A DNA stretch of 64,000 nt from Mustelus asterias (taxonomy: Eukaryota), in assembly GCF_964213995.1 (NCBI RefSeq), contig NC_135807.1, positions 121,830,001-121,894,000 of the forward strand, in the 5' to 3' direction. The notes beneath the pieces were generated by a model that saw only the letters and a program-made list of their open reading frames with translations, was not told the origin of the DNA and did no database searches. This document shows positions 1 to 64,000 of the stretch, in pieces. How positions within the stretch are numbered: position 1 is the stretch's first letter; the number at the start of each line of letters is the position of its first letter. Both the position numbers and the translations under genes were made by a program.

Positions 1-229
1 CAATCCCAAATTGTATCAATTGAAATTTTCAGGATTGAGACTGGTAGATTTTGCTACACAAGGGATATGGAACAAAGGCAGCCAAATGTTGAGGTATAGA
101 TGATCCATGATCTAACAGAATGGCAGTACATGTCAAAAGGGGCTGAATGGCCTACCCCTATTCTGATTAAAACCACTCAAAGAATCACGTTAAAGAAAAA
201 CAATCTGCTGTGGGCAGCCTGCAGTCCAC

Positions 230-1213
230 CTGAAAACAGCCTCTTCAATGGAAGTCAGATCAAAGAAATACTTTGAAGACATGATTTTTTTAAAAAAAGT
301 ATTTAAATATACAGCCAGCGTTCATTGCATCAATACAGAGTTCATTTGGGAGAAAAATATCAGAATATAAGCCATCAGTTTTCATTGTAGCATGGGCACA
401 ATTAATTGTGTTAAACTCTTGACTTGAGAAGGGAGAAAAGGCAGAAGTGTCATGCAAACTGTCTGGTCGACATTCAAGTGATGCAAAACTACTTAAAATG
501 AAAAACTAACCAAGGAAACTGCTTCTTTTATCAAATCAACATGCATGTCCCAAATTTGATATCCTAAAGCCAATTGAATATTTTTGCATAGAACTGTATT
601 TGTATGTTTTCATAACAAAATATTGTTCAGTAATTGTTCCTCCTCAGCACCGTCTGTGCACTTCCATCTCCCAAATAGTTTCTTCTGAAAAAGAGGCAAC
701 TTACACTGAGCTAAAGGTTCAAGATAGTTGCAGCTCCACGTTCAATTAAGGATTCTTCGTGTGTGCTTACAAAACAGAAGCTGCAGTCTGATCAATAATA
801 ATACCTGCCTCAAGTGTACACTCAACGGGCCAAACATTCCCCAGCCAGGATCCTGTAGATACTTCTGCTTAGCACCCAGGGCAAAATGACATACAGTAGC
901 AATAGGCAAAGATAAGGATTAAAAATATTAGCTTCTCCTTGACTGCACGGACACGAGTCTTCAACCTCACGACTATTAAAGAACATACTCCCTCCGAAGA
1001 AAAATGCTTCAGATTGGGAATGAACTGTACCATATATCTATAAAGAGGAAAAGACATACACGATTGTTTCAGCTGTTCCTTGAAAAGATTTAAGCGTTCC
1101 TTACAGACTTCTGGTGAAAAGGTATCATGTACAGAATACTGCCCCATACCAGCACCTCTTCCCATTGGAATGCAACACCCCTTTATTCTGGATAGGATGA
1201 CACCCAGCCACTC
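230..1213 (-). other. Putative 5' exon of FBXO43 (Emi2), mostly UTR
   Basis: Strong minus-strand acceptor tttgcttctctttgtag|G at 1213. Possible ATG at 282 (MSSKYFFDLTSIEEAVF) with a possible donor after 230. Identity rests on vertebrate synteny FBXO43(-)/POLR2K(+)/SPAG1(+), not on a recognisable protein match. Confidence 0.3.
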
Positions 1214-1399
1214 CTACAAAGAGAAGCAAAAAGATTGAAATACTATGACAAACTCCAATATAGATTAAAACGTAAACTGAATTTTGAAATAATTTTGATT
1301 CTATTTAAAACAGGGTCACCTTTTCAGAATCAGAGTCGCTCCACTTATTCCCTTCCGAGGACATATACACACACACGTATACACAGTTGGGTATGAGGA

Positions 1400-1850
1400 A
1401 CGCTGTGGATTAAGTTGGTTACACCGGGCGAGGATGAGTTGCTGCAAGAGATGCATTCGCTATAGCAACGTGCCCAGAACGCGCCCAGCCCTCCAGTCCT
1501 TTAACTCATCGTCTTGGGAACCAGATGCTGTCTCCACGCGAAGCCCTTTGCAGGTTCCCTCGTTTGGATTTGAATTTTGCGCCACTGCGATCCAACCCAG
1601 CCGTTTGCAGATGCCCGCTAAACCAGTTTAAATGACCGCCAAAAAAAAAATCCCCAGACACACAAACTGCTTCCTCCGGGACAGACCCTCGTTTACAGCG
1701 CCCAGAGCCAATAGGAACAAACAAAACACGAGTCTGTCGCTCGTACTCTGCACAATTAGCAGTTTTAAAAAATATTAGTGGCGATTAATATCGTCGCTAC
1801 CATTCTCTCCCTCGGACGAAAAGCACAGCAACCGCCTGCCAGCAGGCTAC
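1400..1850 (-). promoter_or_regulatory. CpG-rich promoter-like region with E2F/CHR-like element and CCAAT box
   Basis: Locally CpG-rich. TTTGAATTTTGCGCC near 1569-1583 reads GGCGC-4 nt-TTCAAA on the minus strand. CCAAT near 1709. Confidence 0.5.
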
Positions 1851-2967
1851 ATTTAAAGAGAGTTGGCTTTTAAACCTTTAGAGGACAGGCTGGGAATTTT
1901 GATACCGACAGGTTTCATAAGACTGAAATGAGGCAGCAAAAGTCATTTAATCCTCAAAACATTTGTCTATACAACATTTAGCGCATCAAAATTACACTTT
2001 TAGGACGACTTGTTATAAGAATGGTTTCGCCAAGTTTGTCACCGATATGATCACTTTTTCGGGTTACATTGTTAAGAACACGTTTTAAAACTGCCTGTTT
2101 TGATCTAGTGGGCTGTGTTATTTTGTTGCACATTCGGTGTGAATCCGGTACCAAAGTTTCTCGAGTCAACAGTTTCGTGCCGGTGGGCAGCAAACCCCAA
2201 AACACAGCACAACTGCAATGCTGGGTGCTCCAGATTTAAAATGAACGGGCAAATATTAATTATACTGGCTGCCTGTATTCACTAAAGGGCCGAGAGAAGT
2301 CTGTGTTTCGCCCAGCTTCATACCTTAAAATTCACCATCCCCACCAAATTAACAAACTATCGGGATTGAATGTAGGTTACTAAAGTTCCTAACACAAACT
2401 CACATCTGTAAACGAGACCGCAACCCTACCTATGCATCATACTCTCAAACCCTGTCTCAGTTGTCAGAAATACAACCTAGTTTCCTGGAGCCCATTTATA
2501 TAAAACGTTTTTATACAATTAGTATTTTTCAATTAGATTATTCTTCCAAAGATTGAGTGCAGACTCTATTTCCCCTTCAAAAGGACATGCCTCCCATCCC
2601 AGGAATCAGTCTGGTGAACCTTTGTTACACTCGATCTGGTAAGGAAACTGTACACAATACTCCTTGTGCGGACCTACTAAATATCCATACAATTGCAGCA
2701 AGACATCTTCACTTCTACTTAAAAACATCCAATTTGCATTTTCAATTGCTTTCTGCCCCTGCATATTAGCTTTTAGTGACTCATGAGCAGCTCCCTTTGG
2801 ACATCAATACTTTCCAATCTCTCCTTATTTTAAAAATACTCTGCTTGTTTATCCTTTCAAAAAGTGGATTTTAGACCCTCTGCCATGCTCTTGCCCGCTC
2901 ACTTAGCCTGTCTAAATCCCCACCAGGTTTTGTGTCACCAGCAAACTGAGAAATATTACATTTGGTC

Positions 2968-3285
2968 CACACGGTGGCAGTGGTTAGCACTAGTGCCAGA
3001 GACCCAGGTTCAATTCCAGCCTTGGGTGACTGCACGTTCTCCGTGTCTGTTTCCTCTGGGTGTTTTAAGTTTTCTCCCATGGTCGAAAGATGTGCAGGTT
3101 AAGTGGATTGGCCGTGCAAAATTGCCCCTTAGTGCCCAAAAGATGTGTATGTTAGGTGAATTAGCCATGATAAATGTGTGGGGTTATGGCAGAGGGGAGG
3201 GCCTGGGTGGGATATTCTTTCAAGAGGGTCAGTACAGACTCACTGGGCTGAATGGCCTTTTTCCGCATTGTAGGGATTTTATGGT
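2968..3285 (+). mobile_element. tRNA-derived V-SINE (HE1-like) with CR1-type tail
   Basis: A-box GGTGGCAGTGGTTAGC, B-box GGTTCAATTCC, V-domain, and tail gggctgaatggcct...gtagggatt. Confidence 0.8.
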
Positions 3286-3519
3286 TCACATCTGAATCAT
3301 TGATATAGTTTATGAATAGCTGGAGCCTAAGCATTGACCCTTGTGGTACCTCACTAGTCAGTCATAGCTGCCAATCCAAGAATGACCTTTTTATTCCTCA
3401 CACAAACCCACATCTGGAAACGAGACAGTTTTCTGTACATTAACCAATCTCAATCCATGCCAGCATATTCCCCGCCAAACCCATCAACTTGAATTTTGTT
3501 TACTAACCCCTTGTTGGCA

Positions 3520-4332
3520 TAAATGCATCTTTTTCTGATTGGCGGGATTCTGCAGGGATCTGTGCCAGGACCCCAACTGTTCACATTATATATTAATGAT
3601 CTGGAAAAGGGAACTGAATGCATTATTTCCAAATTTGCAGATGGTATGAAGTTGGGTGAAAGAGTGTGCTGTGAAAAAAATTCAGAGATGCTTCAGCGTG
3701 AATTTGACAGGCTGAATGTGTGGGCATCTGTATGGCAAGTGTGGATGAATGTGAGGTTATTCACTTTGGTAGCAATAATAGCCAGACATTAATACTTGAA
3801 TGAGTGTAAATTGAGAGGTGGATACTCAGCGAGACCTTGGTGTCCTCGTTCATCAGTCGCTGAAACTAAGTGCGCAGGTACAAAAGGCAGCAAAGGCGGC
3901 AAATGGTATTTGGCCTTCATAGTGAGGATTTGAGTATAGGGACAGGGATGTGTTGCTGCAATTGTATAGGGCGTTGGTATGTTGTGAAGTGTGCAGTTTT
4001 GGTGTCATTATCTGAGGAAAGATGTCCAGCAAAGTTTACCAGACTGATTCCTGGGATGGCAAATGTCATATGAGGAGAGACTAAGTCGGTTAGGATTATA
4101 TTCACTGGAGTTTAGAAAGGTGAGGGAGGGGGGATCTCAGAAACTTATAAGGGTTAGACAGGGTAGATTCAGAAAGAATGTTCCCAATGGTGGGGGGGGT
4201 CCAGGACTACGGGTCATAGTTTGAGGATAAGGGGGATATTGAATTCGATGATCAGCCATGATCAAAATGAAAGGCGGAGCAGGCTCGAAGGGCTGAATGA
4301 CCTACTCCTGCTTCTAGTTTCTATGTTTATGT
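3520..4332 (+). mobile_element. Degenerate CR1 LINE 3' portion
   Basis: RT motifs QGSVPGPQLFTLYINDL and SKFADG; CR1 3' UTR ending in a short tandem repeat. Confidence 0.8.
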
Positions 4333-4712
4333 GACCTTACCAAAAGCCTTCGGAAAATCCAAATGCACCACATCTGCTGGCTTCCCCTCATCTGACTATC
4401 AGGTTTCCCCCCCCCCCCCATCATAAATCCATATCCGGAATATACCACCCAGGCCCTCCCCTCTGCCTTATTCCTGTAACCCCACACATTTATCATGGCC
4501 AACCCACCTAACTTGCACATCTTTGGCCACTAAGATTCTGCCCAATAATTTCTAAGTGTTTTTTTTAAAAAAATTCATTCGTGGGACATGGGCATCGCTG
4601 GCTGGTCAGCATTTATTGTGTGGAGATGCCGGCGTTGGACTGGGGTAAACACAGCAAGAAGTTTAACAACACCAGGTTAAAGTCCAACAGGTTTATTTGG
4701 TAGCAAAAGCCA

Positions 4713-4749
4713 CACAAGCTTTCGGAGCTCTAAGCCCCTTCTTCAGGCG
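4713..4749 (-). ncRNA. Minimal type I hammerhead ribozyme motif (Penelope pLTR)
   Basis: CGC-CUGAAGA-A-GGGGCU UAG AGCUCC-GAAA-GC-UU-GUG on the minus strand. Confidence 0.75.
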
Positions 4750-5630
4750 AGTGGGAATTCTGTTCACAAACAGAGCTTATAAAGACACAGACTCAATTTA
4801 CATGAATAATGGTTGGAATGCGAATACTTACAACTAATCAAGTCTTTAAGAAACGAAACAATGTGAGTGGAGAGAGCATCAAGACAGGCTAAAAAGATGT
4901 GTATTGTCTCCAGACAAGACAGCCAGCAAAACTCTGCAGGTCCACGCAACTGTGGGAGTTACAAATAGTGTGACATGAACCCAATATCCCGGTTGAGGCC
5001 GTCCTCGTGTGTGCAGAACTTGACTATCAGTTTCTGCTCAGCGACTCTGCGCTGTGTCGCGAAGGCCGCCTTGGAGAACGCTTACCCGAATATCAGAGGC
5101 CGAATGCCCGTGACCGCTGAAGTGCTCCCCAACAGGAAGAGAACAGTCTTGCCTGGTGATTGTCGAGCGGTGTTCATTCACCTGCGACAACGGATGAATG
5201 AACACCGCTCGACAATCACCAGGCAAGACTGTTCTCTTCCTGTTGGGGAACACTTCAGCGGTCACGGGCATTCGGCCTCTGATATTCAGGTAAGCGTTCT
5301 CCAAGGCGGCCTTCGCGACACACGACAGCGCAGAGTCGCTGAGCAGAAACTGATAGCCAAGTTCTGCACACACGAGGACGGCCTCAACCGGGATATTGGG
5401 TTCATGTCACACTATTTGTAACTCCCACAGTTGCGTGGACCTGCAGAGTTTCACTGGCTGTCTTGTCTGGAGACAATACACATCTTTTTAGCCTGTCTTG
5501 ATGCTCTCTCCACTCACATTGTTTCGTTTCTTAAAGACTTGATTAGTTGCAAGTATTCGCATTCCAACCATTATTCATGTAAATTGAGTCTGTGTCTTTA
5601 TAAGCTCTGTTTGTGAACAGAATTCCCACT

Positions 5631-5667
5631 CACCTGAAGAAGGGGCTTAGAGCTCCGAAAGCTTGTG
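5631..5667 (+). ncRNA. Minimal type I hammerhead ribozyme motif (Penelope pLTR)
   Basis: CAC-CUGAAGA-A-GGGGCU UAG AGCUCC-GAAA-GC-UU-GUG. Core intact, with palindromic AAGCUU at stem III. Confidence 0.8.
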
Positions 5668-8089
5668 TGGCTTTTGCTACCAAATAAACCTGTTGGACTT
5701 TAACCTGGTGTTGTTAAACTTCTTACAGCATTTATTGCCCATCCCTAGTTGCCTCAAGAAGGTGGTGGTGAGCTGCTTCTTGAGTCGCTGCAGTCCACGT
5801 GCTGTGGGTTGACCCACAATGCCACAAGGGAAGGAGCTAGACAGCTCTCCCAATTTTGGCACTCGCCCCCAGATGTTAGTAAGGAGGGCTTTGCAAGGTC
5901 AACAGGGCCTGTTTCACTTCTTTGTTGAGACTTGGTAGCGATTGATTCAACTGAGTGACTCACTTGGCTATTTCAGAGGGCAGTTGAGAGCCAACCACAA
6001 TGCTGTGGCTCTCGAGTCACATGTAGGCCAGACCACGTAAGGAGGGCAGACTTCCTTCCCTAAAAGGACATTAGTGAGTTTCATAATAGATTTAATCATT
6101 TTCTCTACTGGTGTCAGACCAATAGGTTTGTAGTAACATTTTTTTCCCCCCATCCCTCTTTTCTTATTAGTGGGGTTACATTCCAAAATCCAAAGAACAT
6201 TGGAAAATGACCATGAACGAATCTACTATCTCCACAGCCTCTTTCAATCCTCTGCGACGTTGATTGTTCGGTCCAGAGGATTTTTCACGTTTCAGTCCCT
6301 TTCCCCAGTACTACCAAGGTTCACTAGGTTGATCTCTGGATTGAGGAGTTTGGCCTGAAGAGATGCTAAGTAAAATGGGCCTACAATCACCTGAAGTTTA
6401 GAAGAATGAGGGGGTTCTTATTGAAATATATAAAAATCCTGAGGGATTGACAGTTTAGATCCAGAGGTGTTAGTCACTGGTGGAGAGAATTTCTCAGAAG
6501 ATAAATCTTTGGAGTTCCAGCAGACTGTGGATACTCAGTTCTCAAGGTGGAATTTTTCCTTCTACCTTCTGGATTCCACACTCAGTATTCTATCCTTCTG
6601 CAAATGCAATCAAATATATTTTCCCAGCAACTAACAAATGGCAACTTTAATTTCTTTCATATCAGATTGTTACAGCTCTGCCGAAAACTGCCTGTTTTGG
6701 TTCTCAGGCCCCTTACCATTTTGAATTTCATTTGTCACCTACCGATCCAATTTCCTGGAAGGATTATCCTTCCAAATCCAATCACGCACATTAAGTTGCA
6801 TTGCTTCAGTTTTTAAAACCAGAGCTTTTACTCAACTCATCTAAAAGGAAGAAGAGATGATCTTATTGAAACATGCAAAAGATCTGAGGAGACTTGATAG
6901 GGTGGTTACCAGAAGATGTTTCCTCTTGTGGTGGAGAGTTTATGGGATCTCCCATTTATGACAGAAATTAAGAGAATTTTATTTACCAGAGGGTCATTAG
7001 TCTGGAATTCTGATCCCTAAATAGTAGTGGATGCTAGGTCAAGAATTTGGTCAAGGCTGCATGAAACGTGCACGCAGGTGTGGGGGGGGGGGGGGGGGGG
7101 GAGGAGAGAGAGAGAAAGGGGACCATACCAAATTCCACTTTGAGAACTGAGCATCCACAGTTTGCCCATGATCTTATCGAATGGCAAAGCAAGCCTAAAA
7201 AGGGCTACTCCCATGTCCCCTATCTGCTGATGTGGCACTGTCAAATTTTGCTTGATGGTACTCATGTGAGGCAGCTTGAAATGCTGAACTAAATAAAAAG
7301 GCCCTATATGTATGCAAATTGCAGTTCCAATCTCCCTTTATCCACATGCTTCATTCATCTATCCATTCTAAACATTGACAGTTTTTGCCTCAGACATTAA
7401 CTCTGGAAACAAATTCCGCAGCGTCACAACCAAACAGAAAATCCTAAAAGGGGTTCAACAAGCAAATGAAAATACATTTAAGTATGGTACTTTGCACTGC
7501 CACACTCCAACTATAAAACATTCAGAACAAAGGAAACAAAAATTGCTCACTTTAAATGAAGACCCAGAAAAGAGAATTCAGAGTCAAGCTAAGAATCAAA
7601 ATCCAATGAACGTTATTTCAGTCTTCACTAGTTGCCCCCTGCCCCACTTCTTTGCAAAGAGGTAGAATATCATGCTCCAAATGCAGGTTTTCACCAAGGT
7701 GACTGTTTTCCCCCCCTCACAACCAAGGTGTACACACAGAAGTTAGAAACCACTGCACAGTACACACACACACTTTAGAAACCACTTTAGCCCCTTTCCA
7801 GTAAAGCCATTAGTCAATAACTCAGTCCTTAAAAAAAGTAGTTCACCCCCGAGAAACGTGTTTCCTCTCCTTTCCCCGCGATTGCTCAAGTCCAAACCAC
7901 CACTCGAACTGGTGGCGGGAAGTCACTTTCCACCTCGCATTCAAAATGGATTCAAAAGGAGGCAAGAGAGAAATTTAGGAAGTAAGAGCTGGGGAGACGT
8001 GCAGCTGGGCCATGAGAGAGAAGGCGGTGGAAGGGAGGACAGGGGGAATTAGATTAACCACCATTTCAGCCACAGGAACACAGGGTACT

Positions 8090-8420
8090 TACACAAACTG
8101 GCGCAGGAGGAACGGTCAGCAGCACTTTAAATATAGACCCTCCTGTCAAACGGAGCCCACATTACTCTCTGTTCCGCTGGCTATCTGTGTGTCCCCACCA
8201 TTGATCCGTCTCTCTGCTCCCTGGCTGATTGAGCGCTTCTCTCTCGCGCTCCGCCGTTCGAATTTCGTATCCAAAATCCTGATTTGTCGGTCGGAGCAGC
8301 CAATCAGCGGCCGCCTTACTGTCCCTGGGCCGACCGGAAGTTCCGCTGCCAACTCGCGCGAGCCTCGAGCCTTTCCTTCCAGTCGTTTCTAGGGAAGGGG
8401 CGAGCGAGGGAGCGCAGCGG
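8090..8420 (+). promoter_or_regulatory. POLR2K: POLR2K CpG-island promoter and non-coding exon 1 (ends 8420)
   Basis: CpG-rich; CCAAT near 8300; ETS site CCGGAAGT at 8334-8341; donor CGG|GTAAGT at 8420/8421. Confidence 0.8.
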
Positions 8421-8536
8421 GTAAGTGGGCGATTACCCTCCCCCACCCCAAACAAAAATATGCTTTATTCATAAATCTGAGAGAACGTTATAGAATGGCC
8501 ATCGCACAAAAAAAAGCAATAATATTTCGGTCCTTT

Positions 8537-8837
8537 ATTGGGTGCCACACTGCTGCTTCACAGCGCCAGGGGGGACCCGAGTTCGATTCCGGCCTCGGGT
8601 CACTGTCTGTGCGGAGTCTGCACGTTCTCCCCGTGTCTGCGTGGGTTTCCTTCGGGTGCTCGGCCCCCCCCCCCCCCCGCGCCACACTCTGAAAGACGTG
8701 CTGGTTAGGTGCATTGGCCGTGCTAAATTCTCCCTCAGTGTACCCGAACAGGTGCCAAGTGTGGGCGCTAGGGGATTTTCTCAGTGACTTCATTGCAGTG
8801 TTAATGTAAGCCTACTTGCGACACTAATAAATAAACT
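8537..8837 (+). mobile_element. V-SINE with Rex1-like tail
   Basis: B-box GAGTTCGATTCC, V-domain, and tail ending tacttgcgacactaataaat. Confidence 0.8.
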
Positions 8838-9819
8838 TCATTACGTGCATCAAATAACATTTTATCAGGTGGCTTCAATACAGTCAAAGAAACGTTTTGG
8901 ATGTTTTACAATGGTCCTACAAATGTTGCAAAGTTATTTTAAAGGTTGTCTACATAGAAAAAGTTGCACTCCAAGGTCCTTTAGTACAACTGAGATGCAT
9001 GTAATATTTACTATGCATTCAGTGAGTCATTCGACCTGAGGAGGTTCTCCACCCTTTGGTTCTCTTGTGGCTGAAAGGTCTTAGGAATAAATAATGCCAA
9101 CTTAAACCTGATATAAACCATCAGTAGCCAGTGGTAAATCAATTAATAAACTCCTCAAGTCCAGTGTGACTCTTCTTGGGAAGAAGATGAGTAGTCATTT
9201 TAGAGTTGAAATTAATCCTTGTTTTTTTTCTCTCTGCACAAGGTGCTGCCAGATCTGACTTTTTCCATCACTTTCTGTTTTTATTTTAGATTTCTCCAGC
9301 ATTTGCAGTATTTTGCTTTTAATGAGTTCCCCTGGTTTTGAAACTGTTGTTAATGATTAGGCTGAGGGTCGAGGGGTTATGATCCATCTGTACACTTGTG
9401 TTGGTCACACTTGTTGGGTGAGAGTGGATGGGACTAAGGTTTTCTTCAGCTGAGGTGGAGGGAAAAAGCTCCTGTGTATCAGGAGCCTTGTCACCTGCAA
9501 TGAAATTGCTTACATTTAGCATTTGAGGTACAGCTGTTCTTGTAAAGTATGGAGCACATTGATCAATGGGTGGGGGTAGCTGTTGCTGTTTTGGACTCTT
9601 GCCTTCTTGAAAAAAGCGCCCATTGGGCACCGCAGGGGTTGGGGTGCGTTATTGACCCTGACAATCACATTTTAATTTGATGTTTTTAAGTTTCCTTTGT
9701 ACTTTGATTTCTGTTCGGGCTGTTCCCCCTCCTTTTGGGGAGCTGCCCCTTTTTACTTTGTCCTGACTTAATCTGAGTTTGTTTATTTGGTTTGACCTAA
9801 AAAGAGGGCCACAAACGGG

Positions 9820-11100
9820 CTGCCAATAAAATACAGAAAATTCATGGCACAGAAGGAGGCGACTTTGTCCATGGCGCCTGGCTGGCAAAGAGCTATCCAG
9901 TCTGATCTCACTTTCTGGCACTTTGGCCACAGCCTTGTAGCTCATCATACCCCAGTGCATCAATTTTTTTTAGGCTTTATGCCTTTCCCACCCTTTCAGG
10001 CTGAATCCTTTCAGTTTCCTTAGTGAAAGAAAATGCTCCTCATCTAATTCTCCCAGTTACTCAAAATAAATTCCAGTGATTATTAATCCCTCTGCTTCCT
10101 ATGAATCCTATCGAAGCCCCTCATGATTTTTACATCTCAATTGTATCTCCTACCCGTACTAATCTTTGTTCTTGGCTAAAATTGATCATTCTTGTCAACA
10201 TCCTTGGAAATCTCCACTGTACTCTTTCTAATGGTTTCCTGTAATGTGGTATCTAGAACTGTACAAAGTACTCTAACTGTAGCCAAACATGTCCTATACA
10301 ACCAACACAATCTCCTTGCTCTTGCTTTATTTTATTTGCTCAGGCAGAGAATGTATCTTGTATCCCTTTTTAATCATCTTGTCTACCTGTCCTCCTACCT
10401 TCAGAGATCTGTGGTTATGCAAACCAAGGTGGCCTCTGTTGCTGTACACTTCTCACTATCCTACTATCTATAATATATTTTCTTGTCTTATTTGCCAGCT
10501 TTCTGCCTACTGACCAGCCCATTTTCCTAGTGTCCAACTTTCTTCAGCACTATGAACCACAAGATCATTTTTTTCATGATCTGCAAATTGTATGTTTGAG
10601 TCCAAATCATTGATATAAACCATGAAAAGATGGGACTAATACTGAGCCCTGAGGCGACTTCACTCAAAACAGCTTTCAATTTATAAAACCACCTGTTGAC
10701 TAACCCAATTGGCTGCTGACCACATTTGGATCCAGTTTGTGATTTTCGTTTGGATCCCATTAGTCCTTAGTCTTTTAACAGTTTGTCATGTGGAGCCATG
10801 TCAAAAGTTTTGTTGAAATCCATGTAAACGGCATCAGATATGTTGCCCTCATCGACCATTCTTGTTATTTCAAAATAACTGATTTGTTATTTCAGGGCGA
10901 CCTACTGTTAGTTCCATTCCAAGTGTTCTTGATTAATTTGTCTTTCTAAATGATGATTTATATGATGATTCTATTTTTTCCAATAATTTGTTAGGCTTAA
11001 ATAAGTGTGAGAACTTGGAACATTCCTCCTTCCACTTTTATACAATGCAGCAATGTTAGCAGTCCTTAGGTTCCATGCTTGCCAGCAGAGAGGTTTGGAA
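9820..11100 (-). mobile_element. Highly degenerate CR1 LINE fragment
   Basis: Decayed similarity to the intact CR1 at 39413-42326. Confidence 0.55.
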
Positions 11101-11199
11101 AATGACAATCATTGATATTTGCCAAACTGCTGTTTCTTCCCTTGCTACTCTTAGCAGTCTGGGATACATTTCAATCCGGGCAAGACCTGGCAAAAGCAA

Positions 11200-11845
11200 A
11201 GTGACATGAATGTATATGTGCATAAATCATTTAAAGTGACAAGATAGGTTGAAAGTGTGGTTGATAAAGCATCTGAGGTTTTATTAATAGGAGCATAGAA
11301 CACAAAGGCAAAGAAGTTAAATAAACTTGTATAGTAAACGAATCGGAGTATTATGTTTTGGACACCATACTGAAAGATATGAATGCATTAGAGAGAATGC
11401 AGAAAATATTGATGAAAGTGGTTCCAGGGATGAGGAACATCAATTATGTAGGTAGAGAAGTTAGGACTGTCTGCCTTGGAGAAGAGAAGATTGAGTGGAG
11501 GTTTGATAGAGGTGTTCCAAATTATGAAGGTTTTTGGACAGGGTAGATTGAGAAAAGCTGTTCCCCTTGGTGGAAGGACAGAGAGCAAGAGGACACAGAT
11601 TTAAGGTAATTAGCAAAATAAACAATGACAACTTTTTCACACAGCGGGTAGTTGGGATCTGGAATGCCCTGCCTGAGAGTGTGGTGGAGGCAGGTTCAAT
11701 CAAGGCATTAAAAAGAGAATTGGAATATTACCTGAAAAGAAAGAATGTGCAGTGCTGCGGGGAGTGACACTGGGTAAATTTCTTCTTCAGAGAGACAGCA
11801 GGATGAATGGCCTCCAATTCTGTAAATGCATCTATACTATTTGAT
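11200..11845 (+). mobile_element. CR1 LINE 3' fragment
   Basis: RGHRFKV...FFTQRVVGIWNALP C-terminal motif and 3' UTR. Confidence 0.8.
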
Positions 11846-11885
11846 TCAAACGCTCCTTCTGATGAGTTCCACATTCTCACCATCC

Positions 11886-12550
11886 ATTTGATTTGATTTG
11901 ATTTATTATTGTCACATGTATTAGTGTACAGTGAAAAATATTGTTTCCTGCGTGCTATACAGACAAAGCATACCATTCACAGAGAAGGAAAGGAGAGAGT
12001 GCAGAATGTAGTGTTTTAGTTATAGTTAGGGTGTAGGGAAAGATAAACTTAATGCAGGGTAGGTCCATTCAAAAGTCTGATGGCAGCATGGAAGAAGCTG
12101 TTCTTGAGTCCATTGGTGCGTGACCTCAGATTTTTATATCTTTTTCCCGACGAAAGAAGGTGGAAGAGAGAATGTTCAGGGTGCATAGGGTCCTTAATTA
12201 TGGTAGCTACTTTGCCGAGGCAGCGGGAAGTGGAGACAGAGCCAATGAATGGGAGGCTGGTTTGTGTGATCGATTGGGCTACATTCACAACCTTTTGTAG
12301 TTTCTTGTGGGCTGAGGCAGAGCAGGAGTCATACCAAGCTGTGATACAACCAGAAAGAATGCTTTCTATGGTGCATCTGTAAACGTTGGTGAGAGTCGTA
12401 GCAGACATGCCAAATTTCCTTAATCTTCTGAGAAAGTAGAGGCGTTGATGGGCTTTCTTAACTATAGGGTCAGCATGGGGGGATCAGGACATGTTGTTGG
12501 TGATCTGGACACCTACAAAATTGAAGCTCTCGACCATTTCTACTTCGTCA
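11886..12550 (-). mobile_element. Rex1/Babar LINE 3' fragment
   Basis: YRCTIESILSGCITAWY...KNSFFHAAIRLLN; (ATCAA)n tail. Confidence 0.85.
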
Positions 12551-12684
12551 TTGAGTAAAGAAGACTATTCTGAATTCGTTATTGGATTTCTTGTTGGCTA
12601 CCTTGTGTTGATGGCCTCTCGTTAGAGGAAATGTTCTTTTTGTATCCACTCTATCAAAACCTTTCAACCTGTGCCACCTTTTTG

Positions 12685-13002
12685 GGGCAGCACGGTGGCA
12701 CAGTGGTTAGCACTGTTGCCTCACAGCATCAGGAACCCGGATTGAATTCCGGCCTCAGGTGACTGTCTGTGTGGAGTTTGCATGTTCTCGCTTTGTCTGC
12801 GTGGTTTCCTCCGGGTTTTCAGATTTCCTCCAACAGTCCAAAGATGTGCGGGTTAGGTTGGCCGTGCTAAATTGCCCCATAGTGTCAGGGGGATAAGCAG
12901 GATAAATGCATTGGTTTGCGGGGATGGGGCTTGGGTGGAATTGTGGCCGGTGCAGACTCGATGGGCCAAATGGCCTCCTTCTGCATTGTAGGGATTCTAT
13001 GA
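12685..13002 (+). mobile_element. V-SINE (HE1-like), full length, CR1-type tail
   Basis: GGGCAGCACGGTGGCACAGTGGTTAGCA head, V-domain, and tail ...ctgcattgtagggattctatga. Confidence 0.85.
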
Positions 13003-14194
13003 AACTTCTAAATCCTTTTACTGGGTCACCTCTCAGCTTTTTTCAAGAGAAAAAGGGACCTAGCCTGTCAGCCCATCCCTGATGTGCATTTCTGGTATCA
13101 TCTTTGTAAGTCTTTTCTGCCCCCTCTCCAGAGCCTCTACATCCTTTTTATAATATGCCAACCAGAACTGCACGCAGTACTCTGTTGTCTAACCAAGACT
13201 CAATACAGATTTGGCATACCTTCTTTAATTTTCAGTTCTATCCCTCTAGAAATAAAGCGTGGTGCTCAGTTTATGGCCTTGCAAATCCGTGGCCCAACTT
13301 GACCTATTGATTGATCTATTTGTACTCCAAGATATCTTTGTTCCTGTACCCCATTTAGACGTGCTCCTTCCAAGTGAGAAGTGACCTTTTTATTCTTCCT
13401 ACAAAAATGCACTACCACACATTCAATTGTATTGAATTTCATTTGCCAATTATTTGCCCATCCTGCAAGATTTTCTTAATATCTTTCCCTGTAATTATGT
13501 TTTGGATTTCAAAGTCCAAATTGATAATTGAATTGTGAACAGCAGTTATCCCAGTGCAGATACTTTGTGGAACACCACTTCCTATGTTCTGCCACTCTGA
13601 GAAAATACCTTTTATTATTACTCTGCTTTCTGTCTTGGAGCCAGCTAGCAATCCATTCTCCCTCTTCCCTCTTGACTCCACATTCTCTGACCTTGTTCAT
13701 CAGTGCATGGTGGGGCACACTGCTGCCACCCTGTACTGGTGGTGGAGGGAGTGAATATTTAAGATGATGGATATGGTGCCAATCAGGCTGCATTGTCCTA
13801 AATGGTGTTGATTCTTGAGTGATGGAGCTGCACTCATGCAGACGTGTGGATATCTCCAGTTATCCATGGCGAGCACAAATAACGCCTAATGAAGTTTGTC
13901 AATAGAAAGTAACACATTTAAGCTTTTGTCATGAAACTGTCATGGGAAATTAAATTGGATGTTAGGTTTACTAACCATAGTTTGTATGTTTGAATTTAAT
14001 GTGTTTACTGATAAACTTCAAATTTGACATTATTACAACTGGTTAGTTCAAAATATGACATGTAACTGTCTGTATATTTAAAAAAACCTGAGGAGAAACT
14101 GTCTAAACTAATGAAGCACAAAACCTCTGGACTATATAATTATTCACATTTGGTTAATTGTCTTTCAGTTTAACCACCTGAGCACCTGATAGAA

Positions 14195-14255
14195 ATGGAT
14201 GCGCAGAAGGACTTGCAGCCTCCGAAACAACAACCCATGGTCTATATTTGTGGAG
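14195..14255 (+). CDS. POLR2K: RNA polymerase I/II/III subunit RPABC4 (RPB12), coding exon 1 (exon starts 14169)
   Basis: [20 protein letters not shown]; acceptor tctttcag|, donor GAG|GTAATA. Confidence 0.97.
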
Positions 14256-14919
14256 GTAATAATCACAACCTGGACTACAATTTTGAATAACAAAACAGAT
14301 TGTTGTGTTACTTCTTGGATCTTAAGTCAATTCTATGATCCAATTAAAGTGGTGTTTTCTTCGGTTACTTCATTCACCACTGGAGCTGTTACGAAATACA
14401 GGAGTTTTAAGGGTTGAAGGATCACCATATATGCCATGTGAAACTCCCTAGCTTCAAAGTAATGCCCATTTAATATTTGTATTTCATCCTTAGTACTGCC
14501 TTGCTTCTTTTTATCTTCGTAAGCTATCCGATTACAAAAGTGAGTCCTTGCATTTCTCCAAGACATCCAATTTGCTTTTGTCTGCATGGTGCAGAAAATG
14601 CTGGTGTGTGCCTCAGGTTTTTGTACTGCAGTATTCAACACTATTTAGGTGCCTCTCAAGGATCCGTCTCATTGTCAGACATGAATGGAAGCATGCAAAG
14701 CTCTGCTAGTAAAATCTGTCAGATTGTTTTGTGTGTGTTGTTCCAGTTGCAGGTTTGTGTCCTTGCCTAACTGTTTCCCTATTACTTAACACAGGCTGTC
14801 CTCTCTGAATCTTCCAAGTTAGTTCAAATTAAAATAAACTATGCATTCATCTGGAGTGGCAGGATACAGGCTTGCACCTCTGAATTGACAGACTTAACTA
14901 ATAGCACCGGACAGATAAT

Positions 14920-15186
14920 AAAAACAGAAAATGCTGGAAAATCTCAGCAGATCTGACAGCATTTGTGGGGAGAGAATAGAGCCAACGTTTCGAGTCGAGA
15001 TGACCCTTTGTCAGAGCTAAGAGCAAAGAGAGGTCACCTCTTAGCTCTGACAAAGGATCATCTAGCCTCGAAACATTGGCTCTATTCTCTCCCCACAGAT
15101 GCTGTCAGACTTGCTGAGATTTTCCAGCATTTTCTGTTTTTGTTTCAGATTCCAGCATCCACAGTATTTTGCTTTTATCTTAATGT
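14920..15186. mobile_element. Small palindromic Penelope-like insertion (second family)
   Basis: About 14920-15023 is inverted relative to about 15038-15141, with an extra ~45-nt tail on the right arm. TSD ACAGATAAT at 14911-14919 and 15187-15195. Hammerhead-like CUGAcaA..GAAAC in both arms. Confidence 0.85.
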
Positions 15187-16220
15187 ACAGATAATGTTGT
15201 GTTTCACTTTTTGTAGGGGAGTGGTGTTAGAGGAAGAAACGATGAGTTATCAGGTTGGTCTGATGTATCTTTTAGTGACTAGCTTAAGAACAGCCTACAC
15301 AGTAACTGGACACCAGGTGGTTATAGTTGAGTGCCTGTACAGGAGGAAGAGAAAAGAGTTGCATGTGTATTGTGGTTCCTGCAATAGGTAAGATTGGATG
15401 GAGGGGGAAAAAGCCTCCTGCCCGAAGCTTCAGTGGAAATGTCCTGTAGTATAAATTGACATGGCATTTGTTTTGTAGCATTGTTGCTAATGACTGCCCT
15501 GATTTTAATGATGGAATGGGACTGCTGCAATTGAAAGCATTGAGATTCAACTAAACAACACCTATTTCTGATTGGTTTGCACAACCTTCTCCATCCATTG
15601 GGGTAGGCCTGGCGTTAGGAACTGTGGAATGTTTCCAGTGCTTTGGAAGAATACGTAATAGGTGCCTAGGATATTAAAACCTACTTTACAGCATAACATG
15701 GGATAGCGAGCACAGTACATAATTGTTTTCCAAACATTTGATTTTGACATCAAGGGGAAAAAATTGGAAACGGTTTGAATAATTTTAAATTTTGTAGTTC
15801 TTTTGGTGTTACTTTGGAGGAAGTTTAATGCAATCTGAGTTATTGGTCCAGCCACAACACCCATAATATATCTAATTATAAATATGTAAAATTGGTTTTC
15901 CTGTAGCTAAAATGTATTTTCCTTAGTAAAATTTGTGACCCTAGATGGACAAAAGTATCAGGAAAAATATCCTGTACCATGTTGTAGATGTTGCACATGA
16001 TCTAAATTACAAGAGCTTACCTTGAATATGCCAACTTCAATACTAGTGTCCATTTTGTGAGGTAAATGAATTGTTATCTTCTCATTTGATGCTTTATTTG
16101 GTACGTTGTTTACAATCAGAACTTGCTTTTTAAAGGCTATATTTGCTGTTAGATCAAAATACCAATTTCTAATGGAGCTTCATTGCTATGTATTGGAGGT
16201 GCTAAATTGTCTTGCTTAAT

Positions 16221-16405
16221 TAAAGGTAAAGTCACCATATTCCCAGAAGGTGCTCTGGTGGTGATTTTAACCTGAGAATCACCACACCTCAGGGGAGGGG
16301 AAAAGTTGAGAATGCGGGCCTTTATGAATAACCGAAGCTGGTACGAGAATTGAACCTGCACTGTTGGCATTGCTGTATATCACAAATCGGCAGTCTTAAT
16401 TGGCA
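16221..16405 (-). mobile_element. tRNA-derived SINE with ctttaccttt tail
   Basis: B-box GGTTCAATTC on the minus strand; short-repeat tail. Confidence 0.5.
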
Positions 16406-16647
16406 CCAATACCAGTGAGTAGATTTGTCAGTATAAAGTGGTAACAGGACTTTTTGCCAAATGTCTGACTCGTTCCTCCAGCTGGCATAACATTCATTCA
16501 TCAAGCTAATCTGTTTCTGCATGTAGACAGGGAAGTACATGAGCAACATTTAACATTCACGCACCCTACTTAAAAAATAAAATGAAGAAGGTACCAATAT
16601 AATTGAGGTTGAATTTGAATATTGAGCCATTTGTTTACTTATTACAG

Positions 16648-16740
16648 AATGTCATACTGAAAATGAAATTAAAGCCAGAGATCCTATCCGATGCCGAGAA
16701 TGTGGTTACAGAATAATGTACAAGAAGAGAACAAAAAGAT
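16648..16740 (+). CDS. POLR2K: POLR2K coding exon 2 (Zn ribbon)
   Basis: [31 protein letters not shown]; 93 nt, in frame with the neighbouring exons. Confidence 0.98.
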
Positions 16741-17079
16741 GTATCCTTAAACATTGTAGCATATAACTATTTAATGTCTTATTGTTTTGCTTCTTTTGGA
16801 AAATATATGGCGTGCATTTGGAGATCAAGGTGATCCCATCTATCATTGGAATCTTTTCCCTTGTGCAGATAGTTTTATTAAAGATACCAGAGTTTAGTCT
16901 CCTTTGCTTGCTGAATTTAGAGTGGACTAATGCTATTGAAACAGTTGCCTGTCTTTTACTTTTATTTGGATAAATTGTGTTGCCCACAGAACAGCCTAAA
17001 TTTCTGTACTAATGTGAAAGAAGTGGGACACCAAGGTTGAAGTAAAAGAATTGGGTTGTCAGCAAAGGGGAAGAGACTG

Positions 17080-17400
17080 AAGATTTTTTCTCAACTTGGC
17101 ACAGTGATAACACTTCACCTTTGCTTTATAAGGTCTTTCAAACCTGTTCCAGAAATTAAGGCAAATAATCCAGGATGATACTTTATTGCTGGACTGGGGC
17201 AATACTGCCTTATCTGGGATGACAATCTTCGGATGAGACATTGAAACTTTAATGTCCACTCGAGAAATTTTGTGGCATTATTCGAAAATGAGAAGAGCAG
17301 TTCTCCAATGTCCTGGCCAACGTTTAACCAACACCACTAAAATAGATTGTCGGGTTGTTTATCTCATTGTATGGGTTCTTGTGTGCACATAGGGGACCAA
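17080..17400 (+). mobile_element. Degenerate Deu-domain SINE
   Basis: Similar to 58328-59438 (gtcctggccaa..., tctcattgt...tgtgtgca). Confidence 0.55.
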
Positions 17401-17739
17401 AACAGGAAGTTGCTACAAATTAGGGGTGACAGCGATGTTACAGGAGGAGAAACAAAATGGTAGGAGTGGGACATGAAGGAGTAGATGTTGATAAATGGGT
17501 ATCATGGATATAGAGTGTGAAATAAAGGTGATGGTGGAGAAAGGTCAGGCAGAAGAGTAGTGAAGTGTGGTTGATTGGCAACAATCTGCAATCTGTGGGT
17601 CTGAAACCAAATGGAAGCAAGGTAATTATAAAACTAATTGGAGACAAATAATTGGAGACAAAAAGGAAATTACAAGGTTTTGGTCAGAGATTTAGAAGTA
17701 GTCTTTCTCAACAGTACAAGACAAGGGTGATGGGAATAG

Positions 17740-19330
17740 ATCTGATTTGATTTATTATTGTCATATGTATTGGTATAGTGAAAAATATTGTTTCTTGTGC
17801 ACCATACAAAGCATACCATTCATAGAGTACATAGGGGAGAAAGAAAGGAGAGGGTACAGAATATAGTGTTACAGTCATAGCTAGGGTGTAGAGAAAGATC
17901 AACTTAATATAAGCCCGGTCCATTCAAAAGTCTGTTTGCAGCAGGGAAGAAGCTGTTCTGGAGTTGGTTGGTATGTGATGTCAGATTTATGCATCTTTTT
18001 CTCGGCAGAAGAAAATGGAAGAGAGTATGTCTGGGGTGCGTGGGGTCCTTGATTATGCTGGCTGCTTTTCCAAGGCAGCGGGAAGTGTAGACGGAGACAA
18101 TGGATGCGAGGCTGGTTTGCGTGATGGATTGGTCTATGTTCACAACCCTTTGTAGTTTCTTGGAGCTATATCAAGCTGTGATACCTCCAGAAAGGATGCT
18201 TTCTATGGTGCATCTGTAAAAAGTTGAGAGAGTCATAGCGGACATGCTGAATTTCCTCAGCCTCCTGAGAAAGTAGAGGGTCTGGTAGGCTTTCTTAACT
18301 ATAGCATTGGCGTAGAGGGACCAGGAAAGGTTGTTGGTGATCTGGACATCTAGAAACTCGAAGTTCTTGACCATTTCCACTTCATCCCCATTGATGTAGA
18401 CAGGGGCATGTCCTCCACTATGCTTCCTGAAGTTGATGACTATCTCCTTTGTTTTACTGACATTGAGGGAGAGATTATTGTCGCCGCACCATTTCACCAG
18501 ATTTTCTATCTTTCCTGTATTCCGTCTCATCATTGTTTGAGATCCGATCCACTACAGTAGTGTCATCAGCAAGCTTGAACATCAGGTTGGAGCGGAACTT
18601 GGCCACACATTCATAAGTGTCTAAGGAGTATAGTAAGGGGCAGAGGACACAGCCTTGTGGGGCACAGGTGTTGAGGATAATAGTGGAGGAGGTGTTGTTG
18701 CCTAGCCTTACATTGCGGTCTATGGGTTAGGAAGTCTAGGATCCAGTCACAGAGGAAGAAGCCGAGCCCCAGGCCACAGAGTTTGGAGATGAGTTTTGTC
18801 GGAATAATGGTGTTGGAGGCTGAGCTATAGTCACTGAATAGGAATCTGACATAAGTGACTTTGTTATCCAGGTGTTCCGGGGTTGAGTGTAGGACCAGGA
18901 GATGGTATCTGCTGTGGACCTGTTGCAGCAATAATAGGCAAACTGTAGTGGATCCAGGCAATCTGGGAGGCTGGAGTTGATCTGTGCCATGGCTAACCTT
19001 TTGAAGCATTTCATAATGATGGATGTCAGAGCCACCGGGTAATAGTCATTAAGACACGTTGCCTGGCTTTTCTTTGATCCAGGGATGATGGTCGTCGTCT
19101 TGAAGCAGGTAGGAACCTCAGATTAGTGTAAGGAGAGGTTAAAGAAGTCTGTAAATACCCCCACCAACTGGTCCACACAGGATCTGAGTGCTTGTCCAGG
19201 TATCCCAACCGGACCAGTCGCTTTCCGAGGGTTGACTTTCAAGAAGGCTGATCTGATGTCTGCGATGGTGACCTCGGATACCGGTTCGGCCCAGGTTTTC
19301 AGGGCATAAAGCGTCTTCTCGCTGACCACC
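17740..19330 (-). mobile_element. Rex1/Babar LINE, 5'-truncated and frameshifted
   Basis: [47 protein letters not shown]; (ATCAA)n tail. Confidence 0.9.
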
Positions 19331-19744
19331 TCCTCAAAAAGAGGCAAGAAGAGGTGAAGAAATGATCAAAGATACTTCTTGTCAAGCAGCTAAAGTAATA
19401 GAGTTACTCTATTTTAGAGAAGAAATATTGGCACTGTTCATCTTTGCTGCCCTCTCGCTCACATCTTTTCTATTGCTTGCTGATCAGAATGTTAATGGGA
19501 GCTACATTGAGGAAAGTGATTTGTGGAAGAAAATTTAAAATACAATATCTTAAACTAGTTTGGTGAGCTTGAAAAACTCTTGATGGAAAGTTATTTAAAA
19601 TGCCAAACATGCATACACTTTTTTTAGCTGTCAGAATAGTCAGTGCGTTATCTCTACGTTAAAACAAATTGTTTTTTCCAATTTAACTATAATTTGACTG
19701 GGAGCTTGGTACAGCAGATGGTGTTAACTGGGATACTAAATAGA

Positions 19745-20506
19745 AAGAAGTCTCACAACACCAGGTTAAAGATCAACAGGTTTATTTGGTAGCACAAGCC
19801 ACTGGCTTTCAGAGCGCTGCTCCTTCATCAGGTGAGTGGGAGTTCTGTTCACAAACAGGACACATAAAGACACAAACTCAATTTACAAAATAATGGTTGG
19901 AATGCAAGTCTTTACAGGTAATCAAGTCTTAAAGGTACAGACAATGTGAATGGAGAGTGGGTTAAGCACAGGTTATTGTCTGCAACCAGGACAGTTAGTG
20001 AGATTTTGCAAACCCAGGCAAGTCGTGGGGGTTACAGATAGTGTGACATGAACCCAAGATCCCGACACACGACAACGCAGAATCGCTGAGCAGAAACTGA
20101 TAGCCAAGTTCCACACACATGAGGACGGCCTCAACCAGGATCTTGGGTTCATGTCACACTATCTGTAACCCCCACGACCTGCCTGGGCTTGCAAAATCTC
20201 ACTAACTGTACTGGTTGGAGACAATACACACCTCTTTAACCTGTCCTTAACCCTCTCTCCACTCAGATTGTCTGTACCTTTAAGACTTGATTACCTGTAA
20301 AGACTCGCATTCCAACCAATATTTTGTCAATTGAGTTTGTGTCTTTATATGCCCTACTTGTGAACAGAACTCCCACTCACCTGAGGAAGGAGCAGTACTC
20401 TGAAAGCTTGAGGCTTGTGCTACCAAATAAACCTGTTAGACTTTAACCTGGTGTTGTGAGACGTCATACTGTGCTTACCCCAGTCCAACACCAGCATCTC
20501 CACATC
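19745..20506. mobile_element. Palindromic Penelope-like insertion
   Basis: 19745 to about 20062 is inverted relative to about 20138-20467; tail on the right arm. TSD ATACT(A/G)AATAGA at 19733-19744 and 20507-20518. Hammerhead motifs at 19800-19834 (-) and 20378-20412 (+). Confidence 0.9.
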
Positions 20507-20619
20507 ATACTGAATAGATCCAGGATTATTCATGATGTTCTGTAAAAGTTTAATACTTAGATTCCAAGTAGCTGTAGTTTCACAATTTACATTTCTTTCC
20601 TTAACCTGAACCTTTACAG

Positions 20620-20642
20620 TGGTTGTTTTTGATGCCCGATGA
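20620..20642 (+). CDS. POLR2K: POLR2K last coding exon
   Basis: LVVFDAR*; total CDS 61+93+23=177 nt (58 aa). Confidence 0.97.
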
Positions 20643-20826
20643 AATCCAGTTTTTCTTCAACTTGCACTGACAAGAATTGCTAATGTTTACCATCCAGCCT
20701 TGTCACACATGTAAATTTCACCAGGCAGAAAGAAAGGCTTTGATATTTTTATGTTAATGTAAAATATTGCTTGTATCCTTCAAAAGCTAGAATATTTGAA
20801 AGACTGATTTTGTTTTATTTGATGAA

Positions 20827-20832
20827 AATAAA
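20827..20832 (+). terminator. POLR2K: Poly(A) signal of POLR2K
   Basis: AATAAA about 185 nt after the stop; an alternative ATTAAA lies near 20933. Confidence 0.65.
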
Positions 20833-21239
20833 TGCTTCATGTAGTTGATATTTTCCCAGCTTGTTGGTCAATCAATTTCCTTTCACTTGATTATCTGCAA
20901 TATAAAAATATTAAGGCATTTCACTCAAATGCATTAAAGATCAACTGTGCAGTAAAGGAAATAACAATTTTATATCAACACAGTGGTGTTAGCGTTTGAC
21001 AAATCTTTAGTTGCCAGTAAGATGTGACATCATCCATGACATTGTTGTTCAAGACAGAATTGTTTAATTGTTTTGTGTTTTTTCAGGGTGGAAGCGGATA
21101 ACTTGAACTAAAAGGGAATTACAGAATTACAGGTGGTCAGGTTCAATTTCTTTTAATTTTTTAAATTTGTTCCTGGGATGTGGGTGTTGCTAGCAAGGCC
21201 AGCATTTAATGTCTATCCCTAATTACCCTTGAATTCACT

Positions 21240-21810
21240 CATGTCGCTACTGCATAGTAGCAGCATGATACGGCTTCACCTGTTGCTAATGCAGTAGCTG
21301 CTATGCAGAGGTGAGTAGTATTCTTCACTAACAGGATACTGCTGTCAAGCCAAAAAGATGTTCCGCCAATCACACAAAATGAGTAATGTGGTATATGAAT
21401 TTCATTGCCTGCGTGATGCCAGTTACGTAGGCTGTACATCCCAATGGCTGGCGGATCGTAGAAAACGGCTTAGAAAATTCAAAACTTAGTGTCCAACATT
21501 ACTTGGGATTGAACGGAACTTGCTGATAAGCCCAGAGAGAAGTCATGTGACCCAGCTCTTGTGTGTAGAATATTTTGGATTTGAACGAACAGAGAGTGAG
21601 ATTGCCACAGGGACAGTAGTGGTAAAAGCCTTACCCCTATCACTCTCCAACCCAATGCCTCTACCAATCAGTCTACATGCCAACCAATCAGCATTCTTTT
21701 CTCATGCAATATAAATTGTCGTTATATTTATAATTTTTATTCTTGTGAATATATCCTGATGAATGTGAGATTCTTTTTTTTCAGCAGTATAATCAAGTTC
21801 TGAACTACTA
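21240..21810 (+). mobile_element. Degenerate Penelope fragment of a third family (Poseidon-like)
   Basis: GIY-YIG motif SNVVYEFHCLRDASYVGCTSQWLADR from 21382; pLTR remnant with CUGAUGA near 21756. Confidence 0.6.
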
Positions 21811-22250
21811 TGTGTGATTAGAATCATTGTGACTCTATAAATACTGCATTTTACATATGATTTCCTTATGTTTCAACATTTAAAGCTATTTATCAAAATC
21901 TCACAAATATATGTTGCTGGTGTCACAATGATGTGCTATATAGAATATTAACTTGTGTCATATGGGTGTAATATATATTTCCACACACACACATTAAACT
22001 TTTTGTCAGGAACATTTTGTGTTAAGCAAAGGTCATTGGCCTACAGCAAGCTACTAAGTTGAATTTATGAAGGCCAAAAACCACTTCATGGAGATGGTCA
22101 ATGGAGCTCTCCAAGGCAATGGCTCAGATAAGCCCAGCGAGAGGTCACGTGACCCAGCTCTTGTGTGTAGAATATTTTGGATTTGAACGAATAGAGAGAG
22201 AGATGGCCACAGGGACAGTAGTGGCAACAGCCTTACCCCTATCACTCTCT
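21525..22250 (+). repeat. ~125-bp direct repeat (about 21525-21648 and 22127-22248)
   Basis: gataagcccag...ccttacccctatcactctc occurs twice with high identity. Confidence 0.9.
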
Positions 22251-25201
22251 GTCTCAAACCTCTCAAAGATGAGAGCTGTATTGTGGTTCAAAAATCCACC
22301 AGAAGACTTCAGTGCTGCAAACTGAGAGTTCTTCCATTTGAAGATTCCAACTCTCCACCACTGCTTCAAGAAAAGTGAGAATCAACCAGCCATGACTGCA
22401 TAGTGACTGCTTCAGTGAGAAACAAAAGGACCAGCAGCTACTGTGGAAAGTGACTTTCTGGCTGTGAACCTTCAGACAACCCGTGAATAATTTTCCTGAC
22501 CTTTTATACTTGGCTAAATTTTAAAGTGTGATATTCTGTAAAATTTGGTTTCTTTCTGTGCATGGCTGGAGGTGTGGTTGTACTTTCTGCATTAGTGGGA
22601 AGTGGGACATTTTTGCATATTGTCAAGCTTTTTATTAAAAACTTCTGCATCTTTACCTGAGTAAGTTTTAGTAACAATGCTAACTCCTTGTTAACTCGAG
22701 GCTTAATTCTTACACTGATCTATACTTAGTTATGTATACATTGAATTGGCAATTTCACCTCTTTTTAAAAATTCAAATTCTGTTATAACCAATCCAGCAG
22801 TGGACCAAGAAGTGGAGTCAGCTAATCCTCTCTAACCAAGCCGTAACAGTTATTTAGGAGTACATCTGGGATTGAACCCAGTTCTGATATAAGGTCACCT
22901 GAAATGTTAATTCTGTTTCAGTCTCCACAGATGTGCCAGACCTGCTGAATGTTTCTAGCTTCTCCTGTTTTTTTAAATTTTACCAGAATGATACATGCAC
23001 TCCAGTGATTAAATTATGAAGAGCGATGACACAAATTGGGATTGCATTGCCTGGAATTTAGAAAGTAGCTACGATTCCTGCAGAGACCAATAACTTTAAA
23101 AAGGAGATTTGAATTCCCAGTGACAGGCTCAAGGGAACATATGAGAGTTCATATTTTAAGATTTTTACTGTGACAAACACAGTGAATACAACATTGACTG
23201 AATATTACTTGGCAACCAATGCACCAAATTACAGAAAAGATATGTCTTGTAAGTTCCTACTGTGTTAGAAGGGAACTAGATTAGCCATGACCTAATTGAA
23301 ATATGTAAAACCAAGACTGAAAACTCAAATTTCGCGTTTAAACATTGCATCATTCTTTACAGAATTGTAGTCTTTAAAGCAACCAGTTCAAAGATATTCC
23401 CAGTTTCCAACAGTCTTGCTTCTCCCAGTTTTGTTGAGTTTCAACATCCTACCAGCCCTCCCGCCATTGGAATCAGAACGGGCGAGGGGTGGAGCATGGG
23501 AAGGTCTGTATTCCTTGGATGGGATTTTACGGTTTCGGGACGAGTGAGATTGTAAAATCCTGCCCCGTGTCTGTTGAAAGTAATTTCCCTTCTGAGAATC
23601 CCCAGATTGACTCCAGCGACTCCTCCCATTCTCACCAGAGTGAACCTTCATTGTCCTTAAATTTCCACAGGTTCCATCTCTTTCGGCCAAAATGTGCTCC
23701 CTCCCCTATTGTCTATGGACTTATCCCTTGCTGTTGCAATGCTATCTCCAAGACTCGCGCTGTGCAGAGTTTTTGAGCCAATAAGTCTTGAGTATAAGAC
23801 AGCAAAGCTAGCTGTCCCTTTCATTGAGTCTGGATGTAATAGTTAGCACTTGGGTTCATTAGGACTTGCTTTAGATGCCCAGTTCCCTTGGCAAGCAGGT
23901 CACATATGCTTATTGACAGGCAGAACTAATAGGTCACATACATCATTCTATCTTGAATTAGAAGAGAAAGTTTAAAACAACCACTTTATAAAAGCATGCA
24001 TTTGTAACTAAGTTAAGGGATGATTTGATTGATGGTTACTAGATCTTATGGTGAACTGATAGGGTAGTTAGAGAAACTATTTCCATTGGTTGGGGAGTAT
24101 TGGACGGAGCCTAAAACCAGGAGCTAAGTCCTTTGGAAGTGACTTAGGAAACACGTACAAAGGTGGTAGAGGTTTGGAACTCCCTTCTGCAAAAGGTAGT
24201 TAGAATTATAGAATGGTTACAGCACAGAAGGAGACCATTTGGCCTGTCAATTGTCAATGAGGAAGTGGTGTGGGGATGGGAGCAATCAAGCAAAGATCCT
24301 TGTGGTACTGCAGCAAAAATGGTGGAAGGAGAAGTCTAAACAGGCAAAAGTGAAACTAAACAAGGGCAGTCCTACTTGTGCTAGGACAATAGTGGAGTCA
24401 CTAGAGAATGGTGCAGTTGATTTAAGGATTACAGAGAAGACAAGTTGAATTAATCAGTCTCAGTCATGAAGGATGTCATTTCTGAAGGCTTAGGACCATC
24501 TCAGTGCTCGTGGAAATCTGAATGGAGAGATTCAAATATGGGAGTTAAGATGGGTGTGGATTTTGGATGCAACAAAATTTGGTGACTTTGGAAGTTGTAG
24601 ATGGAGCAGTAGTTTCCTAGGATGGGTATCACAGGTGAGTCCTGAGGAGGGGGCTGATGATGGCAGTTTTGAAAGGGAAGAGGGCAATACCTGAGGAAGA
24701 GGAGATGGAAACTTTTGAGATGCCAGTTAGCATGGGGCCAGGAAGGGAAATTTGAGTAGTAGGTTGTTTACCGGGAATGGGATGTTAAGGAAGCAGACAG
24801 TGAATCTTGTAAACAGAGACAGCTTAGAGGCCATGAGGAGAGAGAAAAGACAAGTTCGTTCTTGGGTCTTTTGGGGTAATGGGGGAGGTTTGGATTGTGA
24901 GTAAAGGGAATTGGGCCAGCGGCAAAGGCACCATGTGGAGAGCATGTGTGGTGTGAAGGCGGAAGATTAGGGTCTCCATGACAGGGCAAACTGCATCCCA
25001 GAAACAAACTGCCTGAGCCAACTGCCCCAAACATGGAATCCAGATGATTGGTCAAAACCAAAGTTGAGGATTTTGAAATTGAAATGTCGCTGGATTCATT
25101 GTTACTGTACACCAGTGAGCTGATTAATGAACAAACGAGACTTGGTGCAGATTAGAATATGAGTTGCAGAGTTTTGGATGACCTCAAATTTATGTGGGTT
25201 G

Positions 25202-25796
25202 ATGTTGAGATACTGGGGTGGGCACAGTAATAAGTCTCACAACACCAGGTTAAAGTCCAACAGATTTATTTGGAATCATGAGCTTTCGGAGCACTGCTCC
25301 TTCCTCAGGTGTGTGGAGAGTTGAGTTTGCAAACATGGCACATATAGACAGACGCAATTGCAAGATAATGGTTGGAACGTGAGTCTGCAGGTACAGACAA
25401 TGCGAGTGACGAGAGGGATAATCACAGATTAAAGAGGTGTGAATTATCTCAAGCCAGGACAGTTAGTAGGATTTTGCAAGCCTAGGCAAAATGGTGGAGG
25501 TTACATGTAGTATGACATGAACCCAAGATCCCGGTTGAGGCAGTCCTCTTGCAAGCGGAAATTGGCTATCAGTTTCTGCTCAGCGATTCTGCGTTGTGTG
25601 TCTTGAAGGCCATCTAGGAGAACACTTACCCAAAGATAGGAGGCTGAATGCCCTTGACTGCTGAAGTGTTCCCTGACAGAAAGGGAACACTCCTGCCTGG
25701 TGATTGTCACGTGGTGTCAGCTCATCCGATGTAGCGTCTGCATGTACCACATCTCAGGACATTCTTTCCTGCAGCGTATGAGGTAGATGCAACCTA
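25202..25796 (-). mobile_element. 5'-truncated Penelope with hammerhead motif (25277-25311)
   Basis: Matches the 3' end of 45903-48846. TSD TTATGT(G/A)GGTTG at 25190-25201 and 25797-25808. Confidence 0.88.
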
Positions 25797-26344
25797 TTAT
25801 GTAGGTTGGAAGATGGGAGATTGGTCAGGGGAGTGTTCTACAGGCATAGATGAGAGTTTCAACTGAGACGAGCAGAGGCAGGATGAAGTTGGATGATGTT
25901 ATGGAGTTTGAAGTGGGCAGTTTTGGAAGTGACGGAAACGTAGCAAGGAAGCTCCTCTGGGAATGGGGTCAACCACGACACCAAGGTTGTGAACGAGTCT
26001 TATTCGCCAGGGAGGGGGATGGATTTGGTGGTTTGAGGGAACGGAGTTTGTTTGGGCGGGTGGAGGGGGGTGAACTGAAGGCAAAAAGATATTGGGAAGA
26101 CCGAAGCCTGATCGAGGGGAAGTTCCTACTGTGGAGTGAGAAGAGATAATCACTAAAATGTTAAAATAAACAAAACATTGTGGATGCTGGAATCTGAAAC
26201 AAGAACCGGGGGGGGGGGGGGGGATACTCAGCAGGTCTAGCAGGGAGAGAAAGCTGAGTTAACATTTCCAGCCCATTTGGCTCTGTATCAGAGCTCCAGA
26301 CATGAATCCCCCTGGTGGGACATGCAGCTGGAGAGTTCGAATGG

Positions 26345-26413
26345 GAGGTTCGAATTTCCCGCCCAGTGACGCGCTGAGGTTCGAATTTCCCGCCCAGTGA
26401 CGCGCTGAGGTTC
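26345..26413 (+). repeat. 31-bp tandem repeat (2.2 copies)
   Basis: GAGGTTCGAATTTCCCGCCCAGTGACGCGCT twice, then GAGGTTC. Confidence 0.95.
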
Positions 26414-26640
26414 TACCCGCTTCCGGCCGCTTGGGCTGCTGGGAGAAGAGGGAGGTGGACTCAGGAGTTTGCGGCTCGGGAGTTGTGATTGTGTGAACAA
26501 CAAGCAGGTAGAGAGCGGCGCCTGTGACTGGACTGCCTGAGCTGGCCTGGCGTCCGTGTGAGAGCAAAAAGTTGATCTTTGTAAATCAAACAGTGAACTA
26601 TATTGTTCCGGCCAGCCTCCGCCAGGCCGCCGCTTTGGCC

Positions 26641-26654
26641 GTTTCCATGGAAAC
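26641..26654. promoter_or_regulatory. RFX X-box
   Basis: Perfect palindrome GTTTCCATGGAAAC matching the RFX consensus. Confidence 0.8.
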
Positions 26655-28699
26655 GCGCGTCGCGCTGAGAAAGGCTTTCTCTTGTGTTTGTTTTTTTCCC
26701 CAAAACGAAAACCTGTCGCCTGACCTTTTGTGAAGCAGACGTCAAATCCAGAAATACCGTCGGTAACTTTACCCGTGAGAGTGTGACAAAGAAGTCGAGT
26801 TGGAGGCACTTTTCCAAATTATTGTTTACAAAATGGCAGCGAAGCAACACATTCCCTACACGTAACATCCCGCTCTCAGTGCTGGGCTCTCAAACTCCAG
26901 TGCACACTGATTTCTTGCAAATTTCCCACAGTGAAATCTAGGTCTGAGTTATATTTGTTTGCACCTCATCTATACTGTTTAAGCATCAGCACCCCCACTT
27001 TTTAAAGTTATGCTAAATTCTCCCTCAGTGTACCCGAACAGGTGCCAGAGTGTGGCCACCAGGGGATTTTCACAATAACTTAATTGCAACGTTAAAGTAA
27101 GCCTACTTGTGACACTAATAAATAAGCTAAAATTAACGGAAAAACAGGAGGAGTGGATAGGTAGGCAGCCTCTCCATTGTGCAGGGGGACATCAGTTGCA
27201 TACACCTGGTTTTGCGGGCTCCACATCTCAATGGGAACATATACTGGAATCGCAAATGTTCCCACTCATTAAACATACAGTTGACGTGTGAGCGCACACA
27301 GGCAGGTAAGCTGATGAATTCCCACTATCCTGGCAGCATCTCGGTGCTTTCATCCTGCACTAGTCCACCATTCCTGCTACCACTGAGCTAGCATGAGGTT
27401 GTTGCTGCATCCCTATTGTGTACCACTTTATCCTACGAGAGTGAGTTAATTGTGTCCGTGAGAGTGCTGTGATGTGGTTGAATAGCTGGCAATGTACCAA
27501 AATGTGAGATGGAATTTGCTGGTAGGTGAATGAAGCAGTTTGGTGAATGGCGCAGTGTGAGGCTAATGATGTAGAATATGCCATGTAAAGATGCTCTAAC
27601 TGACCATGACCACTTGTATGAGGCCATGAAAACATTTTTTATGCCACACTCTTGTCATTTGACCTCTGCTATCATTTCTTAATGCCTATTTCCTAGGTAC
27701 CAGCTGTAAAAAAAGCCTCCAGGGCTGCATTGGAGACACTTGATGCACTCTTTTGTCTGTTGTGTAATTTGTCAAGCATCCCTGGTCTTCAACGCATGCA
27801 CAATCACTTCTAATATCTGCTGCATCAAGACTTCATCTTCCCTTTAAGACATGCAAGGTAATTTTAAGAAATTTAGGATGACTTGCTAAGCATGCAACCA
27901 GTCAGCAATATATCCAGTGCTAGACTGCACATCACAATCATGGAGATGATCAGACAGCGTTACAGCCACCATTAGGGCCCAGAATCACCAAACATATCCT
28001 ATTTAAAGATCAAAGAGAACCTTGTTCAGAGCAATGCCATTGTAAATTCTCACAGAATGTGGCGGCTGGGGTGCAATAATGGATTGGCAGCCAGTAAGTC
28101 ATTTTGGAATTGTGCCCCGACAACAAACTTTTCTCTTGGGTTGCCGGCTGCAATTCCTTGGAAACAGTCAATTCTGGGAGACTCATGATCAAACATGTGA
28201 TTTAATAATCCTAAGTAAGTCTTTGAGATTTAACATTTTAAGAATGGGAAGAATGCCAATCCCAGCTCATTCCAACTGCAGCCATCCAGTGTGGATGAAC
28301 TTGGAGTTATTTACAAGGATCTGTATAGGAACAAAAGTAGGCCATTCAGCCCCTTGACTCTGCTCAACTAACAACTCGATTTACCCAATGTTGTTCTATG
28401 TTCTTTGCTATCTTTATCCAACAAGACTGGAGTGGCACAGCATTCGCAGTATTTTTTGGGAGAGTGTTCCAGATTTTGTTCGGTGAAAAAGTGCTCACTG
28501 ATTTTACTCCTAAATGGCATAGCGCTAATTTTAAGATATGTCTTCTGGTAATATAAGTGTGGGAGGTGCTGCGTTTCGTGAGCCGTGGCGCTGCTCATCT
28601 TTTAATCTGTTTTTTATCCTGAGATGCACAACCCATAATTATCCAATCCTTATGTATATAACCTGTGCCGTGATCTTGCAAGATCCTGGTTAAAGTTTG

Positions 28700-29150
28700 G
28701 AAAGGGGTGCCAAGTTAAGTCAAGAAAATCCTTGTATGATCGAGATGGTCGGACACTGTCGGGGTGAGATTCAGTTCACGGTGACGGTTTCACTGGGGAG
28801 CGGGCCTACACTTCGGTGATGCTACTTGCTTCAAGGTGATGACCACCATTATGAGTGAAGGTTTGGACGGTCTCAGCTTCCCAACACAGATTTTTGGTGC
28901 TCAAATTGATGAACTGCGAGATATCCTAAAGAGAGTGGATGAAGCAGAGAAGAGAATCCTGTCAATTTACAGGGCAGTTTCCTTGGTAAAGGCTCACCTT
29001 CAGTTCTTGGAAATTCTGCATGGTGTGTCGTATATCCTGGCTCACTCAGGAGATGGGGCTGGAGAAGGAGTATCCATGCGCCTGGTCTCCCAAGGAGTAC
29101 TGGGATGAATTCCTGGCCCAAATTGAGAATCGGTTGCAATGCTTTCACGA
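28700..29150 (+). mobile_element. Possible decayed L1/Tx1 ORF1 remnant
   Basis: Coiled-coil-like IDELRDILKRVDEAEKRILSI. Confidence 0.35.
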
Positions 29151-30333
29151 TCTCAATTTGAGGACTAGGTGTCTCACCTTCAATGAAGCACGTTGTATCC
29201 AGTCTTTGAGGCTTGGGGGTCAGTCAAAGACTCCAGCCACTGATCTTGCTTTGATTTGTCCTCGGTGTTTGTCAAGAAGGTTTAGAGGCGGCTGGATGTG
29301 TCGGGATCTTGCCACCTGCCGGGACCTAGGCTTTTCTTGCCAGAGTTTTGGGATGATTACATGGCGGAGGTGCAGAGGCTATAGTGAAGCTCTGGATGGA
29401 TCCTGGATGTTGCTCAATGATCCTGTCATGGCTTTGGCCTTTTCAGGCTCCTTGGGTGGTTATATTATCCTCCAGTTCATCATTAATCCTGAACTTTGTT
29501 CTCTTGCGATTATAATCCTGATTTTGTGATTCTCTTTTATCCTGACGAGGGTGTATGATATATGAGCACAGAGGCATTTATTGCCTGTTATATTGCGAAA
29601 ATCCGGATTGTCTATATTGCTTTTTTTTATGTTGTTCATCGGCGTACTCAGATGGTGGAGCAAAGGAGGCGTGGTTTAATTATTTGTGGGTCTCCTGCTT
29701 CCCAGTGGGGAGTACACTGAGTTGGTTGTATGATATGAGGTTGTGCAGTAGTAACCTGGTTTGTTTTTTCTTTTTATGTGCTGTAATCCTTGCATTTACA
29801 CTGAGGGAATATGACTTTTAGTACACTTCACTTTACTTTTTAAGGAAAATGAGTAGTGCCACAGCAGGGTGGGTGTTCTAGAATGGTCTCTTTAGATCAA
29901 GGCTAGAAACGATAACTTAATTTTGGGCATATTTTGTGGGACTGGTTATAATACTTTTACTGCTGTATGGTTCATGGCTTGTAAATGTTTTATTTTACCC
30001 GTTATCAGTAATAATTTTACCAAACTTAGGTTAGTAAATTCTAAAAGTCAGTGAAGCTTGCTAAAATAAGAATATTATTATAATACTGTACAAAATATTT
30101 AGTATTTTGTTATTCGAAGAAGTTTCCACAATTAGTACTTTAAATTTAAGGGTTTCAAAGTATTTGAAATAGTCTCACAAGGAATATATTATGGTTGCAT
30201 ACCTGATTATGCAGGTTAGATGCCCATAGACAGTTGTTCTTTAGCTGCAATGTTCAAAACAGGGCCTGTAATCCAGATCTGGCCTACAATGTTCAGCTAT
30301 CCAGCCCATGTATTTGAAAGTGTTCACTGTTCC

Positions 30334-30687
30334 CTATTATCAATGAATTTCCAGACTGAACTCTTCCCCTAATTTCTTGCTGTTTTCCTTACCATTGCTG
30401 AATTCTACTTGCTCTTTCGAGTTTCCCTTGGTATCACTGCTGATTTTGACTGGCTCCTTACCATTTAGTACCACTGCTGATTTCTACTTGCTCTTTATGG
30501 TTTCCTTTGGTGCCGCTGCTAATCTTTACTGGTTCCTTAACATTTCCCTTAGTACCACTGCTGATTCATATCTCTCCTGCTACTCTACCTAAGTGCTCAA
30601 CAACATGATTGCACACTATGGCAAGAATTCTCATATTATCATGAATTCTTAACCATAATGCGTCCATCATTGTAGGAACAGCGCCAT
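30334..30687 (-). pseudogene. Antisense coding-like exon with 14-aa repeats (disrupted)
   Basis: Acceptor ttttctaccttcag| at 30687, 39 open codons, TGA, then (ISSGTKGNxKExVx) x4 with synonymous variation and one frameshift, ending TGA TAA TAG. Confidence 0.45.
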
Positions 30688-31147
30688 CTGAAGGTAGAAA
30701 ATATTTGAGAGAGGAGTAATTGGGAATGTCACTGAGAATAGGAGAGTTCGAGTGTAAAATTGAAGGGGAAGAAGAGATAACTGTCGCATGAAATTGGAAT
30801 CCTCAAGTTTCAAAAGGATATATAACCTTTGATCATCCAGAGCAGTTTCCTATCATTAATATATAGGTTTTAAATTGAACAAGTGCTTCACAAGGAAAAA
30901 ATATTGATGCCCTGTTCTATAGGTTTAGCAGTTAAAAAATGAATCTCAGACTCAACTTGAGTGCTATGCTGAAGTATTTTATGTATGTTGCCCTTCTCAT
31001 TTAGTTTCAGCAAACCATATGTTCACTTTTTTGTAACCTCAGATGTACTTGCATAAGATAGACCTTGAATAAATTGCACAAAAATAAAATTTTGTGCTCA
31101 TAGGGCAACAAAAGATTGATAAATAATTTTCTAGTATTCCTTCCAGC

Positions 31148-31287
31148 ATGAGCACAGCACATACTTGTTCACTGATGAACCAGGGAACCACGAAGACATA
31201 CAATCTTCCAATTGAACACCTGGACTATAGCTTTGTGGAAAAATGCACCGATGTGAAGTATCTGGAAAAAGTTTTGATTGTGCTAAG
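31148..31287 (+). CDS. SPAG1: Sperm-associated antigen 1 (TPR co-chaperone, dynein assembly), coding exon 1
   Basis: MSTAHTCSLMNQGTTKTYNLPIEHLDYSFVEKCTDVKYLEKVLIVLR resembles the human SPAG1 N-terminus; donor AG|GTACGT. Confidence 0.95.
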
Positions 31288-32517
31288 GTACGTACACATA
31301 TCTCACTTCTGCAACATTCTCTGTCTTGATGTGCAATGTTGTCAGTGACATTCATTGGCATTTCCTAATCTGGAAGGATTTTCTGCAAATTTAGTCAAGT
31401 ATTTTGTACAAAACCAAAGAGAATCTTTTTCTAAAACAATGGTGTATTGTGATCACAGTTTTCAGAAATTTAACTGAAGCTGCTGCAATGTGAAACTACT
31501 AAGTTTTCTTGGCTTCAAAAAAAATTGAATGTACCATGCAATATGATGCTAAATCTAATCAAAGCTTTGTGTATTGAAAATATTGAATGTTTTCAACTAT
31601 TGTCTAGTGCATCCGAATTGTAAATCAATGAACCTATGGCATTTGGGAACAACAGACACAAAATGCTGTTTTCTTTAAGAAGAAAAATTGACACTCTGAT
31701 CTAGGCTGGCCATGAAAAGTACCAGTGACTCTTTAATGTTCAAGTAGTATCAATATCTAGCATTCTTCTGCAACTAGAGCATGTTTGCACCCAAAACATT
31801 AGGTTAATTATTTATCATTGCATGTAGCACTTGTATAATGAACATAATTTGGAGGAAGTTATGAGTATTTAAGACTTGAATATTAGAATGATGGAGTTTT
31901 TGGATGAGCATGGTTAGAAAGTAAGATTTTAATTTTAGTTTTAAAGGATTTTACTTTTATGAATTATGTGACAACTTGATATCATGATGTGCAGAGTACT
32001 GAAAGAAAAAATGCAACTCAGTAGTCCAAGTCCAGTCAGGCTCCTATTTTTGAGGGAAGTAGTTGTAAACATAATTCTGTTTTTTTATACTTGTAATATA
32101 ATAGTACCTTTGCAATTTTCACAATTGTTTACTGAATTCTACTTGCTGTTTAGAGTTTCCCTTGGTGCCGCTGCTAATTTTTACTGGTTCCTTAACATTT
32201 CCCTTAGTACCACTGCTGATTCATATCTCTCCTGCTATTTTATTTTATTTAGGCTTGCATGGAAGAAGTAATCTTACTTTCCTTATTTTGTTGCGTATCA
32301 AGAAGGTTTGATTATATAAGATTATAGAATTTGTTAGGAAATAGTGTTAAATTGCTTGGCATTTAGAAGACCATGTCATCACGGACCATTTTTTAAATTC
32401 TAGAGACAATCAGTGATTTGTTTTTGTCTTTGTCTCTCAAGTGCTAACATGATTTGAAGCCATCAGTTTCTGTTCAGGCCATCATTGTTATTACTATCTT
32501 TATGTACAATATTCAAG

Positions 32518-32677
32518 GTCTGGCGAAGAGGGATTGTATCCTGATCTTATTTCATTTTGTGAGAAGAGGATTGAAAAACTGGATCCTAAAAATCGTATCC
32601 TTCGAACAAACAATCCACCAGCAACTGCTGCTAACTTCACTAAAGAAGAGTGGCAAGAAATTACCAGCGATATGAAG
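32518..32677 (+). CDS. SPAG1: SPAG1 coding exon 2
   Basis: SGEEGLYPDLISFCEKRIEKLDPKNRILRTNNPPATAANFTKEEWQEITSDMK; AG/GT boundaries, phase consistent. Confidence 0.95.
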
Positions 32678-33204
32678 GTATACACTGTCTAAATGAGTAA
32701 TAACAGAATATTTCATAGAAGATGGGTGTGCAACTAAAAATAGTCACCAGAATTTAACAGAAGTTGTTTACTATGTTTGCTTTGCTGACGATAGAGGCAG
32801 TTGCTTATTGTGCTTGCTTTCCAAAGAACCATTTTCTCTCCTTGTTTAAAACTCATGTTTAGTGTGATCCCTCCTTACACCTCAGAAATGTGGAATTCCT
32901 TGCTAGCTTCCAACCCTTACAATCTTCGGGCTTTATTTCGCCTAATCACTCCTGATTTACTTTATCTTCTGCTCTACTCTTTTCAAAGTTAATGATGTCC
33001 TGTACTGTGGAGCAGGTTCCTTTATCAACAAAATGTTTTTGGAACGATTTAGTGGTGTATACTGTCACCGCACTTTATACCTGTGGATTTATTTATACAT
33101 GGAAGACAAAATCAAGATACTTCTGTTGTAGGCAACTTCTTAAAATTCAGGTATAAATACCTAAACTTGTGATTCACAATGAACTTGCTGGTTACTTAAA
33201 ACCT

Positions 33205-33305
33205 CCTCCTGAAGAAGAGTCATACGGACTCGGAACGTTAACTCTGTTTCTCTCTCCACGAATGCTGCCAGAACTGGAGGTTTTCTAGCATTTTCTACCT
33301 TGATA
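33205..33305 (+). mobile_element. Penelope pLTR fragment with mutated hammerhead
   Basis: CUGAAGA-A-GAGUC AUACG GACUC-GGAA-CGUU (GAAA changed to GGAA), followed by ctctctccac..gctgccaga. Confidence 0.65.
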
Positions 33306-33499
33306 CAAAGTAACAATAAATTATTCGTGTCGTTTGAGATGATTATACTTGAGTTTCCGGTGTACTATATTGAATTTATGTGAATTGGCACTCATGATGA
33401 GCAAATATATTTCACAATGTCGTATCTACTGTTATTTTATGTCCTTATATAATTATTTATTAGGACTTCTAGAAGCATAGTTGCCACAGGGTAAGTTTT

Positions 33500-33772
33500 T
33501 TTTATTAGTCACAAGTAAGGCACATTAACACTGCAATGAAGTTACCATGAAATTCCCCTAGTCGCCACACTCTGGTGCCTGTTTGGGTTAATGCACCTAA
33601 CCAACATGTCTTTCAGATTGTGGGAGGAAACCGGAGCACCCGGAGGAAACCCACGCAGACACGGGGAGAACGTGCAGACTCCATACAGACAGTGACCCAA
33701 ACCGGGAATCGAACCTGGATCCCTGGCCCTGTGAGTCAGCAGTGCTAACCACTGTGTCACCGTGCCGCCCCA
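33500..33772 (-). mobile_element. V-SINE with Rex1-like tail
   Basis: tRNA head, V-domain, and tail tacttgtgactaataaa. Confidence 0.85.
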
Positions 33773-34350
33773 TGGACAACTGAATAAAATATCTGTGAAT
33801 CTAATATAGTAAATCTAATCTACGGCCCTTTGCAGCTTTGACATTCTTTCTGAAGTCAGATCCCCAAATCTGTGCACCGTATTCTGATTGGCTGCCTATA
33901 CTTCTTATGATAAGATTAACAAAATCTGATTGAAAAATCTGATTAAAATTGTCATGTATGCTGAACTTTGAAAGTTGGTTATGTTTTGAAATGTACCTTT
34001 TACTCAAAGTATAGTAGAGGATTCTGGAAATACCTCTGCCTGGAGATATGCCCATATGACCCAGGTGTCATTGGGAGAGAAACTCAAACAAAAACCCAAT
34101 GAGGTGTGGTGTGCCGCTTTTAACACTTTTTCACAGTATCCCACAGCAAAAGGACAGCTGCAGAGACAAAGAAGCTTCAGCTATGGGGAAGCAGATGTAA
34201 TGTTTTGTGCTACTGACCAAGAGGTTTCTGTTCAAAAGAAAGGGAACAGAACAAATAGATCTCTTGAAGTTCTAAGGAACCAGGTCACCTAAGTGTGCCT
34301 TGCTGGTGATCATTATATCCACAAAGATTTTACTTGATTAGAATGATTAC

Positions 34351-34641
34351 GGGCGGCACAGTGGTTAGCACCACTGCCTCACAGAGCCAGGGACCCGGAT
34401 TCAATTCCAGCCTTGGGTGACTGTTTGTGTGGAGTCTGCACATTCTCCCCGTGCCTGCGCGGGTTTCCTCCGGGTGCTCAGGTTTCCTCCCACAGTCCGA
34501 AAGATATGCTGCGTAGCTGTATTGGCCATGCTAAATTCTCCCTCTGTGTACTCGAACAGGTGCCAGATTGTGATGACTAGGGGATTTTCACAGTAACTTC
34601 ATTGCAGTCTTAATGTAAGCCTACTTGTGACACTAATAAAT
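34351..34641 (+). mobile_element. V-SINE with Rex1-like tail
   Basis: GGGCGGCACAGTGGTTAGCA head, V-domain, and tail tacttgtgacactaataaat. Confidence 0.85.
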
Positions 34642-36279
34642 ACTTTATAAGCTTTAAAAACTGATTGTTGAAGGACACTGGAAAATGTAATTGAAGCAAA
34701 AGTCTAAAAGTCTAAATTGCTGTATTTCAGTAAATCAGTAATTGCGTGTCTTTAGGATCGCCAATTCTGGTCGGACATATTCAAGGAGATGTTATCACAT
34801 AACCACCTACATTTGAATGTAACTCCCCCAGATTCCTGCCATTGGTCACCCAAGATATGCATCATCGCAGAGCCCTGCCTTCCCTAGGCTTTTCAATGTG
34901 TCCCTGGTTTTGACTTTTGAAATTTTAATCACACTGGTCCAGATTGTCAGCTGATATTTTGTGCTTATATCCCTGGAGTGGGACTAGAATCCACAATGTT
35001 CTGGCTGAGAGTTGGGAGTGCTACCTATGATCCATAGCTGATAGATTAACAATCTGAATTCTAAAAACAAAAAACATCCACCATTGTTTGGTGTGCTGAA
35101 GGAACTAACTTGATGAATCAAATGGTCAATCTGGAAATGCTTGGCTGTTCTGGTGGAATTTCTGGAGAGAGAAGGAGAATTAATGCTTTCATCATTGACC
35201 CGAAACATTGGCTGGGATTTTCAATTCAGGGTCAAGAAACCAACCACTGGTTCAGTGGTTGCTCCTAACTCTGCATGGTGTGTTACATAAAGTCCAGTTG
35301 CTAGTTAATCTCAGGGAGTGGACTCACTGTCCAATCTGTTCCTTCATCCTTTTGGCCATCCAGCACTCTGATTGGCAGCCACAACGGCTGAGGTGGAAGC
35401 TATTGATCTGCACGTAGAAAGAGGGAGGAGTGAAGATGAGTTTATTTTTATTTTTCAAAAAACCTTGGCCATGATCTTGGATGGGCAACCCCTCTACGGG
35501 TCTGCCAATGGCTGAAGTTATGTCTGGGAGGTGACGGAGATGCACCGGTTGTTTGTGTGTCTGATTGGAATTTCCAGTTTTAATTACCAAAAATGACTGC
35601 CCGATGCTGCCTGCAGTCAGCCAATCTGACCCTGAGCCGCCCTTGTTGAAGATGGCTTGGGTTTGGGGTCGTGGCAGGCACCAGGCGCAGTGGCCAGTGG
35701 TGTCAAGTTGTGGATTTGCCTACGTTTAAACTCAGCCCCAACCTTTTTAAGAGTCCCAACCATTAACTTTGTTTCTCTCTCCACAGATGCGGCCAGACCT
35801 GTTGAGTATTTCCATCTTTTTCTGTTTTTATTTCAACTTTCCAGAATCTGCAGTATTTTGCTTTTGCATAACTGTAAAACTCTGATATCTTTAGTTCATT
35901 TTACATTTTTTTTGTGGTTTGTTTCCTACTATTAATAAAATTTCTAAAATACCCTGGACATAACTCCTCTTGCTGCAATATGTTTATGAGTTTCCCAGTA
36001 GCATTATAATTAAAGTTTCCCTGGAGTCATGGTTTTTGGATATGTTTGTGAGTGTGATACTATTTGTGTCTGTTATGAATTTTGTTTCTGTCTTGTACTC
36101 TTAAACTATAATAAGGTAGAATAGTGTGGTTCATGTCATTGGAGCATCAACACACTACGCAACAAAATGATGTGTTTACAGCATGATTCTCCAAATAATG
36201 AGTTCAATACCTGTCTTGTAATCATGAAGAAACAAGATGCTTCCCTGAGGAAAGGAAGCAAGATTTCTGAAGGCGGAAA

Positions 36280-36945
36280 GACCGGTAAATAGGGTGGTGA
36301 AAAAGGCATATGGCACACTTGCCTTTATCAATCGGGGTATAGATTACAAAGCAGAGAGGTCATGATGGAGTTGTATAGAACTATGATGAGGCCAGAACTG
36401 GAGTACTGTGTGCAGTTCTGGTCGCCACATTATAGGAAGGACGTGAATGCCCTGGAGGGGGTGCAAAGGAGATTTACCCGGATGCTGCCTGGATAGAACA
36501 TTTAAGTTATGAAGAGAGGTTAGATAGGCTTGGGTTGTTTTCGTTGGAGCAGGGAAGACTGAGGGGGACCTGATTGAGGTGTTCAAGATTATGAGGGGCC
36601 TGGACAGGGTGGATCGGAAGCAGCTGTTCCCCTTAGTTGAAGGGTCAGTTACGAGGAGACACAAGTTAAAAGTGAGGGGTGGGAGGTTTAGGGAGGATTT
36701 GAGAAAAAAACATTTTTATTCAGAGGGTGGTGACGGTCTGGAATGCACTGCATGGGAGGCTGGTGGAGGCGGGTGCCTCACATCCTTTAAAAAGGACCTG
36801 GATGAGGACTTGGCACGCCATAACATTCAAGGCTATGGGCCAAGTGCTGGCAAGTGGGATTAGGTGGGCAGGCCAGGGCACTCCATGCGTCGGTGCAGAC
36901 CTGATGGGCTGAAGGGCCTCTTCTGCACACAGTTTTCTGTGATTC
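36280..36945 (+). mobile_element. CR1 LINE 3' fragment
   Basis: RPELEYCVQFWSP, FKIMRGLDRVD, QGYGPSAGKWD. Confidence 0.88.
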
Positions 36946-37425
36946 AAATTGTGGAATGTCATCCCAAGCTGCTCTTCAATTTCTTGGCTGACTGTAGGGC
37001 AGAATTGCAGAGATTTCAGAGAAAGGGTCCAGTCCATTATCTTGCGTAACTAAACTGTGTGGCAGAGGCAAACTCCAGAAAGGAATTGGAAAAATAATAG
37101 AATTCAGTGGGTAAAAATTGGTTATAGCTTTAATTTATTAATAACATTTATTAAACAAGGGTATCTTAAAAGTCAGAATATCAACAATGATGTTGCTTAT
37201 TTGAACATTAAATTATCTAATATGGTAAGTTATAGTTTCACTTACTTTGAAGTTTTTATCAGGATATATATCAGTATGTAATGTGAATATAAAGAACTGT
37301 ATGAAACTAAAGTATTCATTCATATTTAGGCATTTTGCTTTTTTTTTAAACAAAACTTTTCTGCATTCTTTCCCACTGTTGATTGATGCAAGATAATCTT
37401 TTTTTCTTATCCTTTCTTTGGCTAG

Positions 37426-37551
37426 AGTTGGACGGATGAAATGAAGCAAAAGGAAAATGAAGCAAAGTGGAGACTACCAGAAGTTGAATGTTTGAATTCA
37501 GAAAACCGAACACCTATTCGTAGGGTTAATGCGTCAGTTCTTTCTCATCAG
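37426..37551 (+). CDS. SPAG1: SPAG1 coding exon 3
   Basis: SWTDEMKQKENEAKWRLPEVECLNSENRTPIRRVNASVLSHQ; 126 nt; AG/GT. Confidence 0.92.
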
Positions 37552-39297
37552 GTAAAAGTTGAAGTTTTTCACTTTCTATCTCCTTTTTAGCTCCATTTTC
37601 CCCTGAAAAAGGCTGTTCACTAGATTTATTTTGTTAAACCTAATATAAACATCACTCTATAATCAGCAAACTTACTTACGACTCTTATTCATTGTTCATA
37701 CATTAAGATTCTGATCTCCGTACTGCAGTGAAATGCAGAGATATCGTACTTTCTTATCCCACAGGCAATAAGGGAGAAGAATATTTGTGAATGCTTGGAA
37801 GCAAGTCATCTGTTTCCTGTTGTTCACAGGAGAGCAATTTGTTACACAGAAGACCTAAGGAAGATATAAACATAACTTTACAGTGATACATAACATTGTG
37901 GAAATTATTGTTTATTATGCTAAGCAACGGCAACTTGCAATTATAGAGTACCTTAAACCATTTAGTAAAATGATCCCTGGTGCTTCACAGGAGCTATTGT
38001 CAAACAAAATATGACACGAAAGTAACCTCACATCCTGCCAAAACAAGGACAAGCAAAAAGAAGTCCTACTAATAGACCATTTGATTAGAACATATACAAA
38101 TATAAAATAACTTGATGTCTTCCTGGAGTCCTCTTTGTATATTTAGGACACGGTATTTTCTGGCCCTTCCCGCCAGTGGAATCTTCTGTTCCTGTCGAAG
38201 GCAAATCCCCATGGCGGATTCCCTGACGACAAAGCGGGTGAGCTGTGCAAAACACCATGGAGGTCGGCAGGATGTGCAGGTTAGGTGGATTGGCCATACT
38301 AAATTGCCCCTTAGTGTCCCAAGATGTTTAGGTTTGATGGACTAGCTATGGGAAATGTGTGGGGTTATGCAGATAGGATGGGGGAAGAGGGCCTGGCTAA
38401 GATGTTCTATCAGAGAGTTGGTGCAGACTCGATGGGCCGAATGACCTCTTCTGCACAGTGGCGATTCTATGAGGACGGAAAGATCCTGTCAACTGCTAAT
38501 GGTGAATTCCGTCCGCTGTCAGAAAACATGCGTGGGGAAGGTGTGGAAAATGATTCTGATTGGTTTGATTCTATCAGAAACTCAGTTGGTTAAAAATTTT
38601 GCAAAATCAACATTCAGAATTAATTCATGTTTTGTTTGTGCAATTCAGAAGGAAAACATATATCAGAAATATATTCCAGGTATTAACAAGGAAACAAAAA
38701 TAGTTCTTAAGTTGATGGATATTATTCTTGGATGCATCCAGATTGTACATGGAGATATTATGTCGGAAGTTTTCCATTTAGTTTGAGGGAGGAAAATTCC
38801 ATAACCAGCACAAGAACACGATAATGTAGCAAGTTGGAATTAACTTGAAAGAAGAAAAAGTGCCAGGTTTAACTAAGTAATTGAACCATTGTAGATGTGG
38901 AACTATGTAGATGACCGATTGAAATTTTCCCTTGAAAGTACTTATGAAGCTTCTCTTAAATGAGTAAATACATTTTACAATCTAGTAGAGAGGCATAGAG
39001 ATTGGGAAGATCCCGGTCTTATTCCGAGCTACTGATATTAGTTGATCTAAGTTAGGACTGGGGTACTGTATTTGGGTTCTGTGTCTCTGGGCTAGGGAGC
39101 AAAGGAAAAACTCCTTCCTCCACCACTCTTCTCCACCCATATTCCATCCAAGAGGCCATGCTAGACAGTGCACATATCCCAGCATTAGTAGTGCATTCAG
39201 TTACCAATCCCAAGCATCTATATATTGTTTAGCTGGACTTTAATAAAACTATAGTTTTTTGTTTATATTTTTGATAGTTGTATTGTTTATTTCACAG

Positions 39298-39368
39298 AAT
39301 GGCTTTGATGAAAAAATGTCAACAGAAAAAAAAAGAGTTATCCCCAAAGATTACAGAGAATGGGATAA
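39298..39368 (+). CDS. SPAG1: SPAG1 coding exon 4
   Basis: NGFDEKMSTEKKRVIPKDYREWDK, similar to human PRDYAEWDK. Confidence 0.93.
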
Positions 39369-39412
39369 GTATGTTCATTTAGAATATCCATTTAATAACT
39401 AGCCTTAATGAA

Positions 39413-42326
39413 CCATAGAACCATAGAAAATTACAGCTCAGAAACAGGCCTTTTGGCCCTTCTTGTCTGTGCCGAACCATTTTATGCCTCGTCCCACTGA
39501 CCTGCACTTGGACCATATCCCTCCACACCCCACTCATCCATGAACCCGTCCAAGTTTTTCTTAAATGTTAAAAGTGACCCCGCATTTACCACTTTATCCG
39601 GCAGCTCATTCCACACTCCCACCACTCTCTGCGTGAAGAAGCTCCCCCTAATATTCCCTCTAAACTTTTCTCCTTTCACCCTTAACCCATGCCCTCTGGT
39701 TTTTTTCTCCCCTAGCCTCAGCGGAAAAAGCCTGCTTGCATTCACTCTATCTATACCCATCAAAATCTTATACACCTCTATCAAATCTCCCCTCAATCTT
39801 CTACGCTCCAGGGAATAAAGTCCCAACTTATTCAATCTCTCTCTGTAACTCAGCTTCTCAAGTCCCGGCAACATCCTTGTGAACCTTCTCTGCACTCTTT
39901 CAACCTTATTTACATCCTTCCTGTAACTAGGTGACCAAAACTGTACACAATACTCCAAATTCGGCCTCACCAATGCCTTATATAACCTTACCATAACACT
40001 CCAACGTTTATACTCGATACTCCGATTTATAAAGGCCAATGTACCAAAGGCACTCTTTACGACCCTATCCACCTGTGACGTCACTTTTAGGGAACTCTGT
40101 ACCTGTATTCCCAGATCCCTCTGTTCAACTGCACTCTTCAGAGTCCTACCATTTACCCTGTACGTTCTTCTTTGGTTTGTCCTTCCAAAGTGCAATATCT
40201 CACACTTGTCTGCGTTAAATTCCATTTGCCATTTTTCAGCCCATTTTTCTAGTTGGTCCAAATCCCTCTGCAAGCTTTGAAAACCTTCCTCACTGTCCAC
40301 TACACCTCCAATCTTTGTATCATCAGCAAACTTGCTGATCCAATTGACCACATTATCATCCAGATCATTGATATAGATGACAAACAACAATGGACCCAAC
40401 ACCGATCCCTGCGGCACACCACTAGTCACAGGCCTCCACTCAGAGAAGCAATCCTCCACAACCACTCTCTGGCTTCTTCCATTGAGCCAGTGTCTTATCC
40501 AATTTACTACCTCCCCATGTATACCCAGCGACTGAACCTTCCTAACTAACCTCCCATGAGGGACCTTGTCAAAGGCCTTGCTGAAATCCAGGTAGACAAC
40601 ATCCACCGCCTTCCCTTCATCCACTTTCCTGGTAACCTCCTCGAAAAACTCTAATAGATTGGTCAAACATGACCTACCACGCACAAAGCCATGTTGACTC
40701 TCCCTAATAAGTCCCTGCCTATCCAAATATTTGTAGATCCTATCCCTTATCACACCTTCCAATAACTTGCCCACTACCGACGTCAAACTTACTGGCCGAT
40801 AATTTCCCGGATTTCTTTTGGAACCTTTTTTAAACAACGGAACAACATGAGCCACCCTCCAATCATCCGGCACCTCCCCCGTGAATACTGACATTTTAAA
40901 TATGTCTGCCAGGGCCCCTGCAAGTTCAACACTAGCTTCCCTCAAGGTCTGTGGGAATACCCTGTCCGGTCCTGGGGATTTATCCACTCTGATTTGCCTC
41001 AAGACAGCGAGCACCTCCTCCCCTTTAATCTGTAAAGGTTCCATGGCCTCCCTACCAGTTTGCCCTATTTCCGTAGACTCCATGCCCGTTTCCTCAGTAA
41101 ATACGGATGCAAAAAAACCATTTAGTATCTCCCCCATCTCTTTTGATTCCATACACAGTGTACCACTCTGGTCTTCAAGAGGACCAATTTTATCCCTCAC
41201 TATCCTTTTGCTCCTAACATACCTGTAGAAGCTCTTTGGATTTTCCTTCACTCTGTCTGCCAAAGCAACCTCATGTCTTCTTTTAGCCCTCCTGATTTCC
41301 CTCTTAAGTAGCTTCTTGCACTTCTTATACTCCTCGAGCATCTGATGTGTTCCTTGCTGCCTGTACATTTCATACAACTCTCTCTTCCTCTTAATCAGTG
41401 TTAGAATCTCCCTCGAGAACCAAGGTTCCTTATTCCTATTTACTTTGCCTTTAATCCTGACAGGAACATACAAACTCTGCACTCTCAAAATTTCTCCTTT
41501 GAAGGCCTCCCACTTTCCATTTACATCCTTACCAGAGAACAGCCTGTGCCAATCCACACTTCCCAGATCCCTTCTCATTTCATCAAATTTGGCCTTTTTC
41601 CAGTTCAGAACTTCAACCCGAGGACCAGATCTATCCTTATCCACGATCAGGTTGAAACTAATGGCATTATGATCACTGGATCCAAAGTGTTCCCTCACAC
41701 TCACATCCATCACCTGCCCTAACTCATTTCCCAATAGGAGATCCAATATCGCATCCTCTCTAGTTGGCACCTCTATATACTGATGTAGAAAATTCTCCTG
41801 AACACATTTTACAAACTCTACCCCGTCTAAACCTTTAACAGTATGCGAGTCCCAATCTATATGTGGAAAATTAAAATCCCCTACTATCACAACTTTGTGT
41901 TTCTTGCAGTTGTCAGCTATCTCTCCGCTGATTTGCTCCTCCAGTTCTCGCTGACTATTGGGTGGTCTATAATACAAGCCCATTAATGTGGTCATACCTT
42001 TCCTGTTTCTCAGCTCCACCCATAGGGCCTCTGTAGACAAGCTCCCTAATCTATCCTGCCTGAGTACCGCTGTAACATTTTCCCTGACCAACAATGCCAC
42101 CCCCCCACCTTTTACCCCTCTGCCTCTATCCCGCCTGAAACATTGGAACCCTAGAACATTGAGCTGCCAGTCCTGCCCCTCCTGTAGCCAAGTTTCACTA
42201 ATGGCTATAATGTCATATTTCCACGTGTCTATCCACGCCTTCAGCTCATCTGCCTTCCCTACAATACTCCTGGCATTGAAATAGACACACCTCAAAAAAT
42301 TATTTCCACCACACTCTACCCTTCCA
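39413..42326 (-). mobile_element. Young 5'-truncated CR1 LINE (HER1-like)
   Basis: Uninterrupted ORF2; (TTCTATGG)n tail; TSD TAATGAA at 39406-39412 and 42327-42333. Confidence 0.95.
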
Positions 42327-42379
42327 TAATGAAGATTGACATTGGCAGCAAATATCATTGAACATATTCTAAGGAACAT
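39482..42379 (-). CDS. CR1 ORF2: APE endonuclease plus reverse transcriptase, 965 aa
   Basis: YFNARS, ISETWL, GDFNFP, SDHN (EN); YLDFSKAFD, GVPQGSVLGP, FADD (RT). The first ~17 residues come from flanking intron. Confidence 0.9.
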   Translation of the reverse strand: MFLRICSMIFAANVNLHYGRVECGGNNFLRCVYFNARSIVGKADELKAWIDTWKYDIIAISETWLQEGQDWQLNVLGFQCFRRDRGRGVKGGGVALLVRENVTAVLRQDRLGSLSTEALWVELRNRKGMTTLMGLYYRPPNSQRELEEQISGEIADNCKKHKVVIVGDFNFPHIDWDSHTVKGLDGVEFVKCVQENFLHQYIEVPTREDAILDLLLGNELGQVMDVSVREHFGSSDHNAISFNLIVDKDRSGPRVEVLNWKKAKFDEMRRDLGSVDWHRLFSGKDVNGKWEAFKGEILRVQSLYVPVRIKGKVNRNKEPWFSREILTLIKRKRELYEMYRQQGTHQMLEEYKKCKKLLKREIRRAKRRHEVALADRVKENPKSFYRYVRSKRIVRDKIGPLEDQSGTLCMESKEMGEILNGFFASVFTEETGMESTEIGQTGREAMEPLQIKGEEVLAVLRQIRVDKSPGPDRVFPQTLREASVELAGALADIFKMSVFTGEVPDDWRVAHVVPLFKKGSKRNPGNYRPVSLTSVVGKLLEGVIRDRIYKYLDRQGLIRESQHGFVRGRSCLTNLLEFFEEVTRKVDEGKAVDVVYLDFSKAFDKVPHGRLVRKVQSLGIHGEVVNWIRHWLNGRSQRVVVEDCFSEWRPVTSGVPQGSVLGPLLFVIYINDLDDNVVNWISKFADDTKIGGVVDSEEGFQSLQRDLDQLEKWAEKWQMEFNADKCEILHFGRTNQRRTYRVNGRTLKSAVEQRDLGIQVQSSLKVTSQVDRVVKSAFGTLAFINRSIEYKRWSVMVRLYKALVRPNLEYCVQFWSPSYRKDVNKVERVQRRFTRMLPGLEKLSYRERLNKLGLYSLERRRLRGDLIEVYKILMGIDRVNASRLFPLRLGEKKTRGHGLRVKGEKFRGNIRGSFFTQRVVGVWNELPDKVVNAGSLLTFKKNLDGFMDEWGVEGYGPSAGQWDEA

Positions 42380-42478
42380 GTAAAAATATACATTGTAATT
42401 TCAGGGAACATTTATTTGTGTGATGACAATAACTTCAACTTGGCCCAGTATGTCCAACATGCCTGCACCAGTTACTAT

Positions 42479-43270
42479 TGTTAGGATCCTCATAAAGAAT
42501 GATGGTTTTTAAAAGGAAGGTTGAATTCCTCGTGACCAACCTAAAGAATTGCACAGGATTTCAAGTTTAAGACTTTTACTGTAACACACAATTTAAAAGC
42601 ATAATTGATTAACATAACTTCAGTAAGCAATTTATAATCTAATCTACAGAAAAGATCCCCCATTTAAATTTAAAACAACCAAAAATCCCCCACCATGTTT
42701 ATAGTTTTCTCTGCTTCTTAAGTGGACACTATGTTCTTCCACAACCAGTCTAATGTGATTCTTAGCTTCTGATAATTTGCTTTCGTTTCCCTTTTCAGCC
42801 AGGTCACTCATATTTCCTGAGCTGATTTTCATGATGAAGGACAAATTGGAGAATCATTCCTCTAGTTAGTGCTAGGTGAATCTTCCGGTTTTGTTAAATC
42901 TGCACGAATCCAATCTCTTTGATCCAAGTTTGAAAATCCCATGTTCTTTTGTGGCAAACCATAGACTGTTCTGTCTCTATCTCTCTGCACTCTCTCTCTC
43001 TCTCTCACACACACACTCATCCTTGTAAACTGACATTGTGAAATTCAGTGATATTTTAAGAGAGTACCTTGTAAATCAATCCCACAGTGGCTTCCTTTGC
43101 ACTGTCCCCCCCTCGAAGCCAATTTCCAGGCCAACATGATTCATGATGTTGATCTTGCATCCAAATAGATATGCTGATTAGCTATCCTTTAAACTTCCAG
43201 CTTCATTCTATCTTGAAACTAAATAGACAGTTTAAAATATAACTGTTTTCAAAATCTACCATTCCTAACA
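42479..43270. mobile_element. Probable solo LTR
   Basis: Termini TGTTAGGA...TCCTAACA; shares tgtga(a/t)attcagtgatatttta with 54674-55348; no clear TSD. Confidence 0.6.
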
Positions 43271-44527
43271 CCTTCCTGGGAAATTTCGCTACAGAGGCAG
43301 ATAGTGTGGACCCACCGCGGTAGAAAGGCCTCTGAATAGTGTAGTTTTCATTGAGGAGGGTTGTTTAGAGACTCCACCTGAATTCTCTGGGATTTTTCTT
43401 AAAGGTTGTTTGGCCCTCTAGCTCTCATCCCCCCACACTCCCTCACATCCCCACCCGGTTCTATGCCAACTCGTATACTCATGTCAACACACCCAACCCT
43501 CGAGGCTCCTTATAGCCCCCATGCCAACTCATGGCCCTTCCAGGCCCATCCTCCTAGTATATTATGTACATAACCAGTGAGCCATATGGTAACAATGGCA
43601 TGTGTGGAACTGCTCAGAAGAAAAAAAATCATCATCTTGTGGAAAGGAAGCAGCTATTTTACAATCCTGTTAAAAAAAAATGAACCCGAGAAGGCAATTA
43701 TAGTTTTAGTAGCAGAGGCTTTGAACAATTCACACTCTTGTGCAAATAAACATTAAGATATTGACAAAAGAGATCACAGAAAAACCACTTAAAGATGTCA
43801 GTCAAACAAAGTAAACATTCCTCTCCAATCATCAAAATATCTCCCACCCCACCCCAACTTTGAGTCTGGGTTCTTAGCCAAGCATGCTTCGAAGTGATTC
43901 AAACTTCTTACTAAAATTACAATGCCAAGTCTCTTGCCATGAGTCCTTGAGAAGTTGTCCCAACTCTATGAAAATTGCAGGTGCAGGGAGATGCATACCC
44001 TATGATGGAACCAGCCAGTTCAGAAGTGCAGAGTGTGGGCTTGCTACCCATACCTTTGACCTGCTGCCATTTTGCAATGGCTCCTGAATGATTACAACTT
44101 CGTGAAAATTTGTGTCCAGTAGTCTATCATTTTCAGCACTGATGCTTTGGTCATTGTTTCTAGGCATGAGCACTTGCCCCTCCTTCTCAGTGAAACAACC
44201 GGGGCTCCTTTTAATCTTTAACATCCAAAGAACCCAGGCAGAATTCAGGACAGATCACGTGACTCCTTCTATGCCTCCATTTTACCCTAAATTAAAGAGA
44301 CAATCTGAAAACACTGCAATCTTATAAAACCTTGCATTTGTAACACGATCAATAATTTTACAACATTGTGTATTTTGAAATCGGGCAAAGTAAATTATTG
44401 ACTTAAGTATTATAGTGAGTAATAATTCTCGAGCAGAATTTTAAATGGTTCTCACACGGTTCTGTTTTCTGAATAAATTATGCCAAAGCTAAATGAAAAT
44501 ATATAATGCTCTTAATTTTGATTCCAG

Positions 44528-44640
44528 ATTTGATGTGGAAAAAGAGTGTGCCAAAGTTGATGAAGGGAAGCAAAAAACCAATTCCCAAACTATCGTCAAT
44601 GATAGTTTTTCTGCAATAGGGAAGGAAATTGACACAACAG
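44528..44640 (+). CDS. SPAG1: SPAG1 coding exon 5
   Basis: FDVEKECAKVDEGKQKTNSQTIVNDSFSAIGKEIDTT; AG/GT. Confidence 0.95.
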
Positions 44641-45529
44641 GTAATTATGGTTCAGCCACAGAAAAACATTTTTTTGCTGGTCTGTGAAGTTAAAAATCTT
44701 GTATTGCTTATCTTTGCCCTCAGCGTCAAAGAGATATAGAGAGGCAGTACAGAGTCTGGAGTGGCGAAAAGAGATTTGACGCACAGGTATGCTGCAGGAT
44801 GGGAGGGAGAAGGTAATGCAGAACCACCGAGAGGCAAGAAACCTGTCATTACACTGTGAAGGCAAGAGTTGATAGTTTTTTCATTCCAAAGTTCCAATTG
44901 ACACAGAACCAATTAAATTCAAATTTGAGGGTTTTTGACAGCCTCAAGCCACTCAGATTACAGGAATATTGTGAAGTAATTCTAGGTATTTAAACCCGGA
45001 CAAGGGGAGATGACAGAGCAACCTTGCCACCTGTAGACTGAAGGAGGGAGTGGCAGTCTCTCATATGAAATCCTGCAGTAAAATTTAGCTTCATCAAATT
45101 ACCATCTAAATAGAAGGAGAAACCGACTCAGAAAATATTCCAGCCCGAAGCATCAGAAGAAAGTTCATACTTCCAACAGACACATGGTATTATATTATTG
45201 GAGAGTGACTATATTCTGTAATGATTTATTTCATTATTCCTGAATGAGTCTTGTAATTGGAACAACATTCTATTGGGGAGTTTATTCAGTTTGTTAATTG
45301 TTTTAATAAGGTTGTCATCTGTTCTAAAATAAAGACCTGTTAGTTGTCCATGATAGAGAGTGGCAGAAAGTACCTGCTTTAATTTACCAAAACCAGTAGC
45401 TTCCTACTATCTCACGCATACTTACTTAAGATTACGAGGCGAGGTATATTCCTTTGGGGGGATTTCCAAATTCACGCAGAGGGAAACATCACCTCAGTGT
45501 CATACCAGGGTGTAATATTTGTTTCTCAG

Positions 45530-45635
45530 GCATGACTGACCAAGAAAAGATGGTTTTAGCTGATCGGGAAAAGGACAAGGGAAATGAAGCTTTTCGAGCT
45601 GGTGACCACAAGGAAGCTGTGATTTACTACACCAG
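45530..45635 (+). CDS. SPAG1: SPAG1 coding exon 6 (TPR1)
   Basis: GMTDQEKMVLADREKDKGNEAFRAGDHKEAVIYYTR. Confidence 0.96.
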
Positions 45636-45902
45636 GTACTTTGTGTACTTTTGACATATTTGAAAGAATGGTTTTCATTTATCTGGTTCATCATTATATC
45701 TTTCAGAAATGTCTCAGAGCAAATCACATACAATAAATTACATTGAAACGCAGTAGCTGTTGTTACATTAAGTAATATAACATCAATCTTGTACACAGGA
45801 AGCTCTTAAACAACTTTGAACTGTTCATTGGGCAATAGATTGGCCTTATAGACCTGATTTTCCATTTGTACTATATTGATGGTGGAGCTGTCAACATTTG
45901 CA

Positions 45903-48846
45903 CATATCGCATATCGCGCATATCAACACAGACATCAAGTTTCTACAAAGATGCAAGAAAGCAGACAAGATACCGAAAGGACTACAGATCACGAACCCAC
46001 TCAGGTCAACCTATAACACAGACTACGCTGAGAGACTGTGCCGTCGCACCTCTCTCACACTCCTCAACCACCTCATACACCAGCTCTACAGCAAACACCG
46101 CAGCCTGGAAACCAAGATAGAATCCACATTCTCAACTTGCATTCAGGACGCAGACCAGCTGCGAAACTCTGCCAAGCAGACGAGACAAAGGAACTACACC
46201 ATCTACATGCACACCAAGAACAGGAAACTTGAGAAACTCGGCATCACCACCAGCAGCAACCAAGCCTCCCCTGATACCACAGTAGAAAACAGTACCACTA
46301 CAGGGAAGTCCATTGTCAACTTGTCGGACTACACACTTCAACCAGATGAAATCGAAGTTCTCAGCCGAGGGCTCCATTTTTGCCCCACCACCAAAATAGA
46401 CCCCATCAGTCTCGCAGCAGACACAGAGGAATTCATCAGACGAATGAGGCTGTGGGAGTTCTTCCACAAACCCCAAAAGGCCAACAGCGAACACAATGAG
46501 ACAGCCAATGAACCGGAACAGCCGACAGAGAGATCCGCAGTGCATCCGAAGAGGAAAGAGTCGAATTGGACTTCTCCGGAAGGCTGCTGCCCTCGACTTG
46601 ACATGTATGCCCAAGCCATCAGGAGGTGCGTCAACACCAAATTCATCAGCCACACTCACAAGACAGCCCCGAACATCACCCAAGCACAATGCAACACTAT
46701 CCGCGCTCTCAAGACCAACCGCAACATTGTCATCAAACCAGCAGACAAAGGAGGAGCCATCGTCATACTGAACAGAACGGATTACTGCAAAGAAGTGTAC
46801 CGACAACTGAACAACGAGGAACACTACAGACAGTTACCCGCAGATCCGACCAAAGAACACACCCGTCAACTCAACACTCTGATCAAGACCTTTGATCCGG
46901 ACCTTCAGAACACCCTCCGTGCTCCCATCCCACGTACTCCCCGCGTTGGAGATCTCTACTGCCTCCCGAAGATACACAAGGCAAACACATCCGGCCGTCC
47001 CATCGTATCGGGCAATGGGACTCTGTGCGAGAACCTCTCCGGTTATGTCGAGGGCATCCTGAAACTCATTGTACAAAGAAACCCCAGCTTTTGTCGCGAC
47101 ACTACGGACTTCCTACAGAAACTCAGCACACATGGAGCAGTTGAACCAGGAGCACTCCTCGTCACAATGGATGTCTCGGCACTCTACACCAGCATCCCCC
47201 ACGACGATGGCATTGCTGCAACTGCCTCAGTACTCAACGCCGACAACTGCCAGTCTCCAAATGCAATTTTACAACTCATCCGCTTCATCCTGGACCACAA
47301 TGTCTTCACCTTCAACAACCAGTTCTTCATCCAGACACACGGAACAGCCATGAGGACAAAATTCGCACCTCAATATGCCAACATCTTCATGCACAGGTTC
47401 GAACAAGACTTCACCACACAGGACCTCCAACTGATGCTATACACTAGATACATTGATGACATTTTCTTCCTTTGGACTCATGGTGAACAATCACCGAAAC
47501 AACTATATGATGACATCAACAAGTTCCATCCCACCATCAGACTCACCATGGACTACTCTCTGGAATTGGTTGCATTCTTGGACACACGCATCTCCATTAA
47601 GGACGGTCACCTCAGCACCTCACTGTACTGCAAGCCCACAGATAACCTCACGATGCTCCACTTCTCCAGCTTCCACCCTAAACACGTTAAAGAAGCCATC
47701 CCCTACGGACAAGCCCTCCATATACACAGGATCTGCTCAGATGAGGAGGATCACAACAGACACCTCCAGACGCTGAAAGATGCCCTCATAAGAACAGGAT
47801 ATGGCGCTCGACTCATCAATCGACAGTTCCGACGCGCCACAGCGAAAAACCGCACCGACCTCCTCAGAAGACAAACTCGGAACACGGTGGACAGAGTACT
47901 CTTCGTCGTCAGTACTTCTCCAGAGCGGAGAAGCTACGACATCTCCTCCGGAGCCTTCAACATGTCATTGATGAAGACGAACATCTCGCCAAGGCCATCC
48001 CCACACCCCCACTTCTTGCCTTCAAACAGCCGCACAACCTCAAACAGACCATTGTCCGCAGCAAACTACCCAGCCTTCAGGAGAACAGTAACCACGACAC
48101 CACACAACCCTGCCACAGCAACCTCTGCAAGATGTGCCGGATCATCGACATGGATGCCATCATCTCACGTGAGAATACCATCCACCAGGTACACGGTACA
48201 TACACTTGCAACTCGGCCAACGTTGTCTACCTGATAAGCTGCAGGAAAGGATGTCCGGAGGCATGGTACATTGGGGAAACCATGCAGACGCTATGACAAC
48301 GGATGAATGAACACCGCTCGACAATCACCAGGCAAGAGTGTTCTCCTCCTGTTGGGGAGCACTTCAGCAGTCACGGGCATTCAGCCTCTAATCTTTGGGT
48401 AAGTGTTCTCCAAGGCGGCCTTCACGACACACGACACCGCAGGGTCGCTGAGCAGAAACTGATAGCCAAGTTCCGCACACATGAGGACGGCCTCAACCGG
48501 GATCTTGTGTTCATGTCACACTATCTGTCACCCCCACAACTTGCCTGGACTTGCAAAATCTCACTAGCTGTCCTGTCTGGAGACAATACACATCTCTTTA
48601 ACCTGTGCTTAATGCTCTCTCCACTCACATTGTCTGTACCTTTAAGACTTGATTAGCTGTATTAGCATTGATTAGCATTCCAATCATTGTTCTGTAAATT
48701 GAGTTTGTGTCTCTGTATGCCCTGTTTGTGAGCACATCTCCCACTCCACCTGACGAAGGGGCAGCGCTCCGAAAGCTAGTGGCATTTGCTACCAAATAAA
48801 CCTGTTGGACTTTAACCTGGTGTTGTCAGACTTCTTACTGTGTTTA
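45903..48846 (+). mobile_element. Near full-length Penelope-like retrotransposon (RT + GIY-YIG), disabled
   Basis: IKPADKGG, YCLPKIHK, MDVSALYTSIP, RYIDDIF. Frameshift near 47910 and an in-frame TGA near 48294 in the GIY-YIG region (NVVYLISC..WYIGET). TSD CAACATTTGCA at 45892-45902 and 48847-48857. Confidence 0.95.
48746..48782 (+). ncRNA. Minimal type I hammerhead ribozyme motif, intact core
   Basis: CCAC-CUGACGA-A-GGGGC AGC GCUCC-GAAA-GC-UA^GUGG. Confidence 0.82.
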
Positions 48847-49659
48847 CAACATTTGCAGGAGCAGTAGACATTTGACTGCCACAAAACTGCTGTGCCATTC
48901 ATTAAGATCATAGCTGATCTGACCATGGCCTCAACTCCACTTTCCTGCATGTCCCCCATAACATGTGGCTCCCTTGCAGATTAAAAATCTGTTTAAGCCA
49001 GTCTTGAATCTGTCGAATACTTCATTATTTCTTTTTAAGTTTCTCGATGATTTGACGTTGTAATATCACTTCACTGTCATGTTTTAGTTGAAAATCACTG
49101 AATTGATGTAATCTTCCAGTCGCCACATTATAATTCTGCTGTAAAAACCCTTGAAAGTATTACGCCTTGTCAAATAAGATGAAGCCTTGTCTATAACAGT
49201 GTACTAAATCACAATTAATGCTAACTAACCTTTCCAGCCCTGAAAAAATAATTTTATGTATGTGGAATGTCAAATTTTGCCATTCCATGATAAAACTTCC
49301 AAGATTTTTAAATTAATAAAGTTTGTTATGATATGAGCTTCAATGATAATACCATGTGCATGTCCTGACCTTTAATTCACTTTATATAAAATTATAAAAA
49401 GTAAATGACTAGATCCACTTGTAACTTCCAGATTTGCTATCTGAGAACTTTTCAATTTGGCCGTTGGAAAACATCATCTGATACTTGATGGCATAACTTT
49501 TGCAGGAAAATCTCCAATAGCTTGTGTCAGAATAGAGACAACATCAGGAAAGAGGAAATAATAAAAACCCTGAATATAGGAGGAGTATGTCATGAGTTCT
49601 TTGAGCCTACTGATATTTTGCCTCAAATCCACCTTTTCACACTCATCCATGCACCTCCA

Positions 49660-50580
49660 CTTCCTTAGCATCCAAAAATATATTGATCTCGAGTATACTT
49701 ATTTTTAAAGAAACAAGACTGACCATACACAGCTCACTGGGGTAGAGAGTTCTCCCCAAACATTCACAATCCTATGAATGAAAACATTTCTCTTAATCTT
49801 AATTTGTGGATTCCTTATGTGAGAGTGTGACCCCTAGTTCTAGAGCCTCTAGCTAGAGACACAGATCTCAACATCTGTCCTGTCAGGCCCCTTAAGAATT
49901 TTAAGTTTCAATGAGATCGCATCTCATACTTTTAAACCGCAGAGATTATAGTGATAGTCTACTTAATCTCTGCCCATAGGACAGCCTCCTCACCCCAGGA
50001 ATTAATCCAACAAACCTATGTTGCACTCCCTGTAAAGCAAGTACTGTGTACTCTTCCTTGGATCGGAGACTAAAACTATCCACGGTTCTCTGAATGTGCT
50101 CTCACCAAGACCATATCTCACTGCAGTAAGACTTTATTACTCTTCTACTCCAAACCCTTTATGAGAAAGGCTAACGTATCATTTGTTTTCCTAATTGCTT
50201 GCTGTATCTGTCTGTCAGCCTAGTATTATTGATGTACAACGACACCCAGGTCCCCCTCAATTCCAATGTTTCCAAGTCTCGCCATTAAAAATATTTTGCT
50301 TTTCTGTTTCTCCTATCAGAGTGGATAACTTCACACTTATCTGTACTAAATTCCATCTTCCTGTATCCCTGCCCAGTTGCTTAATCCACCGAAATTCTTT
50401 TGGAGCCTCCTTGCATCCTCCTTACTACATACGTTCCCAGCTAACTTTGTATCAGCAGTAAAACATGGACACATTACACTCAATCCCCTCATCTAACTCC
50501 TTGATATAGATTGTCAGTAGCTGAGTCTAGATCCTTGTTGTGTCTGGATAGTTATTGCCAGCCAACTTATAAATGATTGA
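49660..50580 (-). mobile_element. Degenerate CR1 fragment
   Basis: Decayed similarity to the CR1 RT C-terminus. Confidence 0.6.
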
Positions 50581-50928
50581 CGTACTAGTTCTTTGTGGGT
50601 GGCTTTCTTTGAGGTCAGTGTTGAGCAACTTCACTTTGCTGCTGACAGTAAAATCCAGGCCATACATTGTGCATAACATTCACGTATTAAATTCAGTTAA
50701 ACACATATGTAAGATAATGGTTTCACAATTTTCTAAAAAGTAGATTAGTTAAGTAAAATGATCTCCACAGGATTTGAAATCTCTTATTGCAATATAATGG
50801 TGTAAACATCTTCAATCTTTAAAAAGTTAAAAGATGGTAACATACTTGTGCTTAGTTCAGATTATCTGTTCAAAAGGCTTCTGTTGATCTTTACACTGTG
50901 CAGTTTCACACAACTTTGGTATATTCCT

Positions 50929-51220
50929 TGGCACAGTGGTTAGCACTGCTGTCTCGCAGTGCCAGGCATCCAGGTTCAATTCCAGCCTTGGGTGACTGTG
51001 CGGAGTTTGCACATTCTCTTCATGTCTGCGTGGGTTTCCTCCGGGTGCTCTAGTTTTTCCCGCACTCCAAAGATGTGTGGGTTAGGTTGACTGGCCATGC
51101 TAAATCACCCCTTAGTTTCAGGTGGATTAGCAGGGGATAGAACCTGGGTGGAATTGTTGTCGGTGCAGGCTCGATGGGCCAAATGGCTTCCTTCTGCACT
51201 GTAGGGATTCCATGATTCTA
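50929..51220 (+). mobile_element. V-SINE with CR1-type tail
   Basis: tRNA head, V-domain, and tail ctgcactgtagggattccatga. Confidence 0.85.
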
Positions 51221-52355
51221 GGAAAATAAGTAAGTTGCCTGTACTAAGTTGAGTTATTCAGCCCACTACTAGACTTTAGAAGATCCACATAATAGTTTTG
51301 TACAGTGATGACCTTTCTTAAGTTGAGGCATTTTCATGATAGTATTTTTGTAGAAGTAGACATGAAATCATTAAATGCACTCGGAATGTTGCACAGAAGG
51401 CAGGGGGTGATTTTTCATTTACTGAGGGACAAGCGCAAGAAGAGGACTTGATCTTCAAAGGTGCCTGATTGCAGACAAGTGGATAATCGACTTCTTACCA
51501 TTAGATTATACAAAACCACTGCACCTCAAATGATTCAACCTTCTTGCCAGTTTCAAACCTATTGTATTGTGTGGGCTTTGGGCTTAATGGCAACAATTCC
51601 TAAATGTCTGCAACCAGATTGTTTTGGAATGCACCTTGCAATTGGGGTTATGGTAAACACTTTGCAAAAGTTCCCACTTGTACCCCCTCATGGAGGGGAA
51701 AGATTTCTTTAGGTTATTCAACTTTGCCTAATGAAGGACATTATTGGAGGCAAAATGGTGAAAGTCAGAAATATAATTTGATCTTATTTTTTAAGTTCTT
51801 CAATTCAGTGTATAATTTTTCCAAGATTCAAGCATAATCATAATCCTTTCATGAAATTATCTTCAAATTTCATGTCCAGTATTCCTGTGGGATGCCTTTC
51901 TAAAAATGCATCTGCAGCTTTCCCTTAATCTGTCCAGTCACTTCTTCAAAATAACTACAAAAATTGTCAAATATAACTTTCCTTATAAAGGCACTGAGAT
52001 TGAAATGGACAAGGGTTAACTTTGTGTGCCGAGTTTCGTTTGTATCTATCACACAAATATGGCAACTTCGCCCCGATTGGTGCATTTCACTGGTGAGCCC
52101 AGCAGCGAGATGCCATTTTCTCAGAGCTAATGGCAGCATTGCACTTGGACAGCAACTTTGGATTTCCACTTATTTCCTGAAGCTGCTGTCGTGTTTGCAT
52201 GCCATTTACTTCACCACTGCTTTGACAAATTAAGGCCCAAGTAATATTTCTGTTGTATTATTCTAAAGTAAAAGAGTACTCTTCTACTTCTAGAAGGTGT
52301 GTACTCATCTGTTACTTTATTTCTTTTTCTTCCTCTGACTCTTCCCTCAACCCAG

Positions 52356-52486
52356 AAGCATATCAGTGATACCAAATGTGACTGCGTTTAACAACAGAGC
52401 ACAAGCAGAAATTAAGCTTCAGAACTGGCAGAAGGCTCTTCATGATGTTGAAAAAGTGTTGGAATTGGATCCTGGCAATTTGAAAG
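52356..52486 (+). CDS. SPAG1: SPAG1 coding exon 7 (TPR2)
   Basis: SISVIPNVTAFNNRAQAEIKLQNWQKALHDVEKVLELDPGNLK. Confidence 0.96.
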
Positions 52487-53349
52487 GTGAGTGGTTATAT
52501 AATGATGTAACACTGATGTACTGACAGTTTTATTCATCCAAAGGTTCAGAGTAATATGGAGTATTTACACTTTACTGGCAGTGATGTGGTTAAGGGTAAT
52601 CTTTATAGTTCTGCTGAGCACCAATGAGTAACCTTTGGCATAGATTTTCATCACTTCCAAAGTTAAAGGATACCCTTATGTGACATTTTGAAACATCAAT
52701 ACTGTAAACTTGTGCTAACCTCTTCAATGGCCTCTTCTAACTTGTACATATTTTTCATTGCTTTTCCATTTTATTCTTGCTTTCCTAGCTTTTTCATTCT
52801 GTCCTCTGCCTTTAGCTTCATTGTAAGGATTTATTAAGAAATTGACTAAAAGCTTGGTATAGGAGGAGAGAGAGATAGTGAAGAGTTGACTTTTATGGGA
52901 GTGTATTGCAGAACGGATAGTCTCAATCTTGGTGAATGCATAGGTGTTGGAGGTGAGGGTGAAGGGAGCAAGGAATAAGGGTCTAAGACACAGGTTATGA
53001 TGATGGAGAAAAGAAGCCAGGGATCATTTTTGCATTCCAATAATTCTGAAATAAAATGTTAGTCTCATTAATAATGATCGTAAAACTAGTAAATTGTCAT
53101 AAACACCCATCTGTTTCACCAATGTCCTTTAGGTGAGTAAATCTGTCCTCCTCACCCAGTGTAGTCTACATGTCACTCTGGACCCAAAGCAATATGGTTT
53201 ACTCTTAACTGGTGTCTGAAATGCCCCGGCACACCACGCAGTTGTATGAAACCATTACAGAAAAGGTTGAATAAGAATAAAACTGAACAGGCCACCCGCA
53301 CCAACCTAGCACCAGAAACAAGAAAGGCAACCCTGCCCATTCGATCCCA

Positions 53350-55520
53350 TAAAGTCCTGCAGAAGCAGCATGTTAAAGATAGAGCTAAGCAAGCCAACAC
53401 CAACAGGCCAGTTAAAGTTCTGCAGTCGTGCCACATCAATTTGTGAATGGTGGTGGATAATTAAAACAACAATCCGGAGGAGGAAGCTCCAAAAAGATTG
53501 TCACCCTCCATGATGGGGAACACCAGTACGTCAGTTCAAAACACAAGGCTGCAACAATCTTCAGCCAGAGACATTGGGTGGATGACCCATCCCAGCCTCT
53601 TTCTAAAGATCCCCACCATCATAAATGCCAGTCTTCAAACAATTCGATTTGCCCTACCTGATATCAATGAACGGCTGAAGATACTGGATACAGCAAAGGC
53701 TATTATAACATGTCGGCGGTGCTATTGAAGACCCTTGCTTCAGCACTAGCATCATACTTAGTCCAGGTTGTTCCGGTACATTTACGATATTGACATCCAC
53801 TCGACATTGTGAAAAATTGCCCAGCTATGTCCAGTCCAACAGGACAAATCCAATCCAACCAACTGCCACCCCATCTGTCTACTCTCAAATATCAGGAAAG
53901 TGATGGAAGGTGTCATTGGTGCTGCTATCAAGTACTCCTTACTTAGCAACAACCTGTTTACTGTTACTCAGAATGGGTTCTGCCAGGGCTACTCAGCTCC
54001 AGACCTCATTACAGTTCTTGATCAAACATGGACAAAATGGCTGAATTGCATAGGTGAGGTGAGAATGATGTCCTTTGACATCAAGGGAGCATTTGAACTG
54101 GGTGTGGCATCAAAGAACCCTTGCAAAACTGGAGTCAATAGGAATCAAAAGCAAAGCTCTCTATTGATTGGAGTTGTACCTAGAACAAAGGAGGATGGTT
54201 ATGGTTGTTGCAGATCAATTATTTCAATCATAGGACATCATTGCAGGTATTCCTCAGGGTAGTATCCTTGGCCCAATTGTTTTCAGCTGCTTTATTAATT
54301 ACCTTCTCCCAATACGAGATCAGAAGTGAGAATGTTTGCTGATGATTGCACAGTGTTTAGTATCATTTGCAGATACTGAAGCAGCCTTCACCCACACTCT
54401 GACCGAGACAACATTCATGCTTGGGTTGATAGCAAGCAACGTTGCCACACAAGTACCAGGCAATGATCATATTCAACAAGATATCTAACCGTCTCTCCTT
54501 GACATTCAGTGATATGAATGCCCCATCATCAACATCCTGGAAGTCACCATTGTCCAGAAACTTACCCAGATCAGCCATATAAATGCTGTGCCTTTAAAGG
54601 CAGCTAAGAAATGGGAATTCTTTGGCAAGTAACTCATCTCTTGACTTGCAATAATCTGTCCAGTATGTACAATTGTCACAATCCCTGTGGAGACCAATAA
54701 ATTTTTAAAAAAGAAATTTGAATTTCCAGTTAAAAGCTGAAAGAATAACAGGACAAGGTTTCACATTTTAAAAAGTTTACTGTAATAAACAGACTAAAAT
54801 CTCTGGCTTAACACTATCCTTGTAGACAATCTATACCACAGAACAGAATTTCCCTTTTTATCTTTAGCACAGCTGAAAAAACAAGATTGACAGGTATACG
54901 TTACACTGTCCTTTAAGTAGACATTCAATTCTCCCCAAATCAGTTCAAATGTTTCTGATCTCTCAAGGACTTGCTTCTGTTCTTTTCCTTTCTTAGCTTG
55001 GTAACTTCTAACCCCAGAACTGTCCCACACCATGAGAGTATTATTAGAGATCCTTTTTCTGGCACAAGCTAGGCGAATCTTCCTGCTCTGCATGAATTTG
55101 GTCTTTTCAATCTGGGCATGAAATTCCACTTGTTTTCTGGCTCAGTAAACCATAGAGATGTGCCACCTCTAGCTGCTCTCTCTCTTTCTCCCGGACCCTA
55201 GGAAATATCACCCTATTTGTGATATTCAGTGATATTTTAGAAATCCTTCTCTTCAGGCAGACTCTTCAGAACAGATGACATGACCACCTTCATTTTACCT
55301 TAAACCGAAGACACAGTTCCAAAACATAACAATCTCATAATTGTAACACAAAGCAGGAGAGTGGATTGTGATGGAATACTCTCCACTTGTCTGGATGAGT
55401 GCTGCTGCAAAAACAATAAAGAAACTCATCGTGCAAGACAAAGCAGTCTGCTTGAATGGTAACCCACCCACCGTCTCAAATATTAATTCTCTTCACTGCT
55501 GGTAAATTGTGGCAGCATAT
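53350..55520 (+). mobile_element. Old CR1/L2-group LINE interrupted by a solo LTR
   Basis: Decayed RT (QNGFCQGYSAPDLIT, FDIKGAF, MFADD); the sequence resumes after 55348. Confidence 0.7.
54674..55348. mobile_element. Probable solo LTR nested in a LINE
   Basis: TGTCACAAT...ATTGTAACA termini; flanks CAAT/CAAA; related to 42479-43270. Confidence 0.6.
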
Positions 55521-58054
55521 TACCTTGAAGAACAAGGGCAGCAGGTGCAAATCTGTGCCTCCGTGTTCTGGATTCTCCAGGCAGGTAAAAAAACCTTTCA
55601 TTGTCTACCTTATCAGACCCTTGCAAAATCTTGTCTGGTTAAATCATCTCAAATCTTCTAGATGCAGAATGTATAGGTACAATTTACTTATCCTTTCATC
55701 ATAGGACAATCCTCTTATCCAGGTAACCAATCTGGTGAACTTCAGCTGGATTGCCTTCAAGGCAAATATATCTTTTCTTTGATATGGAAACTAAAACTGC
55801 ACACAATATTCTAGATGTGGCCTCACCAAGCTCTGCACAATTGGAAAAAGAGTTCCTTGTTCTTGTACTCTCCCCTTACAATAAAGGCTAACATGCAATT
55901 TGCATTTCAAATTACTTACAGTTCCTGAATAATAATAACTTATGTTCCTTATATGAGAATACCCAAGTCCCTGAACATCAAGATTTATCATTTAACATTA
56001 ACAAGGAAACAGTACAAGCACAGTACCTCAAAACCAGCAACCTCAGGACCAAGGCCATGCTGGATTTCAGTTCGGGCAGTTTGGATCAAACTGGGTTGGT
56101 TGGGATCAATGTTCGCTTGGAGCCCGGGAATAGACTGGCACAGCAAGCAGCAAAGCTGATAACTAGTCAAACCCCATGCGCAAATTTATTTCTTTTTCAA
56201 TTAAAATTGATGCACTGCACATTAGAAAAATCTTTGAACAAATTTTTGAACAAATCCAATTTTTTTTACTGCTGGATTTAAAACACTGTAACTGCACCAC
56301 CTGCAAGCTCACCTCCTGGGCACATACTATCATAACTTGAAACTATATAGGCATTCCTTTACTGTCACTGGACCTGAACCATGGCACTTCCTCTCGACTA
56401 GCGCTCTGGATATAACTGCATCACATGGACTGTAGTGGTTCAAGAAGGTGACCTACCACCACGTTTTCATGGCTAATTAAGATGGGCAATAAATGCTCAA
56501 CACCCAAGACCAAAATTTTATTTGAATTCCACAACTTTAAAAAAAACTACTTTTCTATTTTTGCTGCCAAAGTGAATACCTTTTCACATTTCCCCACATT
56601 ATACTTTATTTGCTACCTTATTGCTCATTTTATCTATCTCTCTTTGTGACCTCCTTATGTCCTCCTCAAAATTTACATTCCTGCTTAGCTTTGTAATAAT
56701 GGTAAACATGGATACGTTGACCTTGGTATCTTTGTCTAGATCATTAATATAGATTGGAAGTAGCTGAGGCCCTGGTAGTAATCCTTCCAACGCTCCGTCG
56801 GTTATACCCCACCAACTTAAAAAATGCCTTCTTTATCCCTAGGATATTTATTTTCCAACATTGGTCACCTTGCAAGTATGTCTTGGAAATATTGATTATA
56901 TCAAATCCATTTATCTTTATTCATATAGCTAGTTTGCCCATCTTTTTGCAAGTGCTTCATGAATTCAGATAAAGAATAAAGAACCTTAAATTTTTATTTC
57001 ACCACTGTTTGCATGGACCTTATGTGTTGGTGCACTATTAACTTTCTCATGCTTCCTGTCCCACTCGTTTTTATCCAGACTGCTACATGTTTAAGTATAA
57101 GGCAATAACTGATAAAAAATCTCAAATTTTAGAATATTTGCTTTCAGAATTGCAAGCAATGTGCTGTTTGGATGAACGAGAAGCATTTTTGTAAGTTAAA
57201 TTTGGTATACTTCAGCCTGTCTCTAAAGCACAGATGATGCAAATCAGTAGCAAAACAAGTTAACAGTATTGCCAATTGCCTGTGGAAGAGAGGCATTGGG
57301 TTTGGACAACAGTTGTATCTTTTGGGTTTGTGGATTTAAGAGTGATACTTGGCTAGTATAGGCCTGTGCTGCCCAACATGAAATTTTGTTCTGACCAAAT
57401 GTAGTAAATGAATGCAGTAATGAAAAAACTGCTTGAACTAATCAACAACAGAGAGGCTGGTATCTGATGACACCATCAGGGCTGACTAGTTGCTGAACTT
57501 GGGCATAGCATCTTAACTAGCTGGGGTGACTGAGATGAGGACTTCCTTAAATTCTTAATATGGCTTGCAACCTGCCACACATACCTTGACAAACACCATA
57601 TAGACTTCATGATGCTGAGTGCTCACAGTTAGATCCAAAGGATCAAGTGAACTCTCCACAGCTGGGGTATGGATATCTACAAATATAAGTGCAATTCCTG
57701 TAAGTTGCAAGGTTGAATGTGACAAAAATAATTTGTGGTTGCCTTCTGTGGATACAGAGCATTAATAGGAAAATATCAAGAAAATAAATGTATTTTACTT
57801 AGGGATTGCAGTAATCTTCAATTGTATGAAGAAAATGTCGCTGGTGCTTCACCAGTTCTTTAAAATTAATGTGAAACCTTTATCAAGTAAGTTGTTTTTG
57901 GAAGTTTAGGTAAGTCCTAAATAGCATGCTTAGAGATAATATGAAATAAACATGAATGGTAAGCATGATAAATTAGTCTGAAGGGTTGCACTGTGGCTTT
58001 TTAACAATTTTCTTGATGTTGTGCTGATTGCACTATCTATACATTGTTTTACAG

Positions 58055-58161
58055 CACATTTACGTCGTGCCACTGTTCATAAACATTTAGCTAACTATCA
58101 AGCAGCAACAGATGACTTGAAGAAAGTACTGCAAGCTGAACCAGACAATCCCATAGCAAAG
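58055..58161 (+). CDS. SPAG1: SPAG1 coding exon 8 (TPR3)
   Basis: AHLRRATVHKHLANYQAATDDLKKVLQAEPDNPIAK. Confidence 0.96.
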
Positions 58162-58327
58162 GTAAGAACTTGAGAAAGGCCATAGTGCAAAATGTAAGGA
58201 ATATAACATTACCAGACTTGATAATAAATTTGAGATGTATTACTGGCATACTTGAAGAAGTTGTAAATAATGCAACTGCTAGTGTAGGCATAAATTGGGT
58301 AGGATATAGAGTCAGGGAGGAACATGT

Positions 58328-59438
58328 TAGCCATGGCTCAGTTTGTAGCACACTCAATTCCGAGTTAGATGGTTGTGGCAAGTCTCACTTCAGAATCAGC
58401 AATCTGGGCAGATACTGAAGTGCACTAATGAGGATTTTGATTTGATCTGATTTGATTTATTGTTGTCACATGTATTAGTATACAGTGAAAAGTATTGTTT
58501 CTTGCGCGCTATACAGACAAAGCATACCGTACATAGAGAAGGAAAGGAGAGAGTGCAGAATGTAGTGTTACAGTCATAGCTAGGATGTGGAGGAAGATCA
58601 ACTTAATGTGAGGTAGGTCCATTCAAAAGTCTGATGGCAGCAGGGAAGAAGTTCTTGAGTCAGTTGGTATGTGACCTCAGACTTTTGCATCTTTTTCCCG
58701 ACGGAAAAGGGTGGAAGAGAGAATGTCCGGGGTGCGTGGGGTCCTTAATTATGCTGGCTGCTTTGCCGAGGTAGCGGGAAGTGTAGACAGAATCAGTGGT
58801 TTGCATGATGGATTGGGTTACATTCACGACCTTTTGTAGTTTTGTGCAGTCTTGGACAGAGCAGGACCCATACCAAGCTGTTAAAAAGCCAGAAAAAATG
58901 CTTTCTATGGTGCATCTTTAAAAGTTGGTGAGAGTCGTAGCTGACATGCCAAATTTCCTTAGTCTTCTGAGAAAGTAGAGGCATTGGTGGGCTTTCTTAA
59001 CAATAGTGTCGTCATGGGGGACCAGGACAGGTTGTTGGTGATGTGGACACCTAAAAACTTGAAGCTCTCAACCCTTTCTACACTACACTACACTACATAC
59101 TTAACTACACTATCAGGTGTCTTTTGGATGAAATGTTAAATCGAGACCTCATTTTCCATCTCAGTTGGGGGTAAAAGATCCTACAGCACCTTTTGAAGAA
59201 GACAGGAGTTATTCCTGGTGTCCTGGCCAATGCAATACTTGTATTCAATCTACATTATGAAATCAGATTATCTGGTCATTTTCACATTTCTGTTTGTAGG
59301 GGTTTACTGTGTGCAAATTTGGCTGCTGCATTCTGTACATTACAACAGTTGCTATATTTCAAAAGTATTTAATTGGCTGTGAAGTGCTTTGGGGCATCCG
59401 ATAGTCATGAAGGATGCTATATAAATGCAAGTGTTTCT
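58328..59438 (+). mobile_element. Deu-domain SINE (SacSINE1-like) split by a Rex1 insertion
   Basis: tRNA-like head at 58328-58435; Deu core and L2-like tail gctatataaatgcaagt at 59105-59438. Confidence 0.65.
58436..59080 (-). mobile_element. Rex1/Babar LINE 3' fragment
   Basis: Highly similar to 11886-12550. Confidence 0.88.
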
Positions 59439-59907
59439 TTGTTAGTTTTGCTGATGTAAGTACTTACCTTGGACAGAATTTAATGGTCGCAGCGATGAGC
59501 TTGTCAAGTGACTGGTGACAACCCTGCCACGGTCATTTCCGAGAGCCCAGACAAGATTAAGTGCTAATTAGGCAGCCCTAGCTGCTGTGGGGTTCCTGGC
59601 TCCAACAGGTGAAATTTTCTGCCACATTTTCTGGCGATTACACAGCAACCCCGTAGTGATCAGCTAAATGCAACTCATTATGTTACTGATTTGCAAAACC
59701 TGAATCAACCTTTTTCCTCAAGTCATGGTGATGCATATAAACCATTTGACTTGTGAGCAGTGTAATGATTTTCCTAATTTAAACTTTTAACTAGTTTCAA
59801 TAAAACAAAAAGAATTTGCCGCACTTTTTACCTACCTTTTTTATTGAATAAAATCAAAACATATTGATTCAGTATGATTAACTATTCGACCAAATGTTCA
59901 TTTTCAG

Positions 59908-60049
59908 AAGTTGCTCCAGGAAGTTGAACAGAAGCTGAAAGACTCTCAGCCTCTTGGAAAAATGAAGAATAAAGGGAAAAGGATGCTCATCAAAGAGGTG
60001 GAGGACTCTGATGATGAGAAGGAAGGAAAATTTACAAATGAGAATAAAG
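59908..60049 (+). CDS. SPAG1: SPAG1 coding exon 9 (gene continues beyond the window)
   Basis: KLLQEVEQKLKDSQPLGKMKNKGKRMLIKEVEDSDDE. Donor uncertain: 60049 (G|GTGGGA) or 60072 (|GTAAAG). Confidence 0.88.
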
Positions 60050-61499
60050 GTGGGAATGACCATCAGATTCTTGTAAAGACAAATCTGATTTTTGTTTACC
60101 ATTTTGTTGTCATATTGTACACCAACCAGCAACCAAAAATAGCCTTGTACTTGTCTAATTAGAAAGGCTTAGAAATACTATATTGGATCCAAAATTCCTA
60201 ACATCAGATGTTTTTTATTATTGACTGGAAAGAGAAGCAACTCATCAAGAGTGCTCAACATTTATCACCAAGCAAAAATTTGAACTATTGAAAAATTGAC
60301 CAAATAGTTGGGATGCTCTTCTTGATGCTTCCTTGTATTCACATTCTTCCCTTAGAGAACGGTATGAAGTATTGGAAGATTTTTCAGACTGACTAACCGT
60401 CTGATAGGCCACATTGCAAGCATTCTTTCCATGGCCATAAGCATCATTATACCAGCTTTGCTAATCCTATACAGCTGGAAGATTTTCTGGACTCCCAAAA
60501 CCCATACAACGAGGGGGGGGGGGGTTGTAATTGGAGAGCTACCCATAACCACTAAATGCAAATGATCCCGTGGATCTCAACCCAGAATTCAGAGCTGGAG
60601 CTCTGGGGCTGAATTTTATGCAGAGGTGGTGGCCCCATCCAGAGCCGAAAAGTAGGGTGAGAGACTGCCTGTGCCAGCTCAGGCAGCCATGACTGGGTTT
60701 TACTGTCATCGGGTAGTTAGTTGCCTGAGGTCGTGGTTCCCACTCCCATGTCAGAACACGTCACACTTCAAAGGCCTATCAGAGAGCTGGCAGCGCCAGT
60801 CCCAACAACATCAATAGCAGCAGTGGCCACTGCTGGGAATGCGGGAGGAGCCATGGAGGAAGTCGAACTGGAAAGTAAGTGGGATGGCTTTGCTGGCTGG
60901 GGCCACTGAGGCACGCCCCAATGAGGTTGCTGGGGATGCGATCAGGAGACTCGAGGGGGCTTGTTGTGGGGAAGATTCAAGCAGATCGACTCTTTCCACT
61001 GTGTGGTGCTCTAGGTTGGGCCCTTCTTTGAACCAAGTCTCATTTTTTGCTTTATTATAATCCCGTCTAATGACTTGTGTCAGTAACGTACCAGTCTTAT
61101 TTACCATGCTGCATGGTATTTGCATTCCAAACCTATCTTAGACTTCTTTGCATGTGCCCCTATCTGATCCATCTTATTATTAACTATTCTTTACTCAAGT
61201 GCTACTCCTCTCTCCTAATTCTCTGTTAACTTTGTTTCTCCTCTCCATTCTAGTTTCCACTACCCTGCCAAATTATTTTAAACGCATTCCCATTGGAATA
61301 GTTAATTTCTCAGCAGAACATCAGTTCAAACTCTGTTGTGGTGCAACCATTAATTGACCGTTTAAGGGCCCAAAGGTGGGCGGGCTACCTGACACCTGCT
61401 CTACTGCTGATAAAATGCAAGTGGTGGTGGGTAAGCTGCAAGCAGCACTGTGCCCGCACACCATCCCACTGCATTACAGGAAAGATGTGACCATCTCAG

Positions 61500-63720
61500 C
61501 CATGGTGAAGAGGACATTTATGAGATGTTGCTTGGAATAGAGAATTTTGACAAGGAAAAACTGAATTGGTTGAGATTGTTCCAAAGAAAACAGAGGAGGC
61601 CAAAGGGAGATTTAATTGAGGTGTATAAAATTGAGGGGCCTAGATAGAATGAATAGAAGAAGCCATTTCCTTAGCAGAGAGGCCAATAAACAGGAGGCAT
61701 TGATTTCAAATAATTGGTAGAAAGCAATTGAAAATGTTTTCACCCAGAGGATGGTGGGAACTGGAACTCACTACCTAAAAAGGTGATAGAGGCAGAAGCC
61801 TTATCACATTTTAAAAAAAAACTGGTTATGTACTTGAAGTGTGGTAAACTACAAGGTTACGGACCAAGAGCTGGTAAGTGTGATTGGTCTGAATACCAGG
61901 AGCTCTTTTTTCTTCTGGCACAGACACAACATGCTTATTGTCCTGGGCTATAGATTTTCTGTTTCGGAAGTAATCATTCAACAATGGGATATCTACAAAG
62001 AGGAAATGGTTTGAGTACAGACTATATGCATTCCCATGAGGGAGGAAGGAAGGGCATCCAAGGCTGGATCTCCCTAGATGCTTAAAAATAGGTTAAAATG
62101 AGACAGAAAACAATAATCTTTATGACAAATGCGATACAATAGAGTATCAAGCTGAATATAGAAAGTACTGAGGAGATCTAAAAAAAAGGGAATAAGGGGG
62201 CAAAGAGAGTATGGGGATAGACTGGAAGCTAACAAAAAAGGGAACCCAGAAGTCTTTTATAAATATATAAGGAGTAAAAGGGCCAATCAAGGACCAAAAA
62301 GGACATCATTTTGTGGATACAGAGGATATTGCTGAAATACTAAATGAATCATTTGCATCTGTCTTCTTTAGCGTAGAGGATGTTGTCAATGTAGCAGTAA
62401 ACAAGGAGACAGTAGTGATGTTAGGACAGAGTTGAGGAGGAACTTCTTCTCTCAGAGGGTGGTGAATCTCTGGAATTCTCTGCCCACTGAAGTGGTGGAG
62501 GCTACCTCGTTGAATATGTTTAAATCATGGATAGATGGATTCCTGATCGGTAAGGGAATTAGGGGTTATAGGGATCAGGCGGGTAAGTGGAACTGATCCA
62601 CTTCAGATCAGCCATGATCTTATTGAATGGCGGGGCAGGCTCGAGGGGCTAGGTGGCCTACTCCTGCTCCTATTTCTTATGTTCTTATGTTAGATCAGAT
62701 AAACATAAATAAAGAGAAGGTCAATCCTTAAAAGATTGCCAATCCTCAAAGTAGAAAAGTCACTCCTCCTAATGAGATGCTTCCTGTGCTATTGAGGAAA
62801 CTAATCGTGGAGACGCTTGCCACAAACTTCCAATCCTCTGACATGGGGTGGTACCAGAAAACTGAAGAATTGCCAATGTTACACCTCTGTTTAGTAAAGG
62901 GAAGAGGAATAAACCTGGCAGTTACTCCAGCATCAGTGGTGGGAAAACTTTCAGGGACAATATTCCAGGACAAAAATTATTTGGGAAAGTATGCAAGCCA
63001 GCACAGGTTTGTTAATGTCAAGGTATGTTGACGAATTTGATTAAACGTGTTGATGCACTAAAGGAGAGGGTAGATGAGAGTGTTGCATTTAAAGTTGTGT
63101 ATCTGGAATTTCAAAAGTAATTTGGTCGATATCAGTGCAATCCCATTTACCAGTTCTTGTAGCCCTGTAGTTTATCACACTTCAAGTGCATTACCAAGTT
63201 TTGTTTTTAAAGGTGATGAGAATTTCTGTCTCTAGACTTGTTAGCAAAATTAAAACCCTTGGAGTTAAAGGAAAACTAGCAACATTGGCACAGAATTAGC
63301 TAAGGTTCACAGACATAGAATAGTTGTGAATGGTTGTTTTTCAGACTGGAGAAAAGTATGCAGTAGTGTTCCCCAGTTCTTTTTGCTCTTTTGATGTACA
63401 TTAATGACAGATTTAGCTATATAAACAGAGTTTCAAAATTTGAAGGTAAAACAACTTGGACGTAGAGTAAACAATAATTAATATGAGGACATAGGCTGTG
63501 AAATATGCAGACATAGCAGATGAAATTTAATTCAGTAAAGTGTGAAGTGACGCATTTTGGAAGAGGAATAAGGAGAGGCAAAATGATACTTTTAGAGAAG
63601 GTGCAGGAACAGAGGGATCTGGAGGTGTATGTACACAAACTGATGAAGGTAGCAGGCCAAACTAAGAACACAGTGAAGAAAGCATATGGGATCCTTATTG
63701 TTATTAACAAAGGCTCAAAA
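61500..63720 (+). mobile_element. Cluster of degenerate CR1 fragments with a younger CR1 3' end nested at about 62431-62690
   Basis: CR1 motifs (GDLIEVYKI, MKFNSVKCEVTHFGR); the nested copy ends in (TTCTTATG)n. Confidence 0.75.
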
Positions 63721-63857
63721 GGCAAGATGGAAATGGTATTCTCTGATTTGCCATATTCTGCATTATGAGGGAGGAATTTCGATATATAATATGATTGTCT
63801 TTATATCACATCAATTCATTGAAATCAATGAATTATGCAGAATCAGCTGCAATTTAC

Positions 63858-63956
63858 AGCAGAAACAAAATGCTGGAAAATCTCAGCAGGTCTGATAGCA
63901 TCTGTGGGGAGAGAATAGAGCCAACGTTTCGAGTCTAGATGACCCTTCATCAGAGA
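63858..63956 (-). mobile_element. Penelope pLTR end with hammerhead core
   Basis: CUGAUGA-A-GGGUC AUCUA GACUC-GAAA-CG-UU on the minus strand; same family as 14920-15186. Confidence 0.75.
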
Positions 63957-64000
63957 ATCCGCAGAGATTTATACTATGAAGGTGGCGGGGGGGGGGGGGG

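Follow-up and report, generated by a model that had tools for sequence, protein, structure and literature searches.

A head-to-head pair of Penelope-like 3′ ends with hammerhead-like cores in Mustelus asterias, probably a target-built copy of an abundant endonuclease-bearing family

Background

In the available parts of PMC8557442 and PMC3846280, EN+ Penelope-like element (PLE) insertions are described in which an inverted, 5′-truncated copy is accompanied by a one-sided tail of 30–40 bp and a TSD; the accessible text of PMC3846280 also reports head-to-head junction palindromes, and that of PMC8557442 calls the origin of tandem and inverted PLE structures undefined. siRNAs matching inverted regions of Penelope have been reported as well (available portion of PMC3681739). 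Minimal hammerhead ribozymes (min-HHRs) of metazoan PLEs include, according to the accessible sections of PMC4209133, dual motifs on opposite strands at distances of 100–700 bp; these motifs need a direct tandem partner, low cleavage being described for direct dimers and no cleavage having been found for the monomer. Retrozymes, in turn, need direct tandem units or LTRs (available text of bioRxiv 10.64898/2026.07.22.740005). For PAc, a Poseidon-clade PLE of Anolis, the Penelope protein was found to cut and extend both target strands, the tail being flanked by two RT start sites, and the start sites seen did not differ between the strands; the hammerhead is dispensable for insertion in vitro, and head-to-head products are not addressed in that paper (PMC11167929). 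The literature already covers head-to-head inverted copies, one-sided tails, TSDs, hammerheads on opposite strands and siRNA derived from such repeats.

Structure of the insert

The locus under study lies in a 64-kb stretch of M. asterias DNA, referred to as the window. The original prediction of a 1.1-kb palindrome bounded by an exact 12-bp TSD was confirmed, the features being as follows:

4607..4618, + strand: left TSD, within an abundant older host repeat
4619–5725: insert of 1107 bp, between the two 12-bp TSD copies
4619..5180, − strand: left arm, a 5′-truncated Penelope 3′ end
4619..4653, − strand: 35-nt Penelope “tail”, left arm only, absent from the original prediction
4692..4697, − strand: AATAAA of the left arm, read from the sequence
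4716..4746, − strand: putative minimal type I hammerhead core, left arm, by the pattern given in the available text of PMC4209133
5181..5194, + strand: head-to-head junction, unique in the genome
5182..5725, + strand: right arm, a 5′-truncated Penelope 3′ end without tail
5182–5418, + strand: last 79 aa of the element protein, right arm
5634..5664, + strand: putative minimal type I hammerhead core, right arm (CUGAAGA, stem II, GAAA-GC-UU)
5683..5688, + strand: AATAAA of the right arm, 18 nt past the predicted cut after 5664
5726..5737, + strand: right TSD, where the host repeat picks up again

The TSD, CAGCATTTATTG, is identical in both copies (4607–4618 and 5726–5737), and the older host repeat that was split by the insertion is represented genome-wide by 13,822 exact empty-site 28-mers. 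The left arm consists of a GIY-YIG C-terminal coding remnant with a 5-nt deletion, the 3′ UTR/pLTR, and the tail, which in full-length copies runs into the ORF start codon. Alignment of 4656–5180 (−) with 5195–5724 (+) comprises 530 columns with 97.7% identity, the differences being 8 substitutions and one 5-nt indel. A 14-nt loop had been described at the centre of the palindrome; it is present (5181–5194), but it is not a designed spacer, as it consists of one extra C followed by 13 nt from the regular sequence of the element, present in the right arm only. The junction of the insert has one inserted nucleotide and lacks microhomology, which counts against the explanation favoured below.

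A fold-back of this kind might arise as an artefact of assembly, and among the contig matches listed in five runs, no piece bridges the junction, a hole which by itself proves nothing. However, the differences between the arms, the asymmetric ends, the perfect TSD and the existence of thousands of like loci make such an artefact extremely unlikely.

The insert resembles the complex EN+ PLE insertions described in the accessible parts of PMC8557442 and PMC3846280 in its head-to-head arrangement with an inverted 5′-truncated copy, in the tail at one end only and in the short TSD around the unit; junction palindromes, known from those insertions, are found in its relatives, and the parent element likewise combines RT with a C-terminal GIY-YIG domain. 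As far as those sources describe them, it differs in that its two halves are short and of almost the same length, which gives the insert the look of a clean hairpin, and in the size of the TSD, which is 12–14 bp here as compared to 8–10 bp in the rotifer examples. With PAc (PMC11167929) the family shares the position of the tail between two RT start sites and an AT-rich target of which both strands would be cut and extended, whereas the PAc ORF starts inside the hammerhead and the ATG follows the tail in the element described here.

Parent element and abundance of the family

Of the 79 residues encoded in the right arm, 77 match the end of an open frame of 903 codons at another place in the genome (a frame of this length, likewise open, was noted at locus L133). 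The parent frame shows RVT_1 domain matches (E values of 8e-10 and 2e-9) and, at the C terminus, a GIY-YIG match, which is weak (E value of 5e-4) and below the curated Pfam cut-off; RT with C-terminal GIY-YIG is the domain order of EN+ Penelope-like elements. An autonomous relative in this genome is the complete unit at 68351100–68361000 of contig C19 (G000; L134), whose 892-aa ORF (RT and GIY-YIG) is open; a pLTR, the tail, the ATG and the ORF are followed there by a pLTR that lacks the tail and by a tailed, inverted copy of 2.6 kb. The pLTR of this full-length copy thus occurs in partial tandem, as in EN+ Penelope-like elements.

The hammerhead 32-mer is present in 4,641 exact copies in the genome, and the 24-mer of the tail in 77,470. 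A Penelope origin and a single insertion event, both proposed for this locus before, are supported, and we are confident that the insert is a 5′-truncated copy of an abundant endonuclease-bearing Penelope-like retroelement, with a typical layout and likely built once at its target, not copied from another palindrome. On this reading it is an integration product of an already described kind, among many thousands of such insertions.

Hammerhead motifs and predicted RNA structure

A hammerhead-like core and an AATAAA signal in each arm, as previously claimed, were both located, the former by pattern and the latter by sequence. The putative ribozyme shares with the min-HHRs of metazoan PLE pLTRs, as far as these are described in the available text of PMC4209133, the CUGANGA motif, the extra base before stem II, the GAAA and the palindromic 15.2–16.2 positions, and it lacks helix III; in contrast to the motifs covered there, its triplet is CUU and a distance of about 890 bp separates the two cores. 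The core and stem II are conserved among 258 matches to the min-HHR motif in the loci examined, some of which overlap: GC-U-H occurs in 255 of them, and variants of stem II keep their pairing. A search of the 64-kb window with Rfam at the gathering threshold gave zero matches, so that the min-HHR pattern is the basis on which a ribozyme is called.

According to the original prediction, transcription from either direction would give a rod-like RNA that contains a ribozyme. The rod and the sense core stand: a transcript in either direction carries one sense core, preceded by its own antisense copy. However, the hammerhead is predicted to pair with that antisense copy instead of folding. The calculated penalty for hammerhead folding is 70 and 75 kcal/mol in the rod, compared with 4–7 kcal/mol in a single arm, and the predicted probability of stem II in the rod RNA is <1e-17, which suggests that the hammerhead is sequestered in the fold-back duplex and would be inactive. 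The “ambisense” character is merely the symmetry of a palindrome, since both strands yield the same kind of RNA. In monomer folding, the hammerhead region was no more stable than its shuffles (z of −0.07 to −0.30), and the minimum-energy form in a cofold of two copies was not a dimer ribozyme.

The insert resembles the non-LTR retrozymes of bioRxiv 10.64898/2026.07.22.740005 (available text) in being PLE-derived and non-coding and in its type I hammerhead, but in those a recurring unit is repeated in direct tandem, whereas the insert is an inverted one-off pair. Where a non-LTR retrozyme would have two or more hammerhead units as direct repeats, the insert has inverted copies with one sense core per strand, and where a recurring dispersed unit would be expected, it has a unique junction. 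The type III hammerhead, direct LTRs and 4-bp TSD of LTR retrozymes likewise have no counterpart in the insert, with its type I minimal core, inverted arms and 12-bp TSD.

Fold-backs across the genome

Among the first 100 hammerhead matches, 24 minus/plus pairs with partners no more than 3 kb apart account for 48. Fold-backs account for 16 of the first 23 distinct insertions that carry the exact hammerhead 32-mer; among the remaining ones, two extend beyond the region viewed and one has a complex structure. A gap pattern retrieved 367 fold-backs whose junctions fall within the same zone of approximately 100 nt, and 8,272 short fold-backs were found genome-wide with a single pattern. The fold-back is the main insertion form of this Penelope family.

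One hundred loci were mapped (32 from the hammerhead list, 18 best DNA matches and 50 listed near-junction loci). Since the junction lists hold the first matches only, on contigs C1–C3, the junction counts describe a sample and not a census. The 24-mer spanning the junction of the insert has one exact match in 3.68 Gb. With a tolerance of 2 nt, 81 of the 100 mapped junctions are unique, and the other 19 loci fall into 8 groups. Three of these groups are near-coincidences in which the junction letters differ; the other five are exact recurrences, situated on small inverted repeats of the element. The copies within four of the five exact groups have differing variant sets, and in three of the five the tail is on opposite arms. 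The arms of the remaining pair (L040/L078) are too short to hold variants that could tell them apart. All 49 short fold-backs (50 listed, one dropped because of overlap) differ in spacer length or in arm starts. At the L035/L036 junction, six extra tandem 45-nt repeats of the arm 5′ end were noted, which suggests slippage during joining.

These data bear on the proposal that the palindrome itself is a mobile non-autonomous, retrozyme-like unit, copied via a rod-like RNA. Recurring identical junctions had been named as its hallmark; the junction of the insert is unique and those of its relatives nearly all differ. The few junctions that do recur, in 2–4 copies each and including the inseparable L040/L078 pair, and the presence of cis signals at both ends are in line with mobility, but the differing variants and opposite tails within the exact groups argue against it, as do the predicted sequestration of the ribozyme, the diversity of the short fold-backs and the outer ends, which lie at two fixed start sites and not at random truncation points. 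A class of ambisense-ribozyme elements is therefore unsupported, and mobilization of the palindrome is highly improbable. The recurrent junctions are best read as independent hot-spot events.

End pattern and proposed insertion mechanism

Of the 100 mapped loci, 88 could be classified with respect to their outer ends, and 85 of these have one tailed and one tail-less end; two have no tail, one has two tails, and 12 were unclassed. The same rule is kept by 47 of the 49 short fold-backs. Combined, after removal of two shared loci, it holds for 131 of 135; the four exceptions, at least two of which are complex, comprise three that are tail-less on both sides and one that is tailed on both. A TSD was detected at 82 of the 100 loci, and is 12–14 bp long in 70 of them. 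With the rearranged locus L068 left out, arm lengths were compared at 84 loci: the tail-less arm extends at least 5 nt further at its 5′ end in 37, the insert at 4619–5725 included, and the tailed arm is the longer one in 30.

Rare variants are common to both arms of a locus in 43 cases, compared with 1.5 in permutations (maximum 13; 68 loci), which fits a single donor or gene conversion once the insert was in place. The nearest matches give a less clean picture: the partner arm ranks first in only 40 of the 68 loci, and for the insert at 4619–5725, one other arm is closer than its partner.

Self-priming, as proposed in the accessible text of PMC3846280, would make a fold-back from one cDNA (or an antisense template) that snaps back on a small inverted repeat and serves as its own template for the second arm. 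The shared rare variants are in keeping with such a process, as are junction overlaps of at least 2 nt at 42 of the 100 loci and the position of the recurrent junctions, but the joining of two cDNA ends also needs inverted microhomology. Moreover, a self-copy must sit within the first arm, and at 37 loci, this insert among them, each arm extends beyond the other, so that self-copying of one cDNA cannot explain the arms; as the sole route for these non-nested loci it is excluded. Snap-back may apply to the 30 loci with a longer tailed arm, and it is a sub-variant of the same verdict of an integration by-product. As an overall explanation we consider it quite unlikely.

The one-tail rule together with the non-nested arms points to two separate priming events, one for each target nick, and dual priming is what we infer from these end patterns. 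In the mechanism proposed here, the element endonuclease would nick both target strands 12 nt apart, and the 3′ end of each nick would prime reverse transcription on RNA of the same donor, one priming at the start site at the end of the tail and one at the site lying about 35 nt upstream. The two cDNAs would end early, after approximately 550 nt at this insert, and would then be joined end to end through annealing or repair. The hammerheads and AATAAA signals would be passengers from the pLTR of the element. We lean slightly towards the strict form of this scheme, an obligatory two-ended reaction in which both nicks are primed on the RNA of one donor, always with one start site each, and the cDNAs are joined; since no difference in start site between the strands is seen in PMC11167929, the strict one-of-each rule is left unexplained. 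In the limited set of papers searched, the two-ended priming model was not found stated.

If the model holds, two-ended priming would explain the long-puzzling inverted repeats and one-sided tail of the PLE class. In any case, the one-tail rule and the non-nested arms constrain the mechanism behind tandem and inverted PLE structures. The insert itself is of little weight. What remains of value is the end pattern across the family, through which two-ended priming can be put to a test.

In the short fold-backs, the positions of arm starts relative to the anchor were compared with the hammerhead cut site, a test in which the lengths of long arms are inflated by possible matches of a locus to itself: 4 of 98 arms start 1–2 nt before the anchor, 8 at 3–5 nt, 6 at 6–8 nt and 3 at 9–14 nt. 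In the same set (L175–L224), 24 of the 98 arms have 5′ ends grouped in the region of hammerhead stem I, 38–45 nt upstream of the anchor. The antisense strand at this spot resembles a consensus splice donor.

Target site and neighbouring genes

The target 12-mer of the host repeat acts as a hot spot for insertion: 253 tail ends are located directly after it, whereas 88,172 sites and 77,470 tail ends would lead one to expect about 5, a rough figure because the tail patterns differ in length. Another locus (L071) has the same TSD in opposite orientation. Co-mobilization of the fold-back with the host repeat was ruled out, as the 24 insertions with both arms mapped, out of 30 sampled at this site, all differ in their arm starts.

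A PDB sequence search identified an FBXO43 (Emi2)-like gene to the left of the window on the minus strand (L225/L095); a protein atlas search gave no name for this left-hand gene. Coding exons of POLR2K are located near 14225, 16677 and 20622. The two flanking genes mark the genome as that of a vertebrate. The insert is either intergenic or within a 5′ intron of the FBXO43-like gene. CpG-rich regions were noted at 1.5–2.5 kb and 8–9 kb of the window, and a splice-donor-like site near 8090 on the minus strand.

From its position between the FBXO43-like gene and POLR2K, and with a transcript that would fold to a 525-bp rod, the locus might act as a functional source of dsRNA or siRNA, for which there is a precedent in Drosophila (available portion of PMC3681739). 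However, it is one among thousands of such loci and shows no sign of selection, and dsRNA formation would be a possible side effect and not an origin; we regard a functional role of this kind as unlikely. Irrespective of that, thousands of long hairpins that could form dsRNA are present in the genome, some of them intronic. A second, older Penelope fold-back at 19727–20504, whose junction differs and whose tail is on the right arm, is located in an intron of POLR2K and would form dsRNA in the POLR2K pre-mRNA. Diverged Penelope 3′ ends are also present at 25212–25787 and 48226–48847, sharing 73% and 86% identity, respectively, with the arm of the insert.

Follow-up and report, generated by a model that had tools for sequence, protein, structure and literature searches.

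Three palindromes in the stretch of Mustelus asterias DNA analyzed here (64,000 nt, hereafter the window) are head-to-head insertions of two families of Penelope-like elements, apparently of the Neptune/Nematis type, each lying within a single target duplication. In all three, only one arm carries a tail, and the partner arm ends ahead of it. Of 127 close inverted pairs in which both ends can be read, 119 have this one-of-each arrangement (of the others, one has two tails and seven are tail-less on both sides; p 8e-27 against independent choice). The arms were very probably primed by both ends of the target at two sites on the RNA, whether one RNA or two were copied. The best model, which rests on sequence comparison and which we consider likely, is a symmetric double nick from which both 3' ends prime at two sites, probably with a protein dimer that holds a single RNA.

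The features of the three elements are listed in Table 1, together with two further copies of the same family in the window. Positions on the element are counted from the last T of ACTTCTT, which is taken as 0, and the AUG starts at +40. The original prediction was of one tailed and one tail-less arm in each palindrome, and all three structures are present where it had placed them. It had also taken the elements to be independent; elements 1 and 3, both of family A, are only 84.7% identical and so represent independent events. The two arms of an element are 98.7% (518/525), 93.3% and 91.8% identical in elements 1, 2 and 3, respectively. The 12-nt duplication of element 1 (CAGCATTTATTG) is exact at both flanks, and the same 12-mer is present once in 22/22 uninterrupted paralogues of the host repeat, with seven loci matching the exact empty-site pattern. 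The 5' reach of the tail-less arm in this element exceeds that of the tailed arm by about 10 nt. Element 3 occupies a perfect CTG-N16-CAG target, and the flanks of the near-full-length copy can be read as such a target as well. The ORF of this long copy is without its first codons and is interrupted by one frameshift and one stop; an overlapping second ORF was considered and rejected, as it reflects the one frameshift and the stop counts in the other frames are as expected.

Table 1. Coordinates of the Penelope-like insertions and their target duplications in the window.
Feature	Position	Strand	Details
Element 1, left target duplication	4607-4618	+	12 nt, CAGCATTTATTG; CTG-GT before it
Element 1, tailed arm	4619-5180	-	family A; 3' end at tail +37
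Element 1, tailed arm, minimal hammerhead motif	4716-4746		pattern match
Element 1, tail-less arm	5182-5725	+	ends at +1; terminal letters ACTTCTTA
Element 1, tail-less arm, hammerhead motif	5634-5664		pattern match
Element 1, right target duplication	5726-5737	+	CC-CAT after it, which differs from the CAG half-site at one base
Element 2, left target duplication	14911-14919	+	9 nt exact, 11 nt with one mismatch
Element 2, tail-less arm	14920-15032	-	family B
Element 2, tail-less arm, hammerhead motif	14984-15014		pattern match
Element 2, tailed arm	15037-about 15182	+	family B
Element 2, tailed arm, hammerhead motif	15047-15077		pattern match
Element 2, right target duplication	15187-15195	+
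Element 3, left target duplication	19733-19744	+	12 nt; CTG-GG before it
Element 3, tail-less arm	19745-20064	-	older subfamily of family A; 3' end at position 0 (ACTTCTT)
Element 3, tailed arm	20060-20506	+	ends at +39; 5' end about 75 nt longer
Element 3, tailed arm, hammerhead motif	20381-20409		pattern match
Element 3, right target duplication	20507-20518	+	one mismatch (11/12 nt); followed by TC-CAG
Single-arm family A copy	25212-25787	-	tail internally deleted; probable 12-nt duplication, by eye
Near-full-length tail-less family A copy	45903-48846	+	RT and GIY-YIG ORF

Long copies code for a reverse transcriptase (RT) that is recognized by Pfam (RVT_1, E 1.4e-9 and 9.6e-8) and has a visible DKG motif, and a model of the RT part (pLDDT 88) has TERT as its best fold match (E 5e-9). 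C-terminal to the RT, in the same ORF, is a GIY-YIG endonuclease region, for which the Pfam match (E 4.7e-4, 20.8 bits) falls just under the cut-off of 22.6. The VVY..C-x3-C..YIG pattern and the downstream histidines are visible in this region, and an alignment profile matches the GIY-YIG domain of I-TevI (E 2e-4). Between the RT and the endonuclease lies a CX2-5CxxC linker (PCHSNLCKTC in family A, PCNHRMCNTC in family B), which is a feature of Neptune and Nematis according to PMC8557442. Judged by these coding regions, both families are EN+ Penelope-like elements of the Neptune/Nematis type. The names of their homologues suggest a cartilaginous fish as host. Sequence and fold searches of the PDB returned no structure of a Penelope-like protein. 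A search for a third palindrome family among 23 other small-spacer inverted repeats gave one with an exact duplication, and this one belongs to family A.

A partial tandem, L142, found in family A only, has the order pLTR, tail, AUG (+40), ORF and pLTR, which identifies the tail as the sequence directly ahead of the ORF, and the tailed end coincides with the ORF start codon. A minimal hammerhead core is located 60–95 nt upstream and was matched by pattern in 5/6 arms, while an Rfam search gave no hammerhead at the gathering threshold. Hammerheads have been described in Penelope-like elements (PMC4209133). As for a footprint of hammerhead cutting, an exact start at the predicted cut was found in 3/94 short unselected arms, which is indistinguishable from background.

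Arm ends were gathered from an unselected sample of 140 stretches of 10 kb (1.4 Mb) and from a targeted sample of 180 loci chosen by tail-free queries, with natural copies used as references. In the unselected 1.4 Mb there are 176 family A 3' ends (86 tail-less, 84 tailed, 6 intermediate) and 69 of family B (36 tail-less, 32 tailed, 1 intermediate), which extrapolate to about 460,000 and 180,000 3' ends genome-wide. This two-class pattern is far beyond chance. A target duplication was validated in 89 pairs (mode 12). The length mode is 12 nt in family A and 14–15 nt in family B. In the 65 family A pairs framed at a 12-nt duplication, the tail-less starts have a median of +3 (57/65 within -2..+7) and the tailed starts a median of +40 (56/65 within +37..+43), and the median spacing between the two starts is 37 nt. 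Mapped in this way, the ends form two narrow classes and are not random, but the tail-less end is not one fixed base. The coincidence of tail-less ends within 1 nt is correct for elements 1 and 3 but does not hold as a family rule, since these ends occupy a window of about 10 nt in which two random copies agree within 1 nt with a chance of 26%. The starts of paired arms are uncorrelated (rho 0.02), and the two sites thus do not behave as a rigid ruler. No poly(A) was found at the ends, which map within the element.

The primer end pairs with the continuation of the RNA over 1.65 and 1.20 nt at the two junctions, compared to 0.50 and 0.38 nt expected (n=65), and pairing at tail-less ends is as strong as at tailed ends. 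Microhomology at junctions is also expected from end-joining. Six RNA folds at the start sites gave none that was significant (z +1.0 to -1.5), and the two candidate helices of a putative pseudoknot there have one-sided changes only.

The pairing counts come from two sets. The first 257 sequences contained 145 close head-to-head pairs, of which 31 were left out, as the locus edge truncated an arm or an arm had no 3' zone; the remaining 114 consist of 107 one-of-each, none with two tails and 7 tail-less on both sides. A later family B set added 12 one-of-each, 1 two-tailed and no tail-less pairs, with one dropped. When restricted to the unselected sequence and the window, 54/58 pairs are one-of-each. 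The rule also extends to wider-spaced pairs with a shared duplication (16/16, a few of these duplications being perhaps due to chance), which include three of the seven tail-less pairs (L032, L137 and L241), as these become one-of-each after a later insertion is bridged. In three others (L041, L173 and L248) a partial tail remains, as seen by eye. The exceptions are L209, tail-less on both sides and without a duplication; L267, with two tails and no clear duplication; and L051, in which two tails are 1 kb apart and 29 nt of flank are inverted.

Family A targets, reconstructed in their empty state, are palindromic: the 12-mer is flanked by CTG at -5..-3 and by CAG at +2..+4, and no motif was found within the 12-mer itself. 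Exact CTG-N16-CAG occurs in 20/74 sites against a background of 0.17%, and held-out family A sites are likewise far above background (p 2e-17 for pairs, 3e-11 for singles). The family A target is a symmetric site, CTG-N2-(12-nt duplication)-N2-CAG. For family B, the CTG/CAG motif was found in 0/15 sites. Among the 31 family A sites with a 12-nt duplication, 19 have CTG at -5 and 17 have CAG at +2. The half-site next to the tailed arm is no stronger or weaker than that next to the tail-less arm (19 and 17 of 31), so the asymmetry of the arms does not lie in the target DNA.

From the end classes, pairing, duplication, target symmetry and junction statistics, we infer the following course of priming and host repair. 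Two endonuclease domains would nick opposite strands 12 nt apart, in family A 2 nt 5' of each CAG, and from the geometry of the duplication this would leave 12-nt 3' overhangs. Each overhang may then prime with 1–2 nt of pairing, at one start site just ahead of the tail and at another that lies at the ORF start codon, about 37 nt further downstream. The simplest explanation for asymmetric products at a symmetric target is a symmetric dimer with one RNA; the putative protein dimer would probably hold a single RNA and its two start sites would go to the two active sites, so that one tailed and one tail-less arm would be forced. Both enzymes would copy toward the 5' end of the RNA, the trailing enzyme displacing the leading cDNA, and host end-joining would link the two cDNA ends head to head. 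Penelope RT is not known to have RNase H, the lack of which would permit the copying of one RNA twice.

Arms are of clearly different length in half or more of the pairs, with the tailed arm longer in a third. Among unequal pairs, the tail-less arm is the longer in 32 and the tailed arm in 16 of family A (n=48, p 0.03), and the tail-less arm is longer in 7/10 of family B. The 32 to 16 excess fits a leading and a trailing enzyme, and, as a point against the model, a longer tailed arm would require that the leading cDNA be fully displaced.

The alternative that survives best, though we think it unlikely, is that the two target ends prime on separate RNAs, or on two repeats of a tandem transcript, and that an asymmetric dimer assigns the sites. 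Very unequal arms and the 16/48 longer tailed arms are accounted for in this way, and partial tandems do exist (L142), but an extra source of asymmetry is required, and two features of the arms are not predicted unless the RNAs come from one locus. The first is the sharing of 5' ends, which lie within 10 nt of each other in 15/30 unselected pairs with arms of at least 45 nt (3.1 expected by permutation) and in 6/36 pairs over 120 nt (1.6 expected). The second is the sharing of private non-CpG variants, common to the partner arm in 34/92 cases and to the nearest other copy in 11 (24 pairs), or 11 pairs to 0 for the partner when counted by pair. These variants support a common source for both arms, as opposed to different subfamilies. 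The stricter expectation that the arms are closest to each other is borne out in part: the partner shares more private variants than the nearest copy does, but it is strictly the closest in only 9/47 cases and among the top three in 22/47 (23–233 candidates). A partner that is rarely the single closest copy is as expected if there are younger copies from the same source.

Shared variants could alternatively stem from partial gene conversion, or from a source locus that supplied two transcripts. The arms diverge by 3.5% on average, not below the mismatch rate between duplication copies of 2.6% (itself biased low), and the data suggest that strong gene conversion between arms is not indicated. 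Age-dependent loss of a central loop as the source of shared 5' ends is unsupported in unselected pairs (p 0.21); concordant pairs are more diverged in the mixed set (p 0.02), where the comparison is confounded with arm length and sampling.

It is improbable that both arms begin with a tail and that the endonuclease trims one of them during resolution of the intermediate, a reading given in PMC8557442. Strict asymmetry would follow from such trimming, the CTG at +2..+4 of the element could direct a nick at +6, and cleavage by the endonuclease of D. virilis depends on the tail (as cited by PMC11167929). However, +6 holds for only 6/65 tail-less ends, which spread over 10 nt, as widely as tailed ends, and which have the primer pairing described above. 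In vitro, moreover, both positions are starts of reverse transcription (PMC11167929). The tail-less arm, once described as cut at a fixed site, appears instead to be primed.

Still less probable is a fold-back, in which the tailed cDNA snaps back and is recopied short of the tail, or self-primes on an antisense template (PMC3846280). Such a process would give identical arms, and the arms do overlap at 41 of 107 centres, in some cases over a short palindrome (AGCT, for example). It demands, however, that the tailed arm reach furthest 5', and the opposite is seen in most of the unequal pairs of both families and in element 1; as the main route, a simple fold-back is rejected on the 32 to 16 count. 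Tail-less single copies of up to 1.4 kb (2.9 kb in the window) also have duplications of their own. Lastly, 12 of the centres are blunt and 54 have extra bases, with fillers copied from within 70 nt in 15/29 cases compared to 4.3 expected. Fillers copied from nearby are a pattern typical of polymerase-theta end-joining. Fold-back may apply to the occasional pair, L051 being an example. An origin of the pairs from two independent insertions, or from an artefact of assembly, can be dismissed, since, even with copies this abundant (176 + 69 ends per 1.4 Mb), a single duplication encloses both arms in 89 pairs, the arms differ by 1–9%, end types would be expected to pair at random and tail-to-tail neighbours number only 3.

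The preferred reading, priming by both target ends, has a counterpart in the twin priming of L1, where both target ends prime cDNA and an inversion arises within one duplication. L1 primes at poly(A) plus a variable internal site, and the segments do not overlap. Families A and B are unlike L1 in that there is no poly(A), both starts are internal and fall in two windows with a spacing of 37 nt, and one segment is copied two times. The comparison with twin priming is apt for the probable use of both ends, which the junction statistics support, but not for the template, as both primers copy the same RNA segment. That both target ends prime reverse transcription at two positions of the pLTR, as first proposed, is supported by the pairing and by the parallel with another Penelope clade in vitro (PMC11167929).

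The inverted, one-tailed layout and the two start sites are already known (Arkhipova 2013, Craig 2021 and Frangieh 2024). Inverted pLTRs with a one-sided tail of 30–40 bp and a target duplication were described by Arkhipova (2013, PMC3846280, Pen2a_Av) and Craig (2021, PMC8557442), and Pen2a_Av-type elements share with families A and B the head-to-head arms, the tail at one end, the one duplication, partial tandems and a hammerhead motif. These two papers describe the tail as 'optional', or as one-sided 'often', and credit this to endonuclease resolution or antisense self-priming, whereas in Mustelus asterias the pairing is counted and linked with a target that is symmetric and with templates that are shared.

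The Poseidon element of Anolis carolinensis was studied in vitro by Frangieh (2024, PMC11167929), and in that system two internal start sites bound the tail, both strands are cut and extended, a dimer is predicted and a hammerhead lies upstream. Counting against the model, the start sites there did not differ between strands and priming is called non-homologous, although the assay did not read the two strands of individual molecules. Poseidon belongs to another clade and differs in having an AT-rich ATT target rather than CTG-N16-CAG, and its start sites are inside the ORF, compared to before and at the AUG in the Mustelus asterias element. Nothing on inverted arms, duplications or two-site pairing per target was found in the text and supplementary text of PMC11167929 that were covered, while its Figure S2 (genomic ends) may bear on pairing, and the part of PMC12910113 covered holds nothing further. 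Within the non-subscription literature covered, no pairing count, palindromic Penelope target or evidence of a shared template was found.

The architecture is thus largely known, and what is added is that the rule is now quantified, the cut site is defined and a single-RNA model is put in testable form. The origin of inverted one-tailed insertions is called unresolved in PMC8557442, and the steps after priming unvalidated in PMC11167929. Copies of families A and B in this genome, which run to hundreds of thousands, record insertion steps of the retroelement class nearest to telomerase. Precise predictions for the existing in vitro assay follow from the one-of-each rule, from the cut site and from the signs that the template is shared. 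The one-of-each rule can also serve as a simple rule for repeat annotation.

Single arms make up about half of all arms, with each type accounting for about half of the singles, and under the single-RNA model a single-arm copy of either type would result if one of the cDNAs were very short or went missing. A duplication is detectable in 49/197 single arms, with both end classes among them; of the tail-less family A singles, 19 lie within a duplication of their own. It is conceivable, and in our judgement only slightly less probable than its converse, that double priming is obligatory, a symmetric dimer making a palindromic cut like that of a restriction enzyme (CTG-N16-CAG, 12-nt 3' overhangs) and copying one RNA twice at the same time, from start sites 37 nt apart, so that every insertion is born with two arms and singles have lost the second; if true, this would be a feature found in no other retroelement. 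A hidden stub of 11–20 nt was detected opposite the arm in 4/42 family A singles, and it is always of the opposite type.

The pLTR contains a minimal hammerhead motif, and immediately upstream of its 5' edge the density of 5' ends is lower by a factor of about 4 to 7 across the 140 unselected 10-kb stretches (L091-L190 and L221-L260). The drop is from 1.10 to 0.25 per nt at position -99 in family A, and from 0.83 to 0.12 per nt at position -104 in family B, the two Penelope-like families that form head-to-head inverted pairs. In family B the sequence at this edge, a pyrimidine tract and an AG, resembles a 3' splice site, such as has been reported for D. virilis (PMC4209133). The drop may mark a transcript 5' end, a splice site or a stall of the reverse transcriptase.

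The two inferred priming positions (start sites) of family B are similar in sequence and lie about 37 nt apart, the pattern CAG-Y-ATTTT...TTTT-YAGAT occurring twice (window 15085-15186; loci L027 and L051), as if one candidate binding motif were present in two copies. In family A, the likeness is weak (pyrimidine-AC only), and the tail-less start is flanked by two overlapping candidate helices (window 4619-4700, minus strand; L142:2045-2135), which might form a pseudoknot or act as a switch. No folding score reached significance, and the base changes seen in the helices are one-sided only.

The usual pair has one arm with the ~37-nt 3' tail and one without. At L051 (314-487 and 1489-1662) both arms are tailed and 97.7% alike, and the likeness extends to 29 nt of flank that recurs as an inverted copy; this is a DNA-level copying event that departs from the normal pattern. 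The single clear exception among close pairs is L267:1455-1636, with two tails and a duplication that is degenerate at most.

Recurrent targets are abundant repeats containing the palindromic CTG-N16-CAG site of family A. L001 and L162 are independent insertions, of opposite arm polarity, into an identical 12-nt target of a shark short repeat. In three cases (L083, L232 and L235), a family A copy has landed beside another copy's 3' end or within it, giving tail-to-tail neighbours.

Other copies and repeats in the window
Position	Feature	Details
25212-25787	Family A, old single arm	Internal deletion in tail; probable 12-nt duplication, one mismatch
33493-34645	Inverted pair, short repeat other than families A and B	84% alike, 590-nt spacer
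45903-48846	Family A, near full length	Tail-less

The short-repeat pair looks, from its sequence, like two independent SINE insertions. The long family A copy begins about 20 codons into its ORF. A single frameshift near 47.9 kb interrupts this ORF, and its endonuclease part contains one stop. A perfect CTG-N16-CAG site can be read from its flanks, the 5' junction being trimmed by 2 nt.
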